From IMG/VR virus record IMGVR_UViG_3300047548_000808: a stretch of 64,000 nt of DNA, one strand, 5' to 3'. This stretch comes from an uncultured virus (IMG/VR IMGVR_UViG_3300047548_000808) (lineage: Duplodnaviria > Heunggongvirae > Uroviricota > Caudoviricetes). Positions 1 to 64,000 of the stretch are shown here, piece by piece (within the stretch, counting starts at the first letter, position 1; every line of letters starts with the position of its first letter). The notes beneath the pieces were generated by a model, which had not been told where the DNA came from, did not search any database, and worked only from the letters and a program-made list of their open reading frames with translations. The position numbers were made by a program, and so were the translations under genes.

Positions 1-1
1 G

Positions 2-385
2 TATTTCCCGTCAGCCGAGGGATTGCAGTCGCGCAGCCTGACGGACGCGCTTTTGACGGCCGGGTTTACGGGTGGGCGGTCTACGATCCTGCCGCAGACA
101 TTCCGGGCCGACTACCGGCGCAACCCCGCCGAAAAAATGATCATGCCCGCAATCGCGCATTTGTGGTCCTCCACAAACGAGGCGGCAAATATCGCAGCAA
201 TCGTGGCACAGATTGACAATTGCGCTCTGCGTGGACTGTCTGCCTGCCTTGTTTTCCATCAGGTCGTTACCACCCCGACCACAGGCATCCAAATCACGGC
301 GGCAAATCTCACGACGATTCTGGACCGCGTGGCGTACTGGTGTTCACGCGGGTATCTGCGCAATGTTTTTGCGCACGAGCAGTAA
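2..385 (+). CDS. 3' part of a CDS running off the window edge; possibly a polysaccharide deacetylase-like domain of a tail-associated protein
   Basis: Frame is open from position 2 (YFPSAEGLQ...) to TAA at 383-385; LVFHQV motif; visibly GC-richer than the rest of the window. Confidence 0.4.
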   Translation, partial: YFPSAEGLQSRSLTDALLTAGFTGGRSTILPQTFRADYRRNPAEKMIMPAIAHLWSSTNEAANIAAIVAQIDNCALRGLSACLVFHQVVTTPTTGIQITAANLTTILDRVAYWCSRGYLRNVFAHEQ

Positions 386-426
386 TCCCCTGCCGGTGGG
401 GAGTTCTGAGTATTGAGTTTTAAAGC

Positions 427-464
427 AAAGAGTGGCTGAGTAATTAATTACTCAGCCACTCTTT
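427..464. terminator. Bidirectional Rho-independent terminator; perfect 38-bp palindrome
   Basis: aaagagtggctgagtaatt|aattactcagccactcttt between convergent genes. Confidence 0.85.
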
Positions 465-1439
465 TTATTTCAGAATTAGTTTCTTATACTTACGGGCACC
501 TAGCCCACGATCGTCTTCGTACACTGCAGTCATATCTGCGTGCTTATGTCCAAGCAGAGTCTGGGTGTCTAATCCCTGCTTTTGATACATGCGAGCTGAT
601 AAAGACCGAATTTCATGTAGACTAGGACGCTCACCAGGAAGAAAGTCTTCTTCATCAGTTACAGCCTTCAAGCACTCCATAAAACGTATACTTAAGGAAG
701 ACAACTCAAGAGCATCGCCGTTAGCTTTACGTAGAATGTGATCTCCAAGAATACCGTACTTTTTACTTCGTTCAATAACGTCCCCGAGCGTAAGGTTTAA
801 AGCATCCAACCTTAGGTTTAATGGCAAAGCAATCCGTGCTCCGTACCCTTTACCCGCTTGTTTTTGTTGTTCTATATACAAGTATCCGTCTTTTACATCT
901 GAGTATTTCATTTTAGCCAAGTCTGCTCTACGTTGCCCTGTTATTACTCCTAGTAATAGCATTATATGAACCCAGCGTTGAGCGTGTTCTAGTTTAGCAT
1001 AAAAATACATCTTCTTCCAGTTCAGATAGCTCAAACGCTTTCTCTGTACACTAACTCTAAAGTTCTTTATATGCAGAGCCGGGTTAGTTTCAACGTAGTT
1101 ATTAGCTATAGCCTCCTGATATACTTGACGCAGCTCAGCAAGAATTCGTTGCGCAGTGGATGGATGAGTTGTTCTAATATCTTTTAGTGCTGCAGCAATT
1201 TCAAATGGTTTTAATTTATCTAGCGCTACAATTCCCCACAGACATCGTATATGCTTAAATATAGCTCTTCTATTACGTATAGTTTGCAGTTTATACTGAG
1301 TTTGTTCAAGAACTATGTTTTCGTATTGATCCATCCAGGAGTCTATTGTTATGATTTTGGATTTCTTTGAAGTCAAGTAGCCTAGACTAGTTCCGTTACT
1401 AATAAGTTTTAATAGAGCTTTGAGTTGTTTCTTTTTCAT
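465..1439 (-). CDS. Tyrosine recombinase/integrase, lambda Int-like core; N-terminal arm-binding domain apparently short or absent
   Basis: Catalytic motifs TGQRRADL (R), SLHEIRSL (HxxR), LLGHK, and Tyr in TAVYEDDRG. Confidence 0.92.
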   Translation of the reverse strand: MKKKQLKALLKLISNGTSLGYLTSKKSKIITIDSWMDQYENIVLEQTQYKLQTIRNRRAIFKHIRCLWGIVALDKLKPFEIAAALKDIRTTHPSTAQRILAELRQVYQEAIANNYVETNPALHIKNFRVSVQRKRLSYLNWKKMYFYAKLEHAQRWVHIMLLLGVITGQRRADLAKMKYSDVKDGYLYIEQQKQAGKGYGARIALPLNLRLDALNLTLGDVIERSKKYGILGDHILRKANGDALELSSLSIRFMECLKAVTDEEDFLPGERPSLHEIRSLSARMYQKQGLDTQTLLGHKHADMTAVYEDDRGLGARKYKKLILK

Positions 1440-1496
1440 ACACCTATATGTATTCCCAATTTAATGTGCACTTACTACTAACACTAAGGAGCTAGT

Positions 1497-3908
1497 ATGC
1501 CAATAATGTCGCCAGGAAGTCTTTCTAATACTCAGGAAACCACGCAGCTTGAAGTTCTCGATGCGGTTAAGCGTACCGATGCTAGTTATGTATACGCAGC
1601 GAGCACAGATCCGTATGTGGCTAGCGAATGGAACTTATCAGGATTACATCCTAGCAGCGTGTTTCACGTTGAGAAAAACTCAAGTCAAAGAATAGCCGCC
1701 CTAACGCTAGATCCAGCTGTTCCAAACGTAAACTCTTGGATAGAGCATGTTGGAGCTGTTGAACTGCCTGCAGTATCTGATATACATTTAAGCATAAGCC
1801 AAAGGCTAAGAAACGATAGAGTAATATATGCACTAGCTGACGAAAGTTCTAGCATACCTGCATATGACTCATACACTATAGCTAGTATTAGTCAAACGGC
1901 TAGTACAGTAACTATTGTTTTGAATTCCCCATTTATATATCCACTAGGTACAGTAATAAGCATATCTAATATACCAGATAACAGAATATGTTATCAAGAC
2001 TGCCCGGTAGCTTCAATAAGTGAAGACAGCAAAACTATTACTATAACTACTACAAGTGGTGCTGCTATAGCAAGCACAACTATAGCAGCAATAAACTCCG
2101 TAGGAACTCTAACTGTATGGCACGACATACTAAGGGGTGGTGCTAGTAACGGAGTAGCTGTTGCATTCACATCAAGTACAACTACTCTCGCTGAAATATA
2201 TTCTAGGCGTAATGGTACAGATAGACCATCAGGGAGCCCATCACTGATAATTGGTGACCGACGTATAGCAGTATCGTCTACTGCACCGAGTAGACTTGCC
2301 AGTGGTGCAGGGTATGCACTTACTTCGGGCTCAGAATACAGGATAGAGATAGAACCTGGATTGGTAAGAGTTGGAGATAGAAGCTCAGATGCAAGTGCTA
2401 TGTATTCAACTAGAGCCATGTTAGAGTCTACAGCACCCGCTGGATCCGGTCCGTTTAAGAGACTAGTTGGAGCATCTAGGTCAATATCAGCCACTAGTGT
2501 AAATGCTAACATAGTATCTGTAAGTAGAACTACTAATACTGTAGTAGTCACGCTCGATAGAGATGCAGTTAGTGCAGGATTTGTAGTTGGACAGTACATA
2601 CAGGTTTACGGGATTGCTAATCAAACCCTATTTCCTAATACAACATCAGCTAATCCACTAACAGGGGTGTCAGGTAGTACAATTACGTTTTCCTGGACAG
2701 GTACTGCTGGTACTAGTTATGGCGGCTTTATATCAATACCTGCAGGTCAGATTGGTATAGGAGGCGCACTAAATATAGTTACGTCTGTGTCTGTATCAGC
2801 AAGTGGGCAATTAACTTTAAGTAGCACTACGGCTTGGGCCTGCTCTCCTACTGATATTGTGAGAGTACAAGGTGTTCGTAACGCAACTAATGGTTCTGAT
2901 CTTGGGGTGGATGGTTTATGGAAAGTTGTGCGAGTAGGCGCAGTAACTACTAATCTTGTACTAGGACCACTTGTAGACTACGCAAATAATGTAAAAAGTC
3001 CCGTTGTAGGTGTACTGGCATCCACAACATGTGGCGGCGGTGTACTACTTGCTACTACGGTTAGAGTGCATGCCTGGAGAGCCTACACAAGAAAAATACA
3101 AGAGGTTAGGATTCAGGGCCAAGGTATGCTAGTTACAGATAACGCAGTACCTGTAGCATTAGTGAATTCAGTTAGTCAGGGTTCCACCTTATCAGCAACT
3201 GGTGGTACATATGGATGGCCTGTTACCCAGGGTATAACTCAAATTACAGACATAGCTAGTGCAGCTCTTACAGCTACTACAACAGGCACAGCTGTTACGT
3301 ATACAAGCGTATCTGGTGGTCCCTGCGCCATACAGCTTATATATAATGTGACAGCAGTGTCTGGAACTAGTCCAACTTTAGACGTTAGAGTTGAAGTTCA
3401 GGACGATGGCGTTAACTGGTATACGTTATATGATTTTCCTCGCATTACTGCTGTAGGTTCGTATAGAACGCCAGAACTAAGAACCGATGCCCGAACTTAT
3501 AGGCTAATACAGACTGTTGGTGGCACTTCTCCATCGTTTACACGCTCAGTTATTAGAAATTCACTTTCATTTCAGCAGCCAGAGCCTAGATGCCAGATGT
3601 TTGATAGAACAGTGTCTCTAACTACGCTTGGAAGCACTACGCCTGCATTATACTGTGATGGTCCATCAGATGCACAGTTGTTTATTAGCATAGGAGCAGC
3701 TACTACACCTCCAGCGTTACAGCTTCAAGTAAGCGAGGATAATGGAGCGACATGGGTGTCAGTAGGAAGTCCGCTTGCTGCAGTTGCGAATAGTACAGTC
3801 AGAACTATAGTGACTGCTGAGTATCCAAGACACCTACGCGCAGTAGTAACAACCGCAGGATCAGCTGTTACTGCAAACTACGTGCTTATTAAAGCTGTTG
3901 GTGGATGA
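1497..3908 (+). CDS. Large Thr/Ser/Val/Gly-rich beta-structured protein; putative tail fibre/virion protein
   Basis: 803 aa with AAGGAG RBS; repeated beta modules (IASISQTASTVTIVL, IVSVSRTTNTVVVTL); adjacent to an SGNH esterase. Confidence 0.55.
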   Translation: MPIMSPGSLSNTQETTQLEVLDAVKRTDASYVYAASTDPYVASEWNLSGLHPSSVFHVEKNSSQRIAALTLDPAVPNVNSWIEHVGAVELPAVSDIHLSISQRLRNDRVIYALADESSSIPAYDSYTIASISQTASTVTIVLNSPFIYPLGTVISISNIPDNRICYQDCPVASISEDSKTITITTTSGAAIASTTIAAINSVGTLTVWHDILRGGASNGVAVAFTSSTTTLAEIYSRRNGTDRPSGSPSLIIGDRRIAVSSTAPSRLASGAGYALTSGSEYRIEIEPGLVRVGDRSSDASAMYSTRAMLESTAPAGSGPFKRLVGASRSISATSVNANIVSVSRTTNTVVVTLDRDAVSAGFVVGQYIQVYGIANQTLFPNTTSANPLTGVSGSTITFSWTGTAGTSYGGFISIPAGQIGIGGALNIVTSVSVSASGQLTLSSTTAWACSPTDIVRVQGVRNATNGSDLGVDGLWKVVRVGAVTTNLVLGPLVDYANNVKSPVVGVLASTTCGGGVLLATTVRVHAWRAYTRKIQEVRIQGQGMLVTDNAVPVALVNSVSQGSTLSATGGTYGWPVTQGITQITDIASAALTATTTGTAVTYTSVSGGPCAIQLIYNVTAVSGTSPTLDVRVEVQDDGVNWYTLYDFPRITAVGSYRTPELRTDARTYRLIQTVGGTSPSFTRSVIRNSLSFQQPEPRCQMFDRTVSLTTLGSTTPALYCDGPSDAQLFISIGAATTPPALQLQVSEDNGATWVSVGSPLAAVANSTVRTIVTAEYPRHLRAVVTTAGSAVTANYVLIKAVGG

Positions 3909-3910
3909 TA

Positions 3911-3942
3911 AAAAGCCGGGTAGCTATAGCTACCCGGCTTTT
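3911..3942 (+). terminator. Rho-independent terminator; perfect 32-bp palindrome
   Basis: aaaagccgggtagcta|tagctacccggctttt directly after the stop codon. Confidence 0.85.
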
Positions 3943-4186
3943 ATTTCGTGTACTAATTCAATAACCTGCTATGCGTGTTTATGTCCTAGTGGTGCTTGTG
4001 TCTAAAAAGCAAGGCTTTTAGATTTCTTTTTCATTAGTATATTTTTGTATGTATAAAACAAAAGGAAGTGCGAACTAAACTCACCATTCCTTTCAGCTAT
4101 AACACAATCTAACTAATAGTGCAAACAGAATTAATGATATTAACACAATTTAACTAGTCTTGTTCAACTTATATTGGATGATCTAA

Positions 4187-5500
4187 ATGAACATTCTTAA
4201 TCCACGTATTTTTCCTACTCTACGTACAACTCCAGTCAGATGTGCTACGTTTGGAGATTCTACTGCCAGCGTAGGGGCAGGTGGTCATGATAATGGTATT
4301 TTTGATGCGGCATTTCCAGCTTCAGGTGCTACTACCATAAACTATGAACTAGCAAAGTGGACTGTACACGGATTCTACCCACAAGCAAAGATGATTGCAA
4401 ATGGAGGTATCCCTGGAGAAACCACACCGTTTATGGTAACTCGGGATGCCGCCTCATATACTACTACGCGCAAAGCCATCATTGACATTCTTAACTTGTC
4501 ACCGAATGTAGTATTTCTACGCTGTGGTTCAATTAATGATTTGCTAGTCATTACACCTGCATCGTATGACGCTACAATAGCCCAGTGCTATAATAACCAT
4601 GTACGAATAATCAGCCGATTTCGTGCTGCAGGGGTAGCTCTTATAGACGTTGGTATATTTGGTTATTCTGGTACCGCTGCATCATATCCAGATCTTGTTA
4701 GATCGGCATTGATTACAATAAATAATATGTTAGAAGCTTACTTTGCTTCCTTGAACGATACTAGCTGCATTTTTATTAGACACGGTTTGCACGATGCTGC
4801 TGGATTCTTTATTCCAGCAGCATGTGATGATATTGGTGTGCATTTGAATATATATGGAGCTAGACTTCTTGGCGAGATAGAAGCGAAGGCTCTTGAGAGG
4901 CTATTTGGACCCTCCGCAGGTACAAGATTTCCAGGAACCAATCTTATTACAAATGCAGTCATGGGCCTTACTAGCTCAGTAGGGTATGGTATAGCCCCTA
5001 ACGGATATACTGCCACTGGAGGTAATGCTACTCTGGCTAATGGAAAGATTGAAGATATTGATGGGAAAACTTACTGGACTGTGGAGGTAACTCCAACAAC
5101 TACTGCACCATACGTAACACTGGCAATACCATTTACTCCAGCTAGTTATGGTATAGTAGCAAATGATCTACTTGGTTTTGAGATGGACGTACTGGCTACA
5201 AATATTGCTGGAACTGGAGCACCCCCCGAAACAGTAGGGCTGTATGTTCGTAATGATATTTATAAGACGGGTGCGGGCAGATTTATTCCTAGCGAAGCTC
5301 TATCTATTTTTGGAACCCTACCTGGAAAGTATAAAGCGCATACTTCTTTTGTGTACAGGTGTCAGGAAGCTAGTGCTGCGTTATCTGCTAGTAGTACAGC
5401 ATTGTTCTATTATGCTACTAATAGCCTGACGCCCTTCAAGGTAGGAATTGCTCATCCTAGACTGGTTAAGCTAGGTGTCAATACTACTCTTACATCTTAA
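4187..5500 (+). CDS. SGNH/GDSL hydrolase (esterase) with C-terminal beta domain; putative tail-associated deacetylase
   Basis: Block I TFGDS, block II NGGIPGETT, block III GSIND, block V DIGVHLN. Confidence 0.8.
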   Translation: MNILNPRIFPTLRTTPVRCATFGDSTASVGAGGHDNGIFDAAFPASGATTINYELAKWTVHGFYPQAKMIANGGIPGETTPFMVTRDAASYTTTRKAIIDILNLSPNVVFLRCGSINDLLVITPASYDATIAQCYNNHVRIISRFRAAGVALIDVGIFGYSGTAASYPDLVRSALITINNMLEAYFASLNDTSCIFIRHGLHDAAGFFIPAACDDIGVHLNIYGARLLGEIEAKALERLFGPSAGTRFPGTNLITNAVMGLTSSVGYGIAPNGYTATGGNATLANGKIEDIDGKTYWTVEVTPTTTAPYVTLAIPFTPASYGIVANDLLGFEMDVLATNIAGTGAPPETVGLYVRNDIYKTGAGRFIPSEALSIFGTLPGKYKAHTSFVYRCQEASAALSASSTALFYYATNSLTPFKVGIAHPRLVKLGVNTTLTS

Positions 5501-5611
5501 CTATTTTATAGTACTAGTTAGGCCAAAACTATAGGTGCTTTTAGTTACACAAGGATTTGGCTAAAAATTCAGTGGTAAAAGGTCTATATTCAGTTTACGC
5601 TGAAACCATAG

Positions 5612-5645
5612 AAAAGGGGGTTGAGCCTAGGCTCAACCCCCTTTT
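5612..5645. terminator. Bidirectional terminator; perfect 34-bp palindrome
   Basis: aaaagggggttgagcct|aggctcaaccccctttt between convergent genes. Confidence 0.85.
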
Positions 5646-6098
5646 TCATTTGTTAAACCAGTTAGATAACTTAATCCAAACGAACCTCCACACTGGCATA
5701 GTGTCAATGTAATTCCGTAATTTATTGTACTTGGATTCGTGTTCTAGACTATTTTTAGTCAGAGAGTGCTCGGCTGTAGATAGTTTATCTGTCAGTTCAT
5801 TGACACGAAGCTTTTCGTCAGCAAGTTGTTCTTTAACTTTAGTAAGTGCTAAGAACTCAATCGTATCGGCAAGTTCAGGATCAATAGCAACTAACTTATC
5901 AGGCTTTCTAGTTTCGCATAGACGATATACTTTACAGGCCACTTTTTCTTCAGGAACTTCTACCATCTCAGTATAATCACCTGAGAGGTGGACTAGACTA
6001 TTTCCAGAATGAACTGGAAACCTAGTAAACATAACGTAGTCACCTGTTCTAACATGCACATGACTAGTACTAAGTGTATATAGTTTCACGTAACTCAT
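5646..6098 (-). CDS. Hypothetical protein with C-terminal coiled coil
   Basis: 150-aa ORF in a closely packed minus-strand operon. Confidence 0.7.
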   Translation of the reverse strand: MSYVKLYTLSTSHVHVRTGDYVMFTRFPVHSGNSLVHLSGDYTEMVEVPEEKVACKVYRLCETRKPDKLVAIDPELADTIEFLALTKVKEQLADEKLRVNELTDKLSTAEHSLTKNSLEHESKYNKLRNYIDTMPVWRFVWIKLSNWFNK

Positions 6099-6099
6099 T

Positions 6100-6669
6100 T
6101 TATGCTCCAGCTACAATTAGTTTATACGCACTTGAACCCTTGTAGGTGCAAGCATTAAAACCTTGTTCACCTTTGACTACGATCTTAGATATGTGTCCAG
6201 AAGATAGTAAAGCATCTCGACTAGACTTACAGGGTACATCGCCATCGTCTAGCGGACCCTTAAGATAAGCAGCTCTAATACAATCCCGCATTCCAGAATC
6301 CATGGCTTGTACTTCAATGATTAGCTTAACCGCTTCTCTAAGCTCATTAGCGCTAGATAGCTCGATGGACTCATGGATTGCTGATAGCAACTCAGCTAAT
6401 GTAGGATTAGTTTTACCTACAACGATAGCATCCGGCCGCATAGTCTGTAGAAAAGCATGAATCTCGTGTATAGCTTCAACCGGATCAGTAAACGACTTAT
6501 TAAACTTATCCGGATTCGTTTGCCAGTATAGCCTGAACACTGCATCTACACTAGGCGCACTACCAACAATGTCTAGATGGAAACCTGTATTACGAGCAAG
6601 TTGAATCAGATCGTTAACTGAACTTATGTAGGCAGTTAACTTATTAGCTGTATTGACGGCTTTATGCAT
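6100..6669 (-). CDS. Hypothetical phage protein
   Basis: 189 aa with AGGA RBS; abuts its neighbours. Confidence 0.7.
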   Translation of the reverse strand: MHKAVNTANKLTAYISSVNDLIQLARNTGFHLDIVGSAPSVDAVFRLYWQTNPDKFNKSFTDPVEAIHEIHAFLQTMRPDAIVVGKTNPTLAELLSAIHESIELSSANELREAVKLIIEVQAMDSGMRDCIRAAYLKGPLDDGDVPCKSSRDALLSSGHISKIVVKGEQGFNACTYKGSSAYKLIVAGA

Positions 6670-6693
6670 GACTTATTCCTATAATATGTTTAT

Positions 6694-7014
6694 TCAGAAG
6701 CCAACAGGAGTTGGCAGACGTTTGGCTACGAAACGTTCTCCGTATGGAGAAGAATACTGGGTCTCATTATTTACTTCTGTGTTGAGCCTGAAAGAAGATC
6801 CTGCGTTTTCGAGACTACGATTGACTCGTTCTGTGCTCGTATACTGCATGAGTCGCCAAGGAACACGAACACTGCCGATGGTACCATGCCAGTACTTCTG
6901 AGCCTGTAGTTGCTCGGCAATATATACTAGTACTCTAGCTTCTGGGCTAGGGACAGCTAAAACCTGAGCTTCTACTTGTTTCAGGAAGGTAGCAGCTTGT
7001 GTTTCGTAGCTCAT
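6694..7014 (-). CDS. Hypothetical protein
   Basis: 106 aa with GAGG RBS. Confidence 0.65.
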   Translation of the reverse strand: MSYETQAATFLKQVEAQVLAVPSPEARVLVYIAEQLQAQKYWHGTIGSVRVPWRLMQYTSTERVNRSLENAGSSFRLNTEVNNETQYSSPYGERFVAKRLPTPVGF

Positions 7015-7584
7015 TATTTTAACCTCAACAGCATTTCAATATCTTTGGACAGAGACTCAATCCGTTCAGCAGCTGCTTGGATCAAATGATCTCGTAGCAT
7101 TCTAACTGCGTCTTCATCAGACCTATGCGCGTACACATAAGCAAAACCCAGGTTATTAAATTTTTCACCATAGTCTTCTCTGTCTCCGTCAACTGCATAT
7201 ACGTGTACATTAAACTTATTTCCAGACAGGTCTGGTCTGGTCTAATGCTGACAGCTTTATATTTCATTTATCATACCAATTAGTAGTTGCGTAGTTACCA
7301 TCAAACTTAGGGTATAAATGAACGTAGTTATCAATACCACTTTCATAGTTAAACACTGGACTATATAGCTCACAGCTTCTAGGATCAACTTCATACAGTG
7401 TAATAAGCTGGTTATATCAAATGTAGTGAATATTTTTGTCCTGTTTGCTAAGAACAAAGCCAATAATACAGGTTTCGCATACCCAGTCTAGGCCAGAACA
7501 GAATTCCAGAATAGGTTTAAACCTACCACTGTCAACGGCTTATAACTTAGCTAGGAAGTCGCTTGGCACTATTACTACTCTAGT

Positions 7585-8622
7585 TTACTTCTGCTTAGCA
7601 AGCCAAGACTCAGAGATGGCCTTGAAACTAAAAGAAGGATCCTTGATGGATTTAAAGACAAGCCCTTCGCGCTTTACCTTTGGATTCCAGCTTGGACCTT
7701 CAGCGTGTTTAAGAACATCAGCTACGTTATCAATACCTAGCTCCAGCAAGCTACTGCGAGAGTGGACAACTGGAACATGAATAAGTTTATCAAAAGCCTC
7801 AGGTGCAACCAGTTCCTTCAAACGACCATAAATATCCATACGCTCTTCAGCCGTAGCATAGCGTCCATCCTCGATAAACCAGACATTGAATATAGCATAT
7901 TTCTTTCCTACAAGCTTCTCATTATTACCTTGGATACCATCGCCAAATAGTTCACCCTGGAAAGCTACGTTTTCTCCAAGAAGTCCAAGAGCATCACCCA
8001 GCCCTAGCGTATCAAACATCTGAACGAAAGAACTACTCTTGTCTTCTAGCTTTAGTTCTAGGTTACGGGAGCAGCATCCTACTACGCTGTCCAGGTGATA
8101 AACTGTAAAACTGCTTCCATCTAGTTTAATCGTTACTTCATACTCGTCATTAATACGCTCAGGAGAAAATACAGTCCTACCTAGGTTCTGAATACGCTCG
8201 GCAGAAGTCTTGGGGATAAAAGAAGGAAAGTTGCCCTTGGCCTGTCCGTTTAGCCTAGCAGCTTCCTCATTAGAAACTTCATACTTAGTTAATTCAGGAA
8301 GACCGGAAGCAAACATGTTAACAGGCAAAAGCAGACCATTAGAATAAACGCCTTTTAGCTTTACTGTGCGTAGAACATGCCCCCGTACACCTTCAAACAT
8401 ACGGCTAGACTTATCCACCAGGAACTGCCAACGATTATCACCATCAGGCAGGAAGGTATCTGGTTCAAAATACACAGCAGAATCACCTACTGCATACTCG
8501 CCTTTCTTGACTACTACGGTCCATCCGTCGATGAAAGCTGTTTCGATAAAGTCTGCTCCTTCAATTGGTTCCAAAGCAGAAATGGTACGAACGGAAACTA
8601 GGGTACGTTCTTGAGCATTCAT
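7585..8622 (-). CDS. RNA ligase, DRB0094/Rnl2-like family
   Basis: N-terminal PIEGADFIE...GWTVVVKKGEY; motif I TIKLDGSS; FQGELFG; REGLVFK; FKAIS; start moved to the ATG after AAAGGA. Confidence 0.9.
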   Translation of the reverse strand: MNAQERTLVSVRTISALEPIEGADFIETAFIDGWTVVVKKGEYAVGDSAVYFEPDTFLPDGDNRWQFLVDKSSRMFEGVRGHVLRTVKLKGVYSNGLLLPVNMFASGLPELTKYEVSNEEAARLNGQAKGNFPSFIPKTSAERIQNLGRTVFSPERINDEYEVTIKLDGSSFTVYHLDSVVGCCSRNLELKLEDKSSSFVQMFDTLGLGDALGLLGENVAFQGELFGDGIQGNNEKLVGKKYAIFNVWFIEDGRYATAEERMDIYGRLKELVAPEAFDKLIHVPVVHSRSSLLELGIDNVADVLKHAEGPSWNPKVKREGLVFKSIKDPSFSFKAISESWLAKQK

Positions 8623-8780
8623 AGCAAGTCCTTTGTTGGTTAGTAACACCTACCCTTAACAGGATGCTGAAAAGCATGAAAAGTAGCTTTCTGGAAACCC
8701 CCAAACTAAGTAGATCCCTGGTGTAAAAATCGTTTTGGGAAATACGTGTTTTTGAAAATGTGCTAAGAAGGATTTTAAGC

Positions 8781-8883
8781 TAAGTTAGCTTCACTAAGTT
8801 AGCTTCACTAAGTTAGCTTCACTAAGTTAGCTTCACTAAGTTAGCTTCACTAAGTTAGCTTCACTAAGTTAGCTTCACTAAGT
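8781..8883. repeat. Tandem repeat, 14-bp unit TAAGTTAGCTTCAC, 7 copies plus a partial
   Basis: Direct reading; no spacers; non-coding. Confidence 0.95.
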
Positions 8884-9177
8884 ACGTTCGTAGTGCATAA
8901 GATTTTTGATAAGAATCACTCCATAGTATGTACCTGATGAAAACCACCCCCTAAACCCCACCTAGGGTGAAAATAAACTGCTAGTATGTACTAGCTGGAA
9001 ACCCACCCATCCAAAACCCCATGTGGTAAAATCTGTGTCAGAGAAATCATCGCCCTACCCGTATCGGAAAATGGCTTTTCTAGAAGTTTCAAGCACCTTT
9101 TTCAGACACGATTTTGGCCCTATTGACAGACCCACAGAAGCCATAGTATACGTCATTTTGCTTTCCAGACAAAAATT

Positions 9178-9202
9178 AAAGAATACCCAAATCCACTTAC
9201 AT
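9178..9202. promoter_or_regulatory. Conserved motif AAGAATACCC-N4-CA(C/G)TTACA, copy 1 of 5 (others at 9556, 10267, 12714, 14808)
   Basis: Five same-orientation copies, each about 10-13 nt from a terminator hairpin. Confidence 0.75.
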
Positions 9203-9213
9203 TCGTACAAAGC

Positions 9214-9250
9214 AAAAGGGGGTTGACACCATCACAGTGTCAACCCCTTT
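9214..9250 (-). terminator. Rho-independent terminator
   Basis: ggggttgacac/gtgtcaacccc stem with a U-tract on the minus strand. Confidence 0.75.
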
Positions 9251-9252
9251 AT

Positions 9253-9435
9253 TTATTCCTCCTCGTAGTAGGCGTCATCCTCGATGATGTATTCATCATC
9301 CCACTCCGCCCATTCAGCGAGGACTTCAGGATCGATTTCCTCCGGGCCGTCCTGTTCCCGCTGGCGCTTTCTTTCTTGCGCCTCCACCGCAGCCATATCG
9401 GTGAAGTAATCAGCATCGTAGTTGTTGGCAGGCAT
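9253..9435 (-). CDS. Small, very acidic early protein (60 aa, MPANNYDADY...)
   Basis: AAAGGA RBS; own promoter at 9488-9516; terminator downstream. Confidence 0.7.
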   Translation of the reverse strand: MPANNYDADYFTDMAAVEAQERKRQREQDGPEEIDPEVLAEWAEWDDEYIIEDDAYYEEE

Positions 9436-9487
9436 GTTATTTCCTTTCAGGGTTGGGGTTTGTTTAGGTGCTTCTGCACATGGTTCT

Positions 9488-9516
9488 ATTGTACTCTTTA
9501 TTTTATAGGAAGTCAA
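9488..9516 (-). promoter_or_regulatory. Sigma70 early promoter TTGACT-17-TACAAT (first of a minus-strand series)
   Basis: Similar minus-strand promoters at 9825-9853, 10096-10125, 10938-10966, 12211-12239, 12521-12549, 13533-13561, 14091-14119, 14739-14768, 15552-15580, 19376-19404, 20553-20581, 21620-21648, 22451-22480. Confidence 0.85.
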
Positions 9517-9614
9517 TAGGGCATCTGACGAAGGCATAGTTCTTTTTCAGAAAATAAAGAATACCCAAATCCACTTACATCAGGGAAAAGCGAAAGGCCC
9601 CGAAGGGCCTGTGT

Positions 9615-9786
9615 TTATTCTTCGATCTGCTCTTCGTCTTCGTCGTACAAATCCCGAGGTTTGCTGCACCTGTTTTTGAAAACCCCGTGCAGAGTATCGC
9701 TAATTCCATCCGGATCATCCAGATCGTAGTAGGGGACCGTATTCGCGGCAGATCACATAGGTCTTGCCCTTGTAGGTAACGTACAT
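9615..9786 (-). pseudogene. Small acidic-tailed early gene interrupted by a +1 frameshift at GGT CCC C
   Basis: The frame from the ATG stops after 23 aa; removing one C gives a 56-aa ORF ending DEDEEQIEE* just before a terminator. Confidence 0.65.
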
Positions 9787-9873
9787 TTCAGTTTTCCTTT
9801 CAGCAGGGGTTATTCCCTGAGTTCATTGTATAACAACTTCTACAAAAAGTAAAGGGGCCGAAGCCCCTCTGTT

Positions 9874-10059
9874 TTAAACCAGATCCTTGGTGCTGCTGTA
9901 CGCTTCCATCATTTTAGTAATGGCAGCGTCCATACGGGCTTCGTGCATCTTGCGCATACGTTCGTTCCACCGACGCACAGCAGGAGCGTACTTCTTTTGC
10001 TGGCGGCTGGATGCGCCGATGGTCTTGATTTCAGTGCGTTCGTTCTTGAGCTTCGACAT
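9874..10059 (-). CDS. Small basic early protein
   Basis: 61 aa; AAGGAAAC leader; promoter at 10096-10125. Confidence 0.75.
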   Translation of the reverse strand: MSKLKNERTEIKTIGASSRQQKKYAPAVRRWNERMRKMHEARMDAAITKMMEAYSSTKDLV

Positions 10060-10156
10060 TTAAGTTTCCTTCAGGTTGAGAGTTTAGGTGCTTCTATTTT
10101 ACCTCATTAACAGGGCTGTTGTCAAGAGGGAAATGAGTGCTCTAGGAATCAAACCT

Positions 10157-10338
10157 GAAGCGTTTTTACAGGGCAAAACGAGGGGTTAAAACGGGTTCAG
10201 GTATAGGTATAGCTGAAACGTGGAAGGATGCGTTTTATAGCGGTTTTCAGGGTGTTTTCAAAAACTAAAGAATACCCGATTTCAGTTACACCGGAGACGT
10301 GAAAAAGCCCCTTGACTTCAGAAGTCAAGGGGCTTTTT
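10157..10338. repeat. Long non-coding direct repeat (about 175 bp), copy 1, ending in a terminator hairpin
   Basis: Two near-identical blocks shared with 12604-12780; 5' part also found at 46738-46792. Confidence 0.9.
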
Positions 10339-10361
10339 GTTTTAGCAGATCGTGCAGTCTT

Positions 10362-10700
10362 TTACATATCACCAGCCAGAACTTGCACGTTCTTCTTCAA
10401 TTCCAGAACTTCAGCCAGGGTAGTAACTTTCTTTTTCTTCGGGGTAGGCTTGCGTGCCGGCTTCGGTAGTTGCAGCGACATGATTGTCGAAACTACTGTT
10501 TCATAATCTATCATGGCACGCGAGTAACTGAGCATGTTGTACCAATGCTCCAAAATATCGTTGGCATCGAACTTACTCTTGGCGTCGGAACTCAGATACT
10601 GCGTTTCCAGTTCCACAGCACGCTGGAAGAACCGTGCGGTTTTCAGTTTGTCGAACTCGATGCCAGCGACGACGAAGGTGATTTTCTTTTCGATTTTCAT
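10362..10700 (-). CDS. Hypothetical early protein
   Basis: 112 aa; CTGAAAG leader. Confidence 0.7.
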   Translation of the reverse strand: MKIEKKITFVVAGIEFDKLKTARFFQRAVELETQYLSSDAKSKFDANDILEHWYNMLSYSRAMIDYETVVSTIMSLQLPKPARKPTPKKKKVTTLAEVLELKKNVQVLAGDM

Positions 10701-10749
10701 GGTCTTACTTTCAGTTTGGTTTCAGGGAGAAAGCCCCGAAGGGCTGGGT

Positions 10750-10893
10750 TTACTTCAGGAACGAACCGGCTTTCTTGATCTGGCGGTCGATCCAGAGGTC
10801 TTGGATTTTGCCGATCACCAGACCCAGGACAAGGAATCCTAGAGCGATGACGGCACAGGCTGCGAGGGTATTCAGCATTTGATCGTGGGCCAT
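10750..10893 (-). CDS. Small single-pass membrane protein (47 aa, MAHDQMLNTLAACAVIALGFLVLGLVIG...)
   Basis: Not in the ORF track; CTGAAAGTAAATCATG leader; promoter at 10938-10966. Confidence 0.7.
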   Translation of the reverse strand: MAHDQMLNTLAACAVIALGFLVLGLVIGKIQDLWIDRQIKKAGSFLK

Positions 10894-10954
10894 GATTTAC
10901 TTTCAGTTTAGGGGAGAGACATTCTCCCCTTGGTTCCATTGTACCTGAAAGAAT

Positions 10955-11341
10955 TCAGGATGTCAAGCAGTCATAACCATAGGCACGAATTCCCTTCTCT
11001 TTCTTGAAATACTTTTTGTCCAGGTAGCGATGATGGCCATCAAGAACAAAGATCGTTTTGCCGTAGCGTTCAATCCGGATCGGGGAGGTATCAACGTCAC
11101 CACGCACAATCTTGGAACGATTGAACGTGCTTTGCGTCAGAACCCAATGGTAGTCATCGAAGTTCAGAGTCTGCTCATTAATGTACTGGTGACATTTTGT
11201 CTCACGGAAACAGGAGTAAGTGCAGAATTTGAACGGTTCCCCGAAAGTATTCTCAAGGATGCGATCCGGCCACGGCATCATTGCATTGGGCGCACCATGT
11301 TCGAGGGGGAAGTATTTTGGGATTTTGGAAAAGACGGACAT
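10955..11341 (-). CDS. ParB/Srx-like N-terminal domain protein
   Basis: PIRI...FVLDGHHRY motif. Confidence 0.55.
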   Translation of the reverse strand: MSVFSKIPKYFPLEHGAPNAMMPWPDRILENTFGEPFKFCTYSCFRETKCHQYINEQTLNFDDYHWVLTQSTFNRSKIVRGDVDTSPIRIERYGKTIFVLDGHHRYLDKKYFKKEKGIRAYGYDCLTS

Positions 11342-11449
11342 TTGTATTCCTTCGGGTAGATGGTCACGATGCGAGGGGTTTGTTTATTCCGCTTCGCATC
11401 GTGATGCATCAGAAAGTCCAGCGCGTAATGCTTGTTTTGTTGGTTCATT

Positions 11450-11785
11450 TTAATAGGTCAGGTGTCGCAAACTGGAAAGCTTGAAATACCCGTGGTGATA
11501 GTGTTGAATCAGTTCGGGGAGAACTTCCAAAAGATCAGCACGAGTAAGGCCAGTCAACTGACCGATGCGATCAATCGAAATCAATTCCTGACCTTTGTGG
11601 TATTCATCAGTCAGGATGGCAGTAATACGGATGCCAAGTTCCTGCTTGAACGTCAACAGGACGCTCAGGGCTTGCGTGTATTCCTGCTTTGCTTTTTCCT
11701 TTTTCAGTCCGGCACGAATGCAGAGGTCAAGGTACTGATTGGCGCGGTAGGCTTCGAGCTTGTATTGCTGCAGGACAGTAGGCAT
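11450..11785 (-). CDS. Hypothetical early protein
   Basis: 111 aa; AAAGGA RBS. Confidence 0.7.
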   Translation of the reverse strand: MPTVLQQYKLEAYRANQYLDLCIRAGLKKEKAKQEYTQALSVLLTFKQELGIRITAILTDEYHKGQELISIDRIGQLTGLTRADLLEVLPELIQHYHHGYFKLSSLRHLTY

Positions 11786-11864
11786 GGTGAGTTTTCCTTT
11801 TCAGGGGTTGAGGGAAATTCCGACTAAGCCCCCTTTTATTTTCAGGGGCTTAAGCTGAATCTCG

Positions 11865-12164
11865 TTACAGCGCGTTGACGTGCCAGAGGTCTTCGTCTTC
11901 TTGACCCGCTATCTGATACAGCGCACCAGCAGTGGGATGTTCAACGCGGACCAGATTGATACCGCGACGGTTTTCATAGTTTCTAGAATACCAAACGAAT
12001 TTGGATTCTAGAGTTTTGCGTGCTACTACAACACGGCGCATGCCGGTGTCGAAACAGGTGAGCCACTCTTGGGAAGCAGCCACTTCGATTTTGATTTTGG
12101 GGAAGCCGGCTGCTTCATAGATGCGGCCATTGTCGATGATGAAAGGGGCGAGGGTCTTGGGCAT
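11865..12164 (-). CDS. Hypothetical early protein (MPKTLAPF...)
   Basis: Start moved to the ATG after AACCTGAAGGAAACTAAA; promoter at 12211-12239. Confidence 0.7.
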   Translation of the reverse strand: MPKTLAPFIIDNGRIYEAAGFPKIKIEVAASQEWLTCFDTGMRRVVVARKTLESKFVWYSRNYENRRGINLVRVEHPTAGALYQIAGQEDEDLWHVNAL

Positions 12165-12603
12165 TTTAGTTTCCTTCAGGTTGTTGGGAAGAAGCGATTT
12201 GCTTTTTAGCATTATGCACTGACTTGCGCCAATAGTCAAGATCCAGACGTGCCATGTAAATTTCGTGCTCTGTTGCAGTAGGGCTCGAAAGCAAAGCTGC
12301 CAGAATGTCAGAAGCTTGAGCGTGGCGCTGACGAAAATATTCAATGTCGATTGTCATTTTCAATCCGTCCAACGACGGCCTCTAATTGCGGTGTTGCGGC
12401 GATCAAAGATTTTTCGTATCGCCAGGGAGTCTCTTTCTCCAATCGACCATCGAACCAGACCGAGGAAGAGGACTGCGTAGATCAGGTAGAGCATTAGATT
12501 TCTCCTTCTAGATGGTTCTAATTATACAGAAGTTTTTAGGTGAAGTCAAGGAACTAAATCACGGTTTCTGGAGGGAGAAACAACCCTCACCAGAATGCAA
12601 TGG

Positions 12604-12780
12604 GAAGCGTTTTTACAGGGCAAAACGAGGGGTTAAAACGGGTTCAGGTATAGGTATAGCTGAAACGTGGAAAGTATCAAAAACAACGTGAAAAACGAAT
12701 GTTTTCAAAAACTAAAGAATACCCGATTTCAGTTACACCGGAGACGTGAAAAAGCCCCTTGACCTCTGAAGTCAAGGGGC
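12604..12780. repeat. Long non-coding direct repeat, copy 2
   Basis: Matches 10157-10334 apart from a diverged middle section. Confidence 0.9.
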
Positions 12781-12788
12781 TGGTTATA

Positions 12789-13112
12789 TCACTTCGGTTC
12801 CCATGCTTCCTTTTTGAAGTTGTACTTCACAGGAACAATGAAATGGGGAATGTGGTGTCCCTTCAGCCGGTCCAGGTATTCCAGGAAAGCCGGCGACTGG
12901 CGCTCGATCAGGGTAGAGAACCATTCACCAGTTTGTTCATCCTGTTCGTAAACCTTTATAGCATTCTTGGCAGTGAGGGGAACCGAATCATTGATTCGTG
13001 TTTTCTGGGCAGCCTTCAGGCCCGCGCCAACAAACATAGAAAAGCCAGCAAAGATAACGAAGGCGATGCAGGCACCGATCAGCACGTACTTGGAAAAAGA
13101 GAGAAGATCCAT
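12789..13112 (-). CDS. Membrane-anchored hypothetical protein (MDLLSFSKY...)
   Basis: N-terminal hydrophobic helix; AAGGAAACTAAA leader. Confidence 0.7.
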   Translation of the reverse strand: MDLLSFSKYVLIGACIAFVIFAGFSMFVGAGLKAAQKTRINDSVPLTAKNAIKVYEQDEQTGEWFSTLIERQSPAFLEYLDRLKGHHIPHFIVPVKYNFKKEAWEPK

Positions 13113-13165
13113 TTTAGTTTCCTTGGTATGAATTTGGGAACGGGGCTTTGCGCCCCTGTTGTAGA

Positions 13166-13486
13166 TCAGTCGTTGATCAGAACTTGCCAAACTTTCTTGG
13201 ACTTGTCGGCGATCACATCGCCCGCAGCTTTCGCGTTCGGCAGGATCTTTTCTTCGCTGAATTTCTTCGCAGCAGCGAGAGCCGGCGGACCTTCTTTCTT
13301 CACGTAGTCCTGCATTCTCTTGGTCCCTGCGTCAGCAGCAGGGATGATTTTTTCTTCGGTGAAGATCGCGGCATCTTTCAGGGTACCGGCTTCAGCCGGC
13401 GCGATCCAGCCACCGATACCCCAGAGGATGAAGACGAACAGAATCAGCAGGATGTGCTTCGCGGGGATCTTGTCTTCGTTGCGCAT
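13166..13486 (-). CDS. Exported or membrane protein with internal repeat (EEKIIPAA/EEKILPNA)
   Basis: Hydrophobic N-terminus ending in AEA; own promoter. Confidence 0.7.
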   Translation of the reverse strand: MRNEDKIPAKHILLILFVFILWGIGGWIAPAEAGTLKDAAIFTEEKIIPAADAGTKRMQDYVKKEGPPALAAAKKFSEEKILPNAKAAGDVIADKSKKVWQVLIND

Positions 13487-13564
13487 GATTTACTTTCAGG
13501 TAGGTTGCGGGGAGGAAGTTCCCCGTGCCTCTAGTTTAACACGGGGATCAGGAAAAGTCAAGAA

Positions 13565-14059
13565 TTAAAAACCAGCAGCCACAGCACGATTCTTGGAAAT
13601 TGATTCAACGAGTTCTTCTTCGGTATTTCCACGATATGCCAAGAATTCACCAATGCGGGGATGCGGGATCAGATCAGGGCGACGCGAAAGGGGACGAACA
13701 GAATTCGGCAGATAGCAGCAAATGGCAATCGTGTTGTCTACAACGCAGATCGCATGCGCGCCCACATCACGAACATAGCAATACACGATTTTGATTCTGG
13801 AAGCATCAACGCCCAATTGAATCAGTTCATGACGATAGCACAGAGCGAATTCTTCGCAGTCTGCCCAGCCACGGGCATACGCTTGAGCAACAGTTTCAAC
13901 CTTTTGAACAACGCCATGCACTTGCATATCAGATGCATAACGCAGTTTCGTGTTAACGATTTGCTGCGCGCGTTCGCACAGATTCATGATGTCTTCGGCC
14001 TTCACTTGCGTGGAAGCGGCGACAGCGAACAGACCAGCGAGGAAGGAACGACGGTTCAT
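13565..14059 (-). CDS. Transglutaminase-like cysteine peptidase (BTLCP/LapG-like) with a twin-arginine-like signal peptide
   Basis: MNRRSFL signal; VN...Y.SD; ADCEEFA (catalytic Cys); AHAICVV (His). Confidence 0.8.
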   Translation of the reverse strand: MNRRSFLAGLFAVAASTQVKAEDIMNLCERAQQIVNTKLRYASDMQVHGVVQKVETVAQAYARGWADCEEFALCYRHELIQLGVDASRIKIVYCYVRDVGAHAICVVDNTIAICCYLPNSVRPLSRRPDLIPHPRIGEFLAYRGNTEEELVESISKNRAVAAGF

Positions 14060-14138
14060 GATTTTCTTTCAGTTAGGGTTAGATGGTTCTAGTCTACAGA
14101 AGAAATTGAAACGAGTCAAGGGGCCGAAGCCCTTTAGT

Positions 14139-14417
14139 TCACAGGAAGTTCAATTCCTTCATAATATTTTTAAGCGCAGTGTCAATGTGGGGATCGGCCG
14201 CGTATTTGTAAATGTTCGCACAAATCCAGGCCGAAGTGACTGACAACCACAGCAGATCCCACCGCAAACGCCTTTCCACGTTTTCAGAATCGAAAGCTAC
14301 GCTATTCCGTGTCCATTCCGATTTGATGAAGGTGCGATGATCGTTCACCAGCGAAACCGTGAACTTCTCTTTGATTGCGCTCTTGATGAATTCGTAGTGC
14401 TCAGGGGTGATTTTCAT
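14139..14417 (-). CDS. Hypothetical early protein
   Basis: 92 aa; CTGAAAG leader. Confidence 0.7.
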   Translation of the reverse strand: MKITPEHYEFIKSAIKEKFTVSLVNDHRTFIKSEWTRNSVAFDSENVERRLRWDLLWLSVTSAWICANIYKYAADPHIDTALKNIMKELNFL

Positions 14418-14426
14418 TTGGTGCTT

Positions 14427-14702
14427 TCAGAGAATGAACAGTTCGTCTTCAGAAACAAGCTTCACAGGGTAATCGTGAAAGTGTTCGGCATTCTTGAAAT
14501 TCGGAGGAACCGCATGGAACACGCCGCCGATGTACTTGCACACCGTTTTGTTTTCCGGCCATGTGCGGATCTCCGCATAAGGGGTTCCCGTGCAGATACC
14601 ACAGGCCGTCGAGGGGGAGTAAGTCTTGTGGCCAGTTGCCACCAAAGGTGCATCCTTGTAATAACGCACGAAGACACGGAAGGTATTCTTGGTTGCTTTC
14701 AT
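14427..14702 (-). CDS. Hypothetical early protein
   Basis: 91 aa; CTGAAAGTAAATCATG leader; promoter at 14739-14768. Confidence 0.7.
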   Translation of the reverse strand: MKATKNTFRVFVRYYKDAPLVATGHKTYSPSTACGICTGTPYAEIRTWPENKTVCKYIGGVFHAVPPNFKNAEHFHDYPVKLVSEDELFIL

Positions 14703-14841
14703 GATTTACTTTCAGGGTGAGGGAGTTAGTACGCCTTCAGTATACATTAACACGTTTCAAAAAGTCAAGCGTATCGTCTTTCCTAAAACGCATCAGGACA
14801 AAAACTCAAGAATACCCAAAGTCAGTTACAATGGGGACGCA

Positions 14842-14879
14842 AAAAAGGCCCGTAGGATTTGAGTCCTACGGGCCTTTTT
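14842..14879 (-). terminator. Rho-independent terminator
   Basis: aaaaggcccgtagga-loop-tcctacgggcctttt. Confidence 0.85.
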
Positions 14880-14881
14880 AC

Positions 14882-15478
14882 TTACTCGGAGAAATCGAAA
14901 CCGCCGTCGTCGCCTTCAGTCGTGAATTCTCCCATCAGTTGCTCGTCGTCGGTCATCTCGGGCTCTTCGACGCTGTTTTCCTCTTCGATTTCTTCCTTGA
15001 ACTTCTTGCGCAGTTCGAGGAACTTTGCATTCAGCGAGGCGTAATCGTCGGTTCCCTTTTCGATCCCGTTTTCCTTCAGGTGGGCACGGAATTCAGCGAG
15101 AGTGTAGGAATCATTTTCCACATCTTCGCGGGTAATCATCCGGATCGCCTTCTTCTTCGGCGCCACCTTGACAGTGGGCTTCGCTGCAGGAGCTTTCGAG
15201 CCACCGCGCAGATTGAAAACCTTGCGCATCGCTTCCTGCTTTTCGGTGCCCGTATCGATCAGAAACCTAATCTTTTCGATTTCTGCAGCCGTGAACTTGA
15301 CGGGCTTCTTTTCTTCAGCCTTCGCAGCAGCCGGGGGGCGACCGCGACGCTTCGGGGTTTCTGCAGTTTCCTGTTCGCCATTCATCATCTGCACCGCGGC
15401 AGACAGTTGCTGCGAGACTTGGGCCAGGGCAGCGCAGGCTTGAGCGATGATGGTAGCGGGGTTTTGGGTCTTAGCCAT
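14882..15478 (-). CDS. Lys/Ala/Pro-rich protein with an AT-hook-like motif and acidic tail; putative nucleoid-binding early protein
   Basis: KRRGRPP motif; ends EGDDGGFDFSE; start moved to MAKTQNP. Confidence 0.65.
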   Translation of the reverse strand: MAKTQNPATIIAQACAALAQVSQQLSAAVQMMNGEQETAETPKRRGRPPAAAKAEEKKPVKFTAAEIEKIRFLIDTGTEKQEAMRKVFNLRGGSKAPAAKPTVKVAPKKKAIRMITREDVENDSYTLAEFRAHLKENGIEKGTDDYASLNAKFLELRKKFKEEIEEENSVEEPEMTDDEQLMGEFTTEGDDGGFDFSE

Positions 15479-15581
15479 GATGTGAGTCTCTTTCAGGTTA
15501 GGGGTTGCACCATTGCTTCCCCTTGGTTCTGTGGACTGTGTCCACGTCTTCATTGTACAGGAAACGATTCAGGTTGTCAAG

Positions 15582-15866
15582 TCAAGCAAAGAAGGATTCC
15601 AGTCGAGAAAGGAAAATTCTAATCTTCGCTTCTGACTTCTCGTTGTAGCTTCGACTTCTCCCTTCACCTTCTATCTTGGCTTCCAGGTAGCCGTATATTT
15701 TCCACAGCGATCTCTGAAAGTGTTGATAGGTGTGTTCGCTTGGATGATTGGCACAGGTCAACGCTGACGCTACCAAAGATCTATAAAGTCCTGTTCTGGT
15801 GAATTCAATAGGAAGCACAGTTTCGTGCAGGCATTGAATCGTTTCGCCAATGGTGCGTGTTTTCAT
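15582..15866 (-). CDS. Hypothetical protein
   Basis: GGAG RBS before MKTRTIG. Confidence 0.6.
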   Translation of the reverse strand: MKTRTIGETIQCLHETVLPIEFTRTGLYRSLVASALTCANHPSEHTYQHFQRSLWKIYGYLEAKIEGEGRSRSYNEKSEAKIRIFLSRLESFFA

Positions 15867-15917
15867 TTTCAGTTTCTCCAAAGAGGAAGGGGCCTAGCAG
15901 GCCCCCTTCGGGTTGAT

Positions 15918-16685
15918 TTACTTTTTGTTTCGTTGGCTCAGACCGACCAGCAAGCACAGACCGAGCAACATCATCGCATAAGTCGAGGGCTCAGGAACAA
16001 CGGGAATAGTAGTAATCGGATCCTGGGGCTTGACAAAAACAAACGTGGGGGTTACTGGCATCGGAGGCACAGGCATGAATTCACGCGCACGATCCGGAAT
16101 TAATCCATTTTGCTGAGGCTTCTCCGATGGCCAGTCAACGGTAGGAACCGTAGAAGGTTGCGGAGTATAGCCGCCACCATCGGGAACGAAAGTTTCTTCT
16201 TGGGGAGCTTCCGGAGCTTCAGGGCTAGGCGTGACTACAGTGGTGATACGTTGGTTCCCACCACCAATCAGGTTCAGCCTGAAAACATTCCCGCACACCG
16301 AAGGGATAGCAACAGAGTAACCGTTGTAGGTGTAAACGAGTGCAGCTTCAGTGTGCGTAGAACTCCACTTGGAAATATTGAATTCTCCAATGCACATCTT
16401 ATTTTCACCCCAGTGCATGTCACGTCCACGATCATATTCATATTTTCCGACCATGCCGATGCGGCTGATGGTGATGTGGTCGTCGTACTTGTGCGCGTTG
16501 ATTTTCTTTTTCAGTTCTTCGCGGATAGGTGCAGGAATATCTTTGTAGTTGTTGAGTGCTTCTGCTTGGTTGCCCGTGTAGCGATTGGATCCAGGGTTAT
16601 TCCAATCGCAACGGGTGCTAGCTTTTGCATCGTTTGCACAGGTGTACGCGGCGAGGATAGTGATGAAGATCAGGGTTTCTTTCAT
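15918..16685 (-). CDS. PEP-CTERM sorting-domain protein, MHFG-like family
   Basis: Signal peptide; CDWNNPG...DMHWG domain; Pro-rich linker; C-terminal VPEPSTYAMMLLGLCLLVGLSQRNKK. Confidence 0.9.
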   Translation of the reverse strand: MKETLIFITILAAYTCANDAKASTRCDWNNPGSNRYTGNQAEALNNYKDIPAPIREELKKKINAHKYDDHITISRIGMVGKYEYDRGRDMHWGENKMCIGEFNISKWSSTHTEAALVYTYNGYSVAIPSVCGNVFRLNLIGGGNQRITTVVTPSPEAPEAPQEETFVPDGGGYTPQPSTVPTVDWPSEKPQQNGLIPDRAREFMPVPPMPVTPTFVFVKPQDPITTIPVVPEPSTYAMMLLGLCLLVGLSQRNKK

Positions 16686-16720
16686 TTCAGTCTTTCGAGG
16701 GTTGAGGTTTAGGTGAATGA

Positions 16721-16749
16721 ATTATAGCATGTTCTTTTTTGTTTGTCAA
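16721..16749 (-). promoter_or_regulatory. Perfect consensus sigma70 promoter TTGACA-17-TATAAT with extended -10 TG
   Basis: Minus strand reads ttgaca aacaaaaaagaacatgc tataat, upstream of the PEP-CTERM gene. Confidence 0.9.
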
Positions 16750-16818
16750 GTTCTCCTTTTGTTTGTCAAGTTCTCCTTTTGTCGAATCAAGTTCTCCTTT
16801 TGTCGAATCAAGTTCTCC
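16745..16818. repeat. Four tandem copies of TCAAGTTCTCC(TTTTGT), 20-21-bp period, overlapping the -35 box
   Basis: Direct reading. Confidence 0.9.
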
Positions 16819-17128
16819 TAGGGGTGGATTACCCTGTTTTTCTTTTTATTCGGGGTAGTGGCGCGTATTTTATTTTAACGGCGCCGAATTCTTTTATAAG
16901 GGGTGGGTTCTTTTTGTTTCCAGGAAAATTCTCACCCAGTCAATAGTTATTCTTAAATAGCCTTATTTTATTCAAAATCTGGGGTCTGTACAAATAGCTG
17001 TTTTACCCCTGTTTTTGGTTTCTTTAGGAAACTATGGAATTAATCTCCTTAGCTTTACGGATGGGTTTAAGTATATTCCTTTCCATGCAATAATTAGTGG
17101 GTTTTTACCTTGGGTATTCCTACTTATC

Positions 17129-17213
17129 CTTCAGGAAACGTATTACTTCAGGAAACGTATTACTTCAGGAAACGTATTACTTCAGGAAACGTATTACTTC
17201 AGGAAACGTATTA
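17129..17213. repeat. Tandem repeat, 17-bp unit TCAGGAAACGTATTACT, about 5 copies
   Basis: Direct reading; lies in an AT-rich non-coding block. Confidence 0.95.
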
Positions 17214-17539
17214 TTGCAGAAGCTAGGTTATCTGAAATAGTATATTGGGATAATATTCATCCAGAAGAACCTGCAGGGGTTTGTCCCTAAAGTCTTCAGG
17301 ATTAGAGCTTAGGCAGGCAAGAAAATAGATTCTTCCTAGGCTGTTGCTTTCAAAGTCTTTTCCTAAAAGGGAGGGCATATTATCTAGTTTAATTACACCT
17401 TTCAGGAAAGAACGTGGTTCTTGATTGGTGTACAACAAAGACTTTATCTTGGTATACTTTATAATTTGGGGTGCCCTTGCTCTTAAGGAAAGTATGGAAA
17501 AGCCGAAAATTAGGGTTTCGTTATTTAAAGGGTAGTTAA

Positions 17540-18535
17540 CTACCTATAGTTTTCCATTAGCTGCCGTACTGCTTCTTGGTTTTCCTGAACGAATTTAGAA
17601 AGTTCTCTGTTACTTCGGATAAACTGAGCTTGGGCGCCGGAGGCTTTGCCGATTTCTTGTCCTTCCTTTGGAGATAGTTTTGATTTTGGATGGTTTCGTA
17701 CTTCTAGCGTAGCAAAGGCTATTCCTGCGTTTTTAATATCAACTTGATCTTCCGTGAGATTATCATTGAAAGGTTCTTTAATATCGTGCAGCTTTTTATA
17801 TTTTGTGGCAGTCATTCCCAGGACACCTTCGTTGATTCCTCGCTGTACGTGCATAGGAAGAAGTTTCTTTAGACCACAGGCTTCCACAAGACGATGATTA
17901 AATTCTATATTATCTGCGCGGGCTTGCGTTCCTTTTGCGCGATTTTCGTTCTTCTCTACCTTCTTGGTTACTTCCTCAGTATATCCATTCAGTACGGAAA
18001 CGAAGGTATTAGTAATTTCTTCGCTTAGGGACTCATTCAGGAAGGAGGCGTATTGAACAATCCAGTTCTGGCAAACGTAGGTTCCCTGAACAGTTTTGTT
18101 AGCACCTCTTGTAGAACCACCTTTTACTATTTTAATTACCATATCTCGATCTGAGATAGTATACAGGTTGACCGATATGCCGGGGCGCATATCGGTAGAA
18201 CTAGATAGGTTGACCGATATGCCGGGGCGCACAGTACTTTCCTGACCAAATCCACAACTAATTCCATGCTTAAGAAGACGCTTGCGTGTAGCAACTGCAG
18301 AACGCTTAATTCCATGTTCGTCTTTTGTACGAATCCACTGTCCCGGTTCCCTAGTTTTAAAATAGGTTTCGGGTTTCTTTCCCTTACGTAGAGCTTCACG
18401 TTTAATTGATTTCTCGCAAGCCTTATACACGTCAGTAATCGAGAAGAGCCACGGGAAATCTGGGTGTCGGCTAATGAGTTTACCGAACACGTAGAGTTCA
18501 CCAGAATCAACAACAATGCTAGGAGTCTTGGACAT
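17540..18535 (-). CDS. KilA-N domain protein with the family-conserved C-terminal domain (family member 1)
   Basis: FSITDVYKAC...QWIRTK...KGG...QGTYVCQNWIVQYASFL; C-terminal GINEGVLGMTATKYKK...EPFNDNL. Confidence 0.8.
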   Translation of the reverse strand: MSKTPSIVVDSGELYVFGKLISRHPDFPWLFSITDVYKACEKSIKREALRKGKKPETYFKTREPGQWIRTKDEHGIKRSAVATRKRLLKHGISCGFGQESTVRPGISVNLSSSTDMRPGISVNLYTISDRDMVIKIVKGGSTRGANKTVQGTYVCQNWIVQYASFLNESLSEEITNTFVSVLNGYTEEVTKKVEKNENRAKGTQARADNIEFNHRLVEACGLKKLLPMHVQRGINEGVLGMTATKYKKLHDIKEPFNDNLTEDQVDIKNAGIAFATLEVRNHPKSKLSPKEGQEIGKASGAQAQFIRSNRELSKFVQENQEAVRQLMENYR

Positions 18536-18574
18536 TTTATTTCCTTTTGGTTGGTAGTTCAGAGGTGCCCTTGT

Positions 18575-19351
18575 TTAAATGGCGTTTAGAAGAACTCTAG
18601 TTTCTTGATCCAGAGGAGGAAGATCGCGTGGAATACTGGCGAGGTCTTGGGTTCGGTAGAATTTGAATCCTTTGTGATGGTTTACTTTTCCTTGAAGTTG
18701 CTGGTAGATTGCCCCAGAATTGAATTTCATGGAAGAGCGCGAATTAATGTCGTTTGGCCCTTGGAACACGACAAGGTTTGTTTCTGAAAGGCCGTAGATA
18801 TAGCCTTTGAAATTAGAGTTTTTTGGGCCAGTTAGCTTAGAAAGAACTTCAGCTATGTGGGGACGTTTTTTAGCAAAGAAAGGATGAAGGGGGGCCGCGT
18901 TTTGCATCTCCGTTCCGTTTGCATGTTTCTGGGGAACGCGTTTTGCATCTCCGTTCCGTTTGCATGTTTCTGGGGAACGCTTTTTGCCTGTGTTGGATTG
19001 AGAGTTTTTAATACGGGCTTCTGCGGAATGAGTTCTACCTTTCAGGGCTTCTGAAAGCTTGTTTCTAGTTTCTTGGGTGGGAGAAAACCCTACGCACCCT
19101 TCTCCACCAAGAGTAAGGTTAGCTAGCTTATGGGTTTTGGAAAGGGAGGCGATTAGTTCTTTTTCTAGCTGGAAAGCTTCATCTTCTGTTGGGAACGTTT
19201 GTATTATTTCGTGGTAGAAGCCATGTTTCTTGACTATATTATTCCAGAACTTAGAACGTCGGTAAGTAATGGTTGCGCGATTTTTGGTTCCCTTTCCAAC
19301 GTAGAAGGGTTCTTTCGTATCGGCTTTGTAGTGGACGTATACGTAGAACAT
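18575..19351 (-). CDS. GIY-YIG-like homing endonuclease with NUMOD3 motifs
   Basis: FYVYVH...FYVGKG...R, E..LI, NLTLGGEG, ETRNKLSEALKGRTHSAEARIK. Confidence 0.85.
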   Translation of the reverse strand: MFYVYVHYKADTKEPFYVGKGTKNRATITYRRSKFWNNIVKKHGFYHEIIQTFPTEDEAFQLEKELIASLSKTHKLANLTLGGEGCVGFSPTQETRNKLSEALKGRTHSAEARIKNSQSNTGKKRSPETCKRNGDAKRVPQKHANGTEMQNAAPLHPFFAKKRPHIAEVLSKLTGPKNSNFKGYIYGLSETNLVVFQGPNDINSRSSMKFNSGAIYQQLQGKVNHHKGFKFYRTQDLASIPRDLPPLDQETRVLLNAI

Positions 19352-19492
19352 GGTAGAGGTGCCCTTGTGGGCCCTAGTTTAGCACGTTGGATTTTGTAAG
19401 TTAAATGGTGTAAAAGCCCAGAAATCCTTTTGAGGGGAAATTCCAGGCTTTCTTGTCAAATTAACGGCACGTTTGGGGTGCCCTTGTTTTGT

Positions 19493-19702
19493 TTAGTTGT
19501 CGGTTATGCGACGAACCGCGGAACCCTTGTAGAACATGTCGCTTGCGATTTCGTAAGTAAGGCGAAAGATAGTTCCGCTCAGGCTAGTAATAATATCGAT
19601 ACGGTCACGCAGCTCTTCGTAGGGAAGCACGTGAAGGTCAGCAGCCAGCGTTTTGATTTTGTTGCGGGCGGCTTCTATTTTGAGGAGTCGGGGATCGGTC
19701 AT
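19493..19702 (-). CDS. Hypothetical protein
   Basis: 69 aa; CTGAAAG leader. Confidence 0.65.
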   Translation of the reverse strand: MTDPRLLKIEAARNKIKTLAADLHVLPYEELRDRIDIITSLSGTIFRLTYEIASDMFYKGSAVRRITDN

Positions 19703-19756
19703 TTGAGTCTTTCAGTTTGAAGTTTTATCTGGGGAGTTCAACTCCCCAAATTTAAA

Positions 19757-20503
19757 TTACAGGCCGTTCAGCAGAAAAAGTGCTTGAACCATCCTCAGTC
19801 GTTCTTCTCCCAATTCAGTTCCACCACGAGTTTCAGTCCAGTGTTTCACTGCTTCCTCCCGAGTAAAATCCCTGCATCCTGCTTGGATTTTATTGGTTGC
19901 CGGGTCAAGGAAACAAGTGTAATTATCACTCGTATTGATACTCACAGGAGTTTTATTCAGAGAAACACGAACAATCATTCCTGCGTTGACTCGTGCATAC
20001 CCAGAAACCTGTGCATTTTCATAAACCCGTGCATACCCAGAAACCTGTGCATTTCCATAAACATGTGCATTTCCAGAAACCTGTGCATTTCCATAAACAT
20101 GTGCATTCCCATAAACCCATGCAGAGCCATAAACCCATGCAGAGCCATAAACCCGTGCAGAGCCATAAACCCGTGCAGAGCCAGAAACCCATGCAGAGCC
20201 AGAAACCTCTGCATACCCAGAAACCTCTGCATACCCAGAAACCTGTGCATTTCCAGAAACCTCTGCATACCCAGAAACCTCTGCATACCCAGAAACCTGT
20301 GCATTTCCAGAAACCTCTGCATACCCAGAAACCTGTGCATTTCCAGAAACAAAGCAACTACCTTCCTGAGAAAGGTTTTCTTTCTTCTCGATCCAGCCTC
20401 CTACCAGTTGATCAGAGATCCGACGGATGCGTTGAAGAACAACACCGTTGAATTCCTTGGTTTCACCAGTGAATTCGTACTTCTTTTGAGATTGAGCGGT
20501 CAT
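19757..20503 (-). CDS. Hexapeptide-repeat (left-handed beta-helix) phage protein, copy A
   Basis: KKYEFT...GGWIEK.ENLS N-terminus; 20 V(S/Y)GxA-type units; AGCRDFT C-domain. Confidence 0.85.
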   Translation of the reverse strand: MTAQSQKKYEFTGETKEFNGVVLQRIRRISDQLVGGWIEKKENLSQEGSCFVSGNAQVSGYAEVSGNAQVSGYAEVSGYAEVSGNAQVSGYAEVSGYAEVSGSAWVSGSARVYGSARVYGSAWVYGSAWVYGNAHVYGNAQVSGNAHVYGNAQVSGYARVYENAQVSGYARVNAGMIVRVSLNKTPVSINTSDNYTCFLDPATNKIQAGCRDFTREEAVKHWTETRGGTELGEERLRMVQALFLLNGL

Positions 20504-20589
20504 GTTTGGCTTTCAGTTTGGTGGGGTTAGGGCAGGAAGCTGCCCATGATTCATTGTACCATGGACATACACAGATGTCAATAGAAGTC

Positions 20590-20787
20590 TTAGCGGTAGT
20601 ATCGGAGTCCGTCTTCAGGACAAATAATCCAGCATTTTGGCATGCCCTTTTTATCTTTCCACAATGCTACGGGGAAAATCTTATAGTGCGTTGCACCTTG
20701 ACCGAACTTTATTTCTTGCTGAGTAGGTTTACGATGGCCCTGAACTTCTTTTATTTCAGGGCGGAAGGGCAGAACTGATTTTCGCAT
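20590..20787 (-). CDS. Small hypothetical phage protein
   Basis: 65 aa; GGAG RBS. Confidence 0.65.
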   Translation of the reverse strand: MRKSVLPFRPEIKEVQGHRKPTQQEIKFGQGATHYKIFPVALWKDKKGMPKCWIICPEDGLRYYR

Positions 20788-20861
20788 TTTAGACTCCAGA
20801 GGGGAGCATATATGCTCCCCGATTCGGCTAATTAGTATTCGTAGCTGGATTCAATAGCAGG

Positions 20862-21572
20862 TTATTCGTCCTCAGCATAACCGTGGTCGTCGTAATAGTC
20901 ATCATAGTACGAACCAAGTTCAGCATCCCATTTTTCTTGTTCCTTATTACGGTTATCGACGTATTCAAAGAGTTGCTGATGACGGCCTTCGAGAATTTCT
21001 TTCAGGAAGCGATTAGCGTCACGCTTGGAACGAAACACTCCGAATTTAGGTTGGAAGTGACCAAATCGATTTGTCTGTCCACCACGGATAAAGCCTTGCT
21101 CCACGTACTGTGATTCATTTCGTAGTGCAGCATAGCCAAGAGACGATTCACGGCTACTACATACCACAGAATAGAAAGTTTTTCCGTCCTCGTTACGTAC
21201 CCTTCGCGCAGTTGCAACCGCAAGACACTCGATATTCGATTTCGGTTTACGAATGAAAGCAGTTGAATTGAACAATACGCTGTCTTCTTGGCCTTCTACC
21301 TTTTGCACAAAGTTGTTTTCTGCCAGTTGTTCGGCGGTCTGTCCGTAAAATACCTTCTTCGGATCGAAGGCCGCATAACCCCATCCGTTAACGTTGGTAC
21401 AATAAATGTGGTGAATATGGCCGACAGTACGAGAAAGCTTGTGCTTAGGAAACTTGACACCATTAGGACGAAGGGTTTGCATTTCCCATTTGCCAATGAT
21501 ATTGGCAACGCGGTAGTAAGTCTGACCGGCACGGATCTTGGAACGGTTCGAGGTTTGCTTGCTATTGGACAT
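20862..21572 (-). CDS. Hypothetical early protein with an acidic Tyr/Asp tail
   Basis: 236 aa; promoter at 21620-21648. Confidence 0.75.
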   Translation of the reverse strand: MSNSKQTSNRSKIRAGQTYYRVANIIGKWEMQTLRPNGVKFPKHKLSRTVGHIHHIYCTNVNGWGYAAFDPKKVFYGQTAEQLAENNFVQKVEGQEDSVLFNSTAFIRKPKSNIECLAVATARRVRNEDGKTFYSVVCSSRESSLGYAALRNESQYVEQGFIRGGQTNRFGHFQPKFGVFRSKRDANRFLKEILEGRHQQLFEYVDNRNKEQEKWDAELGSYYDDYYDDHGYAEDE

Positions 21573-21889
21573 GACTTGCTTTCAGGTTGGGTTTGAGGTG
21601 TGGAAGAGCCCACACCTTCATTGTAGCATGGGAAGCTTTTGGTGTCAAGCGTTACAGCTTGCGAAGGTGGTTTCGATTTCCATGACTTGAGCTTCTTGGT
21701 TAGACATTTCAGTTCTCTTGCTTACGTTGTTGATTGAAGTACTGAGCGGTTTTCGGGTTGTGCATGTTGAAGCTTTTGTTGTATGCAGCGAATTTTCCTA
21801 GTTCACTATTTGAATTAGAGTAGGGATTACTATTTTCTTTTCCCTGTAGGGCGTCTTCTTTTCCGCGGAGAAATGGATTGTTGTGCATT

Positions 21890-22399
21890 TTATTCTCCTT
21901 TCTGCTCGTTCATGTACTTCCACGAGTTCTCCAGATACAGCGGAAGTTTACGCATCACTTCATGATCGAAGGACCACATTACATGATTCTCGATATCCCA
22001 CCAGAAGTTGATAGAATTGGAAGTGAACGGCCACTGCGGAGCGGCTTCGAATCGAGGATTTTCTTTTGCGCGGAGTTTTCCCTCACGCATTTTATGCAAG
22101 TACGGAATATACTGCTCGAATTCCTCGTCAGTAAAACAGTGAAGAACCTTCAACGGCTTCTGCTTTCCAGAACGCGACTTGGTGGTAATTTCTGCAACGT
22201 CGGTAACCCGCATCAAATCACCATCTTCGGGCTTGCGTGTAAGAAAAGCCTTTTCGAGAGCGCGCAGCGATTTAGCGGTTGCACCAAATTCAAATTCTGC
22301 AGAGCCCATGTAGTCCAGACGAACTGCTTGAGAAACGCGCATTTCATCGGTGCGGGAATCGTTGATTTCGGCGCGTTGGATCAGGTAAGGAGTCTTCAT
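21890..22399 (-). CDS. Hypothetical phage protein (DYMGSAEFEFG motif)
   Basis: Start moved to MKTPYLIQ after GAAAG; promoter at 22451-22480. Confidence 0.75.
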   Translation of the reverse strand: MKTPYLIQRAEINDSRTDEMRVSQAVRLDYMGSAEFEFGATAKSLRALEKAFLTRKPEDGDLMRVTDVAEITTKSRSGKQKPLKVLHCFTDEEFEQYIPYLHKMREGKLRAKENPRFEAAPQWPFTSNSINFWWDIENHVMWSFDHEVMRKLPLYLENSWKYMNEQKGE

Positions 22400-22481
22400 G
22401 GTTTGCTTTCGTTGAGGGTTGATTTTGGGTTGGTGCCTTCGCACGCTTTCATTGTAGCATACGAAAGGCACCGTTGTCAAG

Positions 22482-22892
22482 TTACTGGTTAGCTACGTGG
22501 TCAGTCAGGATTTGACGAACCAAATCCTTCAAGATAATTCCTTGAAGCTTGGCTTTTTCTTCCAGCGCATCGAATATTGCTGAATCGATCTTCAAATTCA
22601 GTTCCTTCAGGCCAAGAGCACCGTTGAGTTCTTTCTCTTCCTTATCGGTAGAAGATCGCCAAACTTCTTCTCCGGTAATTTTGAATTCTTCGATTTCGGA
22701 AACACTACATGGAACAAAGTCTCCATTTCCTGTAAGATCAGTTTCCACAGGGTGTTGATCCTCACAGCGAAAGTAACACCTGTCACCTTCGATGGCGTGT
22801 AGAATAACCAGCTCCATGTAATGTCCGTCGGGAACTCCATATAGTTCAAACGTTTTGCCAATATCGGCTTCGGTAAGTTTGCGATTCAGCAT
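22482..22892 (-). CDS. Protein with a C-terminal ribbon-helix-helix (CopG-like) domain
   Basis: LNLKIDSAIFDALEEKAKLQGIILKDLVRQILTDHV. Confidence 0.55.
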   Translation of the reverse strand: MLNRKLTEADIGKTFELYGVPDGHYMELVILHAIEGDRCYFRCEDQHPVETDLTGNGDFVPCSVSEIEEFKITGEEVWRSSTDKEEKELNGALGLKELNLKIDSAIFDALEEKAKLQGIILKDLVRQILTDHVANQ

Positions 22893-22902
22893 TTCAGTTT
22901 CC

Positions 22903-23094
22903 TTAGGAATATTGCAGCGAATCGGATTCAATTCGACCTTCGATCAGATTTTTGGGTACGTGTAAAGCTGTAAGTGCTCCGCCTTTGCCCCACCCATTTG
23001 TACCTTTAAAGTGTAGTTCAGTCTCCACTACATCAGATAAGAGAAACCATAACCAGTGGTCAAATCCGATCAGCTTAACTGCAATGTATTTCAT
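22903..23094 (-). CDS. Hypothetical protein
   Basis: 63 aa within the operon. Confidence 0.55.
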   Translation of the reverse strand: MKYIAVKLIGFDHWLWFLLSDVVETELHFKGTNGWGKGGALTALHVPKNLIEGRIESDSLQYS

Positions 23095-23111
23095 GTTTCA
23101 TTTTCCTTAGT

Positions 23112-23729
23112 TCAGTTGGTGGGTTGCGAGATGTGCAGATTGAAGGACAGGTTATTGATGCGCACGGTTTTCTTTTTTCCTGTTTCGTCGATAGAAACTT
23201 TTACTTTCTCGAAGTTATTCCATTTACGATTCTGCTCGGAATGAGGGCATATAGTTACTGGAATTGATCCATCCAAGATCGCTTTCTTTTCCAGTATCTG
23301 ACTTGGGTAATCTACTTGATAGTAAGGATCTTCATTTTCGTTTAGTTCGCCTTCGGAGAAAATATCATCGTCCTCCTGTTCTGGTTCTTGCATGAACGTT
23401 AGTTCAATAAGATATGCCTTGACTTTCCTTTTAATGTCGGAGGAAAGGAACTTCGCATCAGCACTAGACTTACGTGCGCTCTTATACAAAATTCCAGCGG
23501 GCTGACCTTCAAAATAGATTACTATACTTCCCACCCAAGTATCAGTACACAGCCAACAAGTCAGCCAATACAAGTTGAGCTTATTATCAGACTCAAGCCT
23601 GTCATGGTCCAGATTTCCGTAGTTAGGAATACCTAGATAGTCCTGTAGCCAAGTAAACGAATCAGACCACTTATCATGTTTGTTTTTATCAGACTTGTCA
23701 ACGTAGGTGAGGATATCGATCAGTTTCAT
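23112..23729 (-). CDS. Hypothetical protein
   Basis: 205 aa; AAAGGAAAC leader. Confidence 0.75.
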   Translation of the reverse strand: MKLIDILTYVDKSDKNKHDKWSDSFTWLQDYLGIPNYGNLDHDRLESDNKLNLYWLTCWLCTDTWVGSIVIYFEGQPAGILYKSARKSSADAKFLSSDIKRKVKAYLIELTFMQEPEQEDDDIFSEGELNENEDPYYQVDYPSQILEKKAILDGSIPVTICPHSEQNRKWNNFEKVKVSIDETGKKKTVRINNLSFNLHISQPTN

Positions 23730-23741
23730 TTCGGTTTCCTT

Positions 23742-23978
23742 TCAGTTATTGGATTCGTAATAAGTTTGGCGGCGAAGAAGGTTCGTGTCGGCTTCCGTTG
23801 CGCGTAGTCCAAGCGTGATGGACTCTCCGTAGCACTTGGCGGAGTCTAAGAAGACAAATCCTGCTCCTACTACTTCCTGCCCAATCTGGCGTGCCATCCA
23901 GTCGTGCTGCACAGTATCTGGAAACATAATAATCCCCAGATTTTTGAAATTAATATATTTGCAAGTATTCGGCGTCAT
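23742..23978 (-). CDS. Hypothetical protein
   Basis: 78 aa; first gene after the leftward promoter. Confidence 0.7.
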   Translation of the reverse strand: MTPNTCKYINFKNLGIIMFPDTVQHDWMARQIGQEVVGAGFVFLDSAKCYGESITLGLRATEADTNLLRRQTYYESNN

Positions 23979-24042
23979 GCTTCAGTTTCTTTCAGGTTAG
24001 ATTTAGAAGTGCCCTTGATCCGACTGTGGATCGTGGTGCATT

Positions 24043-24178
24043 TTCAGTATAGCACGGTTCGTATGCGCTTGTCAAGCTAAGGGCAAAGCGACGATTTTTG
24101 AACCAGTGTTAAGGTGCGTTAACAGGACTGTATAAACGAGCCAACTTGACAGCATAGATGAAACCGTGCTATACTGAA
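24043..24178. promoter_or_regulatory. Back-to-back mirror-image sigma70 promoters (TTGACA-18-TATACT on each strand); strand-switch point of the early region
   Basis: Minus 24046-24075 and plus 24146-24175 share AACCGTGCTATACTGAA. Confidence 0.9.
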
Positions 24179-24216
24179 TTGCCGGGCTAATCCGGTGATC
24201 AACCTAAAAGCAAACC

Positions 24217-24423
24217 ATGCTAGTCTCTGAAGTTGAAGTGCATGCGCAAGAAGATATGCTTATAGGTCGCCTTATACACAGGCTGACTGATGCAGTGTAT
24301 GATTTGGATGTGGGAATAGGTGCGTTACATAAAAACAGAAAAGAAGTAATGCTGGAACGCGCTGAGTTCGTAGCTGAAGTGCTACGCGAGGAAATCGCAA
24401 ATCTTAAACTGCAACAAGCCAAA
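24217..24423 (+). CDS. Hypothetical early protein
   Basis: 69 aa directly after the rightward promoter (stop codon ends at 24426). Confidence 0.65.
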
Positions 24424-24526
24424 TAAGGAAACTGAAATGCAAGTACAGAATATATTCTATGGCCTAAGTATTGCAAAGTGCGCGAGTAGATATTGAAACG
24501 CCTAACCAACACTTCGAGGAGTCCCG

Positions 24527-24787
24527 ATGAAACAAGTATGGTTAGTTGACATACAGTTCAAAGATGAAGTTCTGGATACGGCCACCGTAGAACTTCCAGT
24601 GTGCTCGGGTTCGGATAGTTTTATCGCTAAAGAACTGCGTGCGTTGCGGATAAAATCAATCGCACAGAGTCAGTTCATGATTCGAGCACGGTATCAACCT
24701 ACGTTGAAAAAGAAACTAGCAGTCAACGGAATTGATCTGCGCCTAGTAACTACTGGCGAACCTGTTTTTATTGAACTCGCTGAGTAA
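24527..24787 (+). CDS. Hypothetical protein
   Basis: GAGGAG RBS. Confidence 0.7.
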   Translation: MKQVWLVDIQFKDEVLDTATVELPVCSGSDSFIAKELRALRIKSIAQSQFMIRARYQPTLKKKLAVNGIDLRLVTTGEPVFIELAE

Positions 24788-24802
24788 TCCAAAGGAAAGA
24801 AA

Positions 24803-25252
24803 ATGAAAGTAATTACTGGAACCAATGAACATAGTTTTAATCTGGAGAACACGAAAGATGTTCTTACTCTGGCAAAAACTCTTGGTGATTCAAAAATCAA
24901 CGAGGCTGCTATTGCTGTTGATTTTCTTAAGCTTCAGGATCGTTCTATGAAGATTGTTTTTTCTGGACGAGAGCTAGAATTTATCAAGGCTCTTGGATGT
25001 GCTAATCAGCCTAATACTTGGGGGGTGGAATTTAATGGAAAACTCAGTTCTGGCTCAGACAGTGAGTATAGTTTTGAACCTCGAAACGCCGAGGAAACTT
25101 TGTTTGTTCTTAAGTCCCTTCTTGCTATTTGCAAGGATGCACTAAAGTGGCTGAAGGCACATCCCTCGCTGAAAACACAAAAGGACAGGGTGACGCAAAC
25201 TGTTACTGTACGCAGCCACACTGGTGAGCTAATCGAGCAGTTCTCGTTTTGA
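24803..25252 (+). CDS. Hypothetical protein
   Basis: AAAGGA RBS; 149 aa. Confidence 0.7.
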   Translation: MKVITGTNEHSFNLENTKDVLTLAKTLGDSKINEAAIAVDFLKLQDRSMKIVFSGRELEFIKALGCANQPNTWGVEFNGKLSSGSDSEYSFEPRNAEETLFVLKSLLAICKDALKWLKAHPSLKTQKDRVTQTVTVRSHTGELIEQFSF

Positions 25253-25258
25253 TTTAGC

Positions 25259-25287
25259 TTGACACCAGACTGGATACGTGGTATAAT
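25259..25287 (+). promoter_or_regulatory. Consensus sigma70 promoter TTGACA-17-TATAAT
   Basis: Similar plus-strand promoters at 27087-27115, 28773-28801, 37612-37640, 54997-55025, 63817-63845. Confidence 0.9.
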
Positions 25288-25330
25288 GAATCATGGGCAG
25301 ATTCCTGCCCTAACCTGAAGGAAAACTGAA

Positions 25331-26011
25331 ATGAATAATCAAGCTCAAACCCAAAAGAAGTATGAATTCACTGGTGAAACCAAAGAATTCAACGGTATCA
25401 CTCTCAAGCAGATTCGTCGGATCTCCGATCAATTGATCGGAGGATGGATTGAAAAGGAAGAAAATCTTTCTCATGAAGGTAGTTGTTTTGTTTATGGGGA
25501 TGCACGTGTTTCGGGGAATGCATGGGTTTATGGGGATGCACAGGTTTATGGGAATGCATGGGTTTATGGGAATGCATGGGTTTATGGGGATGCACGTGTT
25601 TCGGGGAATGCATGGGTTTATGGGGATGCACAGGTTTATGGGAATGCATGGGTTTATGGGAATGCATGGGTTTATGGGGATGCACGTGTTTCGGGGAATG
25701 CATGGGTTTATGGGGATGCACAGGTTTATGGGAATGCATGGGTTTATGGGAATGCATGGGTTTATGGGGATGCACGAGTCAACGCAGGAATGATTGTTCG
25801 TGTTTCTCTGAATAAAACTCCTGTGAGTATCAATACGAGTGATAATTATACTTGTTTCCTTGATCCTGCAACCAATAAAATCCAAGCAGGATGCAGGGAT
25901 TTTACTCGGGAGGAAGCAGTGAAACACTGGACTGAAACTCGTGGTGGAACTGAATTGGGAGAAGAACGACTGAATATGATTACTGCATTGTATGCACTGA
26001 ATGGACTGTGA
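25331..26011 (+). CDS. Hexapeptide-repeat protein, copy B (inverted paralog of 19757-20503)
   Basis: 16 hexapeptide units including a 90-bp super-repeat x3; C-terminal DNA nearly identical to copy A. Confidence 0.85.
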   Translation: MNNQAQTQKKYEFTGETKEFNGITLKQIRRISDQLIGGWIEKEENLSHEGSCFVYGDARVSGNAWVYGDAQVYGNAWVYGNAWVYGDARVSGNAWVYGDAQVYGNAWVYGNAWVYGDARVSGNAWVYGDAQVYGNAWVYGNAWVYGDARVNAGMIVRVSLNKTPVSINTSDNYTCFLDPATNKIQAGCRDFTREEAVKHWTETRGGTELGEERLNMITALYALNGL

Positions 26012-26069
26012 ATTGAAGAAGGGGAATTCTCCCCTTCTTTTCTGTAAACCAAATCTGAAGGAAACTGAA

Positions 26070-26624
26070 ATGACCTCTGACATGAATGCCCATTCCATCG
26101 CCAAGACCTACCTTTTCTATATTCACAATGGTCTGCGATACCTAATCAAGTCCGCAGCAGAGTCCACATTGGAACTTGTACGGAAAGGCGCTAATGGGGA
26201 AGCCGATCATATTTCCCTTAAGTACGACGAACTGAGTGAAGAAAACTTTGCTGTCCTGAAAGCTAACATGGGTAGGCTAGCTGGTGCTAGCCCTAACTTT
26301 CATGGCTATAAACATAAAAAGCATGATTTGTACATCAATCCACTTATGGGTGTCTCGGCTGACGAAGTTCGTGCGCTGCATTCTTCTGGTCAGTATGAGA
26401 TCCAGTTGAAAGCAAAGACCTCTCAATTGTTCATTGAAGAAAACGTGGCTCTTATTTCCAAGAGTGTACTGGCTTCTATCGAAGATTCCGAAGTTTGTGT
26501 TTTTATTTACAAGCCTGCGGATATTGTTGTTGAAGCCATCTCGCAGTTCTTTAACCTCAAGGGCTTCTGGGTGGAACACGAAAAGATGCCTAGCGGAAAC
26601 GTCGCATTCACCCTCTACTGGTAA
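26070..26624 (+). CDS. Hypothetical protein
   Basis: Start moved to MTSDMNAH after AAGGAAACTGAA. Confidence 0.7.
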   Translation: MTSDMNAHSIAKTYLFYIHNGLRYLIKSAAESTLELVRKGANGEADHISLKYDELSEENFAVLKANMGRLAGASPNFHGYKHKKHDLYINPLMGVSADEVRALHSSGQYEIQLKAKTSQLFIEENVALISKSVLASIEDSEVCVFIYKPADIVVEAISQFFNLKGFWVEHEKMPSGNVAFTLYW

Positions 26625-26633
26625 GGAATAAAA

Positions 26634-26903
26634 ATGCGGAATCATCGTAGGGATTATCACGGAGGATTGTTCTTGCGGATTCCGTATCTTCCGTGCAGTT
26701 CATTCTTCACAGCCACCTTTGTGTGTGCATGTGTCTGTGTCTATTCAATCGAAATCGCCAAAGCAGATTGGCTGACCGGCCTTTCTTATGGAATCGGAAT
26801 CCTCTTCTTTGTCTTGTGGATTGGATCTTTATTGCTAAAGTATTTCTGGTACTTTGTTTTTGGTCTGATGTTTCTAGGTCTTGTAGTTTCTCACTTCAAG
26901 TAG
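26634..26903 (+). CDS. Small membrane protein
   Basis: AAGGA RBS; 2-3 hydrophobic segments. Confidence 0.6.
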   Translation: MRNHRRDYHGGLFLRIPYLPCSSFFTATFVCACVCVYSIEIAKADWLTGLSYGIGILFFVLWIGSLLLKYFWYFVFGLMFLGLVVSHFK

Positions 26904-27163
26904 GAGAATGTAATGTTGATGCGTGATGCAGAAAAAGCTGTGAAGGCCCTGATGGAAAAAGGTGATACAGAAAGTGTGGAAGTAATTCAGAAACTTGTAT
27001 CTGAAGTTCGTATTCTGCGAAGTCAGGGACGCCGGCTGAAGCGAAACAAGAAGAGTCTGTGCGTCAAGCTTGAAGGATTGGCTAGCTTGACAACAGACTG
27101 AATATGTGATATAATGAACTATGGGCATACTACGTGGCCTAACCTAACCTGAAGGAAACTGAA

Positions 27164-27649
27164 ATGCGTGAACCGAAACTTATTTACTCCGGCCCAGTCG
27201 AAGACCTCGTTGGCCGTAAGGTTATAAACCAGTCGGGGTACATCGGAACAATAGTTCCAAACAGGTTGCTCAATACTATTGGCTTTAGTAGTCTTCCGAT
27301 TGAAGTGAAGTTTGAGGCAATAACTCTATGGTACAGGGGAGACGGATACTACAGACTTCGCAACGATGAAGGCTGGATTAAATTTGTTGACGAAACCGAA
27401 GAGGATGAAATGACCACGAACCAACTTCAAGCTGAAGAGCAACGCATTGCTGATATTAAACGTAAGGCTGAGAAGGCCCACACTTTGTACAGGCACTATG
27501 AAGGTGTCTACTACAAGGTAGATGCAATTACAGCTAATTTAGTTCATGTATCCTATACGGGAGTTAACAACTTGGATCATCACTTTCAATTCGCTTTTGA
27601 AGACATCGACGCAGAAGACAAGTTCTTTGAACTGACTGAGATCAAGTAA
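27164..27649 (+). CDS. Hypothetical early protein
   Basis: Own promoter and standard leader. Confidence 0.7.
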   Translation: MREPKLIYSGPVEDLVGRKVINQSGYIGTIVPNRLLNTIGFSSLPIEVKFEAITLWYRGDGYYRLRNDEGWIKFVDETEEDEMTTNQLQAEEQRIADIKRKAEKAHTLYRHYEGVYYKVDAITANLVHVSYTGVNNLDHHFQFAFEDIDAEDKFFELTEIK

Positions 27650-27675
27650 TATTTTAACTACCAAAGGAAACTGAA

Positions 27676-28395
27676 ATGACTGAACAACTGAAGAAGATCA
27701 ATCCCGGCATGGGCGTCGCAATCAAGAAGGCTACCGAAGTCGGTATGACGCTTCGCAAGCACATGGGGGAAGAAAAGTTTGCTGCTGATACCAATCCGTT
27801 GAAGACTTTTCGTGATCGCATCCACGAAAAGTCTTATGAGCAAGGTGTCAAGGAAGCTACCGAAAAGCTTAGTGTTGAATGGGGGGAGAAATATGAAGCC
27901 CTGAAGAAAAAGAAGGGTAGCGATATTGATACCAGCAAGTTTGTTGCCAAACACGTTCCTTTTGATGCCGTCCGCGAAATCGCTGCAGAATTTGGTTTCG
28001 AGGTTGACGGAAAGAAGTTTAAGGAGGCTTTGCGCCAGCTTGTTTATATTGGGATGGAACTCGCCAAAGGCAAGGAAGTTTCTGACTTGGAAGACGCCGC
28101 GCTGGAAGATGAGGAAGAAGAATTCAACGAAACTCCAGTGAAGACCGAAGCCCAGAATGTTGTTGAAGTGGAGGAAGAACCGGAAGAACAGCAGGACGAG
28201 CAGGAAGATTCTGGCGAGTGGGATGGTCTGGGAGACGATGCAGATGATGTTTCCCCAGAAACGGCAAAGCTTCTCAAGGTTTTTGAATCGGAGATGGAAG
28301 AAGAACTGGCTCCCCGTATTACTCCGATGAAGCCTAAGATTCACTCCAAGAGTGCTGCGGAGCAGTTTTTGGACTCGTTCGATCTTGAAGACTGA
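27676..28395 (+). CDS. Hypothetical protein with a highly acidic C-terminal half
   Basis: 239 aa; standard leader. Confidence 0.75.
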   Translation: MTEQLKKINPGMGVAIKKATEVGMTLRKHMGEEKFAADTNPLKTFRDRIHEKSYEQGVKEATEKLSVEWGEKYEALKKKKGSDIDTSKFVAKHVPFDAVREIAAEFGFEVDGKKFKEALRQLVYIGMELAKGKEVSDLEDAALEDEEEEFNETPVKTEAQNVVEVEEEPEEQQDEQEDSGEWDGLGDDADDVSPETAKLLKVFESEMEEELAPRITPMKPKIHSKSAAEQFLDSFDLED

Positions 28396-28416
28396 TAGTG
28401 TAGGAAATAAAACATA

Positions 28417-28776
28417 ATGAGAACCGTATTTACAACTAGCTCGCCTGCAACACTACTAGACATGCCTGTAGATGCTAGTTTGTTGTGGGCAGATTTCTAT
28501 GTACGTTCCTCGTTTACTGAAGCACTCAGAGCTTTAGCAGATCCTGATGCTCCACCTCTGCATAGATGGCCTTATATTGGCCGTAGGGTGAACCTTACTG
28601 CAATTGGTAAGGAAGGTACAATAAAATTCCAGTCCAATGGCGGAAGGAACATAGACATGTTTATGCTTAGGATTCTATACGACCCTAAGGACGCAGTAAC
28701 GATTTTCAATCTTATTAACGACGCAGTTCGTCCTACGGGCGACGCAGGATTTTTCCTTTCACTTGAGCGGTCTTGA
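28417..28776 (+). CDS. Hypothetical protein
   Basis: 119 aa; AGGA RBS. Confidence 0.65.
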   Translation: MRTVFTTSSPATLLDMPVDASLLWADFYVRSSFTEALRALADPDAPPLHRWPYIGRRVNLTAIGKEGTIKFQSNGGRNIDMFMLRILYDPKDAVTIFNLINDAVRPTGDAGFFLSLERS

Positions 28777-28882
28777 CAACGGTCTGAGTCTGTGATACAA
28801 TGGAACCAAGGGGTGCCCTAGCCCCTTGCAACCAAACACCTACCTCTAGGGCAAAACAAACCCAACCAAACGAAAGAAGATC

Positions 28883-29359
28883 ATGAGCAACAATCGCGCA
28901 ATTGCACAACTGAAGAAGGCCGCTGAAACCCTGGGCCAACTCGCCGAAACCCTGCGGACTGTTTCCGCCAGCATGGAACCTACTTCTGAAAAGAAGACTA
29001 CTATGGTTTCGGAAAAGAAGTCTCCCGGGCGCCAAGCTTCTCCTGACGTGAAGTTCAAGATGCTGAAGAAGCATCTGCAGATGGGCCTCGGCGAATTTGA
29101 AACTGAAGTTCGTGCCGCTCACCCGAATATCCCGGTGGCGCAAATGAAGAAGCTGCGCGAAGAACTCCGCGCCGCGAAGGATGCGGCCGGTATCGAAATC
29201 AAGCGCGGCCCGAAGCCGAAGACTGAAGTTCCCGAAGAAAAGAAGCCGTTGGTTAAGAAAGTGGTAGCAGCTCCTGCAAAGAAGGAAGGCAAGAAGCCTG
29301 TGGTGATTCCGCCGGCAAAGAAGAAGGACGCGGCAGGTTTCGAGTTCTTCGTCCACTAA
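28883..29359 (+). CDS. Lys/Ala/Pro-rich basic (histone-like) early protein
   Basis: KRGPKPK and KKVVAAPAKK segments; own promoter and terminator. Confidence 0.7.
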   Translation: MSNNRAIAQLKKAAETLGQLAETLRTVSASMEPTSEKKTTMVSEKKSPGRQASPDVKFKMLKKHLQMGLGEFETEVRAAHPNIPVAQMKKLREELRAAKDAAGIEIKRGPKPKTEVPEEKKPLVKKVVAAPAKKEGKKPVVIPPAKKKDAAGFEFFVH

Positions 29360-29364
29360 AAAGA

Positions 29365-29398
29365 AAAGGGGTTTGCATGTTAACATGCAAACCCCTTT
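29365..29398 (+). terminator. Terminator; perfect 34-bp palindrome
   Basis: aaaggggtttgcatgtt|aacatgcaaaccccttt. Confidence 0.8.
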
Positions 29399-29439
29399 AG
29401 GATAAACTAGTAGTTAGAACCCAACTGAAAGCCAAAATC

Positions 29440-29772
29440 ATGTACGTCTCCCCATTGTACTTCTGGAATGCTGAAAAACAAATCGGCGTGGTCATTCTGG
29501 CAATGACTGATTTGACCTGCGCTGGAAATATGGACTGGACTTGTGACCCGGACCTCGTAGCTGGCCCGGACACTGACAAATTTGATGGTGAAGTCATTAA
29601 TGACACCTCTACCTACGTCCTCGGCTTGGATATCATGATTCAGAAGTTCAAGTTTCATGGACAGGACGCACCTTACCAAGCGCAGAGGTTGATTCAGAAG
29701 TATTACCGTGAAGTTGATCTGAGTCTCACCTACGCTGAACAGATTGATTTTGCACGCGCGTTCACTGCTTAA
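29440..29772 (+). CDS. Hypothetical protein
   Basis: CTGAAAG leader; 110 aa. Confidence 0.7.
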   Translation: MYVSPLYFWNAEKQIGVVILAMTDLTCAGNMDWTCDPDLVAGPDTDKFDGEVINDTSTYVLGLDIMIQKFKFHGQDAPYQAQRLIQKYYREVDLSLTYAEQIDFARAFTA

Positions 29773-29783
29773 AGGAAACTGAA

Positions 29784-30020
29784 ATGACCAACACGGATAA
29801 ATTCAAGCTTTACGGGCCTGCTATGATTTCGGATCCCATCTGTCAACTGCGCAGCATTATGGTGACTAAGAATATTTCTTTCGCGGATTTGGGTAGGCTT
29901 ACCGGATATTCTACTAGGTACGTCAAACGATGCTTTAATGGAAGCGAGCCCATGAGCATCAAACATTTGGTTAAGTTTAGCTTGGCTATGGAGGTTAGGT
30001 GTAGTATTTCGATAGAATAA
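29784..30020 (+). CDS. XRE-family helix-turn-helix protein
   Basis: NISFADLGRLTGYSTRYVKRCFNG...MSIKHLVKFSLAM. Confidence 0.7.
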   Translation: MTNTDKFKLYGPAMISDPICQLRSIMVTKNISFADLGRLTGYSTRYVKRCFNGSEPMSIKHLVKFSLAMEVRCSISIE

Positions 30021-30119
30021 AAATGTGAAATTTTTACTTCAAGAACTTTGGGCAGTGTGCTACTTGATCGTTACGTGTAGCACACTGAGAATACTTGCAT
30101 CTATAAAGAGAGGTCTAAA

Positions 30120-30590
30120 ATGCGTGAAATCGTTCGTAAGCTTTCAGGTAAACTTACTCCTAGCAAAGCTCTGCCTGGAGAAGCTGAAGCTCAAATAGCC
30201 GCAATCAAGGATATTCTTGAGGCTGCAATTCTGCGTAAGAAGAATATTGATCCGCGAAAGCTTCTGAATTGGCTGGAAAGCGGTCAGGACTTCAGCGAGG
30301 TTTCGATTGAGCCACCACAGGAAATTCCTACGCTCACTGAAAAAATCAAACTTCAAGAAAAGGACAATCCTATCATTCTTACGGACGAAGACATTCGTGA
30401 AGTTAGCGTTATCGCAGAAAAGCGCCAGCAACTGTTCACGGCAGAAACTACGGTGAATCGCATCGTTGCCTTGCGTAATTATACTGAAAAGGTGCAAGAG
30501 CTTGTGCTTCGTGTTAACGGGTACTCGTACCCAGATGAGTTCAACTACTGGGCGACCCGGCCCACGCAAGACAAAGTTCTGGAAACCTGA
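30120..30590 (+). CDS. Hypothetical protein
   Basis: GAGG RBS; preceded by a hairpin at 30053-30087. Confidence 0.7.
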   Translation: MREIVRKLSGKLTPSKALPGEAEAQIAAIKDILEAAILRKKNIDPRKLLNWLESGQDFSEVSIEPPQEIPTLTEKIKLQEKDNPIILTDEDIREVSVIAEKRQQLFTAETTVNRIVALRNYTEKVQELVLRVNGYSYPDEFNYWATRPTQDKVLET

Positions 30591-30624
30591 AAGTTTTTAA
30601 CCCACAAAATGAAAGGAAACTGAA

Positions 30625-31026
30625 ATGCAACCGAATCAAGAACTGAGCATGAGCATGTTTGCGAGTAAGGCAGACTATGAAGCAGCCTGTGCGGAGCTTA
30701 AAAGCTCTAACCACGAGAAAACAGTTTTTGACATCAAGTCTGATCCGAGTCTTGTCCTACAACTTAAGGATGGGGATAAAGTTTCTGTGGACGGCATAAT
30801 TCTCGATGTTGTATCCGCTGCATATAAACAGTGGATTTATTTCCGAACTGTAGACAGTAGGACTAAGGAATACCAAAAAAATATCGATGAAGGCGTTGAT
30901 TTTGAGTATAGCGACTACATGAAGCATCTACGAGAAGGAGTGCCCAGCATACGGAAAGGAAGAGCACGCATGACACGAGAAGAGTTTAAACTTATTCTAG
31001 AATCTGGCAACTACTACATTGGTTAA
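30625..31026 (+). CDS. Hypothetical protein
   Basis: Standard leader. Confidence 0.7.
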   Translation: MQPNQELSMSMFASKADYEAACAELKSSNHEKTVFDIKSDPSLVLQLKDGDKVSVDGIILDVVSAAYKQWIYFRTVDSRTKEYQKNIDEGVDFEYSDYMKHLREGVPSIRKGRARMTREEFKLILESGNYYIG

Positions 31027-31040
31027 CCTGGAGAACTGAA

Positions 31041-31445
31041 ATGAACGATACTACATTTGATGTTTCGGGTGAAGACGGCTTTGCAGATGATACTACGTTT
31101 GCACTTCAGGAAGTGCATCAGCCTACCAAAAAGAAGGGTAAGCCAATTTCTGCTACTGAGCAAACGGCTATTGTTGTTAGCACGGCCGAACTTGATTCGG
31201 CAACGATGCTGGTTGCAAGTCTGGAACGCTCACGCATTGAGCCCCACCGAAATGCAGTAGCAGAAATCGAGACTTGTATTGCTGCGCTGGAAGCCAAGAT
31301 TCAAGAAGAGAAAGAAAAGCTTGCTGCCAAGAAGAAGCTGCTGAAGCTTAGTGAAAAGTCGTTCAAGCGAGTTCGTGCTCGATTCGACAAGCTCTGCAAC
31401 GCAGACATTAGTTTCGACGAGTTCGTGACTAAGCTGCACAGCTAA
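31041..31445 (+). CDS. Coiled-coil hypothetical protein
   Basis: GGAG RBS; heptad pattern. Confidence 0.7.
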   Translation: MNDTTFDVSGEDGFADDTTFALQEVHQPTKKKGKPISATEQTAIVVSTAELDSATMLVASLERSRIEPHRNAVAEIETCIAALEAKIQEEKEKLAAKKKLLKLSEKSFKRVRARFDKLCNADISFDEFVTKLHS

Positions 31446-32112
31446 TACGGAGAGGGGTACTTAGGTGCCCCTTTTAGCTATGGCACAAATTAATATTCTC
31501 CTACCAGAACTAGATCAAGTACGAATTAAGGTTTCTAGACGACCATCTAGGAATTTTAGTCCTACTCGTCAAATTACTTCAGCTAGACACCACCACACTC
31601 AAGATAGGCTTCTGGTCAATCATCTGAGGCATGTTATACTTCGATACGACAAACTAATGGATTCTGCTCCCACGCCTGAAGCTAAGCTAGGAGTTGTTAG
31701 GTTTGTGTATTCATGTATTGGTAGAAACTATCCTGAGCTTGCAGGGGGGAAGCTTCCCGTCAGCTAAACGAACGCATTAAACTTCTTACCGGAAACTGCA
31801 ATGACTAAAGCAAAAATATGTAAAACTACTGAAGGCAAATACGTAGTAAAGGTTCGTTTCCTGTTTTTCTGGTGGAGAGCAGTTGAGGTTGAAGTTTTAG
31901 TAGTACATCCAGACAATAAGACAATAGTTCCAGAATACAAAATTAAATTCGTACCTGAGCTTAATGCACTACACTTTAGTAGTGAGTATGGAGCTTCGTT
32001 CTTTCTAGAAGAAGTTAATAGTATACTTAAATGATTCCACCAAATAGTCGGCGTTAAGACCGATTTTATTTTACTTTTGCCGTAACCGGCGCTTTAACCT
32101 AGGCTTAGGAGT

Positions 32113-32724
32113 TTGAAAATGAGATTAATCAACGGAGTTAGATTATTTATACTAGTATGCATACTAGCGTTTCTTTCAGGGATTGGTATTACGTTAGCGA
32201 ATGCTTCAGTTCCGAAAACACGTAACAAAATATACATTCAGGATCTCAGTATAAAGGCGAAGTATTCTTTTGTAGACGACTACGAAGTTACTGCGCTGAC
32301 AAAATATGTACAGAAACGATCCAAGGTAAAACTCAGTGAGCATCAAGCTAACGTAATTGTTACTTCTGCCATTAGTAGTGGTAACAAGCTTAAAATAGAT
32401 CCTACATTGGTTCTTGCTGTGGCTGAAGTAGAATCGGAATTCAATCCGAAGGCAAAGAGTGATAGCAGCAGCGCTTACGGACTGATGCAAGTTATTCCTT
32501 ACTGGCATAAGGAAAAGATTCGTAACCGAGACATGCGCCAAGCAAAAGATCAGATTGTCGTTGGTGCTGAAGTTCTAGCCGAGTACATTGAATCCGGTGG
32601 TAGTGTCAAAGCTGCGCTCAAACTTTATTCTGGCGGTTCTAGTAAGTATGCTACAAAGGTTATCAAAACACGAAACAGAATTCGACTTCATGTGATGCAA
32701 GAAGTGCTTAACGTAGCATTTTAA
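32113..32724 (+). CDS. Lytic transglycosylase (SLT domain) with an N-terminal signal/anchor
   Basis: LAVAEVESEFNPKA (catalytic Glu), AYGLMQV, ALKLYSGG. Confidence 0.9.
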   Translation: MKMRLINGVRLFILVCILAFLSGIGITLANASVPKTRNKIYIQDLSIKAKYSFVDDYEVTALTKYVQKRSKVKLSEHQANVIVTSAISSGNKLKIDPTLVLAVAEVESEFNPKAKSDSSSAYGLMQVIPYWHKEKIRNRDMRQAKDQIVVGAEVLAEYIESGGSVKAALKLYSGGSSKYATKVIKTRNRIRLHVMQEVLNVAF

Positions 32725-32781
32725 TACTGATAATAGCTTTTCCATACGGTCATACCCAACCGAGTACACAAAGGAAATAAA

Positions 32782-33624
32782 ATGTCTAAAGTAAAAATGA
32801 TTCAAGTATATAACCAAGAACTCTACGTGTTTGGCAAGTTGATTAGCCGACACCCAGAAATGCCTTGGCTATTCAGTATCACGGATGTGTATAAGGCTTG
32901 TGAAAAGCCTATCAAGGGTGAAGCTAAGAAATATGGGAAAGATCCTGAGGCAGTATTCACGGCAAAACGCCCTGGAGAATGGATGAAGAGAAACGTTACT
33001 GAATCTCGTATTGATTCAGCAGCCAGTAAGTTGCGTAAACGGATCAGTAAATACGGTGTTGATTCTTTATCAAACAGAGACTTATGCATTAAAACACTAA
33101 AAGGACGTAGAGAAGATAAACTACAAGGAACATACGTAATAAAAGAACTATTTCAGGGATACATTGACTTTCTTCAGATTCCTGAGTTGTCTTCAGAATA
33201 CCATAAACTCTTTCCTACTTCTAGCGAATCTATCGTCAGGACAATCAAACAACATACTAAATCTAGAGCTGAACTTGAGTTCTCAAAGTACCTTAGTGCA
33301 GCAGCTAAAGTACATAAGTGTGAATTGATTACTCAGAAAACAGAACTCGATAAATACAGAGTTGATTTTATTTTCTACTCAAAACGAAGACAGGCAGCAT
33401 GGTTAATTGAATTCGATGAAGCTCATCACAAGTATCAGACTGAAGAGGATTCAGTTAGGTGGTCTGAGATCAGAGAACGCTACAGTAAGTTTACAAATAA
33501 ACCTAACAATGGTTTCTATTTCGTTAGGGTGTCCGAAGGACAACATGAAGAATTTCTAATCAACTTCCTTACATACCTGAACACAGGTAATTTTAATAAA
33601 CTGAACTTCATCCACGTAAACTGA
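32782..33624 (+). CDS. KilA-N domain fused to a Vsr/PD-(D/E)xK-like endonuclease domain (family member 2)
   Basis: KilA-N N-terminus as in the paralogs; YRVDF...LIEFDEAHH...D..R...FVRV. Confidence 0.75.
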   Translation: MSKVKMIQVYNQELYVFGKLISRHPEMPWLFSITDVYKACEKPIKGEAKKYGKDPEAVFTAKRPGEWMKRNVTESRIDSAASKLRKRISKYGVDSLSNRDLCIKTLKGRREDKLQGTYVIKELFQGYIDFLQIPELSSEYHKLFPTSSESIVRTIKQHTKSRAELEFSKYLSAAAKVHKCELITQKTELDKYRVDFIFYSKRRQAAWLIEFDEAHHKYQTEEDSVRWSEIRERYSKFTNKPNNGFYFVRVSEGQHEEFLINFLTYLNTGNFNKLNFIHVN

Positions 33625-33634
33625 GGAACTAGAA

Positions 33635-34054
33635 ATGAACAACGAATACGAATTCTACGCTGAAGACGAAGAAGAGAGTTTTGAGTTTTATCCAGTGAAA
33701 TCTATTCAGAATAGGTTACATGCTACATGCAAGAAAAAAGAATTAGATTCTAAATACGTAGTATCAGGAATCAACGAAGGTGTTTTGGGAATGACTGCCA
33801 CAAAGTACAAAAAGACTTTTGGAATCAAGGAACCTTTCAACGATAACCTATCTAAAGATCAAGTTGATATTAAAAATGCAGGAATTTCGCTGGCTACATA
33901 TACTATTCGTAATCATCCAAAGCCAAAACTTTCTAGTAAAGAAGGAATTGAAATAGGTAAGGATTCTAGCCTAAGGGCTAAGATTATATTCACCGATCCT
34001 GAAGTCATCAAGTATCTAGACTCTGCAGTGAGTAGACTAGAGGCGTTATCGTAA
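33635..34054 (+). CDS. Stand-alone C-terminal domain of the KilA-N family (member 3)
   Basis: GINEGVLGMTATKYKK...EPFNDNLSKDQVDIKNAGI. Confidence 0.8.
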   Translation: MNNEYEFYAEDEEESFEFYPVKSIQNRLHATCKKKELDSKYVVSGINEGVLGMTATKYKKTFGIKEPFNDNLSKDQVDIKNAGISLATYTIRNHPKPKLSSKEGIEIGKDSSLRAKIIFTDPEVIKYLDSAVSRLEALS

Positions 34055-34166
34055 CTGTTAACGGATAGCATCATTCATAGTTAACACCCAATCGCCCGCA
34101 CTGAGGCCATAACCCTCAGTGGGTCTTGGCTTTCTCTGCGGGCTTTTTGTTTTTCTGGAGCGAAAA

Positions 34167-36308
34167 ATGGACATAGGAACTAAGGTAGCAATCAAAAGCA
34201 AGAATGCAAAATCTGCTGGTAAACTTGCTGAGCATAAGTGCAAAGACTGGTCAGTGATTGATGTAACGGATGAAGTTTCTTTTTCTGAGAGGGCGGGTCC
34301 ATGGATTAAAGTTTCTCCCAATAATGGAAAGACTAACGATTCTTTCTGCATGGTGGTTCACGCAACTGCCGATCTAAACTACGAGGTAATTAAAGCATGA
34401 GTGCAAGTGTCAAACAACGGGTCCGTCACAGTCTTACTATAATTCAAAGTATGCATGATCGTGATATGTGCGCTAGTACTATTGCAGAGTTTCGAGAACT
34501 CTTTGAGAAAGCAGCAACTAAGTTGTTCAGGGGAAAGCACACAATCGAATACTATCCGTCAAGTATTGTAGCTGCAACTAATAAACGGCAGATGGCTCTT
34601 CGAGTTGATGCGACTACAGTATCATTGGAAAAACAACTGTTCACACCTTCTGGTTGTAAGTCCTTCATTACTCAAGGTCATCTTGAAGTAAAAGCCAAGC
34701 TCAACGAAGTTATCAATAAGGAAGAAAAGTAAATGGCACGTTCTGAACGCAATACCTTCACTGAAGAAAACTACCAATTATTGATTAATTATACACGTAA
34801 TAAAACTTTTAAGTTTAAAACCCGCGAAGATATCATAGATGAACTTAAGTCTATTGGAGTTCTAAAGGCAACTGACTCAGCTTCTGTGGCCACCGTTCTG
34901 TTGGGCCGGTTAGTTGATCACGGTGTAATGCGCATGGAATACTATTTACACGCTGGAGACTCTAATAAGTATAAGTTTACTGGGTGTGAGGCCAAGTGGC
35001 ACTTGAATGCAACTAGTAGGAAAGAGTCGTTTCTAGTTTACGACTCTGGTCCCACGGCGGAACTTGGATTCATGTTGAATCAGGCGTGGTATGATGCCGG
35101 CACCTGAGCGTTATAAGTTTAATTACGTAGTCAATGAAGTAAGTCTTGAACGACTAGTAAAGACTGCTACAAACATTGGCACCCTGGTAGTCAAGAACTC
35201 GACAGAGGAAATTAGGACTACTATATTTACAACAAAACTGGAGGGGCCTTTCCTAGGCAAAGTTCATGGGCCAGTAGGATCATTTGAAGTTGCTCAGCTT
35301 ATTCTGGAGATGTTTCGTCTACATAATAAAAACGACGGTATCAGAGTTCAACTAAAGCTTCGTGGTCTAAAACGTCCTGTGCATAGCAAGGAAAGCCTGC
35401 GCAGTATTCAAGAAGCCCTTTTAGTAAGCCATAGAAATGTATTCCCAAATGAGTAAAGAACCTAACAGCTCAGGCCGAGTTACTTCAGACTCACCAGAAA
35501 TTTTTGATTCACGGGTAGATCCACCACCTCCAGGAATGGAGGTTCAGTATTTTACTATTGGAGGTGCCCTTGTTCGAGGAGTAATCAACAAAGATAATAT
35601 ACATATGTGCATGGGATGGATGCCCTTTCCAAAAATGCCAGCATGGCTAAAGAAGCGAATCGAGGAACAGTATGAGCAATTCAGGTGAAACGCACACAAC
35701 ATTAACTACGAAGCGTAGGGATATACGATTCTTTTTTAATCGAACTAGGGCGCTTTGGACTATACAGGTTATTAGTCCAGACGACCCTGAACTGGTGATA
35801 GAAACTTTTCACGCCAGTAGTCTGGAAGTCCTTCAACCATCGTATACATTAGATCAAGGGAAGTTGCAATCGTTTGGAATTCTCAAGAGGCGCAAGGACA
35901 AGGATGAGATTCAGATCACGAACATCTAAGCTTGCGCAGAAAAAATTCGGTGGAAAGCCTACGTCAGTAAAACTACACAAAGAATCAAACAAAGAAAAGG
36001 TTACGCCAAGAAACTATGACTTTGTTGTAGTTAAAGTTTCTGATGTAGAAAAGAAAGATCTGTACGAAAACGGAAAGCCTTTATGGAATCGTATCCGCAA
36101 GCAGATTGAAAACAACACTGAAGTTCATAAATATTTTGCTGACGTAAAACTTGAACTAAAGTGTGCAGTGTTTGTAGTGAAGAGGATTGGCGGGAAATAC
36201 CATAAGCCCGAATTAACTGTAATTGGTGCCAGGAGAGAAGGTAAGCTTTCCTGGGTACGTGCTCCAGAGTCCATCAAACTGAAGAAAGCTAACCATGACC
36301 ATCAATAA
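34167..36308 (+). other. Run of seven closely packed small hypothetical CDSs (about 34167-34400, 34397-34732, 34733-35107, 35091-35456, about 35449-35688, 35672-35929, about 35904-36308)
   Basis: Abutting or overlapping start/stop codons on one strand; no recognisable motifs; some starts uncertain. Confidence 0.6.
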
Positions 36309-37152
36309 CGTAGTCCAACTATCTACAGCATTTCAAGCTGTGGCTCATCTAAATGACGATATTGTTTTGGAGAATCTTGTAGTCCTGGAAGGTATTCAAG
36401 ACTTTGCAGAGTACGTAGCTACCGAGGTTGAGTTTCAAGACCAAGTTAATTTCGATGAAGTTAGTGTGGAAGACTTCAATAAGCTAGTAGTCAATCTATT
36501 TGACAGCGGCTTGGTAGTAAGCATTCTGGAGGCTAGTGTAGAAGATGATAGCCTTAGTTTAGACTTTTCTATTATTGATACTTGGTATGAATCTAATGAA
36601 GACGACGTAGTAAGCGTTGAAGTTAGTGTTGATCTGAATCTAAAAACTGGTGATCTGGTGTTATCTTCTCTGTTTATGTCGGATAAACAAGATCAACTCG
36701 ATGAGAGTGTGCTTATTGGAGGTGTGCTTTCTATTCTTGGTATTCGGGATGAAGAAGTTAATTTGGTTGTTCCGCAGGATGAAGAAGAAATTAGTGATTG
36801 TGCGCTAGTTATTAAAGAACGTCTCACCTATCTTGTAGGCGAAGCTCTTATCCAGTTTGGAACTCGATGGCGCAAGATGGTTGATCCAGTAACTTTTGAG
36901 ACTGAGGAAGACGCAGTAGAAGTTGTGATGCCAGAGTTTCCTGGAGAAACATCAGTTCTTCTGTTTGGAATGTTCCTAGTTTCTGAGTCCTCTCGCATCA
37001 ATGAACTTCTCATGGGAGACGACGACCTTGAAGAAGATGAGGATACTGAGTCTGGTTTTGGATTTATTAAACCGAATGCTGATGAGCGTCCAATCGAAGA
37101 ACGTTTGCGTGAAGCTTTGTCTCAAGTTGCTAGTAACAAAACTCTGCATTGA
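36295..37152 (+). CDS. Extremely acidic hypothetical protein
   Basis: 285 aa; Asp/Glu-rich throughout with very few Lys/Arg. Confidence 0.75.
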   Translation: MTINNVVQLSTAFQAVAHLNDDIVLENLVVLEGIQDFAEYVATEVEFQDQVNFDEVSVEDFNKLVVNLFDSGLVVSILEASVEDDSLSLDFSIIDTWYESNEDDVVSVEVSVDLNLKTGDLVLSSLFMSDKQDQLDESVLIGGVLSILGIRDEEVNLVVPQDEEEISDCALVIKERLTYLVGEALIQFGTRWRKMVDPVTFETEEDAVEVVMPEFPGETSVLLFGMFLVSESSRINELLMGDDDLEEDEDTESGFGFIKPNADERPIEERLREALSQVASNKTLH

Positions 37153-37161
37153 GGTAAGATC

Positions 37162-37446
37162 ATGAACTCATACGCACTGCTTCCTAAGCATTTTCAACCG
37201 AAGGTTTCAACCTATGATGATGACACGCAAACCTGTGGTGTGTCTATTATCGAATCCGAAACCGCTCAGTATGTTGTTGTGAGTGAGACGCTTTCTCTGG
37301 AACGCTATCCAACTAAGTTTCGTGTAAATAAAGCTGGATCTGTCGTAGCAGAAAACTACATGGGACTGAAGGATGTTAGGCTTCTTTCAGATTTTGCTCA
37401 GGTAGAAATTCATGTTCCTGAACGTCTTCTTCTAGGTTTCGTGTAG
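37162..37446 (+). CDS. Hypothetical protein
   Basis: GAGG RBS. Confidence 0.65.
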   Translation: MNSYALLPKHFQPKVSTYDDDTQTCGVSIIESETAQYVVVSETLSLERYPTKFRVNKAGSVVAENYMGLKDVRLLSDFAQVEIHVPERLLLGFV

Positions 37447-37659
37447 TAATTCAAAGTCGTAAAACTTTGAAGACAGAATCAGTTAGTGTGAACGCTGTTA
37501 CTGATGTAGGTGCCAGGAGGGCAGCTATTGAACTAGTTGCTGCCAGTTTAAAGTTGACTATTCAGATGGCGTATACGAAATTCGCTATCGTTTCAGTAGA
37601 AGCCATCTGACTTGACAGCCGATTCTATCTGTGGTATAATGAAGGAAAGGAGCCTTGAC

Positions 37660-37824
37660 GTGAATACCGACCACCTACCGCCAGCTTTGCTGCGCAAGTT
37701 GCCTATGAACTTGCTAGGAGTTTTTATGGAACTTTTTAATGACAGATACTTTCTAGAAGTTCTGTGGCATCAATCTGCTATTAGCAGTGATGGACTTTTA
37801 GAGCATACAAGGATTGATAAATGA
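37660..37824 (+). CDS. Small protein (54 aa), paralog of 39061-39207
   Basis: Promoter at 37612-37640; AAGGAG RBS; GTG start; codon-level conservation with the second copy. Confidence 0.7.
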   Translation: MNTDHLPPALLRKLPMNLLGVFMELFNDRYFLEVLWHQSAISSDGLLEHTRIDK

Positions 37825-37881
37825 ACTAGTAACACGTAGGTAGTTTTCTCACTGTTTTCAAATCTTACTCAAGGAAATAAA

Positions 37882-39012
37882 ATGTCCAAGCAAATTCAAG
37901 TCAAGTCCGTTGGTGGTTATCCCATTGTTGCTTCCAATACTGGCGTCAGTAAAGTCTACTCAGTCAGCAACAAAACCGTGGCTAATATCCTGCACAAAGT
38001 TGGCTATGCCAAGAAGGATTTGATCGCTCATGTTATGCCTAAGGATTGGTATAGTCCTGCAGATATTCGTGCCTTGACTGATATTGGATATGCTGAAGAG
38101 GATATCAGTATTATCATGCATGAGTGCAAGTCTGTTGCTAAGAAGGTTTCTGAATTCTTTTCACGTAGTATGGAAGAAGGTTCTGCCGAACAACGCCTTG
38201 CTGACACATCAGACTACTGGAATAAGTTTGCTGGTAAGTTTGGTAAGGAGTTTATGAACATCCGTGCAGTAAAACACGATGGACAAATTCTGTTTCTGGT
38301 CGATGACATTGCCAAGATTTATGGTGGTAGCTATGCATTGAATCCGCGTAGGTTTGTTCAAGAGCTGGAGGGTAAGCGTACAAGCTCTTGTACGCTTAAG
38401 AAACTTACCTATGCTCAAATCCTTAGCGCATCTCCTAATGCAGTTTCTGACGCACGAAGTTTTCGTCAAGGTAAACACTTTCTTGAAGAAGAAGCTATGC
38501 TGTTTATTCTTCAGCAATCCAAGTCTCCTGCTGCAGTTCAGTATCGCCTACACCTGATAGATGTGCTGAAGGGCCGCGCCAAGAATATGCTGGAACACGA
38601 AGAGGAACAGATCGAGCAGCGCGCCAAGGGTACAAAAGAGCGTGAAAATAATATTGATCTGAACAAGCGATTTACTGAGTCGTGTGCTCGCAAGAAGTTG
38701 GTTACGCGAATTATGCAAGGAGAAATTAATCGTTCCGTTCTTGGAATGACGAAGGCAGAATACATGACCAAAAATAGTATTCCTGAGCCGTTCAATGATA
38801 ATGCCTCTGTCCACGTAGTCAACACCAAGAACATTGCGCTAAGTATTTCTATCGGAGATCTTGACGCCCACCCAGAATCCAAGATTGCAAATAAGGAAGG
38901 CAAAGCTATTTGTTTTGCTGCAGGCTCTATAGCTCGCGTGATGATGACTTCCAAATCCGCTCGTGCTCAGATTGATGCTATCGCACGTAAAGAACTTGCA
39001 CTGAACAACTAA
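37882..39012 (+). CDS. Bro-N-like domain protein carrying the same C-terminal domain as the KilA-N family (member 4)
   Basis: IRAVKHDGQILFLVDDIAKIYG...FLEEEAMLFILQQSKSPAA; RAKGT...INRSVLGMTKAEY...EPFNDN. Confidence 0.75.
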   Translation: MSKQIQVKSVGGYPIVASNTGVSKVYSVSNKTVANILHKVGYAKKDLIAHVMPKDWYSPADIRALTDIGYAEEDISIIMHECKSVAKKVSEFFSRSMEEGSAEQRLADTSDYWNKFAGKFGKEFMNIRAVKHDGQILFLVDDIAKIYGGSYALNPRRFVQELEGKRTSSCTLKKLTYAQILSASPNAVSDARSFRQGKHFLEEEAMLFILQQSKSPAAVQYRLHLIDVLKGRAKNMLEHEEEQIEQRAKGTKERENNIDLNKRFTESCARKKLVTRIMQGEINRSVLGMTKAEYMTKNSIPEPFNDNASVHVVNTKNIALSISIGDLDAHPESKIANKEGKAICFAAGSIARVMMTSKSARAQIDAIARKELALNN

Positions 39013-39060
39013 TATAAATACGTTGAGGGATGGCGCCATCCCTCAACCGGATACGAAACA

Positions 39061-39207
39061 CCACCAGCGCTACTGCGCAAGTTCCCCATGAACATGTTAG
39101 CGGTGTTCTACACGATCACCAATGACAAGTTCTTTTTAGACCTGCTCTGGCAGCAGGCATCCATTGACCGTGACGGTCTTTTTGAACATACGAGGATTGA
39201 CAAATGA
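39061..39207 (+). pseudogene. 5'-truncated paralog of 37660-37824 (could be translated from ATG 39088)
   Basis: PPALLRKFPMNMLAVFY...GLFEHTRIDK*; no in-frame start before PPALL. Confidence 0.55.
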
Positions 39208-39668
39208 ACTACCCTACCGTTGCACAACTGCTTGTTGAGTTTTCCAATCAAGTCAAGTATAAGCTTGACGCTGTTTTTCATAGCATGGGTTTCTATGAAA
39301 CTGCAGGTACAGTTCTTGCACGCAAGTTCAAAGAAGGTGCTGCCGAAGCTGTGCGTGAAAAGATTAGGGATATCGATATTAAGGCCATGCTCGCAGATGC
39401 CGTGAAGGAAGCTGTGCCACCTATTGTAGAACCACTTTATGTTCTTCCGTCTGGTGATGCTATTAAGTTGTCTAGACTAGTTAGTGTTGTTGCACCCAGC
39501 AGCTCGGTTGTTGTAGAAGTTCAGTCGGACCGTGGTTATGGTATTAAACAAGGGACAAGCTTAATTAATATTAGTACAGATAGTAAGGACAACTCTGTAC
39601 AGGTTAGGGATAAGATTCTAAAAGATCATCTTGACTATCTTCTTTCCTTAAACCAGAGTTCAAAATAA
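39204..39668 (+). CDS. Hypothetical protein
   Basis: GAGGA RBS; 154 aa. Confidence 0.7.
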   Translation: MNYPTVAQLLVEFSNQVKYKLDAVFHSMGFYETAGTVLARKFKEGAAEAVREKIRDIDIKAMLADAVKEAVPPIVEPLYVLPSGDAIKLSRLVSVVAPSSSVVVEVQSDRGYGIKQGTSLINISTDSKDNSVQVRDKILKDHLDYLLSLNQSSK

Positions 39669-39889
39669 ATGACTACCTACCATATTCAGCGCCAGTCTGT
39701 TCCTTACACTGGCGAACCTTACTCGGGTAAGTTATCTTCACAAAGAAACTTGAAGTTCTCTGACCTTGATATAGCAAAACGTATAGTCGTAAGACTACGA
39801 GAGCGCAGCAGCGCAGAATGGTGTATCTGGAATGCTGACACCAAACAATTAGTTCTTGGCGTAGACCTTTTTAAGAAAACGCAAAAAGC

Positions 39890-40465
39890 ATGAACATCTT
39901 CGCAGTAGACAAAGATCCAGAAGTTGCTGCTTGCTGCCTACAACAGAAACACCAGAAGATGATTCTGGAAACTGCTCAGATCCTTTCTACTGCGCATGTT
40001 GTTCTGGACGGCAAGAAAGTAGCTTACGGAGCCACACACAAAAATCATCCATCTTGTGTGTGGGTTCGTGATAGCATAGAAAATTACAACTGGCTAGTAG
40101 AATATGGTTTAGCAGCAACTGCAGAGTTTAAGCGTAGGTCTGGACGAGAACACGCTAGCGGCGTTATTATCAAGCAGTTCTTACGCAAGCCTCCTAAGGC
40201 ATACGATTCTAGAAGTCTGACTCCAGTTAGGTTAGCCATCGCTGATCACCTGAAAATCAATTCTGGTGAAACGTGGGCTGAGGTTATCGCTGCGTACAAA
40301 TACTACTACTCAGTAGACAAGTTGTTCTTTGAACAGAAAGATGGAAGCATAGTATGGAATAGCTGGATGAATTCAGATCCGCCAGAATGGTTCGTTTCCT
40401 TCTGGCTTAAGTTCGGAATGAAAGTTCGTCAGGTAACTCCTGATACAGTTAGTGTGAGGTTTTGA
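39890..40465 (+). CDS. Pyrimidine-dimer DNA glycosylase/endonuclease V-like protein
   Basis: MNIF...KH.KMILETAQILSTAH...THKNHPSCVWVRDS..NY.WL...YY..DK. Confidence 0.85.
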   Translation: MNIFAVDKDPEVAACCLQQKHQKMILETAQILSTAHVVLDGKKVAYGATHKNHPSCVWVRDSIENYNWLVEYGLAATAEFKRRSGREHASGVIIKQFLRKPPKAYDSRSLTPVRLAIADHLKINSGETWAEVIAAYKYYYSVDKLFFEQKDGSIVWNSWMNSDPPEWFVSFWLKFGMKVRQVTPDTVSVRF

Positions 40466-40466
40466 A

Positions 40467-40667
40467 ATGACAGTTGAAGAACTGACCGAGCTAGTAGTTG
40501 ACAAGTTCCAGTTCATTCTTGGAACATACAATCGTGAGCAAAGCGAAAAACTAGCGCAGCTATGGTTTGAAACGAAAAATCCTATGCTTGGAGAGTTAAG
40601 TCCGAACGATCTTATTAAACTAGGTAAACTGAATAAAGTTGTTGAGTTTGTAGCTTCGGCTGAGTAA
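40467..40667 (+). CDS. Xre/MbcA/ParS antitoxin C-terminal (toxin-binding)-like domain
   Basis: AQLWFETKNPMLGELSPNDLI matches the W...PN..LG...P..L pattern. Confidence 0.65.
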   Translation: MTVEELTELVVDKFQFILGTYNREQSEKLAQLWFETKNPMLGELSPNDLIKLGKLNKVVEFVASAE

Positions 40668-40682
40668 TAGAGGAAACGAAAA

Positions 40683-43039
40683 ATGACTAATAAAACAACA
40701 GCACAGATTGTAAACGAACAGGTAGGTAAAGAAATGAAAGAGTTAGAAGCTCGACTGGTTGCTGCTGGTTATGGAAAAGAGACTCACAAGTTTGATGATG
40801 AGTTTGATAAAGCCTGTATGCGGGTAGCGGCAACAGTTCGCATCAAAGAACTAGAAGCGGAGATTTCTAAACTTCAGCAGGAGCAGGACAAACGCCAGAA
40901 AGAAACTGACAATCTGATTCTAGAACTCCGACAGCAAACTGAGAGGTATCTAAACGCTAATGCTCGCGCCATTTCAGCCGAGATGAAACTTGCTGAGCTT
41001 GTTCATCAGGGAGTTTTAAAGTTTACGGCTAGTGGGTACGAATCAACGCTTTCTCGCGAGCATATTGATGAGACTGTTTTTATGTGCAAGATACGAGCTA
41101 ACCAAATGGCTGAGGCTTTCCATGAATTCAAGTATCAAAACAATAATGCGTTTGCTACACCTGTCCAACGGGAGAATGCAGAAACAAAATACCTGACCGC
41201 ACTTAAGTTGTTCAATGACACATTCACGGCCCTGTAATAATTAAAGGAAATATTATGATTACTTCTTTCACAAACGAAGAATACAAGTTCAAGACCGCAG
41301 AAGCTGCTCGTGCTTTCTGTCGTGTTCATCCTGAGTGTTTTACTGCAACTGCTGGTGATTCTGGTTACTATGCTATGCGAGGTTTTGGTGTCTCAACTGA
41401 AGCTAAGTGTTTGGCTCATTACACTGCTACTGGCGTTATTGCATCCTCTGTACCGGAGAGCGCGGTTACTCAACTTGAACATAAGATTAACGAGTGTAAA
41501 CTCTCGTATAAGAATATTATTACAGCAGGGTTGCTAGGATCTCTCACTGGTACAAAATACAAGATGGGTACCGAGTGTATGAGCCATCCAGTTATTTTTA
41601 CCTATGCACTAGGAGTTGCTGCCCCTCTTCTAACTATGTGGTTTCTGTTGTCCATGCTTCTTGGAATTACAGCCGGAATTGTTCCTTGGTATAGCCTGCT
41701 ACTATTTGGCTTCGTGTACTTCATAGTGGAATTCATTATTCCTTGGATAAACTCTTATTCTGTTGATCCAATTGAAGAACCCTGGCTTATTCCTAAGTGG
41801 CTTGACGATAATGGAATCAGCCGATAGTAAGAAAGGGGCTTCGGCCCCTTTGAAAGACCATGAGATTGCAGCCCTGGTTAACAAACTTACTTTGGTTGCA
41901 AAATCTTACCATAACCATCAAAGTCTTAGGCAGAGAATTTCTGTTCTCGTTGTTCAAGCATTGAAAGGAAAATCATGACGTACAAATTCCCTCACCGATT
42001 CTTTAGAGACGGTGGATACATTGGAATTATCGCTGCTGGTTTATGGCTGTTTATTGAAGCCGCAGTAGTTGGTCCAAAAGCCTTTCATTCAGAACTAGTG
42101 TTTTGTGCAATTGTTATGGCTACAGCAGAAACTGCTGCGTACAACGTGGCACATTTCTCTAGGCTACTTGATAGTATGTTTCCTGGATTCAAGACCAAGA
42201 ACAAGATTCAGGAGATGCTCGACATAGGTATAACTATATGCATGACATATACTGCGCTTGACTACATTGCCGGAGAAGACATTTCAGCAAAGAAGGCAAC
42301 GCTCATGGTGTTGATCGCACTGTTCAGTATCAAGCATATAATCGATTATACCGTCGATAGTTTCCAGTACGCCAACCCAACCAAGTAATAAGGAATTAAA
42401 ATGTTGCAAGTTAAGAATCTGTATCTGTATAACCTGGAACTGGATACCACGAAGCCGCATATCGTATTTGACCACAGGCCCAAGTACCTGGAAGAACTAC
42501 GTGACTATGAACCACCTTTTGCCTGGGTTCCGTGCAAGAAACTTGGTGGAGATATTATTGCCCTTGATACGGGTACTGAACTATATTCGGAGTTTGAAGA
42601 AACAGGACGGGACTTTGTAGTAGAACTGGATACCGGCACCATGCGTCGTATCAGGACTACTTGCAAGTCGGTAGCCAAAAAGATTAATGGATGCTCGTCT
42701 GCAGAACAGTTCATGAAGCTATTTGCTCAAGGCACTCCAGCTCAAAGTCTTATTCAGGAATTTAGTAGGGCATCTGACAAGGTTGATCTATCCTTGGATC
42801 TCATGTTTGCTCAGCTAGTTCGTGAGCGTATCACAGACGAGCATGTAATTGGTAAGTTAAGTCCGGATGGAAGTTTCCCTAAAGACAAACTAGATGCCCT
42901 GGCTATGTACCTAGTAAGCGTATTTAATATACATGATTACTGGAAAAACTACTACTGGATGAGGCTCAGTCAGGAGGCAGTGGAAACAGCTCGTCAGTCC
43001 TACGTTAATTCGTTCTTTACTGGAGGGCAAGATGTTTAA
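40683..43039 (+). other. Four hypothetical CDSs (40683-41237 coiled coil; 41255-41827 and 41975-42388 membrane proteins; 42401-43039)
   Basis: Long ORFs with AGGA/AAGGA RBSs. Confidence 0.65.
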
Positions 43040-43542
43040 TATAGATACCCCAGTGTCTTATCGTGCTATGCTAATAAATGATGGTCCTACTTATTCTGTT
43101 CAATGGAAAAGATGGTGGTGGCCTATGTACCTTACTTGCAAGGGTCCAGTGAGGTTGGACGACGGCATAGCAGTAAACAGATCAAACGGCGTATTTGGTG
43201 ATCTTGATTCAGCGGCTGAATATGCCAGGAGTCACGCTAGGTACAATACAAAGTTCAAGCCAAAAGTTGCTGGATACCTATATGTTTAAAACTTTTTATC
43301 GAATCGTACAAACTGGTCCTAAGCCAACATATTCTGCTGAATACAGGGTTTGGTGGTGGCCTTTCTATCGTACATGCGTTGGTCCCGGTTTGGACGAGAG
43401 GGGTATTAAGTTTAATACTATCCACAGTGAGGAAGCTTTCCTAAACGTTTACCAAGCCGCAAACTACGCGAGAGCGCACGCTAGGTATCGCAACAAAGAC
43501 AAGTTCAGGCCGAGCGTAGTTGAGCATCTCGGTCCCCTGTGA
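43032..43542 (+). other. Tandem paralog pair (43032-43289 and 43282-43542) with a WWWP motif
   Basis: PTYS...WWWP.Y.TC.GP..LD..GI...AA.YAR.HARY in both. Confidence 0.75.
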
Positions 43543-43570
43543 TATTATTAGTTCAGTAAAGGAAATTAAA

Positions 43571-45720
43571 ATGCAAGTTACTAAGTATACCGAAGCCATT
43601 CCAGTTGACCAACTTAAAGTTGGAGACATTATCCTAAATCATGTTTCCTGGACTCCATTTACATATATCAGCAGTATAAAGAAGTGTTCTGCTGCTCAAG
43701 GAACATATAAGTATTTCAAGTTCAATACTAAGCGTCTGGGTGCAAGAACTAAGGATAAGGTTTACGACGACTTTACATCCGAAGTACGACGCAACCCTTA
43801 TAATAGTCATTCAGTAGTGTTCTATAATAAGAACGTAACTGTTATTCGATTGAACAGTACAGATGATCGTGCAAAGTTCGTAGCTTCTTGGAAGAACATT
43901 GTTCAGTGTTTTGAACACGCAGTCAGTCTATACGAGGTGTGCGCCGCCCTATACAAAACACCAGTCTACTACGGTGCTGCGTATTTACTAGAGTTACTAG
44001 GTAACGACTCGAAACTGCAAGAAGTTCTAGAGGATAAGATAACAGACGCTATAAGTGATAGTATTAAACAAAGTATTCTTATGGAGGAACTTGGTCTAGA
44101 ATCAGTAGATCAGTATAAGGAATTTTGTACGTGTAATGCTAGAGATATTGCTCGTCTTATCCTAAGGGGCGAAAGCGTTCTAGACATTCGCAACCGTGTT
44201 GCCGCATGGAAGCTGGCATACACTGAGAAAGAAGAGGCTGCTGTACGTATGCAGCAAGCTTTCGTATCGGCCAAGTAAATGCAAAGTGGGGATTAATCCC
44301 CACTAGAGTAAAGGAAATCAAAAAATGCAGTCCACTCAAATAACCAAGTATTCAACTTACGTTCCAGTATCAGAATTGCAGGTCAATGACTTTATAGTAT
44401 CTTACACACGTACTATGTACATAAGTAGTATTTCTAGGGATACTAGAAGTGGACTTCCTGCTTTCAATATGAAGTGCCTTGGATCTAGTACAAAATGTAT
44501 AGTTGATGCCACGTACTACGCCACCGTGTCAAATCCAGATAGGGTTTCATTTTACCATATTAACGTAACTAAGGTAAGGTACCCAAAGGATAAGATGAAA
44601 CTACTTAATGCCTCGTACCGTAGTCTGGTACAGAGGCTAGGTAAACTAAGGTGTGGTAAAAATATAACCAACCCAATAAAGGACACTATTGAAGTTATTA
44701 GCTATTGTCCACCTGGATTGTTTAGCGGCATCACACTTCACGCTATGTGCCCTGAGCTTGGTCTACCAGGGATGGTACGTGGACTAGTGTATGATACTTT
44801 AGAATATCAATATGTACAGCTTGGGGAGGAATTTAATCCTGCATTTAGTAGACTGGTCAGTGCTGGTACCATCGCTAACCTAGTGCTGGGAGGAGAGTCT
44901 GTGGATCAGATTAAAACTAGGTACGAAAAGCATTATGCTGCCGACTTGGAAATAAATAGACTAAGTGAGCTAAAGCTTGATCTTTGGCAGGTTTAATGCC
45001 TAGAAATGAATTTAGCTGCCGAAAGTAAATTAAAAATGCAAGTTACTCAAAGCTGCTGATTCGATTCTCGGAACTTAAGGTAAACGACATTATATCGGTG
45101 ACTCCTGTAAAGTTACTACCTAAGGGCCAATCATGGCATACGTTGAACTAAAAGTTGGTAGCATTATTGTTTATCCGAGCAGTCTAGAAGTTGTTACTAG
45201 TATAGTACGGGCTAAGAGTAAGGAACTAGACTACAAAGTAGCTCGTACTAAGCTTCTGCATCAGAATAGTAAAGGCGCTACTCACTCTTACTACTGGAGC
45301 GCAATGGGTGATAAGAACTCTTACTATATTCGTGAGGGCCAAGTAGTTAACCTTACGGCTGAAGAACTAGCCAAGGTCAGAGGTGACCTGAACATGCTCA
45401 GTAAACTGCTGCCTAAGGTTCTTCATATCAACGGAATATTTAGTCACATTGTAGACAATAAAATTCCAGAGCTTATTGAGGAGATGAAATCAAAGCTTGA
45501 CTTGCGCATGGAAGTGCGACGTATCATTGAGGATAGCATCTGCAAGAACTACAGGCTTAAACATATTTACAAAAGTACACGACTAAATCCCGAGCTTCGA
45601 CCTATGGTTTCTGTACTGGCAGAATTGCTTCTCATTCCAGGGGCCACTAAAGATAGCATCGACGCCACTATGACTATGAACTTCGGAGTAGATGTCTTTA
45701 ACGTAGGAGTAAACGTATGA
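43571..45720 (+). other. Three tandem divergent paralogs (43571-44278, 44325-44996, 45133-45720) plus a decayed remnant near 45036-45110
   Basis: Shared N-terminus (TKY...PV.(E/Q)L(K/Q)V.D.I); IA.L.L.GESV..I shared by the first two. Confidence 0.65.
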
Positions 45721-46616
45721 CCGATACTGCTAAGTATACTATTGAAACTACTCTAACTAATTATACAACAGGGGAGGAAATTATAGAGCGCAAAGAAGAC
45801 GTACATCTTGGTCCTTCGTCAACTATTGACGTATGCTACGATGGTGGGCGTGTAGCTGTATGGTGTGGATCTACTGTAGTTTTTGAAACTAAGGATGCAG
45901 GAATAGATTTTAGCCTGAGTCTAAAGCCATGTTAAGCTATCACGACGTAGAAGTAGAATTTGAAGGGCAACCTAGGATTGCTCTTTCTAGTGGACCATTT
46001 ACTTGGGAGCTAACTTGCACTAGGGCTAGCGGTTGGCAGCTATGGGACCACTACCGAAACTGCCGCACAGAGAATAAAAACATTGCTGCTGAGTATGGTG
46101 GTGACGAAGCTCCTCGCCTAAGTATCTGGGTAGGTGGAGTTCAGGTTCTGGATCGTAATGCAGTAAGGAAATCCGTATGAGAACTCCAGCTCTAACGCTT
46201 AGTGATGGAACCACAACTAGGGCTAGTCGGCACCCTAAACAATACTTTTACTCTGATCCTAGAATGCAACACTGGTTCAGGTACGAGTTATTCTTGAGTT
46301 GGTGCCTATGCACAAAAGGTGGAAGACCCACTGACCAAGAAGAATCCGATTGGCATAACATGATGAGTGGATGTGAACTATGAATCAAGATACAATAATT
46401 CAGCCAGAAGTAACCGCTGATACCATTCTTAGTTGGCTCGAAAACGACAAAGGGAAGCAGGTATTCGTTTTCGGCAAAACTTGGTACACTAGGCTTGGGT
46501 CAGGTTCCCCACATCTTAAGCACCCTAGTCTACGGGCTGCCGTGCAGTTTGCTATGACGGATGCCGATATGCTTAAGTACGCTGCTTCATACAAGGCTAA
46601 GCAGCAGGGGTTATGA
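45717..46616 (+). other. Four small translationally coupled hypothetical CDSs (45717-45935, 45929-46180, 46177-46383, 46380-46616)
   Basis: ATGA-type overlaps. Confidence 0.6.
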
Positions 46617-46642
46617 CGAGTTGTTGATAATCAACTCGTGAG

Positions 46643-46682
46643 AAAAGGGCGGGATTTCTGAAAATAGAAATCCCGCCCTTTT
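46643..46682 (+). terminator. Rho-independent terminator
   Basis: aaaagggcgggatttct-loop-agaaatcccgccctttt. Confidence 0.85.
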
Positions 46683-46689
46683 TGTCTTT

Positions 46690-47224
46690 CTGGATGGCAT
46701 TTTCAGAGCGTAGTCGAAGGTCATATAGAAGTTACCAGAATCAAACCTCAAGCGTTTTTACAGGGTGTTTTGAGGGGTCAAATCGTGTTCATGTGGGACT
46801 ATACATGGGAATGGATAATGCTGAAAATAACAGGGTTTTATGCTAGTTTATTATAAGCAGACACTTACCAATCCTGGATTGGTAAGTGTCGGGTTGTTGG
46901 CTTGGCTCAGTTCCAGTCTTTATTATATCACAACCACCAGTGAGTACAAGAGAGTAGGATACAACCACAGGTAATAGATAAGTGTAGCTGGAGAGCGTAT
47001 ACAAGAGTAGGGAGAATACACAATCACCAGTAGAGCACGTATAGTATGAAGCTACAGCTCAAAAGCACAGAAAAACAACACCCAAAACAGGCGTTTATCC
47101 CTGCAAATAAGCTCCCTATAGCACGGGGAGACCATATCTAATTTAAACCGACACATGACCTCCCTTGACGTAAGTCACAACTGTTAAAGCTATACACGAG
47201 CAACCAACAACGAAGGAATTAAGC
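46690..47224. other. Non-coding region with a 15-bp-arm hairpin (46860-46890) and short direct repeats; candidate replication origin
   Basis: gacacttaccaatcc-t-ggattggtaagtgtc flanked by two TTTATTATA; CACAA(C/T)CACCAGT x2; directly upstream of the Rep-like gene. Confidence 0.5.
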
Positions 47225-48634
47225 ATGCGTATAGTGAAGAAGAATATGTATAAGCACGTAGTACTAGATAAGTCATCAGCCGTAATGAATGGATCGTCCA
47301 TAGGACAAACTATTCAAGAGGCTGGAGGGTATCTAATATTTCCAGATAGATTTATCAAGGAAATAAAGAAGCACTTAAACGTATCAAAGACAGGAAGACT
47401 AAACCTTGTAAACAAAGATACAGGGGGATACATAGACTTCGATATAAAATCCATAAAAGGTGGGTGGAAGGTAGAAGCAGCGTACTGTCAGCAGAAATGG
47501 TTAAGCGGACAGAACGTATACCCAGTAGTGTCTAAAGAAGGAGATCTAGCTACAGGAGCAGCGCATTCAGTTAAGTTCCCTTTCCTGGAACTAGCATCGA
47601 AAATGGCCGAAGGCCCATGCCGAAAATTCATTATCGATAACCAGGATAAGATCTGTTGGTCAAGACTGGACTGTTCTACGTATACAAAAGGCATATTCAA
47701 TACAGAAATTATCCTGAAGTACTTTACGGGTATCTGTGGTAGAGTAGAGATGTCTTCAACGAAAGCTTTAGGTGTGGCGCAAGAGATAGGTTTTATCTTC
47801 AAAAGCTTCCATTCTACTGGGGGAAGCCCATGTGGTATTCGTATGGAGAAGATGAGCGGGAACTTCAACACTTTCACCCTGTCGATGTACCGAAAAGATC
47901 TTGAGATTAAAGACCGAGAGAAGCGAGGACAAAAGGTTTCAGAGAAGGAAAAGGAAATAGACCTGGGGGCTTTAGCTTCTGTCCTTAGAATTGAAGGCCA
48001 GATTTACCCTAAAACTTTTTATCGAGGTAAATGCTCAAGATTCAGAAAGATAATGCTAGGAGATGGGGGAGGAAAAGGAAAGACCCAAGACTACTGGCAC
48101 TCAGTTAAGTTCCTGGAAGACAGCGAAACTAACGTAGAGAAGCTCAGGCAGTGCTTGGGTGAAATGTCTAGCCAGTTAGGGCTGCATCTTATATTTTCAG
48201 CTTGGCCGTATAAATCCGTAGAATCCGCCGTTTTGGCTCTTGCAGAAACACCAAGACAAATAGACGCTGCAGAGAAGTGGATAGAAGATAATGAGAGCAG
48301 GCTTTCCACGAAGGGGTTATCTGGAAGGGCGCAAATAGATATAGCCGAATTTGCGCAACGTGTACACGAAGAGCTAGGAATAGATCTGTATTCCGTGAGT
48401 TTGATGACCTTTGGCTGGATTAGAAATGCTCTTCTGTATTCCCAGTTGACAACTGAAGAAGCGAAGAAACTAGCGCTTCTGGACCCAGATAGTGAAGAAG
48501 ATCATGTAATAAGAAAAGCTTTGGTTAGCCGGGCTTCAAAACGTGCAGTCTTATGCAGGAAACAACTTCTAGGATTGAGGAATGGATTCTGGATGCTAGC
48601 GGATGGAAATATTCCAGATATTACTATTAATTAA
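47225..48634 (+). CDS. Putative rolling-circle replication initiator, phage/plasmid gene II/X (Rep_trans-like) family
   Basis: KWLSGQNVY (compare K.LQGHNVF), SRLDC (R.D), SMYRKDLE (YxKxxE with the catalytic Tyr), LRIEG (LRxE), in the expected order. Confidence 0.6.
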   Translation: MRIVKKNMYKHVVLDKSSAVMNGSSIGQTIQEAGGYLIFPDRFIKEIKKHLNVSKTGRLNLVNKDTGGYIDFDIKSIKGGWKVEAAYCQQKWLSGQNVYPVVSKEGDLATGAAHSVKFPFLELASKMAEGPCRKFIIDNQDKICWSRLDCSTYTKGIFNTEIILKYFTGICGRVEMSSTKALGVAQEIGFIFKSFHSTGGSPCGIRMEKMSGNFNTFTLSMYRKDLEIKDREKRGQKVSEKEKEIDLGALASVLRIEGQIYPKTFYRGKCSRFRKIMLGDGGGKGKTQDYWHSVKFLEDSETNVEKLRQCLGEMSSQLGLHLIFSAWPYKSVESAVLALAETPRQIDAAEKWIEDNESRLSTKGLSGRAQIDIAEFAQRVHEELGIDLYSVSLMTFGWIRNALLYSQLTTEEAKKLALLDPDSEEDHVIRKALVSRASKRAVLCRKQLLGLRNGFWMLADGNIPDITIN

Positions 48635-48658
48635 ATAGGTAGTTTAAGCTGCGAACAT

Positions 48659-48684
48659 ATCGCAAGCTCTTTTGAGCTTGCGAT
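48659..48684 (+). terminator. Hairpin after the Rep-like gene
   Basis: atcgcaagctc-tttt-gagcttgcgat. Confidence 0.6.
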
Positions 48685-48749
48685 CAAACTGCGTGGAGTA
48701 CAATTGATTTCTTGGAATACTGAGTATGAATAACTTTTAGGGGTAGATA

Positions 48750-49364
48750 ATGAAACTAGTTAATACAGTAAAAGAGGCATTTGCAGTTCATGCGGTTACG
48801 GTTGGAACTGTTCTAAGAAACGATTTCTGGAAAACTACCTATGGTGTAGCTAAACAGGAAGAAATTATTAAAGAGATAAAAGCAGGAACTTGGAAACAAT
48901 TAGCTGAAGACGTATTTGCCGAGCATGACTATACTAGAATAGTAGTGATAAGGAATGGCGTAATAGTTATGGCCGCGTCGTTTCAGATGCTTTTAGGTAT
49001 GGTGCTAAGTGATGCTTCGGATAGAATGAGGTCTAGGGCTTTGCTCCAAGAGAATGAGATTAGCAAGAAGCCAGAGTGTACAGAACCTAGGCTGATGGAG
49101 TATTTATACTCAGTGCTTATAAATAAAACCCACATGGCTATAGTTAGTTCTGCTTCGTTGTCTAACGCCGCGTTTGCACAGTGGAAGAGTCTTGGACATA
49201 AATTCACGTTAAAGATAATAGATGATGAGTTGTCCTTTAACGTAAAAAGAGGTATGCATAGAATCACAGAAATGACTAGGCTAAAACTTGAAGATGCAGT
49301 TGAAGACGACGCAGATTCAGAGTCTTCAACCAAAAAAGCACTTAGGTTAGTTTTAAATCTATAA
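48750..49364 (+). CDS. Divergent GNAT-fold-like protein, subfamily A
   Basis: Paralog of 50022-50627; LMEYLY...SSASLSNAAFAQWKSL. Confidence 0.5.
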   Translation: MKLVNTVKEAFAVHAVTVGTVLRNDFWKTTYGVAKQEEIIKEIKAGTWKQLAEDVFAEHDYTRIVVIRNGVIVMAASFQMLLGMVLSDASDRMRSRALLQENEISKKPECTEPRLMEYLYSVLINKTHMAIVSSASLSNAAFAQWKSLGHKFTLKIIDDELSFNVKRGMHRITEMTRLKLEDAVEDDADSESSTKKALRLVLNL

Positions 49365-49383
49365 CTAGGAAAGGGAACAAACT

Positions 49384-50025
49384 ATGAACAAGATCGAAGC
49401 AATCAAATATCCAAAGACTATCCCAGAGTTTTCTATCAACTTGATGCTGGATAGAATGGAGCTAGTTCATAACGCTGGTGGATCTGGGGAGCCCGAATTT
49501 ACGTATCCTGGAGTACCCCCGATATACACCTACGAGCGAGCTAGGTTTATTCTTCACCCAGAAACAGGAGAACCTGTTTTCTACTTCTTGATGGACTACG
49601 GAGACAAGCTTCCTAACTTGGGTTGTAAATATGCCCGAATTACTTCAGTTGGAAAACGGCCAGGAGTTAAACTGGAAGGGTTTCATGGTTACGATAACCT
49701 GATGACTAGAGTAATCTTGAACTACATGCTACCTAAATACAAGGTAGTTAGCTCAGATCAGTCTCAAACTCATGGTGGACGGGTGGTTTGGAAAAGCTTG
49801 ATTAATGATACTTTGAATTCTGGGAAGGGATTTATTTACTTGGTTAAAACATCAGAACCATATAGAGTTGCTGAGATTACAAGTATGCAGATGTATTCTA
49901 ACTTAGAACGTTTCATGTATGGGCCGAAAGAAAAAGACAAGGATACAGTTCTGGTCATCAGCAAGAAACGTCTAGTAAAGAAAGGGACAAGTAACGTGTT
50001 GACTTCCTGCAAGGTGTTGAAATGA
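49384..50025 (+). CDS. Divergent GNAT-fold-like protein, subfamily B
   Basis: FHGYDNL...SSDQSQTHGGRVVWKSL. Confidence 0.55.
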   Translation: MNKIEAIKYPKTIPEFSINLMLDRMELVHNAGGSGEPEFTYPGVPPIYTYERARFILHPETGEPVFYFLMDYGDKLPNLGCKYARITSVGKRPGVKLEGFHGYDNLMTRVILNYMLPKYKVVSSDQSQTHGGRVVWKSLINDTLNSGKGFIYLVKTSEPYRVAEITSMQMYSNLERFMYGPKEKDKDTVLVISKKRLVKKGTSNVLTSCKVLK

Positions 50026-50627
50026 ACAGAATTAATACCGTAGCCGAGGCTTTACGGATAAGGGCATTGACTGTAGGAAACGCGCTGCATGGAACTTTCT
50101 GGAGTAATGAGTCCAGCCAACGATCTGTCCTTGCTGGCTTAAATGCGGATTTCAAACTTATAGACACCGATATAGGTCTATGGTTAGCCAACAATAATAA
50201 AAGGGCTGTAGTAATAGACAACGGCAAGATAGTTTTCATGCTTGGTATGAATCAATACCTTGGCTTGGTTTTACATGATACGAATAGTAGACCTATACGA
50301 TCAAGAGCAGTTTTGGTTGAGGATGAAGTTTCTAAGAGGCCAGGGTACAATAGGCCAAATTTGATGGAGGCAGTATACACTGCTGTAATAAAAGAAACGA
50401 AGAATGCCCTGCTGAGTTCCAACTCAATGTCAGATTCAGCTTTGGCTGTTTGGAGGAAGCTATGCGGGAAAACTAACTACATGTTAGTTGACGATGACAA
50501 CATGCCGTATACATGGTCGTCTAGCATCCTTACTTTAAAGGTTTTAGATACAAATAATATAGACGATATTATAGTTGGTCCGGATGACTTTTCTAAAACT
50601 AGTCAGAGAATTTTGTTGAATCCATGA
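50022..50627 (+). CDS. Divergent GNAT-fold-like protein, subfamily A
   Basis: LMEAVY...SSNSMSDSALAVWRKL. Confidence 0.5.
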   Translation: MNRINTVAEALRIRALTVGNALHGTFWSNESSQRSVLAGLNADFKLIDTDIGLWLANNNKRAVVIDNGKIVFMLGMNQYLGLVLHDTNSRPIRSRAVLVEDEVSKRPGYNRPNLMEAVYTAVIKETKNALLSSNSMSDSALAVWRKLCGKTNYMLVDDDNMPYTWSSSILTLKVLDTNNIDDIIVGPDDFSKTSQRILLNP

Positions 50628-50770
50628 AGCCTAAAAATAGTCAACCAAAGAAGCCGCCAGAAAAGAAGAACAGATGTTGCGTTTGCCGAACTACCAAGAA
50701 CCTACGCAAGGACGGCTGGTATGGTTACAGATGCAATTCTGATAAGTGTTTGGTGTTTTAAGGAAATGGT

Positions 50771-51421
50771 ATGTCAGAAGAATTGAAAGCAGTTTATTTT
50801 CCAACAGAGTTTCCAAGGTCTTCTATAGTAAATACTCTGATAACCATAGAGTACGCTATTGAACAGGGGAACGTAAAGAAGGAAACCAGAACAGGAGGTT
50901 TGCCGAACTTGTGGTCTGTAAAGATTGATGGGGTGAAACATTTGTTCATCAAGCACCCAGAAAAAGAAATACCAATCATATACTTTACTCTAAAGTCTAT
51001 TGCAGCTCCTGATATTGGTAAGGTTGTACGTATTTCAGGAATTGCAAAACACACAGAGCTGATTAGCGGGGAGCTAGACAAGTATCACGGATATCAGGAT
51101 TTACCTTCTAGAATTATTCTAGATTTATTGGTGCCCGAGTTTAGTACGGTATCATGCGATCGTCTTCAAACGGAGGATGGCAAAAGACTATGGGATAATT
51201 TGGTAAAAGAGATGTTTATTGAGCGTAGCAACTATAATCTATACCTCTGGGACTTCAGGGACGTAGACAAGATAGTGTTGCGTAGACTAAAGACCTACAG
51301 AGCCTTCAAGAATCTAGAATCAATGATATATGGAAGTTCTTCCGAACACAAGAACATCCTTCTAGTAATCAGCAATAGAGAACTGAAGCAGACTAGCAGC
51401 ATGCAGAACGTTTACGCCTAG
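50771..51421 (+). CDS. Divergent GNAT-fold-like protein, subfamily B
   Basis: YHGYQDL...SCDRLQTEDGKRLWDNL. Confidence 0.55.
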   Translation: MSEELKAVYFPTEFPRSSIVNTLITIEYAIEQGNVKKETRTGGLPNLWSVKIDGVKHLFIKHPEKEIPIIYFTLKSIAAPDIGKVVRISGIAKHTELISGELDKYHGYQDLPSRIILDLLVPEFSTVSCDRLQTEDGKRLWDNLVKEMFIERSNYNLYLWDFRDVDKIVLRRLKTYRAFKNLESMIYGSSSEHKNILLVISNRELKQTSSMQNVYA

Positions 51422-51591
51422 CAGCTAAGGATGTTCAACATGATGTTGTGGAGATTAAAAAATGAATAGCCATTACAGAATTTCTAAACTAGAGGATAAT
51501 CAGTGGGCCGTATGGGCAGAAAATAATATCCTATTATTCGTAGGAAGTATAGAAGATTGCGAAAACTACTGTGAATCATATAATGTAGACT

Positions 51592-51915
51592 ATGACCTTT
51601 TACTACCGGAGCCTAAGCTCAGTTGGTACCCATATTAAACTAAAGAGTGCTAGTATGAACTGCATGTATGTAAAAGGAAAGAAGAATCCTAACAAGTATT
51701 TGTGGGCTAGATTTGGTGACAAAGAAAAACCTGGAGTAGAATGCTCGTCTAAAGGACATAAACATTATTCTGCGATATATGCATTGATGCTTGATGGAAG
51801 ATCAATAGAGGCGCACTATCAGTGTGATGTTAAGGGGTACAACCCAGGAGGACAAAACTGGAGCTTCTTATATTCTTCATTGCCTACGTGTAGCAGAAGC
51901 AATGTCAACAACTGA
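51592..51915 (+). pseudogene. Apparently 3'-truncated phage protein running into the HD gene
   Basis: WARF...ECSSKG.K.YSA..A...DGRSIE.HYQ..VKGY, then a tail lying out of frame within the next gene. Confidence 0.45.
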
Positions 51916-52240
51916 AGAAAAGATTGTTGCTCTTCTACATGATATTGTTGAAGATACGGAAATCACATTTGAGTATCTTGAGCACGAAGGATTTTCTAAA
52001 GAAGTAGTAGCTGCGGTAAAAGCTATTACACGAGAACTGGAAGAACCGTACAACGCTTATCTGAGGAGAGTTGCACAGAATGAACTTGCGTATAAAGTAA
52101 AACTTGCAGACATGCTGGATAATTCAGACGTAACTAGATTCGGTGCAAATCCCACAGAAGAGCAGGCAACAAAATGCGCTAGCTATGTTAAAAAGCGTAA
52201 CACCTTAGTTACGCTACGCGCTAACCTAGCTAGTACTTAA
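51824..52240 (+). CDS. HD-domain (RelA/SpoT hydrolase, Mesh1-like) protein, N-terminally truncated
   Basis: QEDKTGASYILHCLRVA, ALLHDIVEDT, VKLADMLDN. Confidence 0.75.
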   Translation: MMLRGTTQEDKTGASYILHCLRVAEAMSTTEEKIVALLHDIVEDTEITFEYLEHEGFSKEVVAAVKAITRELEEPYNAYLRRVAQNELAYKVKLADMLDNSDVTRFGANPTEEQATKCASYVKKRNTLVTLRANLAST

Positions 52241-52245
52241 GGAGT

Positions 52246-52719
52246 TTGACAATGAATAAAATCACCTACACCTCTTACCACGCAACCTTTCTAGATTGCA
52301 TTATTAGTACCGTACAGGACTATGTATACTGCGATGCCTCATTAGTATACATTACAGCCGACCGAATGACGGAAGGAAAGTTTCGTATTACTCGATCCAT
52401 GATCGAAGAAAACGATGATCCTTTGACCAATATGATTCGGTATCCAGGAAAAGATGGAACTTATGTCAGGAACAAACTAGACTTCGAGCTTGTAGGTACG
52501 CATGCCATACACGTAGGACTAATAACTGACAGTCCTAACTGCGAACTAGAAGTGCGTCATGCATTCAGCACAACACCCAGTAAGCTAGTTAAAGCTCTAA
52601 CTGGATGCACATTTACAGACTTCGCTGTTCTAATCCATCCAACAGAAGGCTGTATTTTTAATATGATGTTTAGGGTGGCTCCAGACTCGTTTGAGCTAGA
52701 GAAGCTGGTACGCTGTTAA
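52246..52719 (+). CDS. Hypothetical protein
   Basis: AAGGAG RBS; terminator at 52724-52748. Confidence 0.7.
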   Translation: MTMNKITYTSYHATFLDCIISTVQDYVYCDASLVYITADRMTEGKFRITRSMIEENDDPLTNMIRYPGKDGTYVRNKLDFELVGTHAIHVGLITDSPNCELEVRHAFSTTPSKLVKALTGCTFTDFAVLIHPTEGCIFNMMFRVAPDSFELEKLVRC

Positions 52720-52769
52720 TGGTAGGGGAGTGAAATCACTCCCCTTTCTTAGGTTACAAGGGCACAAAG

Positions 52770-53177
52770 ATGAAAATTCAATTATCTGTCGCTCAAGAAA
52801 ATATTCTTGAATCACTAGAAAAACTAGGTGGATGGTCAACCATAACGCAGGCCCAACTAGAATCAGGGTATTCCGAAGACTTTACTGCTAAGACTCTTAA
52901 TGATCTGGTAGACCTTGGTATCCTACAGTGCTCCAAACTTAGACCCCATTTATTTTCTTTAGTTGGAAAACCATTAATACCAACGTTGAAAGAAACAACT
53001 ATCAGGCTAGACTGTGACTTTAAGCCTTTAGCTAGAGCAGCAGCTCACACCAGTGGAAATTCGCTGGCTCTTAAGCAGTATATGACAGGTAAGATATCAA
53101 CCACTATATCTGTTAGAATACTGCTGAAACTGGCAGACTTGGCAGGATATGATCTAGTTCTTGTTCGGAGAAAATAA
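52770..53177 (+). CDS. Putative winged-helix DNA-binding protein
   Basis: ILESLEKLGG.STITQ...SGYS...AKTLNDLVDLGIL. Confidence 0.5.
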   Translation: MKIQLSVAQENILESLEKLGGWSTITQAQLESGYSEDFTAKTLNDLVDLGILQCSKLRPHLFSLVGKPLIPTLKETTIRLDCDFKPLARAAAHTSGNSLALKQYMTGKISTTISVRILLKLADLAGYDLVLVRRK

Positions 53178-53766
53178 TATGGCTACAGTATACTACAAAG
53201 GTACAGCTATCTCAACCAACTCAAAAGCATACGAGTTGTTTCAGGAAAGAGGAAAATCTGCTCAGCATGAGAAGGTTCTACAGAAGCATCTTGAAGACGT
53301 TCATAACAACTATGTAGCTGCAGCTTTCGGAGGTAACCGAGAAGCCTATAAAAGTTGGAAGGAAAACTACAAGTGAGCCGAATGAAAACCTATAAGCGAA
53401 ACTTCACAGAAGACGGTAAGCCAACAGATGATTTCAAACGACGCAACCCAGAATCCTATAGTCTGGTAATTAGACCCAACGGAACTTCTTTCTACAAACT
53501 CAAACCTGTAAAGCTAAAATGAACCAAGCAAACTGCAATACTTGTGATTATAAGCACCATGCAGATGGTGGACACTGCTATATGTATAAAACTGAACCTA
53601 GCGTTACGTGTAACGCACATACGGCACGGAGCATGCGTGGTATCACACTAGTTGCCAAAGAAGTAGGTAGCCTAATGTATAATAAAGATATCTCGGATGA
53701 AGAGTTCAAACGCGCTGCTACATCTATTCTTACTAAGATGTTCGCATCTATCTAACTGGAAATAAA

Positions 53767-54371
53767 ATGAAACTAACTCTTGTGACTGAGCCAGTTACCA
53801 GTCAGGATGAGATACGTATTAACACATACGAACCTAGAAGCATCTTTGATTGGCTTTTTAACAAACCAAAGAAGATAACGTATAGTCAGTTTTTTCCAGG
53901 TAGGATTAATATTGACAAGTTTCTTGTGTCTTCAGAATTTCCTTTAGACTATGGTCAGAAACTGAACGCTATATTTGGGCATTATAATTATGTAGGAATC
54001 ATGCCACTAAACATGATTGAACATACTACATATCCATATGTATACGAATGCTGCGTAGACTCTATAGAGGAAGTAAAATGAAACTAGTCGTACCATCGGT
54101 AGTAAAGACGGAAACTGTATTCGTTCCAGTATACGAAGAGCAAACCTTCTGGCAGAAGTTGTTTCGCCGCCCTAAGCGAGTAGCGCTAACTGAACCCAGG
54201 GCTACAGTGAGTGTGGGAAACTGTACTATCGAAACTGCTACAGAACTAGCACTACTTAGTAAATTCGATTACAAGTTTGGAACTAAGCTATACGTTGGCA
54301 TCAAACCGTTCATGTCTGTGCGCGAAGGCCGATATCGCTGCACGGTTGACGAGATACTCGACCAGATATAA
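53767..54371 (+). other. Tandem paralog pair (53767-54081 and 54078-54371)
   Basis: MKL...YE...LF..PK...YVGI.P...Y.C.VD.I in both. Confidence 0.7.
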
Positions 54372-54373
54372 AT

Positions 54374-55000
54374 ATGGAATTAGATGCAGTTTATTTCCCA
54401 GCTACGTTGAATGAACAACTAGGATTTTTCTATGTATTCGAGTGTGAGAAAGCTCTAAAGGAAGGTGCAGCAAAACAACTTAATTCAAGAGGACTTCCAA
54501 ATTTATATAGCTGTAGGTCTGCGGGCAAAACTCTTTATTTTGTAAAACATCCAGAGAAGGAAGTTCCAGTTGTATTCTTCACGCTTGGAAAGAACAGGTC
54601 AGGTTCTCTAAAAACTGATATTGTACATAATACGTATATAATGAAGAACCCAGAACTTGAGCGGGGAGAAATTTCAAAGTATCATGGGTTCAACAATCTG
54701 ATGATACAGATAATTCTCGATTATCTTGTACCAAAGTTTGGGGTTGTATCAACTGATAGGTCGCAGACGTACTCAGGCAAACGAGTATGGGAACAACTAC
54801 TGGAGGAAGTGTTCCATACTCATGGAAATTACTTTGTATATCTATGGGATTTTTCTAGTCCAGAAGCGACCAAATTAACTCAGCTAAAAAGCTTCAGAAT
54901 ATTTAAATCTATGGAAGATAAAATATACGGAGACACTGAGGACTTTCGCAAGATCTTGTTGCTTATCAGTACCAAACGTCTGAAGAACTACCAGACTTGA
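54374..55000 (+). CDS. Divergent GNAT-fold-like protein, subfamily B (closest to 50771)
   Basis: AVYFP, GLPNL, KHPEKE.P, YHGFNNL, STDRSQTYSGKRVWEQL. Confidence 0.55.
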   Translation: MELDAVYFPATLNEQLGFFYVFECEKALKEGAAKQLNSRGLPNLYSCRSAGKTLYFVKHPEKEVPVVFFTLGKNRSGSLKTDIVHNTYIMKNPELERGEISKYHGFNNLMIQIILDYLVPKFGVVSTDRSQTYSGKRVWEQLLEEVFHTHGNYFVYLWDFSSPEATKLTQLKSFRIFKSMEDKIYGDTEDFRKILLLISTKRLKNYQT

Positions 55001-55077
55001 CAGCAGGTTAGACCTGTGCTATACTAGAGGGGCGAGCATATGCTCGCCCCTGTTACAGCTTACCTGAAGGAAATACC

Positions 55078-55668
55078 ATGTCTAAAGCTCTACGTGTAGT
55101 TAACGGAGAACTATATATTTATGGAAATCTTATCTCACGTAACTCAGAACGGCCTTGGCTTTTTAGTATCACAGACGTACATAAGGCTTGCTCATCTATA
55201 ATTAAAAAAGACGCCGTAGAAAAAGGCAAGGATCCTGAAGTATTGTTCAAGAGCAAGCAGCCAAACGCTTGGCTTAAAAACTATGTAAAAGAAGATACAT
55301 TTGCGTGGACTTCTAAATACGTTCGTCGTCGTGTTGCTAAGCACGGAATAAACTGTGGTTTTGGAACGTCAGCCAAATTTGATCCACGGACCGATCCGAT
55401 AAATGCCGCATCACTAATAGCTACATGTGACCTTACACCACAAGAGCTATGTATTCATGTAGTAAAAGGAGGTTCTACCCGAGGTAACTCAAAAACAACT
55501 CAGGGGACTTTTGTATGTCAGGACTTCATCGTAGGGTACGCTAGTTTTCTAAGTGTTATTATAGAGGTAGAAATTATTAGTACATTTATATCCGTACTAA
55601 ATGGATATTCAAAAGAAGTAACTAAGCAAGTTAAAAAGAACGAATCAAGAGCTAGGCCAATGCGCTAA
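55078..55668 (+). CDS. KilA-N domain protein lacking the C-terminal domain (family member 5)
   Basis: Aligns to the paralogs up to KKNESRA, then stops. Confidence 0.75.
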   Translation: MSKALRVVNGELYIYGNLISRNSERPWLFSITDVHKACSSIIKKDAVEKGKDPEVLFKSKQPNAWLKNYVKEDTFAWTSKYVRRRVAKHGINCGFGTSAKFDPRTDPINAASLIATCDLTPQELCIHVVKGGSTRGNSKTTQGTFVCQDFIVGYASFLSVIIEVEIISTFISVLNGYSKEVTKQVKKNESRARPMR

Positions 55669-55759
55669 TAATCGGATCGGTAAGTAATAGCAAGAATAAT
55701 CGGATCGGTCTGACCGATCCGATTATAGTCACCTTAGTAATCTAAAAGGAAATAAACTC

Positions 55760-56656
55760 ATGTCTAAGACTCCAATCATTGTTGTTGATTCTGGCGAACT
55801 GTATGTTTTCGGAAATCTCATTTCTCGACACCCAGAAACTCCGTGGTTGTTCTCTATAACTGATATGTATAAAGCTTGTGAGAAAGCCATTAAGAAAGAA
55901 GCTTTTAGGAAGAATCTAAAGCCAGAAGCTCATTTTCTAAATAAGCGACCAAATCAATGGTTACGTACTAAAGATAACTATAGCATTGCAAAATCTGCAG
56001 CCTCTACCCGTAAGCGCCTTACTAGGTACGGAATTAGCTGTGGTTTTGCTGCGGGTACCGATAATCAGCCACGCGCATCGGTCCAGTCCAAAACTGGATC
56101 AGATAGAGATATGGTGATTAAGGTAGTAAAAGGTGGTTCTACAAAAGGTGCTAACAAGGTCGTTCAAGGAACCTACGTCTGCCAGAATTGGATTGTTCAA
56201 TACGCTGCTTTCCTGAATGAGTCGTTGAGTGAAGAAATTACTAATACATTCGTTTCCGTTCTAAACGGGTACAAGGAAGAAGTTACTAATAAGGTAGAAA
56301 AGAACGAAAATCGTGCAAAAGGAACTCAGACTCGTGCAGATAATATTCAACTGAACCATCGTCTAGTTGAGGCGTGTGGCCTGAAACGTATTATCCCAAT
56401 GAAGGTACAGCAGGGTGTTAACGAAGGTGTTCTTGGTATGACGGCAACCAAATATAAGAAGTTGCATTCTATCAAAGAACCATTCAACGATAACTTGACT
56501 GAAGATCAAGTTGATATGAAAAACATTGGAATTTCCTTGGCAACTATGCGTATCCGTAATCATGTTAAAGAAACCCTTACACACAAAGAAGGCACTCATA
56601 TCGGCCTAACTTCTGGACAACGTGCACGCAAGCTAGCAGAAGAATCTAAGGACTAA
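55760..56656 (+). CDS. KilA-N plus C-terminal domain protein (member 6)
   Basis: Same motifs as 17540-18535. Confidence 0.8.
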   Translation: MSKTPIIVVDSGELYVFGNLISRHPETPWLFSITDMYKACEKAIKKEAFRKNLKPEAHFLNKRPNQWLRTKDNYSIAKSAASTRKRLTRYGISCGFAAGTDNQPRASVQSKTGSDRDMVIKVVKGGSTKGANKVVQGTYVCQNWIVQYAAFLNESLSEEITNTFVSVLNGYKEEVTNKVEKNENRAKGTQTRADNIQLNHRLVEACGLKRIIPMKVQQGVNEGVLGMTATKYKKLHSIKEPFNDNLTEDQVDMKNIGISLATMRIRNHVKETLTHKEGTHIGLTSGQRARKLAEESKD

Positions 56657-56739
56657 TATCAATAAAAACCGCTCATGCGGTTTTCCCTACTTGCCTAAGA
56701 CCAAGGGCACCTCTGAACTACCAACCAAAAGGAAATAAA

Positions 56740-57624
56740 ATGTCCAAGACTCCGATCATCGTTGTTGATTCTGGTGAACTATATCTGCTGGGTAAACTCA
56801 TCAGCCGACATACAGAACTTCCGTGGCTCTTCTCTATTACGGATGTGTATAAAGCCTGCGAAAAATCAATTAAACGTGAAGCTGTACGTAAGGGAAAGAA
56901 ACCCGAAACCTACTTTAAAACTCGTGCTCCTGGGCAATGGCTTCGTACCAAGGATGAAGATGGAATTAAACGTTCTGCATCTGCTACTCGTAAGCGACTT
57001 ATTAAGTATGGCATTAATTGTGGATTTGGATCAAATAGTGATGTGCACATGTGCACATCACTAAAGTTTCAAGAATTGACTGCTAATCAATTAGTAATTA
57101 AAACCGTGAAGGGAAATTTCAAGGACGGGTCTACCCAAGGAACATATGTATGCCAGAACTGGATTGTACAATATGCTTCCTTCCTGAATGAAGCTCTAAG
57201 CGAAGAAATCACAACTACATTCACTTCCGTGCTGAATGGACACGTAGAAGAAGTAACCAAGAAGGTAGAAAAGAACGAACGCATCGCAAAAGGTACTCAA
57301 GCTAGACAAGATAACAAAGATCTAAATAGTGAACTGGTTGAAGCCTGTGGACGTAAACACCTATTACCAATGAAGGTCCAGCAAGGTGTTAATGAAGGTG
57401 TCCTTGGAATGTCTGCGACTAAATACAAAAAGCTGCACGATATCAAAGAACCTTTCAACGATAATCTAACTCAAGAACAAATCTATATAAAGAACATTGG
57501 TATCAACATTGCAACCTATCGTATTCATATGCACAAGGCACCAAGAATCGGGCAGAAGGAAGGAAACATGATCGGCATTACCTCTGGACAACGTGCCCTT
57601 AAACTAGCCGCAGAATACGAATAA
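56740..57624 (+). CDS. KilA-N plus C-terminal domain protein (member 7)
   Basis: Same motifs; leader identical to that of member 1. Confidence 0.8.
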   Translation: MSKTPIIVVDSGELYLLGKLISRHTELPWLFSITDVYKACEKSIKREAVRKGKKPETYFKTRAPGQWLRTKDEDGIKRSASATRKRLIKYGINCGFGSNSDVHMCTSLKFQELTANQLVIKTVKGNFKDGSTQGTYVCQNWIVQYASFLNEALSEEITTTFTSVLNGHVEEVTKKVEKNERIAKGTQARQDNKDLNSELVEACGRKHLLPMKVQQGVNEGVLGMSATKYKKLHDIKEPFNDNLTQEQIYIKNIGINIATYRIHMHKAPRIGQKEGNMIGITSGQRALKLAAEYE

Positions 57625-57716
57625 TAAGTTAAACCGCATGAGCGATTTTCTATGCTTTTATTTACTCTGGAGGGTAGTCTTCTCTCCAGAGTTACAACTT
57701 TCTTGAGAAAAATACC

Positions 57717-58604
57717 ATGTCTAAGACTCCAATCATTGTTGTTGATTCTGGCGAACTGTATGTTTTCGGAAATCTCATTTCTCGACATCCAGATTTTCCA
57801 TGGCTTTTCTCAATTACTGATATTTACAAGGCATGTGAGAAACCCATCAGGAAAGAAGCTTTGCGCAAAGGAAAGAATCCTGATACTTTCTTTAGGACTC
57901 GTGCACCTAGTCAATGGTTACGCACAAAGGACGAGCATACAATCCAAAAATCTGCGAAATCAATTCGTAAGCGTCTGACAAAATATGGAATTAACTGTGG
58001 ATTTGGTGTAGTAATGTCATCGTCCACTGTGCGCCGGCGCACAGTGGACGAGCTTACTGATACTCAGATTTGCATGTTCAAAGTAGAAGGAGGTAGCGCA
58101 AAAGCTCGCGTACATGGAACCTACGTCTGCCAAACCTGGATTGTTCAGTATGCAGCATTCCTAAACGAATCACTTAGCGAAGAAATCACTAATATATTCG
58201 TCTCAGTTCTCAACGGTTACGTAGAAGATGTAACCAAGAAGGTAGAAAAGAACGAGCGTATTGCTAAGGGTACACAAACCCGTCGAGAAAACAAACAGTT
58301 GAACGACGAACTAGTCGAAGCCTGTGGTTTCAAGAAACTGCTACCTATGAAGGTGCAGCAGGGTGTTAATGAAGGTGTACTAGGAATGACTGCAACTAAG
58401 TACAAGAAACTACATTCTATCAAAGAACCTTTCAACGATAACTTGACAGAAGACCAAGTATCAATCAAAAATATGGGAATTATTCTTGCGACAATGCGGG
58501 TACGAAATCATCCGAAACCTGAGCTAAGTCACAAGGAAGGAAGTTACATCGGCCTAACTTCTGGACAGCGCGCACGCAAGCTAGCAGAAGAGTCTAAGGA
58601 CTAA
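57717..58604 (+). CDS. KilA-N plus C-terminal domain protein (member 8)
   Basis: Same motifs; 5' and 3' ends nearly identical to member 6. Confidence 0.8.
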   Translation: MSKTPIIVVDSGELYVFGNLISRHPDFPWLFSITDIYKACEKPIRKEALRKGKNPDTFFRTRAPSQWLRTKDEHTIQKSAKSIRKRLTKYGINCGFGVVMSSSTVRRRTVDELTDTQICMFKVEGGSAKARVHGTYVCQTWIVQYAAFLNESLSEEITNIFVSVLNGYVEDVTKKVEKNERIAKGTQTRRENKQLNDELVEACGFKKLLPMKVQQGVNEGVLGMTATKYKKLHSIKEPFNDNLTEDQVSIKNMGIILATMRVRNHPKPELSHKEGSYIGLTSGQRARKLAEESKD

Positions 58605-58677
58605 TACCGAGAACCGCTCATGCGGTTTTCTTTATGCTTTCAACACCGAGCACAAAGAAAACAACTGGAGAAGTATA

Positions 58678-60579
58678 ATGGACGAAACTAAACTGGCAAA
58701 AGCCAAGCGCCTGTACGTCAACGCCAAACAGGCTTATTTCAATGCTCAGTCTATTATGACTGACCAAGAATTTGATAAACTTGAAGACCTTATCAAGAAA
58801 TACGATCCTACATGGGAAGAGCTTTCCAAGACTGGTGAGAAGGTAGGAGTTAAGGTAGTCACTGCGCTGCTTGAGCGTATGCCTTCTCTTAATAAAGTTC
58901 GCGCAGAAGAACCAGCAGGAGTTGCGCGCTATGTAAAGCGTATAAGAAAGTACGGTTCCTCGGCAGTAATTATGGACAAGATAGACGGATCTTCTGTCCA
59001 GTTAGTGTATCGTAAAGGTAAGCTAGACCGCATTATTACTCGTGGTGATGGCACCATGGGTAAAGACTGTTCGCAGTTTATTCCTTTTCTGCACACGCTG
59101 CCCAAGAATATTTCTACTGATATCGATACGTTAGTTATCCGTGCCGAAGCTGTAGTTACCAAAGCAGATTTCCAAGAAAAGTGGGCAGGTGCTTTCGATT
59201 CTTCTCGTGCTGTTGCGTCTTCACTCCTTAATCGTCAAGACGTGCATCCTGCTCTGAAAGATCTTCAGTTTGTTGCCCTGCGTGTTTTGTACCCTGCGTA
59301 CTCGGTTCAATCAGGACTAGACTTCTGCAAAGCTCAAGGATTCTCGGTTGTAGCACATAAGTTAGTCAACCTGGACACCAAACCCGACTGGACTGAGTTT
59401 CTGTCCAAAGCATGTAAACTGCGCAAGGATGCTTCACCTTACGAGCTGGATGGTTTGGTTATCTTTACCAATACAAACAAGCTTCCCAAGAACACAGCAG
59501 ACAAGCCTGATTACGCTGTTGCGTTTAAGCTTAACGAACTTGGTGATGCACCAACTGCTACTATTCTGAAAGTTATCTGGAAAGCCTCCGCCTTCGGTGT
59601 GCTAGTTCCAAAGGCCAAGATCACGCCTACGTACTTCGGTAATGTATGCGTTCAGTACGCTTCCTTACACAATGCAAAATGGGCTCACGCTCGTGGAGCT
59701 GGTGTAGGTGCAGTTGTTAAGGTTATTCAGTCTGGAGGTATTATCCCCAAGATTATTTCAGTAGAAACAAAAGCTAAGTTCAAGTTTCCTGATCCTGCTG
59801 TAGTTGGTGAGTACACCTGGGATACTACAGAAACTGCGCTAGAACTAACTAACCGTCTTTCTAGCAACGAAGCTCGTGTTAGCATTATTACTCGTTTCTT
59901 CTCCGAAATGGAGCTTGATGGTTTTTCCAAGGGTCTTGCTGCAAAGTGTGTAGAGGCTGGTTATGATACTGTTTCCAAGGTCATCAAGATGACTGAAGAA
60001 GACTTTGCCGAGTTACCTGGAATTACCGAAAGCGCTGGAAAATACGCACGTTCACTGCATAACCTTCGGACTACCAAACAAGACGTGGTAAAGCTTATTG
60101 CAGCCTCAGGTTGTTTTGAGAAGGGTGTAGGCACTACCAGACTGCTCCTGTTGGCAGAAAAAGCTCCACATCTGTTAACGGCTACTACTGCAACGGCAGA
60201 GTGGGGTCGTGACGTTAAAATCACAGCAGGACAGGTGTTTGGCGAGACGCTCGTACACGGATGGGAAAAATTCCAGAAATTTTTACGTATCAATAAACTT
60301 CAGGTCTTCGTACCTAAGAAACTAGAAACTGGAGAAGGTCCGCTGGCTGGATACGTTGGTAGCTGGACTGGATACCGAGACAAGCAGGAGGAACGTATCT
60401 TCGCTGGATTGGGTGGACGCATTGTTCCATTTGGCTCAAAAACTAACGTGCTATTCTTCCTACCAACTGGAAAGAAATCCAGCAAAATAGACCAAGCTTC
60501 CGAGCGTGGTATTTTAACCGTGTCGCATGCTCAACCTTGGATGAGTGAGCAATGTGCAAAATTCGATAAAGGAAACTAA
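58678..60579 (+). CDS. ligA: NAD-dependent DNA ligase
   Basis: Y...SIMTDQEFD domain Ia, MPSLNK, KIDG adenylation motif, TRGDG, ELDGLV, AFK, OB fold, HhH and BRCT-like C-terminus. Confidence 0.92.
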   Translation: MDETKLAKAKRLYVNAKQAYFNAQSIMTDQEFDKLEDLIKKYDPTWEELSKTGEKVGVKVVTALLERMPSLNKVRAEEPAGVARYVKRIRKYGSSAVIMDKIDGSSVQLVYRKGKLDRIITRGDGTMGKDCSQFIPFLHTLPKNISTDIDTLVIRAEAVVTKADFQEKWAGAFDSSRAVASSLLNRQDVHPALKDLQFVALRVLYPAYSVQSGLDFCKAQGFSVVAHKLVNLDTKPDWTEFLSKACKLRKDASPYELDGLVIFTNTNKLPKNTADKPDYAVAFKLNELGDAPTATILKVIWKASAFGVLVPKAKITPTYFGNVCVQYASLHNAKWAHARGAGVGAVVKVIQSGGIIPKIISVETKAKFKFPDPAVVGEYTWDTTETALELTNRLSSNEARVSIITRFFSEMELDGFSKGLAAKCVEAGYDTVSKVIKMTEEDFAELPGITESAGKYARSLHNLRTTKQDVVKLIAASGCFEKGVGTTRLLLLAEKAPHLLTATTATAEWGRDVKITAGQVFGETLVHGWEKFQKFLRINKLQVFVPKKLETGEGPLAGYVGSWTGYRDKQEERIFAGLGGRIVPFGSKTNVLFFLPTGKKSSKIDQASERGILTVSHAQPWMSEQCAKFDKGN

Positions 60580-60693
60580 AATGCTTCAATTTATTCTTTC
60601 AGACTTTTTGGTATTTTGTGGGAGCATGCATACTGCTAGCGGTACTTGGTGAAGTAGTATGCGATGTAATTAAGGCAATCAAAGGAAACTAAA

Positions 60694-61236
60694 ATGGCTA
60701 CTGAATACGATAAGTATCCTCATTATTTCAAGCGCATCCCAGAAGGGCTGACACACATTGATGTGTATGGCGTTCTACGTCTATTCAATGTACAAAGCCA
60801 AGAAATAGGGCACGCCGTCAAGAAGCTTCTTGTCCCTGGAGTTCGGGGTAGCAAATCTTCCCAACAGGATATTCAGGAAGCTATTGATACTCTTGAACGG
60901 TGGAAAATTCTTAACAAAGAATTTTCACAGCGGGCTGTAGAACACGCTGAACCTTTTGACGATGATCTTCCTAAATTAAAGAAGAAACCGGGTCCACTGG
61001 ATGTAGGTGCCCGAACCGATGACGAGGCCAGTCCTACTTACAAGACAGGCCGTCTGAATAAAACTATTATTGTGAAATGGGTACCAGAAGCGAGCCTCGG
61101 ACATGAAATGGCCATGTACGTGGTAGCATCAGACCATCCGCGATTTGTAGCTAGAAGTAGATTCGACTTTGGGTTCATGCAGATTGCCAGCAAGGAAGGA
61201 TATACTATTATCAGCATTCCGCTTACTGAGGTTTGA
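60694..61236 (+). CDS. Phage protein with a DUF3310-like N-terminal domain
   Basis: HYFK...IDVY.VL.LF.V...GHAVKKLL..G.RG.K...QDI.EAID.L.R. Confidence 0.55.
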   Translation: MATEYDKYPHYFKRIPEGLTHIDVYGVLRLFNVQSQEIGHAVKKLLVPGVRGSKSSQQDIQEAIDTLERWKILNKEFSQRAVEHAEPFDDDLPKLKKKPGPLDVGARTDDEASPTYKTGRLNKTIIVKWVPEASLGHEMAMYVVASDHPRFVARSRFDFGFMQIASKEGYTIISIPLTEV

Positions 61237-61326
61237 AAACCCGCAGTAGACTTATAGTCTGAGCGAAGTACTAACAGTGACTAGTTTCCTCTCAATTTCT
61301 CTTTCTCTCTTTCCTAAGGAAAAATA

Positions 61327-62019
61327 ATGGCTACTACAAGCAAGGTTTCTAATCTTATCAAGAAGGCTACACCTGCAGCCGCAATTCCAAAGAAGAAGGG
61401 CTTTCCTGCACGCAAGCCTGGGACTCCAGTAGTTAAGCGTGCTCCATCAAAGCCGCTTCCAAAGTTCAAGGCTCCTGCAGATTATAAGCCAGCTTTCTAT
61501 GAAGTTGTTGTTGGTATCGGTAAGGATGGCCTAATTGATCCGCGCCAATACCGAGTAACTAGAATTGCTGGTAAGTTGGATAATCCAGCAGCCAAGCGCA
61601 ACGATATGTCAGAATTCGATACCACAACCATGTTTGGTATCATCTCGCGCCTTTCGTCTATCATGTTCATTACGAACCTAGAAAAGCGTTTGGAGTGCTT
61701 CCCTGCCGGCGCACGTTTCCGTATTACTGTTCGTGTTTCAAAGCGCGCTGCTGACGGTAGCCTAGCCGCAACCGTAAAGCTTTTACATCGTATTACAAAG
61801 GAAGGAAAGTGGCGTCTAATGGACGACAAGACAGATCCTACATATAGGCGTATTCGTCGTGTTGCTAGAATTCTACCTTCTGCGTTTGTTGATGCGCAAT
61901 TGCCACCTAAGGCAATTCGCGGAGCAAAGAAGGAAGAAGATGCTCCTGTAGTTACGCGCAAGCGTACTGCTGCAAACGACGAGCCAGAAATTCAAGTAAA
62001 GAAGCGTCGAGCTGCGTAA
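61327..62019 (+). CDS. Highly basic protein with a Lys/Pro/Ala-rich N-terminus; putative DNA-binding; paralog of the next gene
   Basis: Composition; shared IG.D.L.D, D...(F/Y)D, (R/K).LPSA..PP. Confidence 0.65.
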   Translation: MATTSKVSNLIKKATPAAAIPKKKGFPARKPGTPVVKRAPSKPLPKFKAPADYKPAFYEVVVGIGKDGLIDPRQYRVTRIAGKLDNPAAKRNDMSEFDTTTMFGIISRLSSIMFITNLEKRLECFPAGARFRITVRVSKRAADGSLAATVKLLHRITKEGKWRLMDDKTDPTYRRIRRVARILPSAFVDAQLPPKAIRGAKKEEDAPVVTRKRTAANDEPEIQVKKRRAA

Positions 62020-62028
62020 TAAAATCCC

Positions 62029-62886
62029 ATGAGCGAGTTTGACTTTGAACAACCTCGTGGGGCTGTAAAAAAGAAACCGTCTAACGTAAGGACGGTTTCC
62101 TCTAACAAAGTACAGCTCACGAATAAAAACTCCGCTGTATCAAAACTTATAGCAAAGGTATCAGAATCATCTGCACGAGCAGAATTCACAGTACCAAACC
62201 GATCCAAGCTAGACCAAAACAAACGCCTAGAAAGTACTCTAAAACTAGATAGACTAAAGAAAGAAACCGTAAACAAGGTTCTAGGGGGAAACAAACCAGT
62301 AGGAGTTTCAGCAGAGACTCTTCAGCAGCACTTATTTCCAACTCCAGCTTGGCTAAAGTCTAGAAGCAAAGTTCGTATAGAACTATTCTTTACTATAGGC
62401 CCAGATCGTTTGCTAGATGCGTATTCGCTACGTGCCCATATTCTACCAAATGATGCTTGGCACGCACGAGAAACAGTTCGTATTGATATAAAATCCTACG
62501 ATCCTGCAGCATTTACAGCTATAGCTGCTGCAGTAAACGCAGCCTGTTATTTGTCTACTGCATGGACAAGACTAGAAGCTGGGACTTCTTGGTACCTAGT
62601 ATTCAGGCATAGGTCAACAAACAAACCAAAGCTGCCATCGAATACTGGTATTAACCTAGAATACACGATAGAAGCTATCAGATCAAAGAGAGAATCAGAA
62701 GAAGAATGGGAATGGTCTTTCTCCGCTGATTCACAAACTCTAGACGCCAAAGGAAAAGTAACTGGAGGTCGTCATAGGTCTGGCAAAGATCCACGCCAGA
62801 TTCTTTTGATTGCTAAGCTACTACCATCAGCCACCTATAGACTAAAACCACCACCACGAATTCTACTAGACGCAGAAACGAAATGA
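62029..62886 (+). CDS. Basic protein, divergent paralog of 61327-62019
   Basis: Same collinear motifs. Confidence 0.6.
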   Translation: MSEFDFEQPRGAVKKKPSNVRTVSSNKVQLTNKNSAVSKLIAKVSESSARAEFTVPNRSKLDQNKRLESTLKLDRLKKETVNKVLGGNKPVGVSAETLQQHLFPTPAWLKSRSKVRIELFFTIGPDRLLDAYSLRAHILPNDAWHARETVRIDIKSYDPAAFTAIAAAVNAACYLSTAWTRLEAGTSWYLVFRHRSTNKPKLPSNTGINLEYTIEAIRSKRESEEEWEWSFSADSQTLDAKGKVTGGRHRSGKDPRQILLIAKLLPSATYRLKPPPRILLDAETK

Positions 62887-63497
62887 AAACTCAGAAACTA
62901 CTACCAATTCCAACAGGTCCAGTGACGGTTGCTTGCTCCGGTGGAGCCGATTCAGTAGCAGCAGCTTGCTTCATGAAATTTGAAGTGAAAGCAAATATTA
63001 CTTTGGCCTACGTTAACCACGGAACTGGATACTGTCTAGATGCGTTACGTACAGTTGAAGCACTGGCTGCTAAACTGGAATCTCCATTAGTTATTCTTGA
63101 AATAGATACATATGTTCCACCAAAAACTTCCAGGCAAGAACATTGGCGTAATCAGCGGTATAAATTACTGAACGGACTAAACACTCCGGTTATCCTTGGT
63201 CATCAATTGGACGATGCAGTAGAATCTTGGATTTTCAGTTCGTTGAACGGAACCACATCGTTAATTCCATATGCCCATGGTAATTGCGTGCGACCGTTTC
63301 TTACTGTACCAAAAACAGTTTTGCGAGAATACGCAGAATCGTTTGCCGTTCCCATTTTCGACTGCCCATCAAATTCGGATTTGTCATTCCGACGTAACTA
63401 TATTAGGCATGAACTGATGCCTCACGCTCTTGTGGTTAATCCAGGGCTTCATGCTATGGTTAGAGCAAAAATTCTCAGACGCGAGTTTAAAACGTAA
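62883..63497 (+). CDS. tilS: tRNA(Ile)-lysidine synthetase-like PP-loop ATPase (N-terminal catalytic domain only)
   Basis: VACSGGADS, VNHG, R..RY, GHQLDD.VE, RPFL, D.SN, RNYIRHELMP. Confidence 0.85.
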   Translation: MKTQKLLPIPTGPVTVACSGGADSVAAACFMKFEVKANITLAYVNHGTGYCLDALRTVEALAAKLESPLVILEIDTYVPPKTSRQEHWRNQRYKLLNGLNTPVILGHQLDDAVESWIFSSLNGTTSLIPYAHGNCVRPFLTVPKTVLREYAESFAVPIFDCPSNSDLSFRRNYIRHELMPHALVVNPGLHAMVRAKILRREFKT

Positions 63498-63499
63498 TA

Positions 63500-63820
63500 A
63501 TGGGCAGGCATACAGTACAAGCCACATGTTATGATCGTAGAGGTCGTAAGATAAGTGTGGCAACAAATTCATATTCAGTAACACATCCAGTGCAAGCGCA
63601 CTTTGCACGACTTGCAGGAGTTCCAGAAAAGGAGTTCCTTCATGCTGAGATTCGTGCTCTGCTGCGAGCTAAGGATAGAAAGGTACATTCAATTCACATT
63701 GAACGCTATCATAAGAATGGATCTACAGCACTAGCTCAACCTTGTCCTGCTTGCGCACTAGCTATATCGTCTTTTGGTGTGCAGTACGTGACGTATACAG
63801 AGGAAGAGCCTGCCACTTGA
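63500..63820 (+). CDS. Zn-dependent cytidine/deoxycytidylate deaminase-family protein
   Basis: HAE...PCPAC. Confidence 0.85.
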   Translation: MGRHTVQATCYDRRGRKISVATNSYSVTHPVQAHFARLAGVPEKEFLHAEIRALLRAKDRKVHSIHIERYHKNGSTALAQPCPACALAISSFGVQYVTYTEEEPAT

Positions 63821-64000
63821 CAGCCGATTCGATCTGTGGTACAATAGACTAGGGGTGCAAAAGACGAATATGGCTCGCTTTCCGCCCCTGTTAATGAGCC
63901 TCAACTGGACAGCATCCAGCAATAACCGAAAGGACTAAGTATGTCTGACGCTACTAGCTATCTTTTATCGAGCACTGAAAACGCTAAGATTTTATCTGAA

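Follow-up and report, generated by a model that had tools for sequence, protein, structure and literature searches.

In-frame palindromes in the KilA-N genes of a large freshwater phage covary with the predicted DNA-reading parts of the encoded proteins

A large freshwater phage carries a family of about nine KilA-N paralogs, and each intact KilA-N gene contains, about 300 bp inside its coding sequence, a 26-bp palindrome in a constant codon phase. The letters of this palindrome change together with the parts of the protein that are predicted to read DNA, and each protein therefore likely binds its own gene. We regard the coding palindrome as the probable binding site of its own protein, a predicted dimer whose helix would read the inner and whose wing the outer bases. 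Such an in-gene operator is favoured because of the residue-to-base covariation and the loss of the palindrome in nuclease fusions; from the covariation, we infer physical binding by the encoded protein.

Family members and conservation of the palindrome as DNA

The window analysed here comprises 64,000 nucleotides of a 126-kb contig that represents about 48% of the phage genome. By profile match the family proteins classify as putative KilA-N domain proteins: KilA-N (PF04383) has nine profile matches in the contig, two of them at or over the cut-off, KilA-N clusters of the atlas have a feature similarity of 0.95 to family proteins, and the conserved motifs of short KilA-N proteins align with them. 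No solved relative in the PDB was found by sequence, and the array (Table 1) has no DNA or protein match among 50,697 annotated phages or in IMG/VR; a single weak partial match in bacterial genomes was left out of the analysis. A C-terminal domain is common to member 8, the Bro-N-like member 4 (which has one close homologue) and the standalone member 3. Its match to PDC-S13 (E 0.003-0.006) is too weak for naming, and NCBIfam gave no match; we presume a likeness to DinD. The contig also codes for a tyrosine recombinase (465-1439).

Table 1. Coordinates of family genes, sites and associated features in the window
Feature	Position	Strand	Remarks
Member 1 gene	17540..18535	-	331 aa
Member 1 tandem units x2, 42-bp period	18171..18238		18171-18196 wing-proximal, fits code; 18213-18238 hybrid relic
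Member 2 gene	32782..33624	+	KilA-N fused to predicted DUF559-like (PD-(D/E)xK) domain; palindrome deleted
Member 3 gene	33635..34054	+	C-terminal domain alone, split off behind nuclease fusion
Member 4 gene	37882..39012	+	Bro-N-like domain and same C-terminal domain as KilA-N members
Member 4 hairpin, 26 bp (arm 12, loop 2)	38373..38398		Different codon phase
Sigma-70-like promoter match, 11/12	54997..55025	+	Ahead of four-gene array
Member 5 gene, truncated	55078..55668	+	196 aa, without C-terminal domain
Member 5 hybrid site	55390..55415		Left arm fits own residue 63 and wing; right arm of another class
Member 5 left half-site, three further copies	55667..55726		Two make an inside-out hairpin (55696-55726)
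Member 6 gene	55760..56656	+	298 aa
Member 6 lopsided site	56057..56082		Outer 6 bp paired; right arm agrees with code, left inner part deviates
Member 7 gene	56740..57624	+	294 aa
Member 7 palindrome, perfect 28 bp (arm 14, loop 0)	57036..57063		Core 57037-57062
Member 8 gene	57717..58604	+	KilA-N domain and shared C-terminal domain, 295 aa
Member 8 codons 62-70, predicted recognition-helix start	57900..57926	+	Pfam KilA-N positions about 32-40; helix role predicted
Member 8 palindrome, perfect 32 bp (arm 16, loop 0)	58020..58051		26-bp family core 58023-58048
Member 8 codons 121-133, predicted wing	58077..58115	+	Wing role predicted from KilA-N/APSES (part of PMC4862756)

An earlier, sequence-only reading of this DNA had reported the perfect palindromes of members 8 and 7, a 10-bp-arm hairpin in member 1, a 12-bp-arm hairpin in the Bro-N gene of member 4 and a member 2 without the palindrome segment, all of which were recovered, together with a second copy in member 1, 42 bp on; the hybrid site of member 5 was absent from its list. 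The two 6-bp hairpins that it gave for member 6 are present, but the best arm is not above the null (22/100 recodings); the first represents a lopsided version of the family site, and the second may be chance. Rather than a linker joining two domains, the segment is inserted into the KilA-N domain itself, where it separates helix from wing. It is indeed variable among otherwise similar paralogs, but further differences among them fall in the helix (aa 62-70) and the wing (aa 121-133), and these hold the key to the pattern.

The symmetry of the palindrome is kept at the DNA level. Full symmetry was found in 35 of the 86 homologous linkers (shuffles, 0.06), against none of 22,328 windows elsewhere, and in 100 synonymous whole-gene recodings the arms of members 1, 4, 7 and 8 were never reached (0/100), likewise those of two paralogs outside the window. 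Wobble positions are paired in 56/64 cases versus a null of 16.7 (null maximum 30), the 32 mismatches have no G-U bias (A-C 7 vs G-U 6), and a related clade carries a 26-28-bp palindrome in another codon phase. The DNA-level constraint suspected earlier is thus upheld, and a two-fold symmetric site is kept independent of codons, as expected of an intragenic operator. Independent support comes from a further paralog near the end of the contig, beyond the stretch covered by the earlier reading, in which a 13-bp-arm hairpin occupies the family position (125884-125911). The member 8 palindrome was recovered as an exact 32-base contig in run X7 of another study, in a check in which two of four runs gave no cover, and that of member 7 was covered without differences in run X5; the data used were assembled contigs, which lose rare variants.

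In the half of the genome covered, neither promoters nor origins carry copies of the palindrome, and no family site overlaps the sigma-70-like promoter ahead of the array. A regulon was considered and rejected: exact 11-bp half-sites occur only in family genes and just downstream of member 5, and family-pattern half-sites number 44 in the contig versus 29-52 in simulated genomes. The inside-out hairpin of the member 5 region recurs upstream of a homologue in locus L003. A back-translation palindrome search among distant proteins was uninformative, as the arms of 10-16 that it returned lay at unrelated positions.

Covariation between residues and bases

The residue-base tables were drawn up from 47 of the 67 non-nuclease sequences, picked for symmetry, with most bases inferred from amino acids and the DNA itself used for 16 units only; two further sequences were left out of the 47, one of which fits the code while the other does not. 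In these tables the palindrome has two parts, bases 7-11 of the half-site tracking residues 63, 66 and 70, and bases 1-6 tracking the predicted wing. Ala at residue 63 goes with GT (9/9), Glu with AT (3/3), Gln with CC (6/7) and Arg with GC (23/28), or with GG in all four sequences that have Asp66; at residue 70, Trp goes with AG (15/15) and Arg with AC (11/11). Among 62 sequences, an aromatic residue 70 is paired with AG-compatible codons in 23/23 cases (Arg 13, Ser 10; both Ser codons known as DNA are AGT), and Arg70 with a Thr codon, and hence AC, in 16/16. Bases 7-8 follow residue 63 across Arg, Lys and Phe at residue 70, and bases 10-11 follow residue 70, a rule that holds in clades only 35-45% identical.

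Leave-one-out prediction gave the same division. The inner four bases were predicted in 36.9 of 47 sequences from helix residues 62-70, compared with 30.1/47 from the physically nearer segment 71-96, 13.0/46 from the rest and 1.8/46 from the C-terminal domain, and the outer bases in 32.8/39 from the wing versus 11.2 from the helix. Stratified permutations gave p <= 0.0015 in all 27 tests. Independent pairs on the tree, which are approximate because the family recombines, came to 9/9 (p 0.004), 6/6 (p 0.03) and 4-0-1 (p 0.125). Held-out lopsided sites matched in 7/15 cases versus 2.4 expected (p 0.0002), with 8/15 sequences missing at least one inner position.

The code has exceptions, namely P0053, P0038 and the second unit of P0027, as well as Arg63 with Gln66 (GT or GC) and Lys63 (GT or CT). 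The outer class does not match the wing in P0021, P0029 and P0130, nor in the left arm of P0006/P0016, and the persistence of lopsided sites in members 5 and 6 counts against an own-site reading. With no more than 10-20 codons between wing and palindrome, the wing link alone is weak evidence.

Alternatively, another factor (a recombinase, or a host or phage protein) could read the palindrome, with helix, palindrome and wing covarying as co-inherited, swapped blocks. The family is indeed highly mosaic, helix and wing types being shuffled in many combinations with the palindrome following both, and the near-failure of the C-terminal domain to predict the inner bases, the fairly good prediction from segment 71-96 and the tyrosine recombinase on the contig would all suit such a factor. 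We nevertheless consider it unlikely. Along the gene the order is residue 63, residue 70, outer-left, inner, outer-right and wing, an interleaved pattern that simple linkage does not produce, and single crossovers would not give the separate tracking of residues 63 and 70. Furthermore, the residue 70 rule persists in the divergent clades, and another factor would leave the loss of the palindrome in nuclease fusions unexplained.

Nuclease fusions and alternative explanations

The palindrome is nearly always lost in homologues fused to a predicted DUF559-like nuclease, while their binding domain remains intact. Full symmetry was found in 1/16 nuclease fusions versus 34/83 other sequences (p 0.009), and at least four of five pairs were kept in 3/16 versus 56/83 (p 0.0005). 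The N-domains of the fusions are undecayed (median best identity 0.89, n=14, vs 0.90, n=85), the N-part of the single symmetric fusion is 100% identical to an unfused gene, and the nuclease cassette is found behind many different KilA-N domains. The C-terminus of member 2 matches Pfam DUF559 at E 0.049, below the cut-off, and that of its homologue P0108 at E 0.0016; atlas features (0.90) and TM scores of 0.6-0.68 relate the fusion C-terminus to DUF559, PvuRts1I-N and Mrr clusters, and P0117 is annotated by one source as a very-short-patch-repair endonuclease. A nuclease steered by the same KilA-N domain would cut its own gene. Of the three options raised by the sequence-only reading, the in-gene operator is the one that covariation and this loss support; the other two are not supported.

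The first of these, site-targeted diversification, would have hairpin-triggered template switching or a dedicated enzyme rewrite the loop, the symmetry being the footprint and the peptide the product. Tandem duplications and hybrids of the unit, central pairs that are perfect more often than by chance (centre two, 6/16), and the 6/20 terminator-like hairpins in the contig that are loop-free perfect palindromes are compatible with such a process, which we nonetheless hold to be quite improbable: identical units recur across samples and backbones, the lopsided unit of member 6 is conserved rather than perfected (its nine codons recur in the homologues P0004, P0008 and P0109), and the changes track residues 100 bp away at a fixed length of 26 bp. 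As for signs of a DGR or shufflon, no full unit has a second copy elsewhere in the contig, and no reverse transcriptase was seen among the larger ORFs scanned (~48% of the genome).

Covariation was measured wholly on protein sequences, and it could in principle reflect helix and wing residues that touch loop residues, with DNA symmetry as a by-product. Such protein-level coevolution is very unlikely given the wobble pairing far above its null, the acceptance of either Arg or Ser with an aromatic residue 70, the fact that the fitting arm may be either one, and a unit whose position shifts by many residues, which some members have lost and which occurs in another phase in the related clade. Equally hard to maintain is a mobile coding palindrome comparable to RPE of Rickettsia or to REP, the other option raised earlier. 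The unit is in frame, self-complementary and missing from some paralogs; however, RPE and REP form many dispersed copies at unrelated sites, while the unit here keeps a constant single position within one gene family, has no free full copies in the 126-kb contig or in 12 homologous loci, and gave 1, 0 and 0 matches when 2.9 million viral contigs were scanned with three patterns. A free palindrome in L018, a record without a family gene, may be chance. Finally, a conserved mRNA hairpin acting in pausing, processing or stability has least to recommend it. The transcript could form a stem of 10-16 bp, but the mismatches lack a G-U excess, many units have no loop, and the sequence tracks DNA-binding residues.

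Known systems and the proposed role of the site

DNA sites inside coding sequence are well known, e.g. the lambda ori iterons in gene O, parS in parB, lac O2 and the PurR box in purB; they constrain codons, and among lambdoid phages each variant of the O protein has a matching variant of the origin. The present sites likewise overlap coding sequence, but lie within the codons of the DNA-binding domain and appear to be rebuilt combinatorially from two modules. Similarly, alleles bearing a homing endonuclease lack the site present in the nuclease-free allele, much as the fusions here lack the palindrome that unfused genes keep; no intron or intein is involved, and a swapped KilA-N domain would be the predicted source of specificity.

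Closer in kind is BstA, a phage KilA-N(-like) protein whose variants have cognate aba elements, aba being a 63-bp element bounded by direct repeats that spans the start codon and thus lies partly in coding sequence (PMC8585504, in the parts available). Shared features are a phage-borne KilA-N(-like) protein, a short DNA element in its own locus and cognate pairs, which in the present family are putative and indicated by covariation. In contrast, our element is a 26-bp palindrome within the codons of the binding domain and is spread over some nine paralogs in one large phage, and the passages on aba give no direct binding code. Relief of abortive infection by the element is a further trait of the BstA system. 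The word "palindrome" appears nowhere in the main text of that paper (Owen et al. 2021, PMC8585504), and PADLOC hits at E 0.1 for eight family proteins include no BstA model. In the fungal APSES/SBF protein PCG2, which shares the KilA-N fold, the wing and not the helix gives specificity for the MCB site, according to the available portion of PMC4862756, which also describes viral KilA-N targets as little known as of 2016; here, by contrast, helix and wing both track the 13-bp half-site. The accessible part of PMC9881135 deals only with neighbours of inversions, and no description of own-gene palindromes in KilA-N genes was found in the titles and abstract openings searched.

If the in-gene operator is correct, dimers would form through the shared C-terminal domain, and the site may restrain the encoded protein through roadblock repression or titration, the most likely role, with about an even chance among the roles considered. 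The arrangement is probably a self-limiting or self-marking switch. Like immunity groups, new helix-wing-site combinations would spread by escaping co-infecting relatives and paralogs. A change in one arm is probably carried over to the other with the help of template switching, and a tandem copy of the unit probably leaves room for specificity to switch. More tentatively, and with doubts outweighing support, the family might be a selfish self/non-self system among co-infecting large phages, in which the gene would be a reader with a password in the reader's codons, made of two swappable modules (helix-inner and wing-outer). Recombination could not part the protein from such a password, genomes without it would be blocked, and nuclease fusions without the password would cut password-keeping rivals and spread in the manner of homing endonucleases.

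KilA-N domains abound in viruses, and if the genes do spell the sites of their own proteins, these targets would be readable from the gene, with the helix and wing tables serving as residue-by-base predictions. Protein and site could then shift specificity together, both sharing one stretch of DNA. The fusions point to a programmable nuclease architecture with predictable targets, a KilA-N reader joined to a DUF559-like cutter, and should the password reading be true, the family would represent a naturally occurring and readable code for DNA recognition by KilA-N domains.

Self-complementary units within the genes

The palindromes of the KilA-N genes are conserved as DNA-level symmetry, their bases track residues in two separate parts of the encoded protein, and the symmetry is nearly always lost where the protein is fused to a predicted nuclease domain. 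Every palindrome listed in the sequence-only reading was found in its place, and those of members 1, 4, 7 and 8 (window genes of this family) were never matched in 100 synonymous recodings per gene; the same holds for the hairpins of two paralogs outside the window. The excess over recoded controls did not extend to members 2, 5 and 6, which were unremarkable against 100 recodings, as was the second nuclease fusion. The paralog at the contig end, which lies beyond the window and so beyond the sequence-only reading, carries a 13-bp-arm hairpin at the equivalent position, and the palindromes of members 7 and 8 are unchanged in contigs from other studies.

Anchored units were compared from the contig and twelve metagenome loci (18 units, two hybrids being excluded from the counts, which leaves 16). 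The unit is 26 bp long, its centre falling between the first and second base of codon five of nine, so that wobble positions pair with wobble positions (56/64 pairs; null 16.7, sd 3.5, maximum 30). Positions 1-10 pair in 14-16 of the 16 units, and positions 11, 12 and 13 in 10, 10 and 6. As A-C mismatches number 7 against 6 for G-U (other types 19), there is no RNA bias. At the protein level, 102 sequences (9 without a definable linker) yielded 86 distinct linkers; 35 are fully symmetric and 58 have at least 4/5 pairs, where shuffles gave 0.06 and 3.3, and 0 of 22,328 windows elsewhere were fully symmetric. Many homologous linkers vary yet keep self-complementarity, in agreement with the DNA-level constraint first suspected. 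The conserved quantity is DNA symmetry and not the peptide, since a more distant clade (locus L011, palindromes of 26-28 bp) and the Bro-N gene (member 4) centre theirs between codons. Three short canonical KilA-N proteins of ~20% identity (P0159, P0169, P0176) likewise have a symmetric unit of nine codons that lies between helix and wing, and in alignment the unit of P0159 is identical to that of the homologue P0127.

Covariation between protein residues and unit bases

When helix, unit and wing are listed side by side, the wing type pairs with the outer six bases and the motif around residues 62-70 (member-8 numbering) with the inner ones. Of 67 non-nuclease sequences, the 47 whose anchored unit is near-symmetric entered the covariation analysis; two sequences are missing from the 47 through an error in the wing pattern used for selection, one fitting the code and one not. 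For unit codon 3, mutual information is highest at residues 63 and 66; for codon 4 it is highest at residues 66, 70 and 82, and for codons 1-2 at wing residues 121, 123, 128 and 133. Within this set, residue 63 goes with GT when Ala (9/9), AT when Glu (3/3), CC when Gln (6/7) and GC when Arg (23/28; GG in all four Asp66 cases), while residue 70 goes with AG when Trp (15/15), AC when Arg (11/11), GT when Asn (4/6) and GC when Lys (3/4). With 15 sequences added, an aromatic residue 70 is found with a unit codon for Arg in 13 cases and for Ser in 10; with Arg70 the codon is one for Thr (16/16). Twenty helix signatures are distributed across five wing types, seven of them in more than one. In genes with tandem units, inspection by eye shows agreement with the code for the wing-proximal copy of member 1, P0019, P0024, P0060 and P0127, and no clear agreement for that of P0025 and P0027.

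The paired elements are interleaved, their order along the gene being residue 63, residue 70, outer-left, inner, outer-right and wing, and simple linkage would not produce such pairings. The inner bases are predicted in 36.9/47 cases by the nine helix columns, in 30.1 by the 26 columns between helix and unit, and in 13.0/46 by the remaining protein; for the outer bases the wing gives 32.8/39 and the helix 11.2. All 27 permutation tests within clusters of three other regions yielded p <= 0.0015. Counted on a backbone tree (FastTree), independent pairs gave 9/9, 6/6 and 4-0-1, counts that are approximate in a recombining family whose tree carries long-branch warnings. Bases 7-8 track residue 63 among sequences that differ at residue 70, and bases 10-11 track residue 70, a separate tracking that single crossovers would break. 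Of 15 held-out lopsided sequences, 7 have an arm that agrees with the code at both inner positions (2.4 under permutation, p 0.0002), the fitting arm being left in some and right in others. Six later-found proteins (~35-43% identical) obey the residue-70 rule when inspected by eye, with Tyr counted as aromatic post hoc. Exceptions to the code are P0053, P0038 and a single P0027 unit, and exceptions to the wing rule are P0021, P0029, P0130 and P0006/P0016; the code gives no single reading for Lys63 or for Arg63 together with Gln66.

Genome setting and sites elsewhere

The virus record is linear, comprises 126,025 bases (estimated 48% complete; the window is its first half) and occurs in runs from freshwater, river and wastewater metagenomes. 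Its source is an uncultured large phage, since the terminase resembles (31-35% identity) those of 220-270-kb Erwinia, Yersinia and Achromobacter phages. Nine KilA-N matches lie on the contig, together with one Bro-N-like gene and two copies of the shared C-terminal domain that stand alone. Six of its 20 terminator-like hairpins are loop-free perfect palindromes, above the expectation from a free 4-base loop, which suggests palindrome perfecting in this phage. A PEP-CTERM motif hints at a Gram-negative host with exosortase, and the HNH-like insertion in a topoisomerase is probably an intein.

Coordinates of features in the window and in other records
Feature	Record	Position	Strand	Remarks
Loop-free perfect terminator-like palindromes	window	427-464, 3911-3942, 5612-5645, 29365-29398
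Loop-free perfect terminator-like palindromes	genome	76703, 107433
Tyrosine recombinase/integrase	window	465-1439	-	in a large phage
Phage-encoded protein ending in PEP-CTERM sorting motif	window	15918-16685	-	C-terminal; Pfam E 3.6e-7
Free-standing homing endonuclease	window	18575-19351	-	PHROG 314, NUMOD3; directly upstream of member 1
Four tandem genes	window	55078-58604		preceded by strong sigma-70-like match
Member 5 left half-site, four copies	window	all inside 55390-55723
Inside-out hairpin of member-5-type half-sites	window	55667-55726		conserved before homologue in L003 (~850-900)
Topoisomerase II large subunit	L014	2733-6191		1152 aa; HNH-like insertion near residues 205-350
Terminase	L016	10125-13847		1240 aa; long insertion too
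Free intergenic 28-bp perfect palindrome	L018	600-627		matches one family half-site class

No full family site was found outside its own gene in the contig or the 12 loci, and pattern scans of viral contigs returned 1, 0 and 0 matches. The window copy of the inside-out hairpin has one arm duplicated over 15 bp, and this coincides with the early stop of member 5. The free palindrome of L018, a 194-kb phage record in which no family or KilA-N gene was found, may be a decoy or chance.

Nuclease fusions and proposed role

A DUF559-like domain (Pfam match below cut-off; atlas and motif consistent) replaces the usual C-terminus in member 2, its 76.8-kb paralog and 14 homologues. Full symmetry is kept in 1/16 fusions versus 34/83 others (p 0.009), and at least 4/5 pairs in 3/16 versus 56/83 (p 0.0005); within the five main wing types plus deletions, the figures are 1/11 versus 32/67 and 3/11 versus 51/67. 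The lesions vary (deletions, a two-codon duplication, hybrid arms), the binding domains show no decay, and the unit is broken in both fusion homologues found later. In the sole intact case the N-domain is identical to that of an unfused gene, as for a recent fusion. Such loss would be expected of a KilA-N domain that directs its nuclease to the palindrome.

In the KilA-N profile, residues 62-70 fall at positions about 32-40, which we take to have a recognition-helix role, and they would form the start of the predicted recognition helix; the predicted wing is the segment preceding a conserved Gly-Thr-Tyr. The protein would sit on the palindrome as a dimer. In PCG2, a fungal relative, the wing is described as reading DNA (PMC4862756, in excerpt). 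In-gene sites and cognate protein-element pairs are already known in kind, and no precedent for a site within the binding domain's own codons combined with a two-module code was found in the open-access literature at title and abstract level.

As to function, a bolder alternative, by analogy with BstA-aba (PMC8585504, in excerpt), is that the palindrome may serve as a self-mark. The likeliest role would be self-limitation combined with evasion of paralogs and of relatives in the same infected cell, because the available half genome holds no regulon and specificities multiply; as the site lies far from the promoter, such feedback would act by roadblock or titration.
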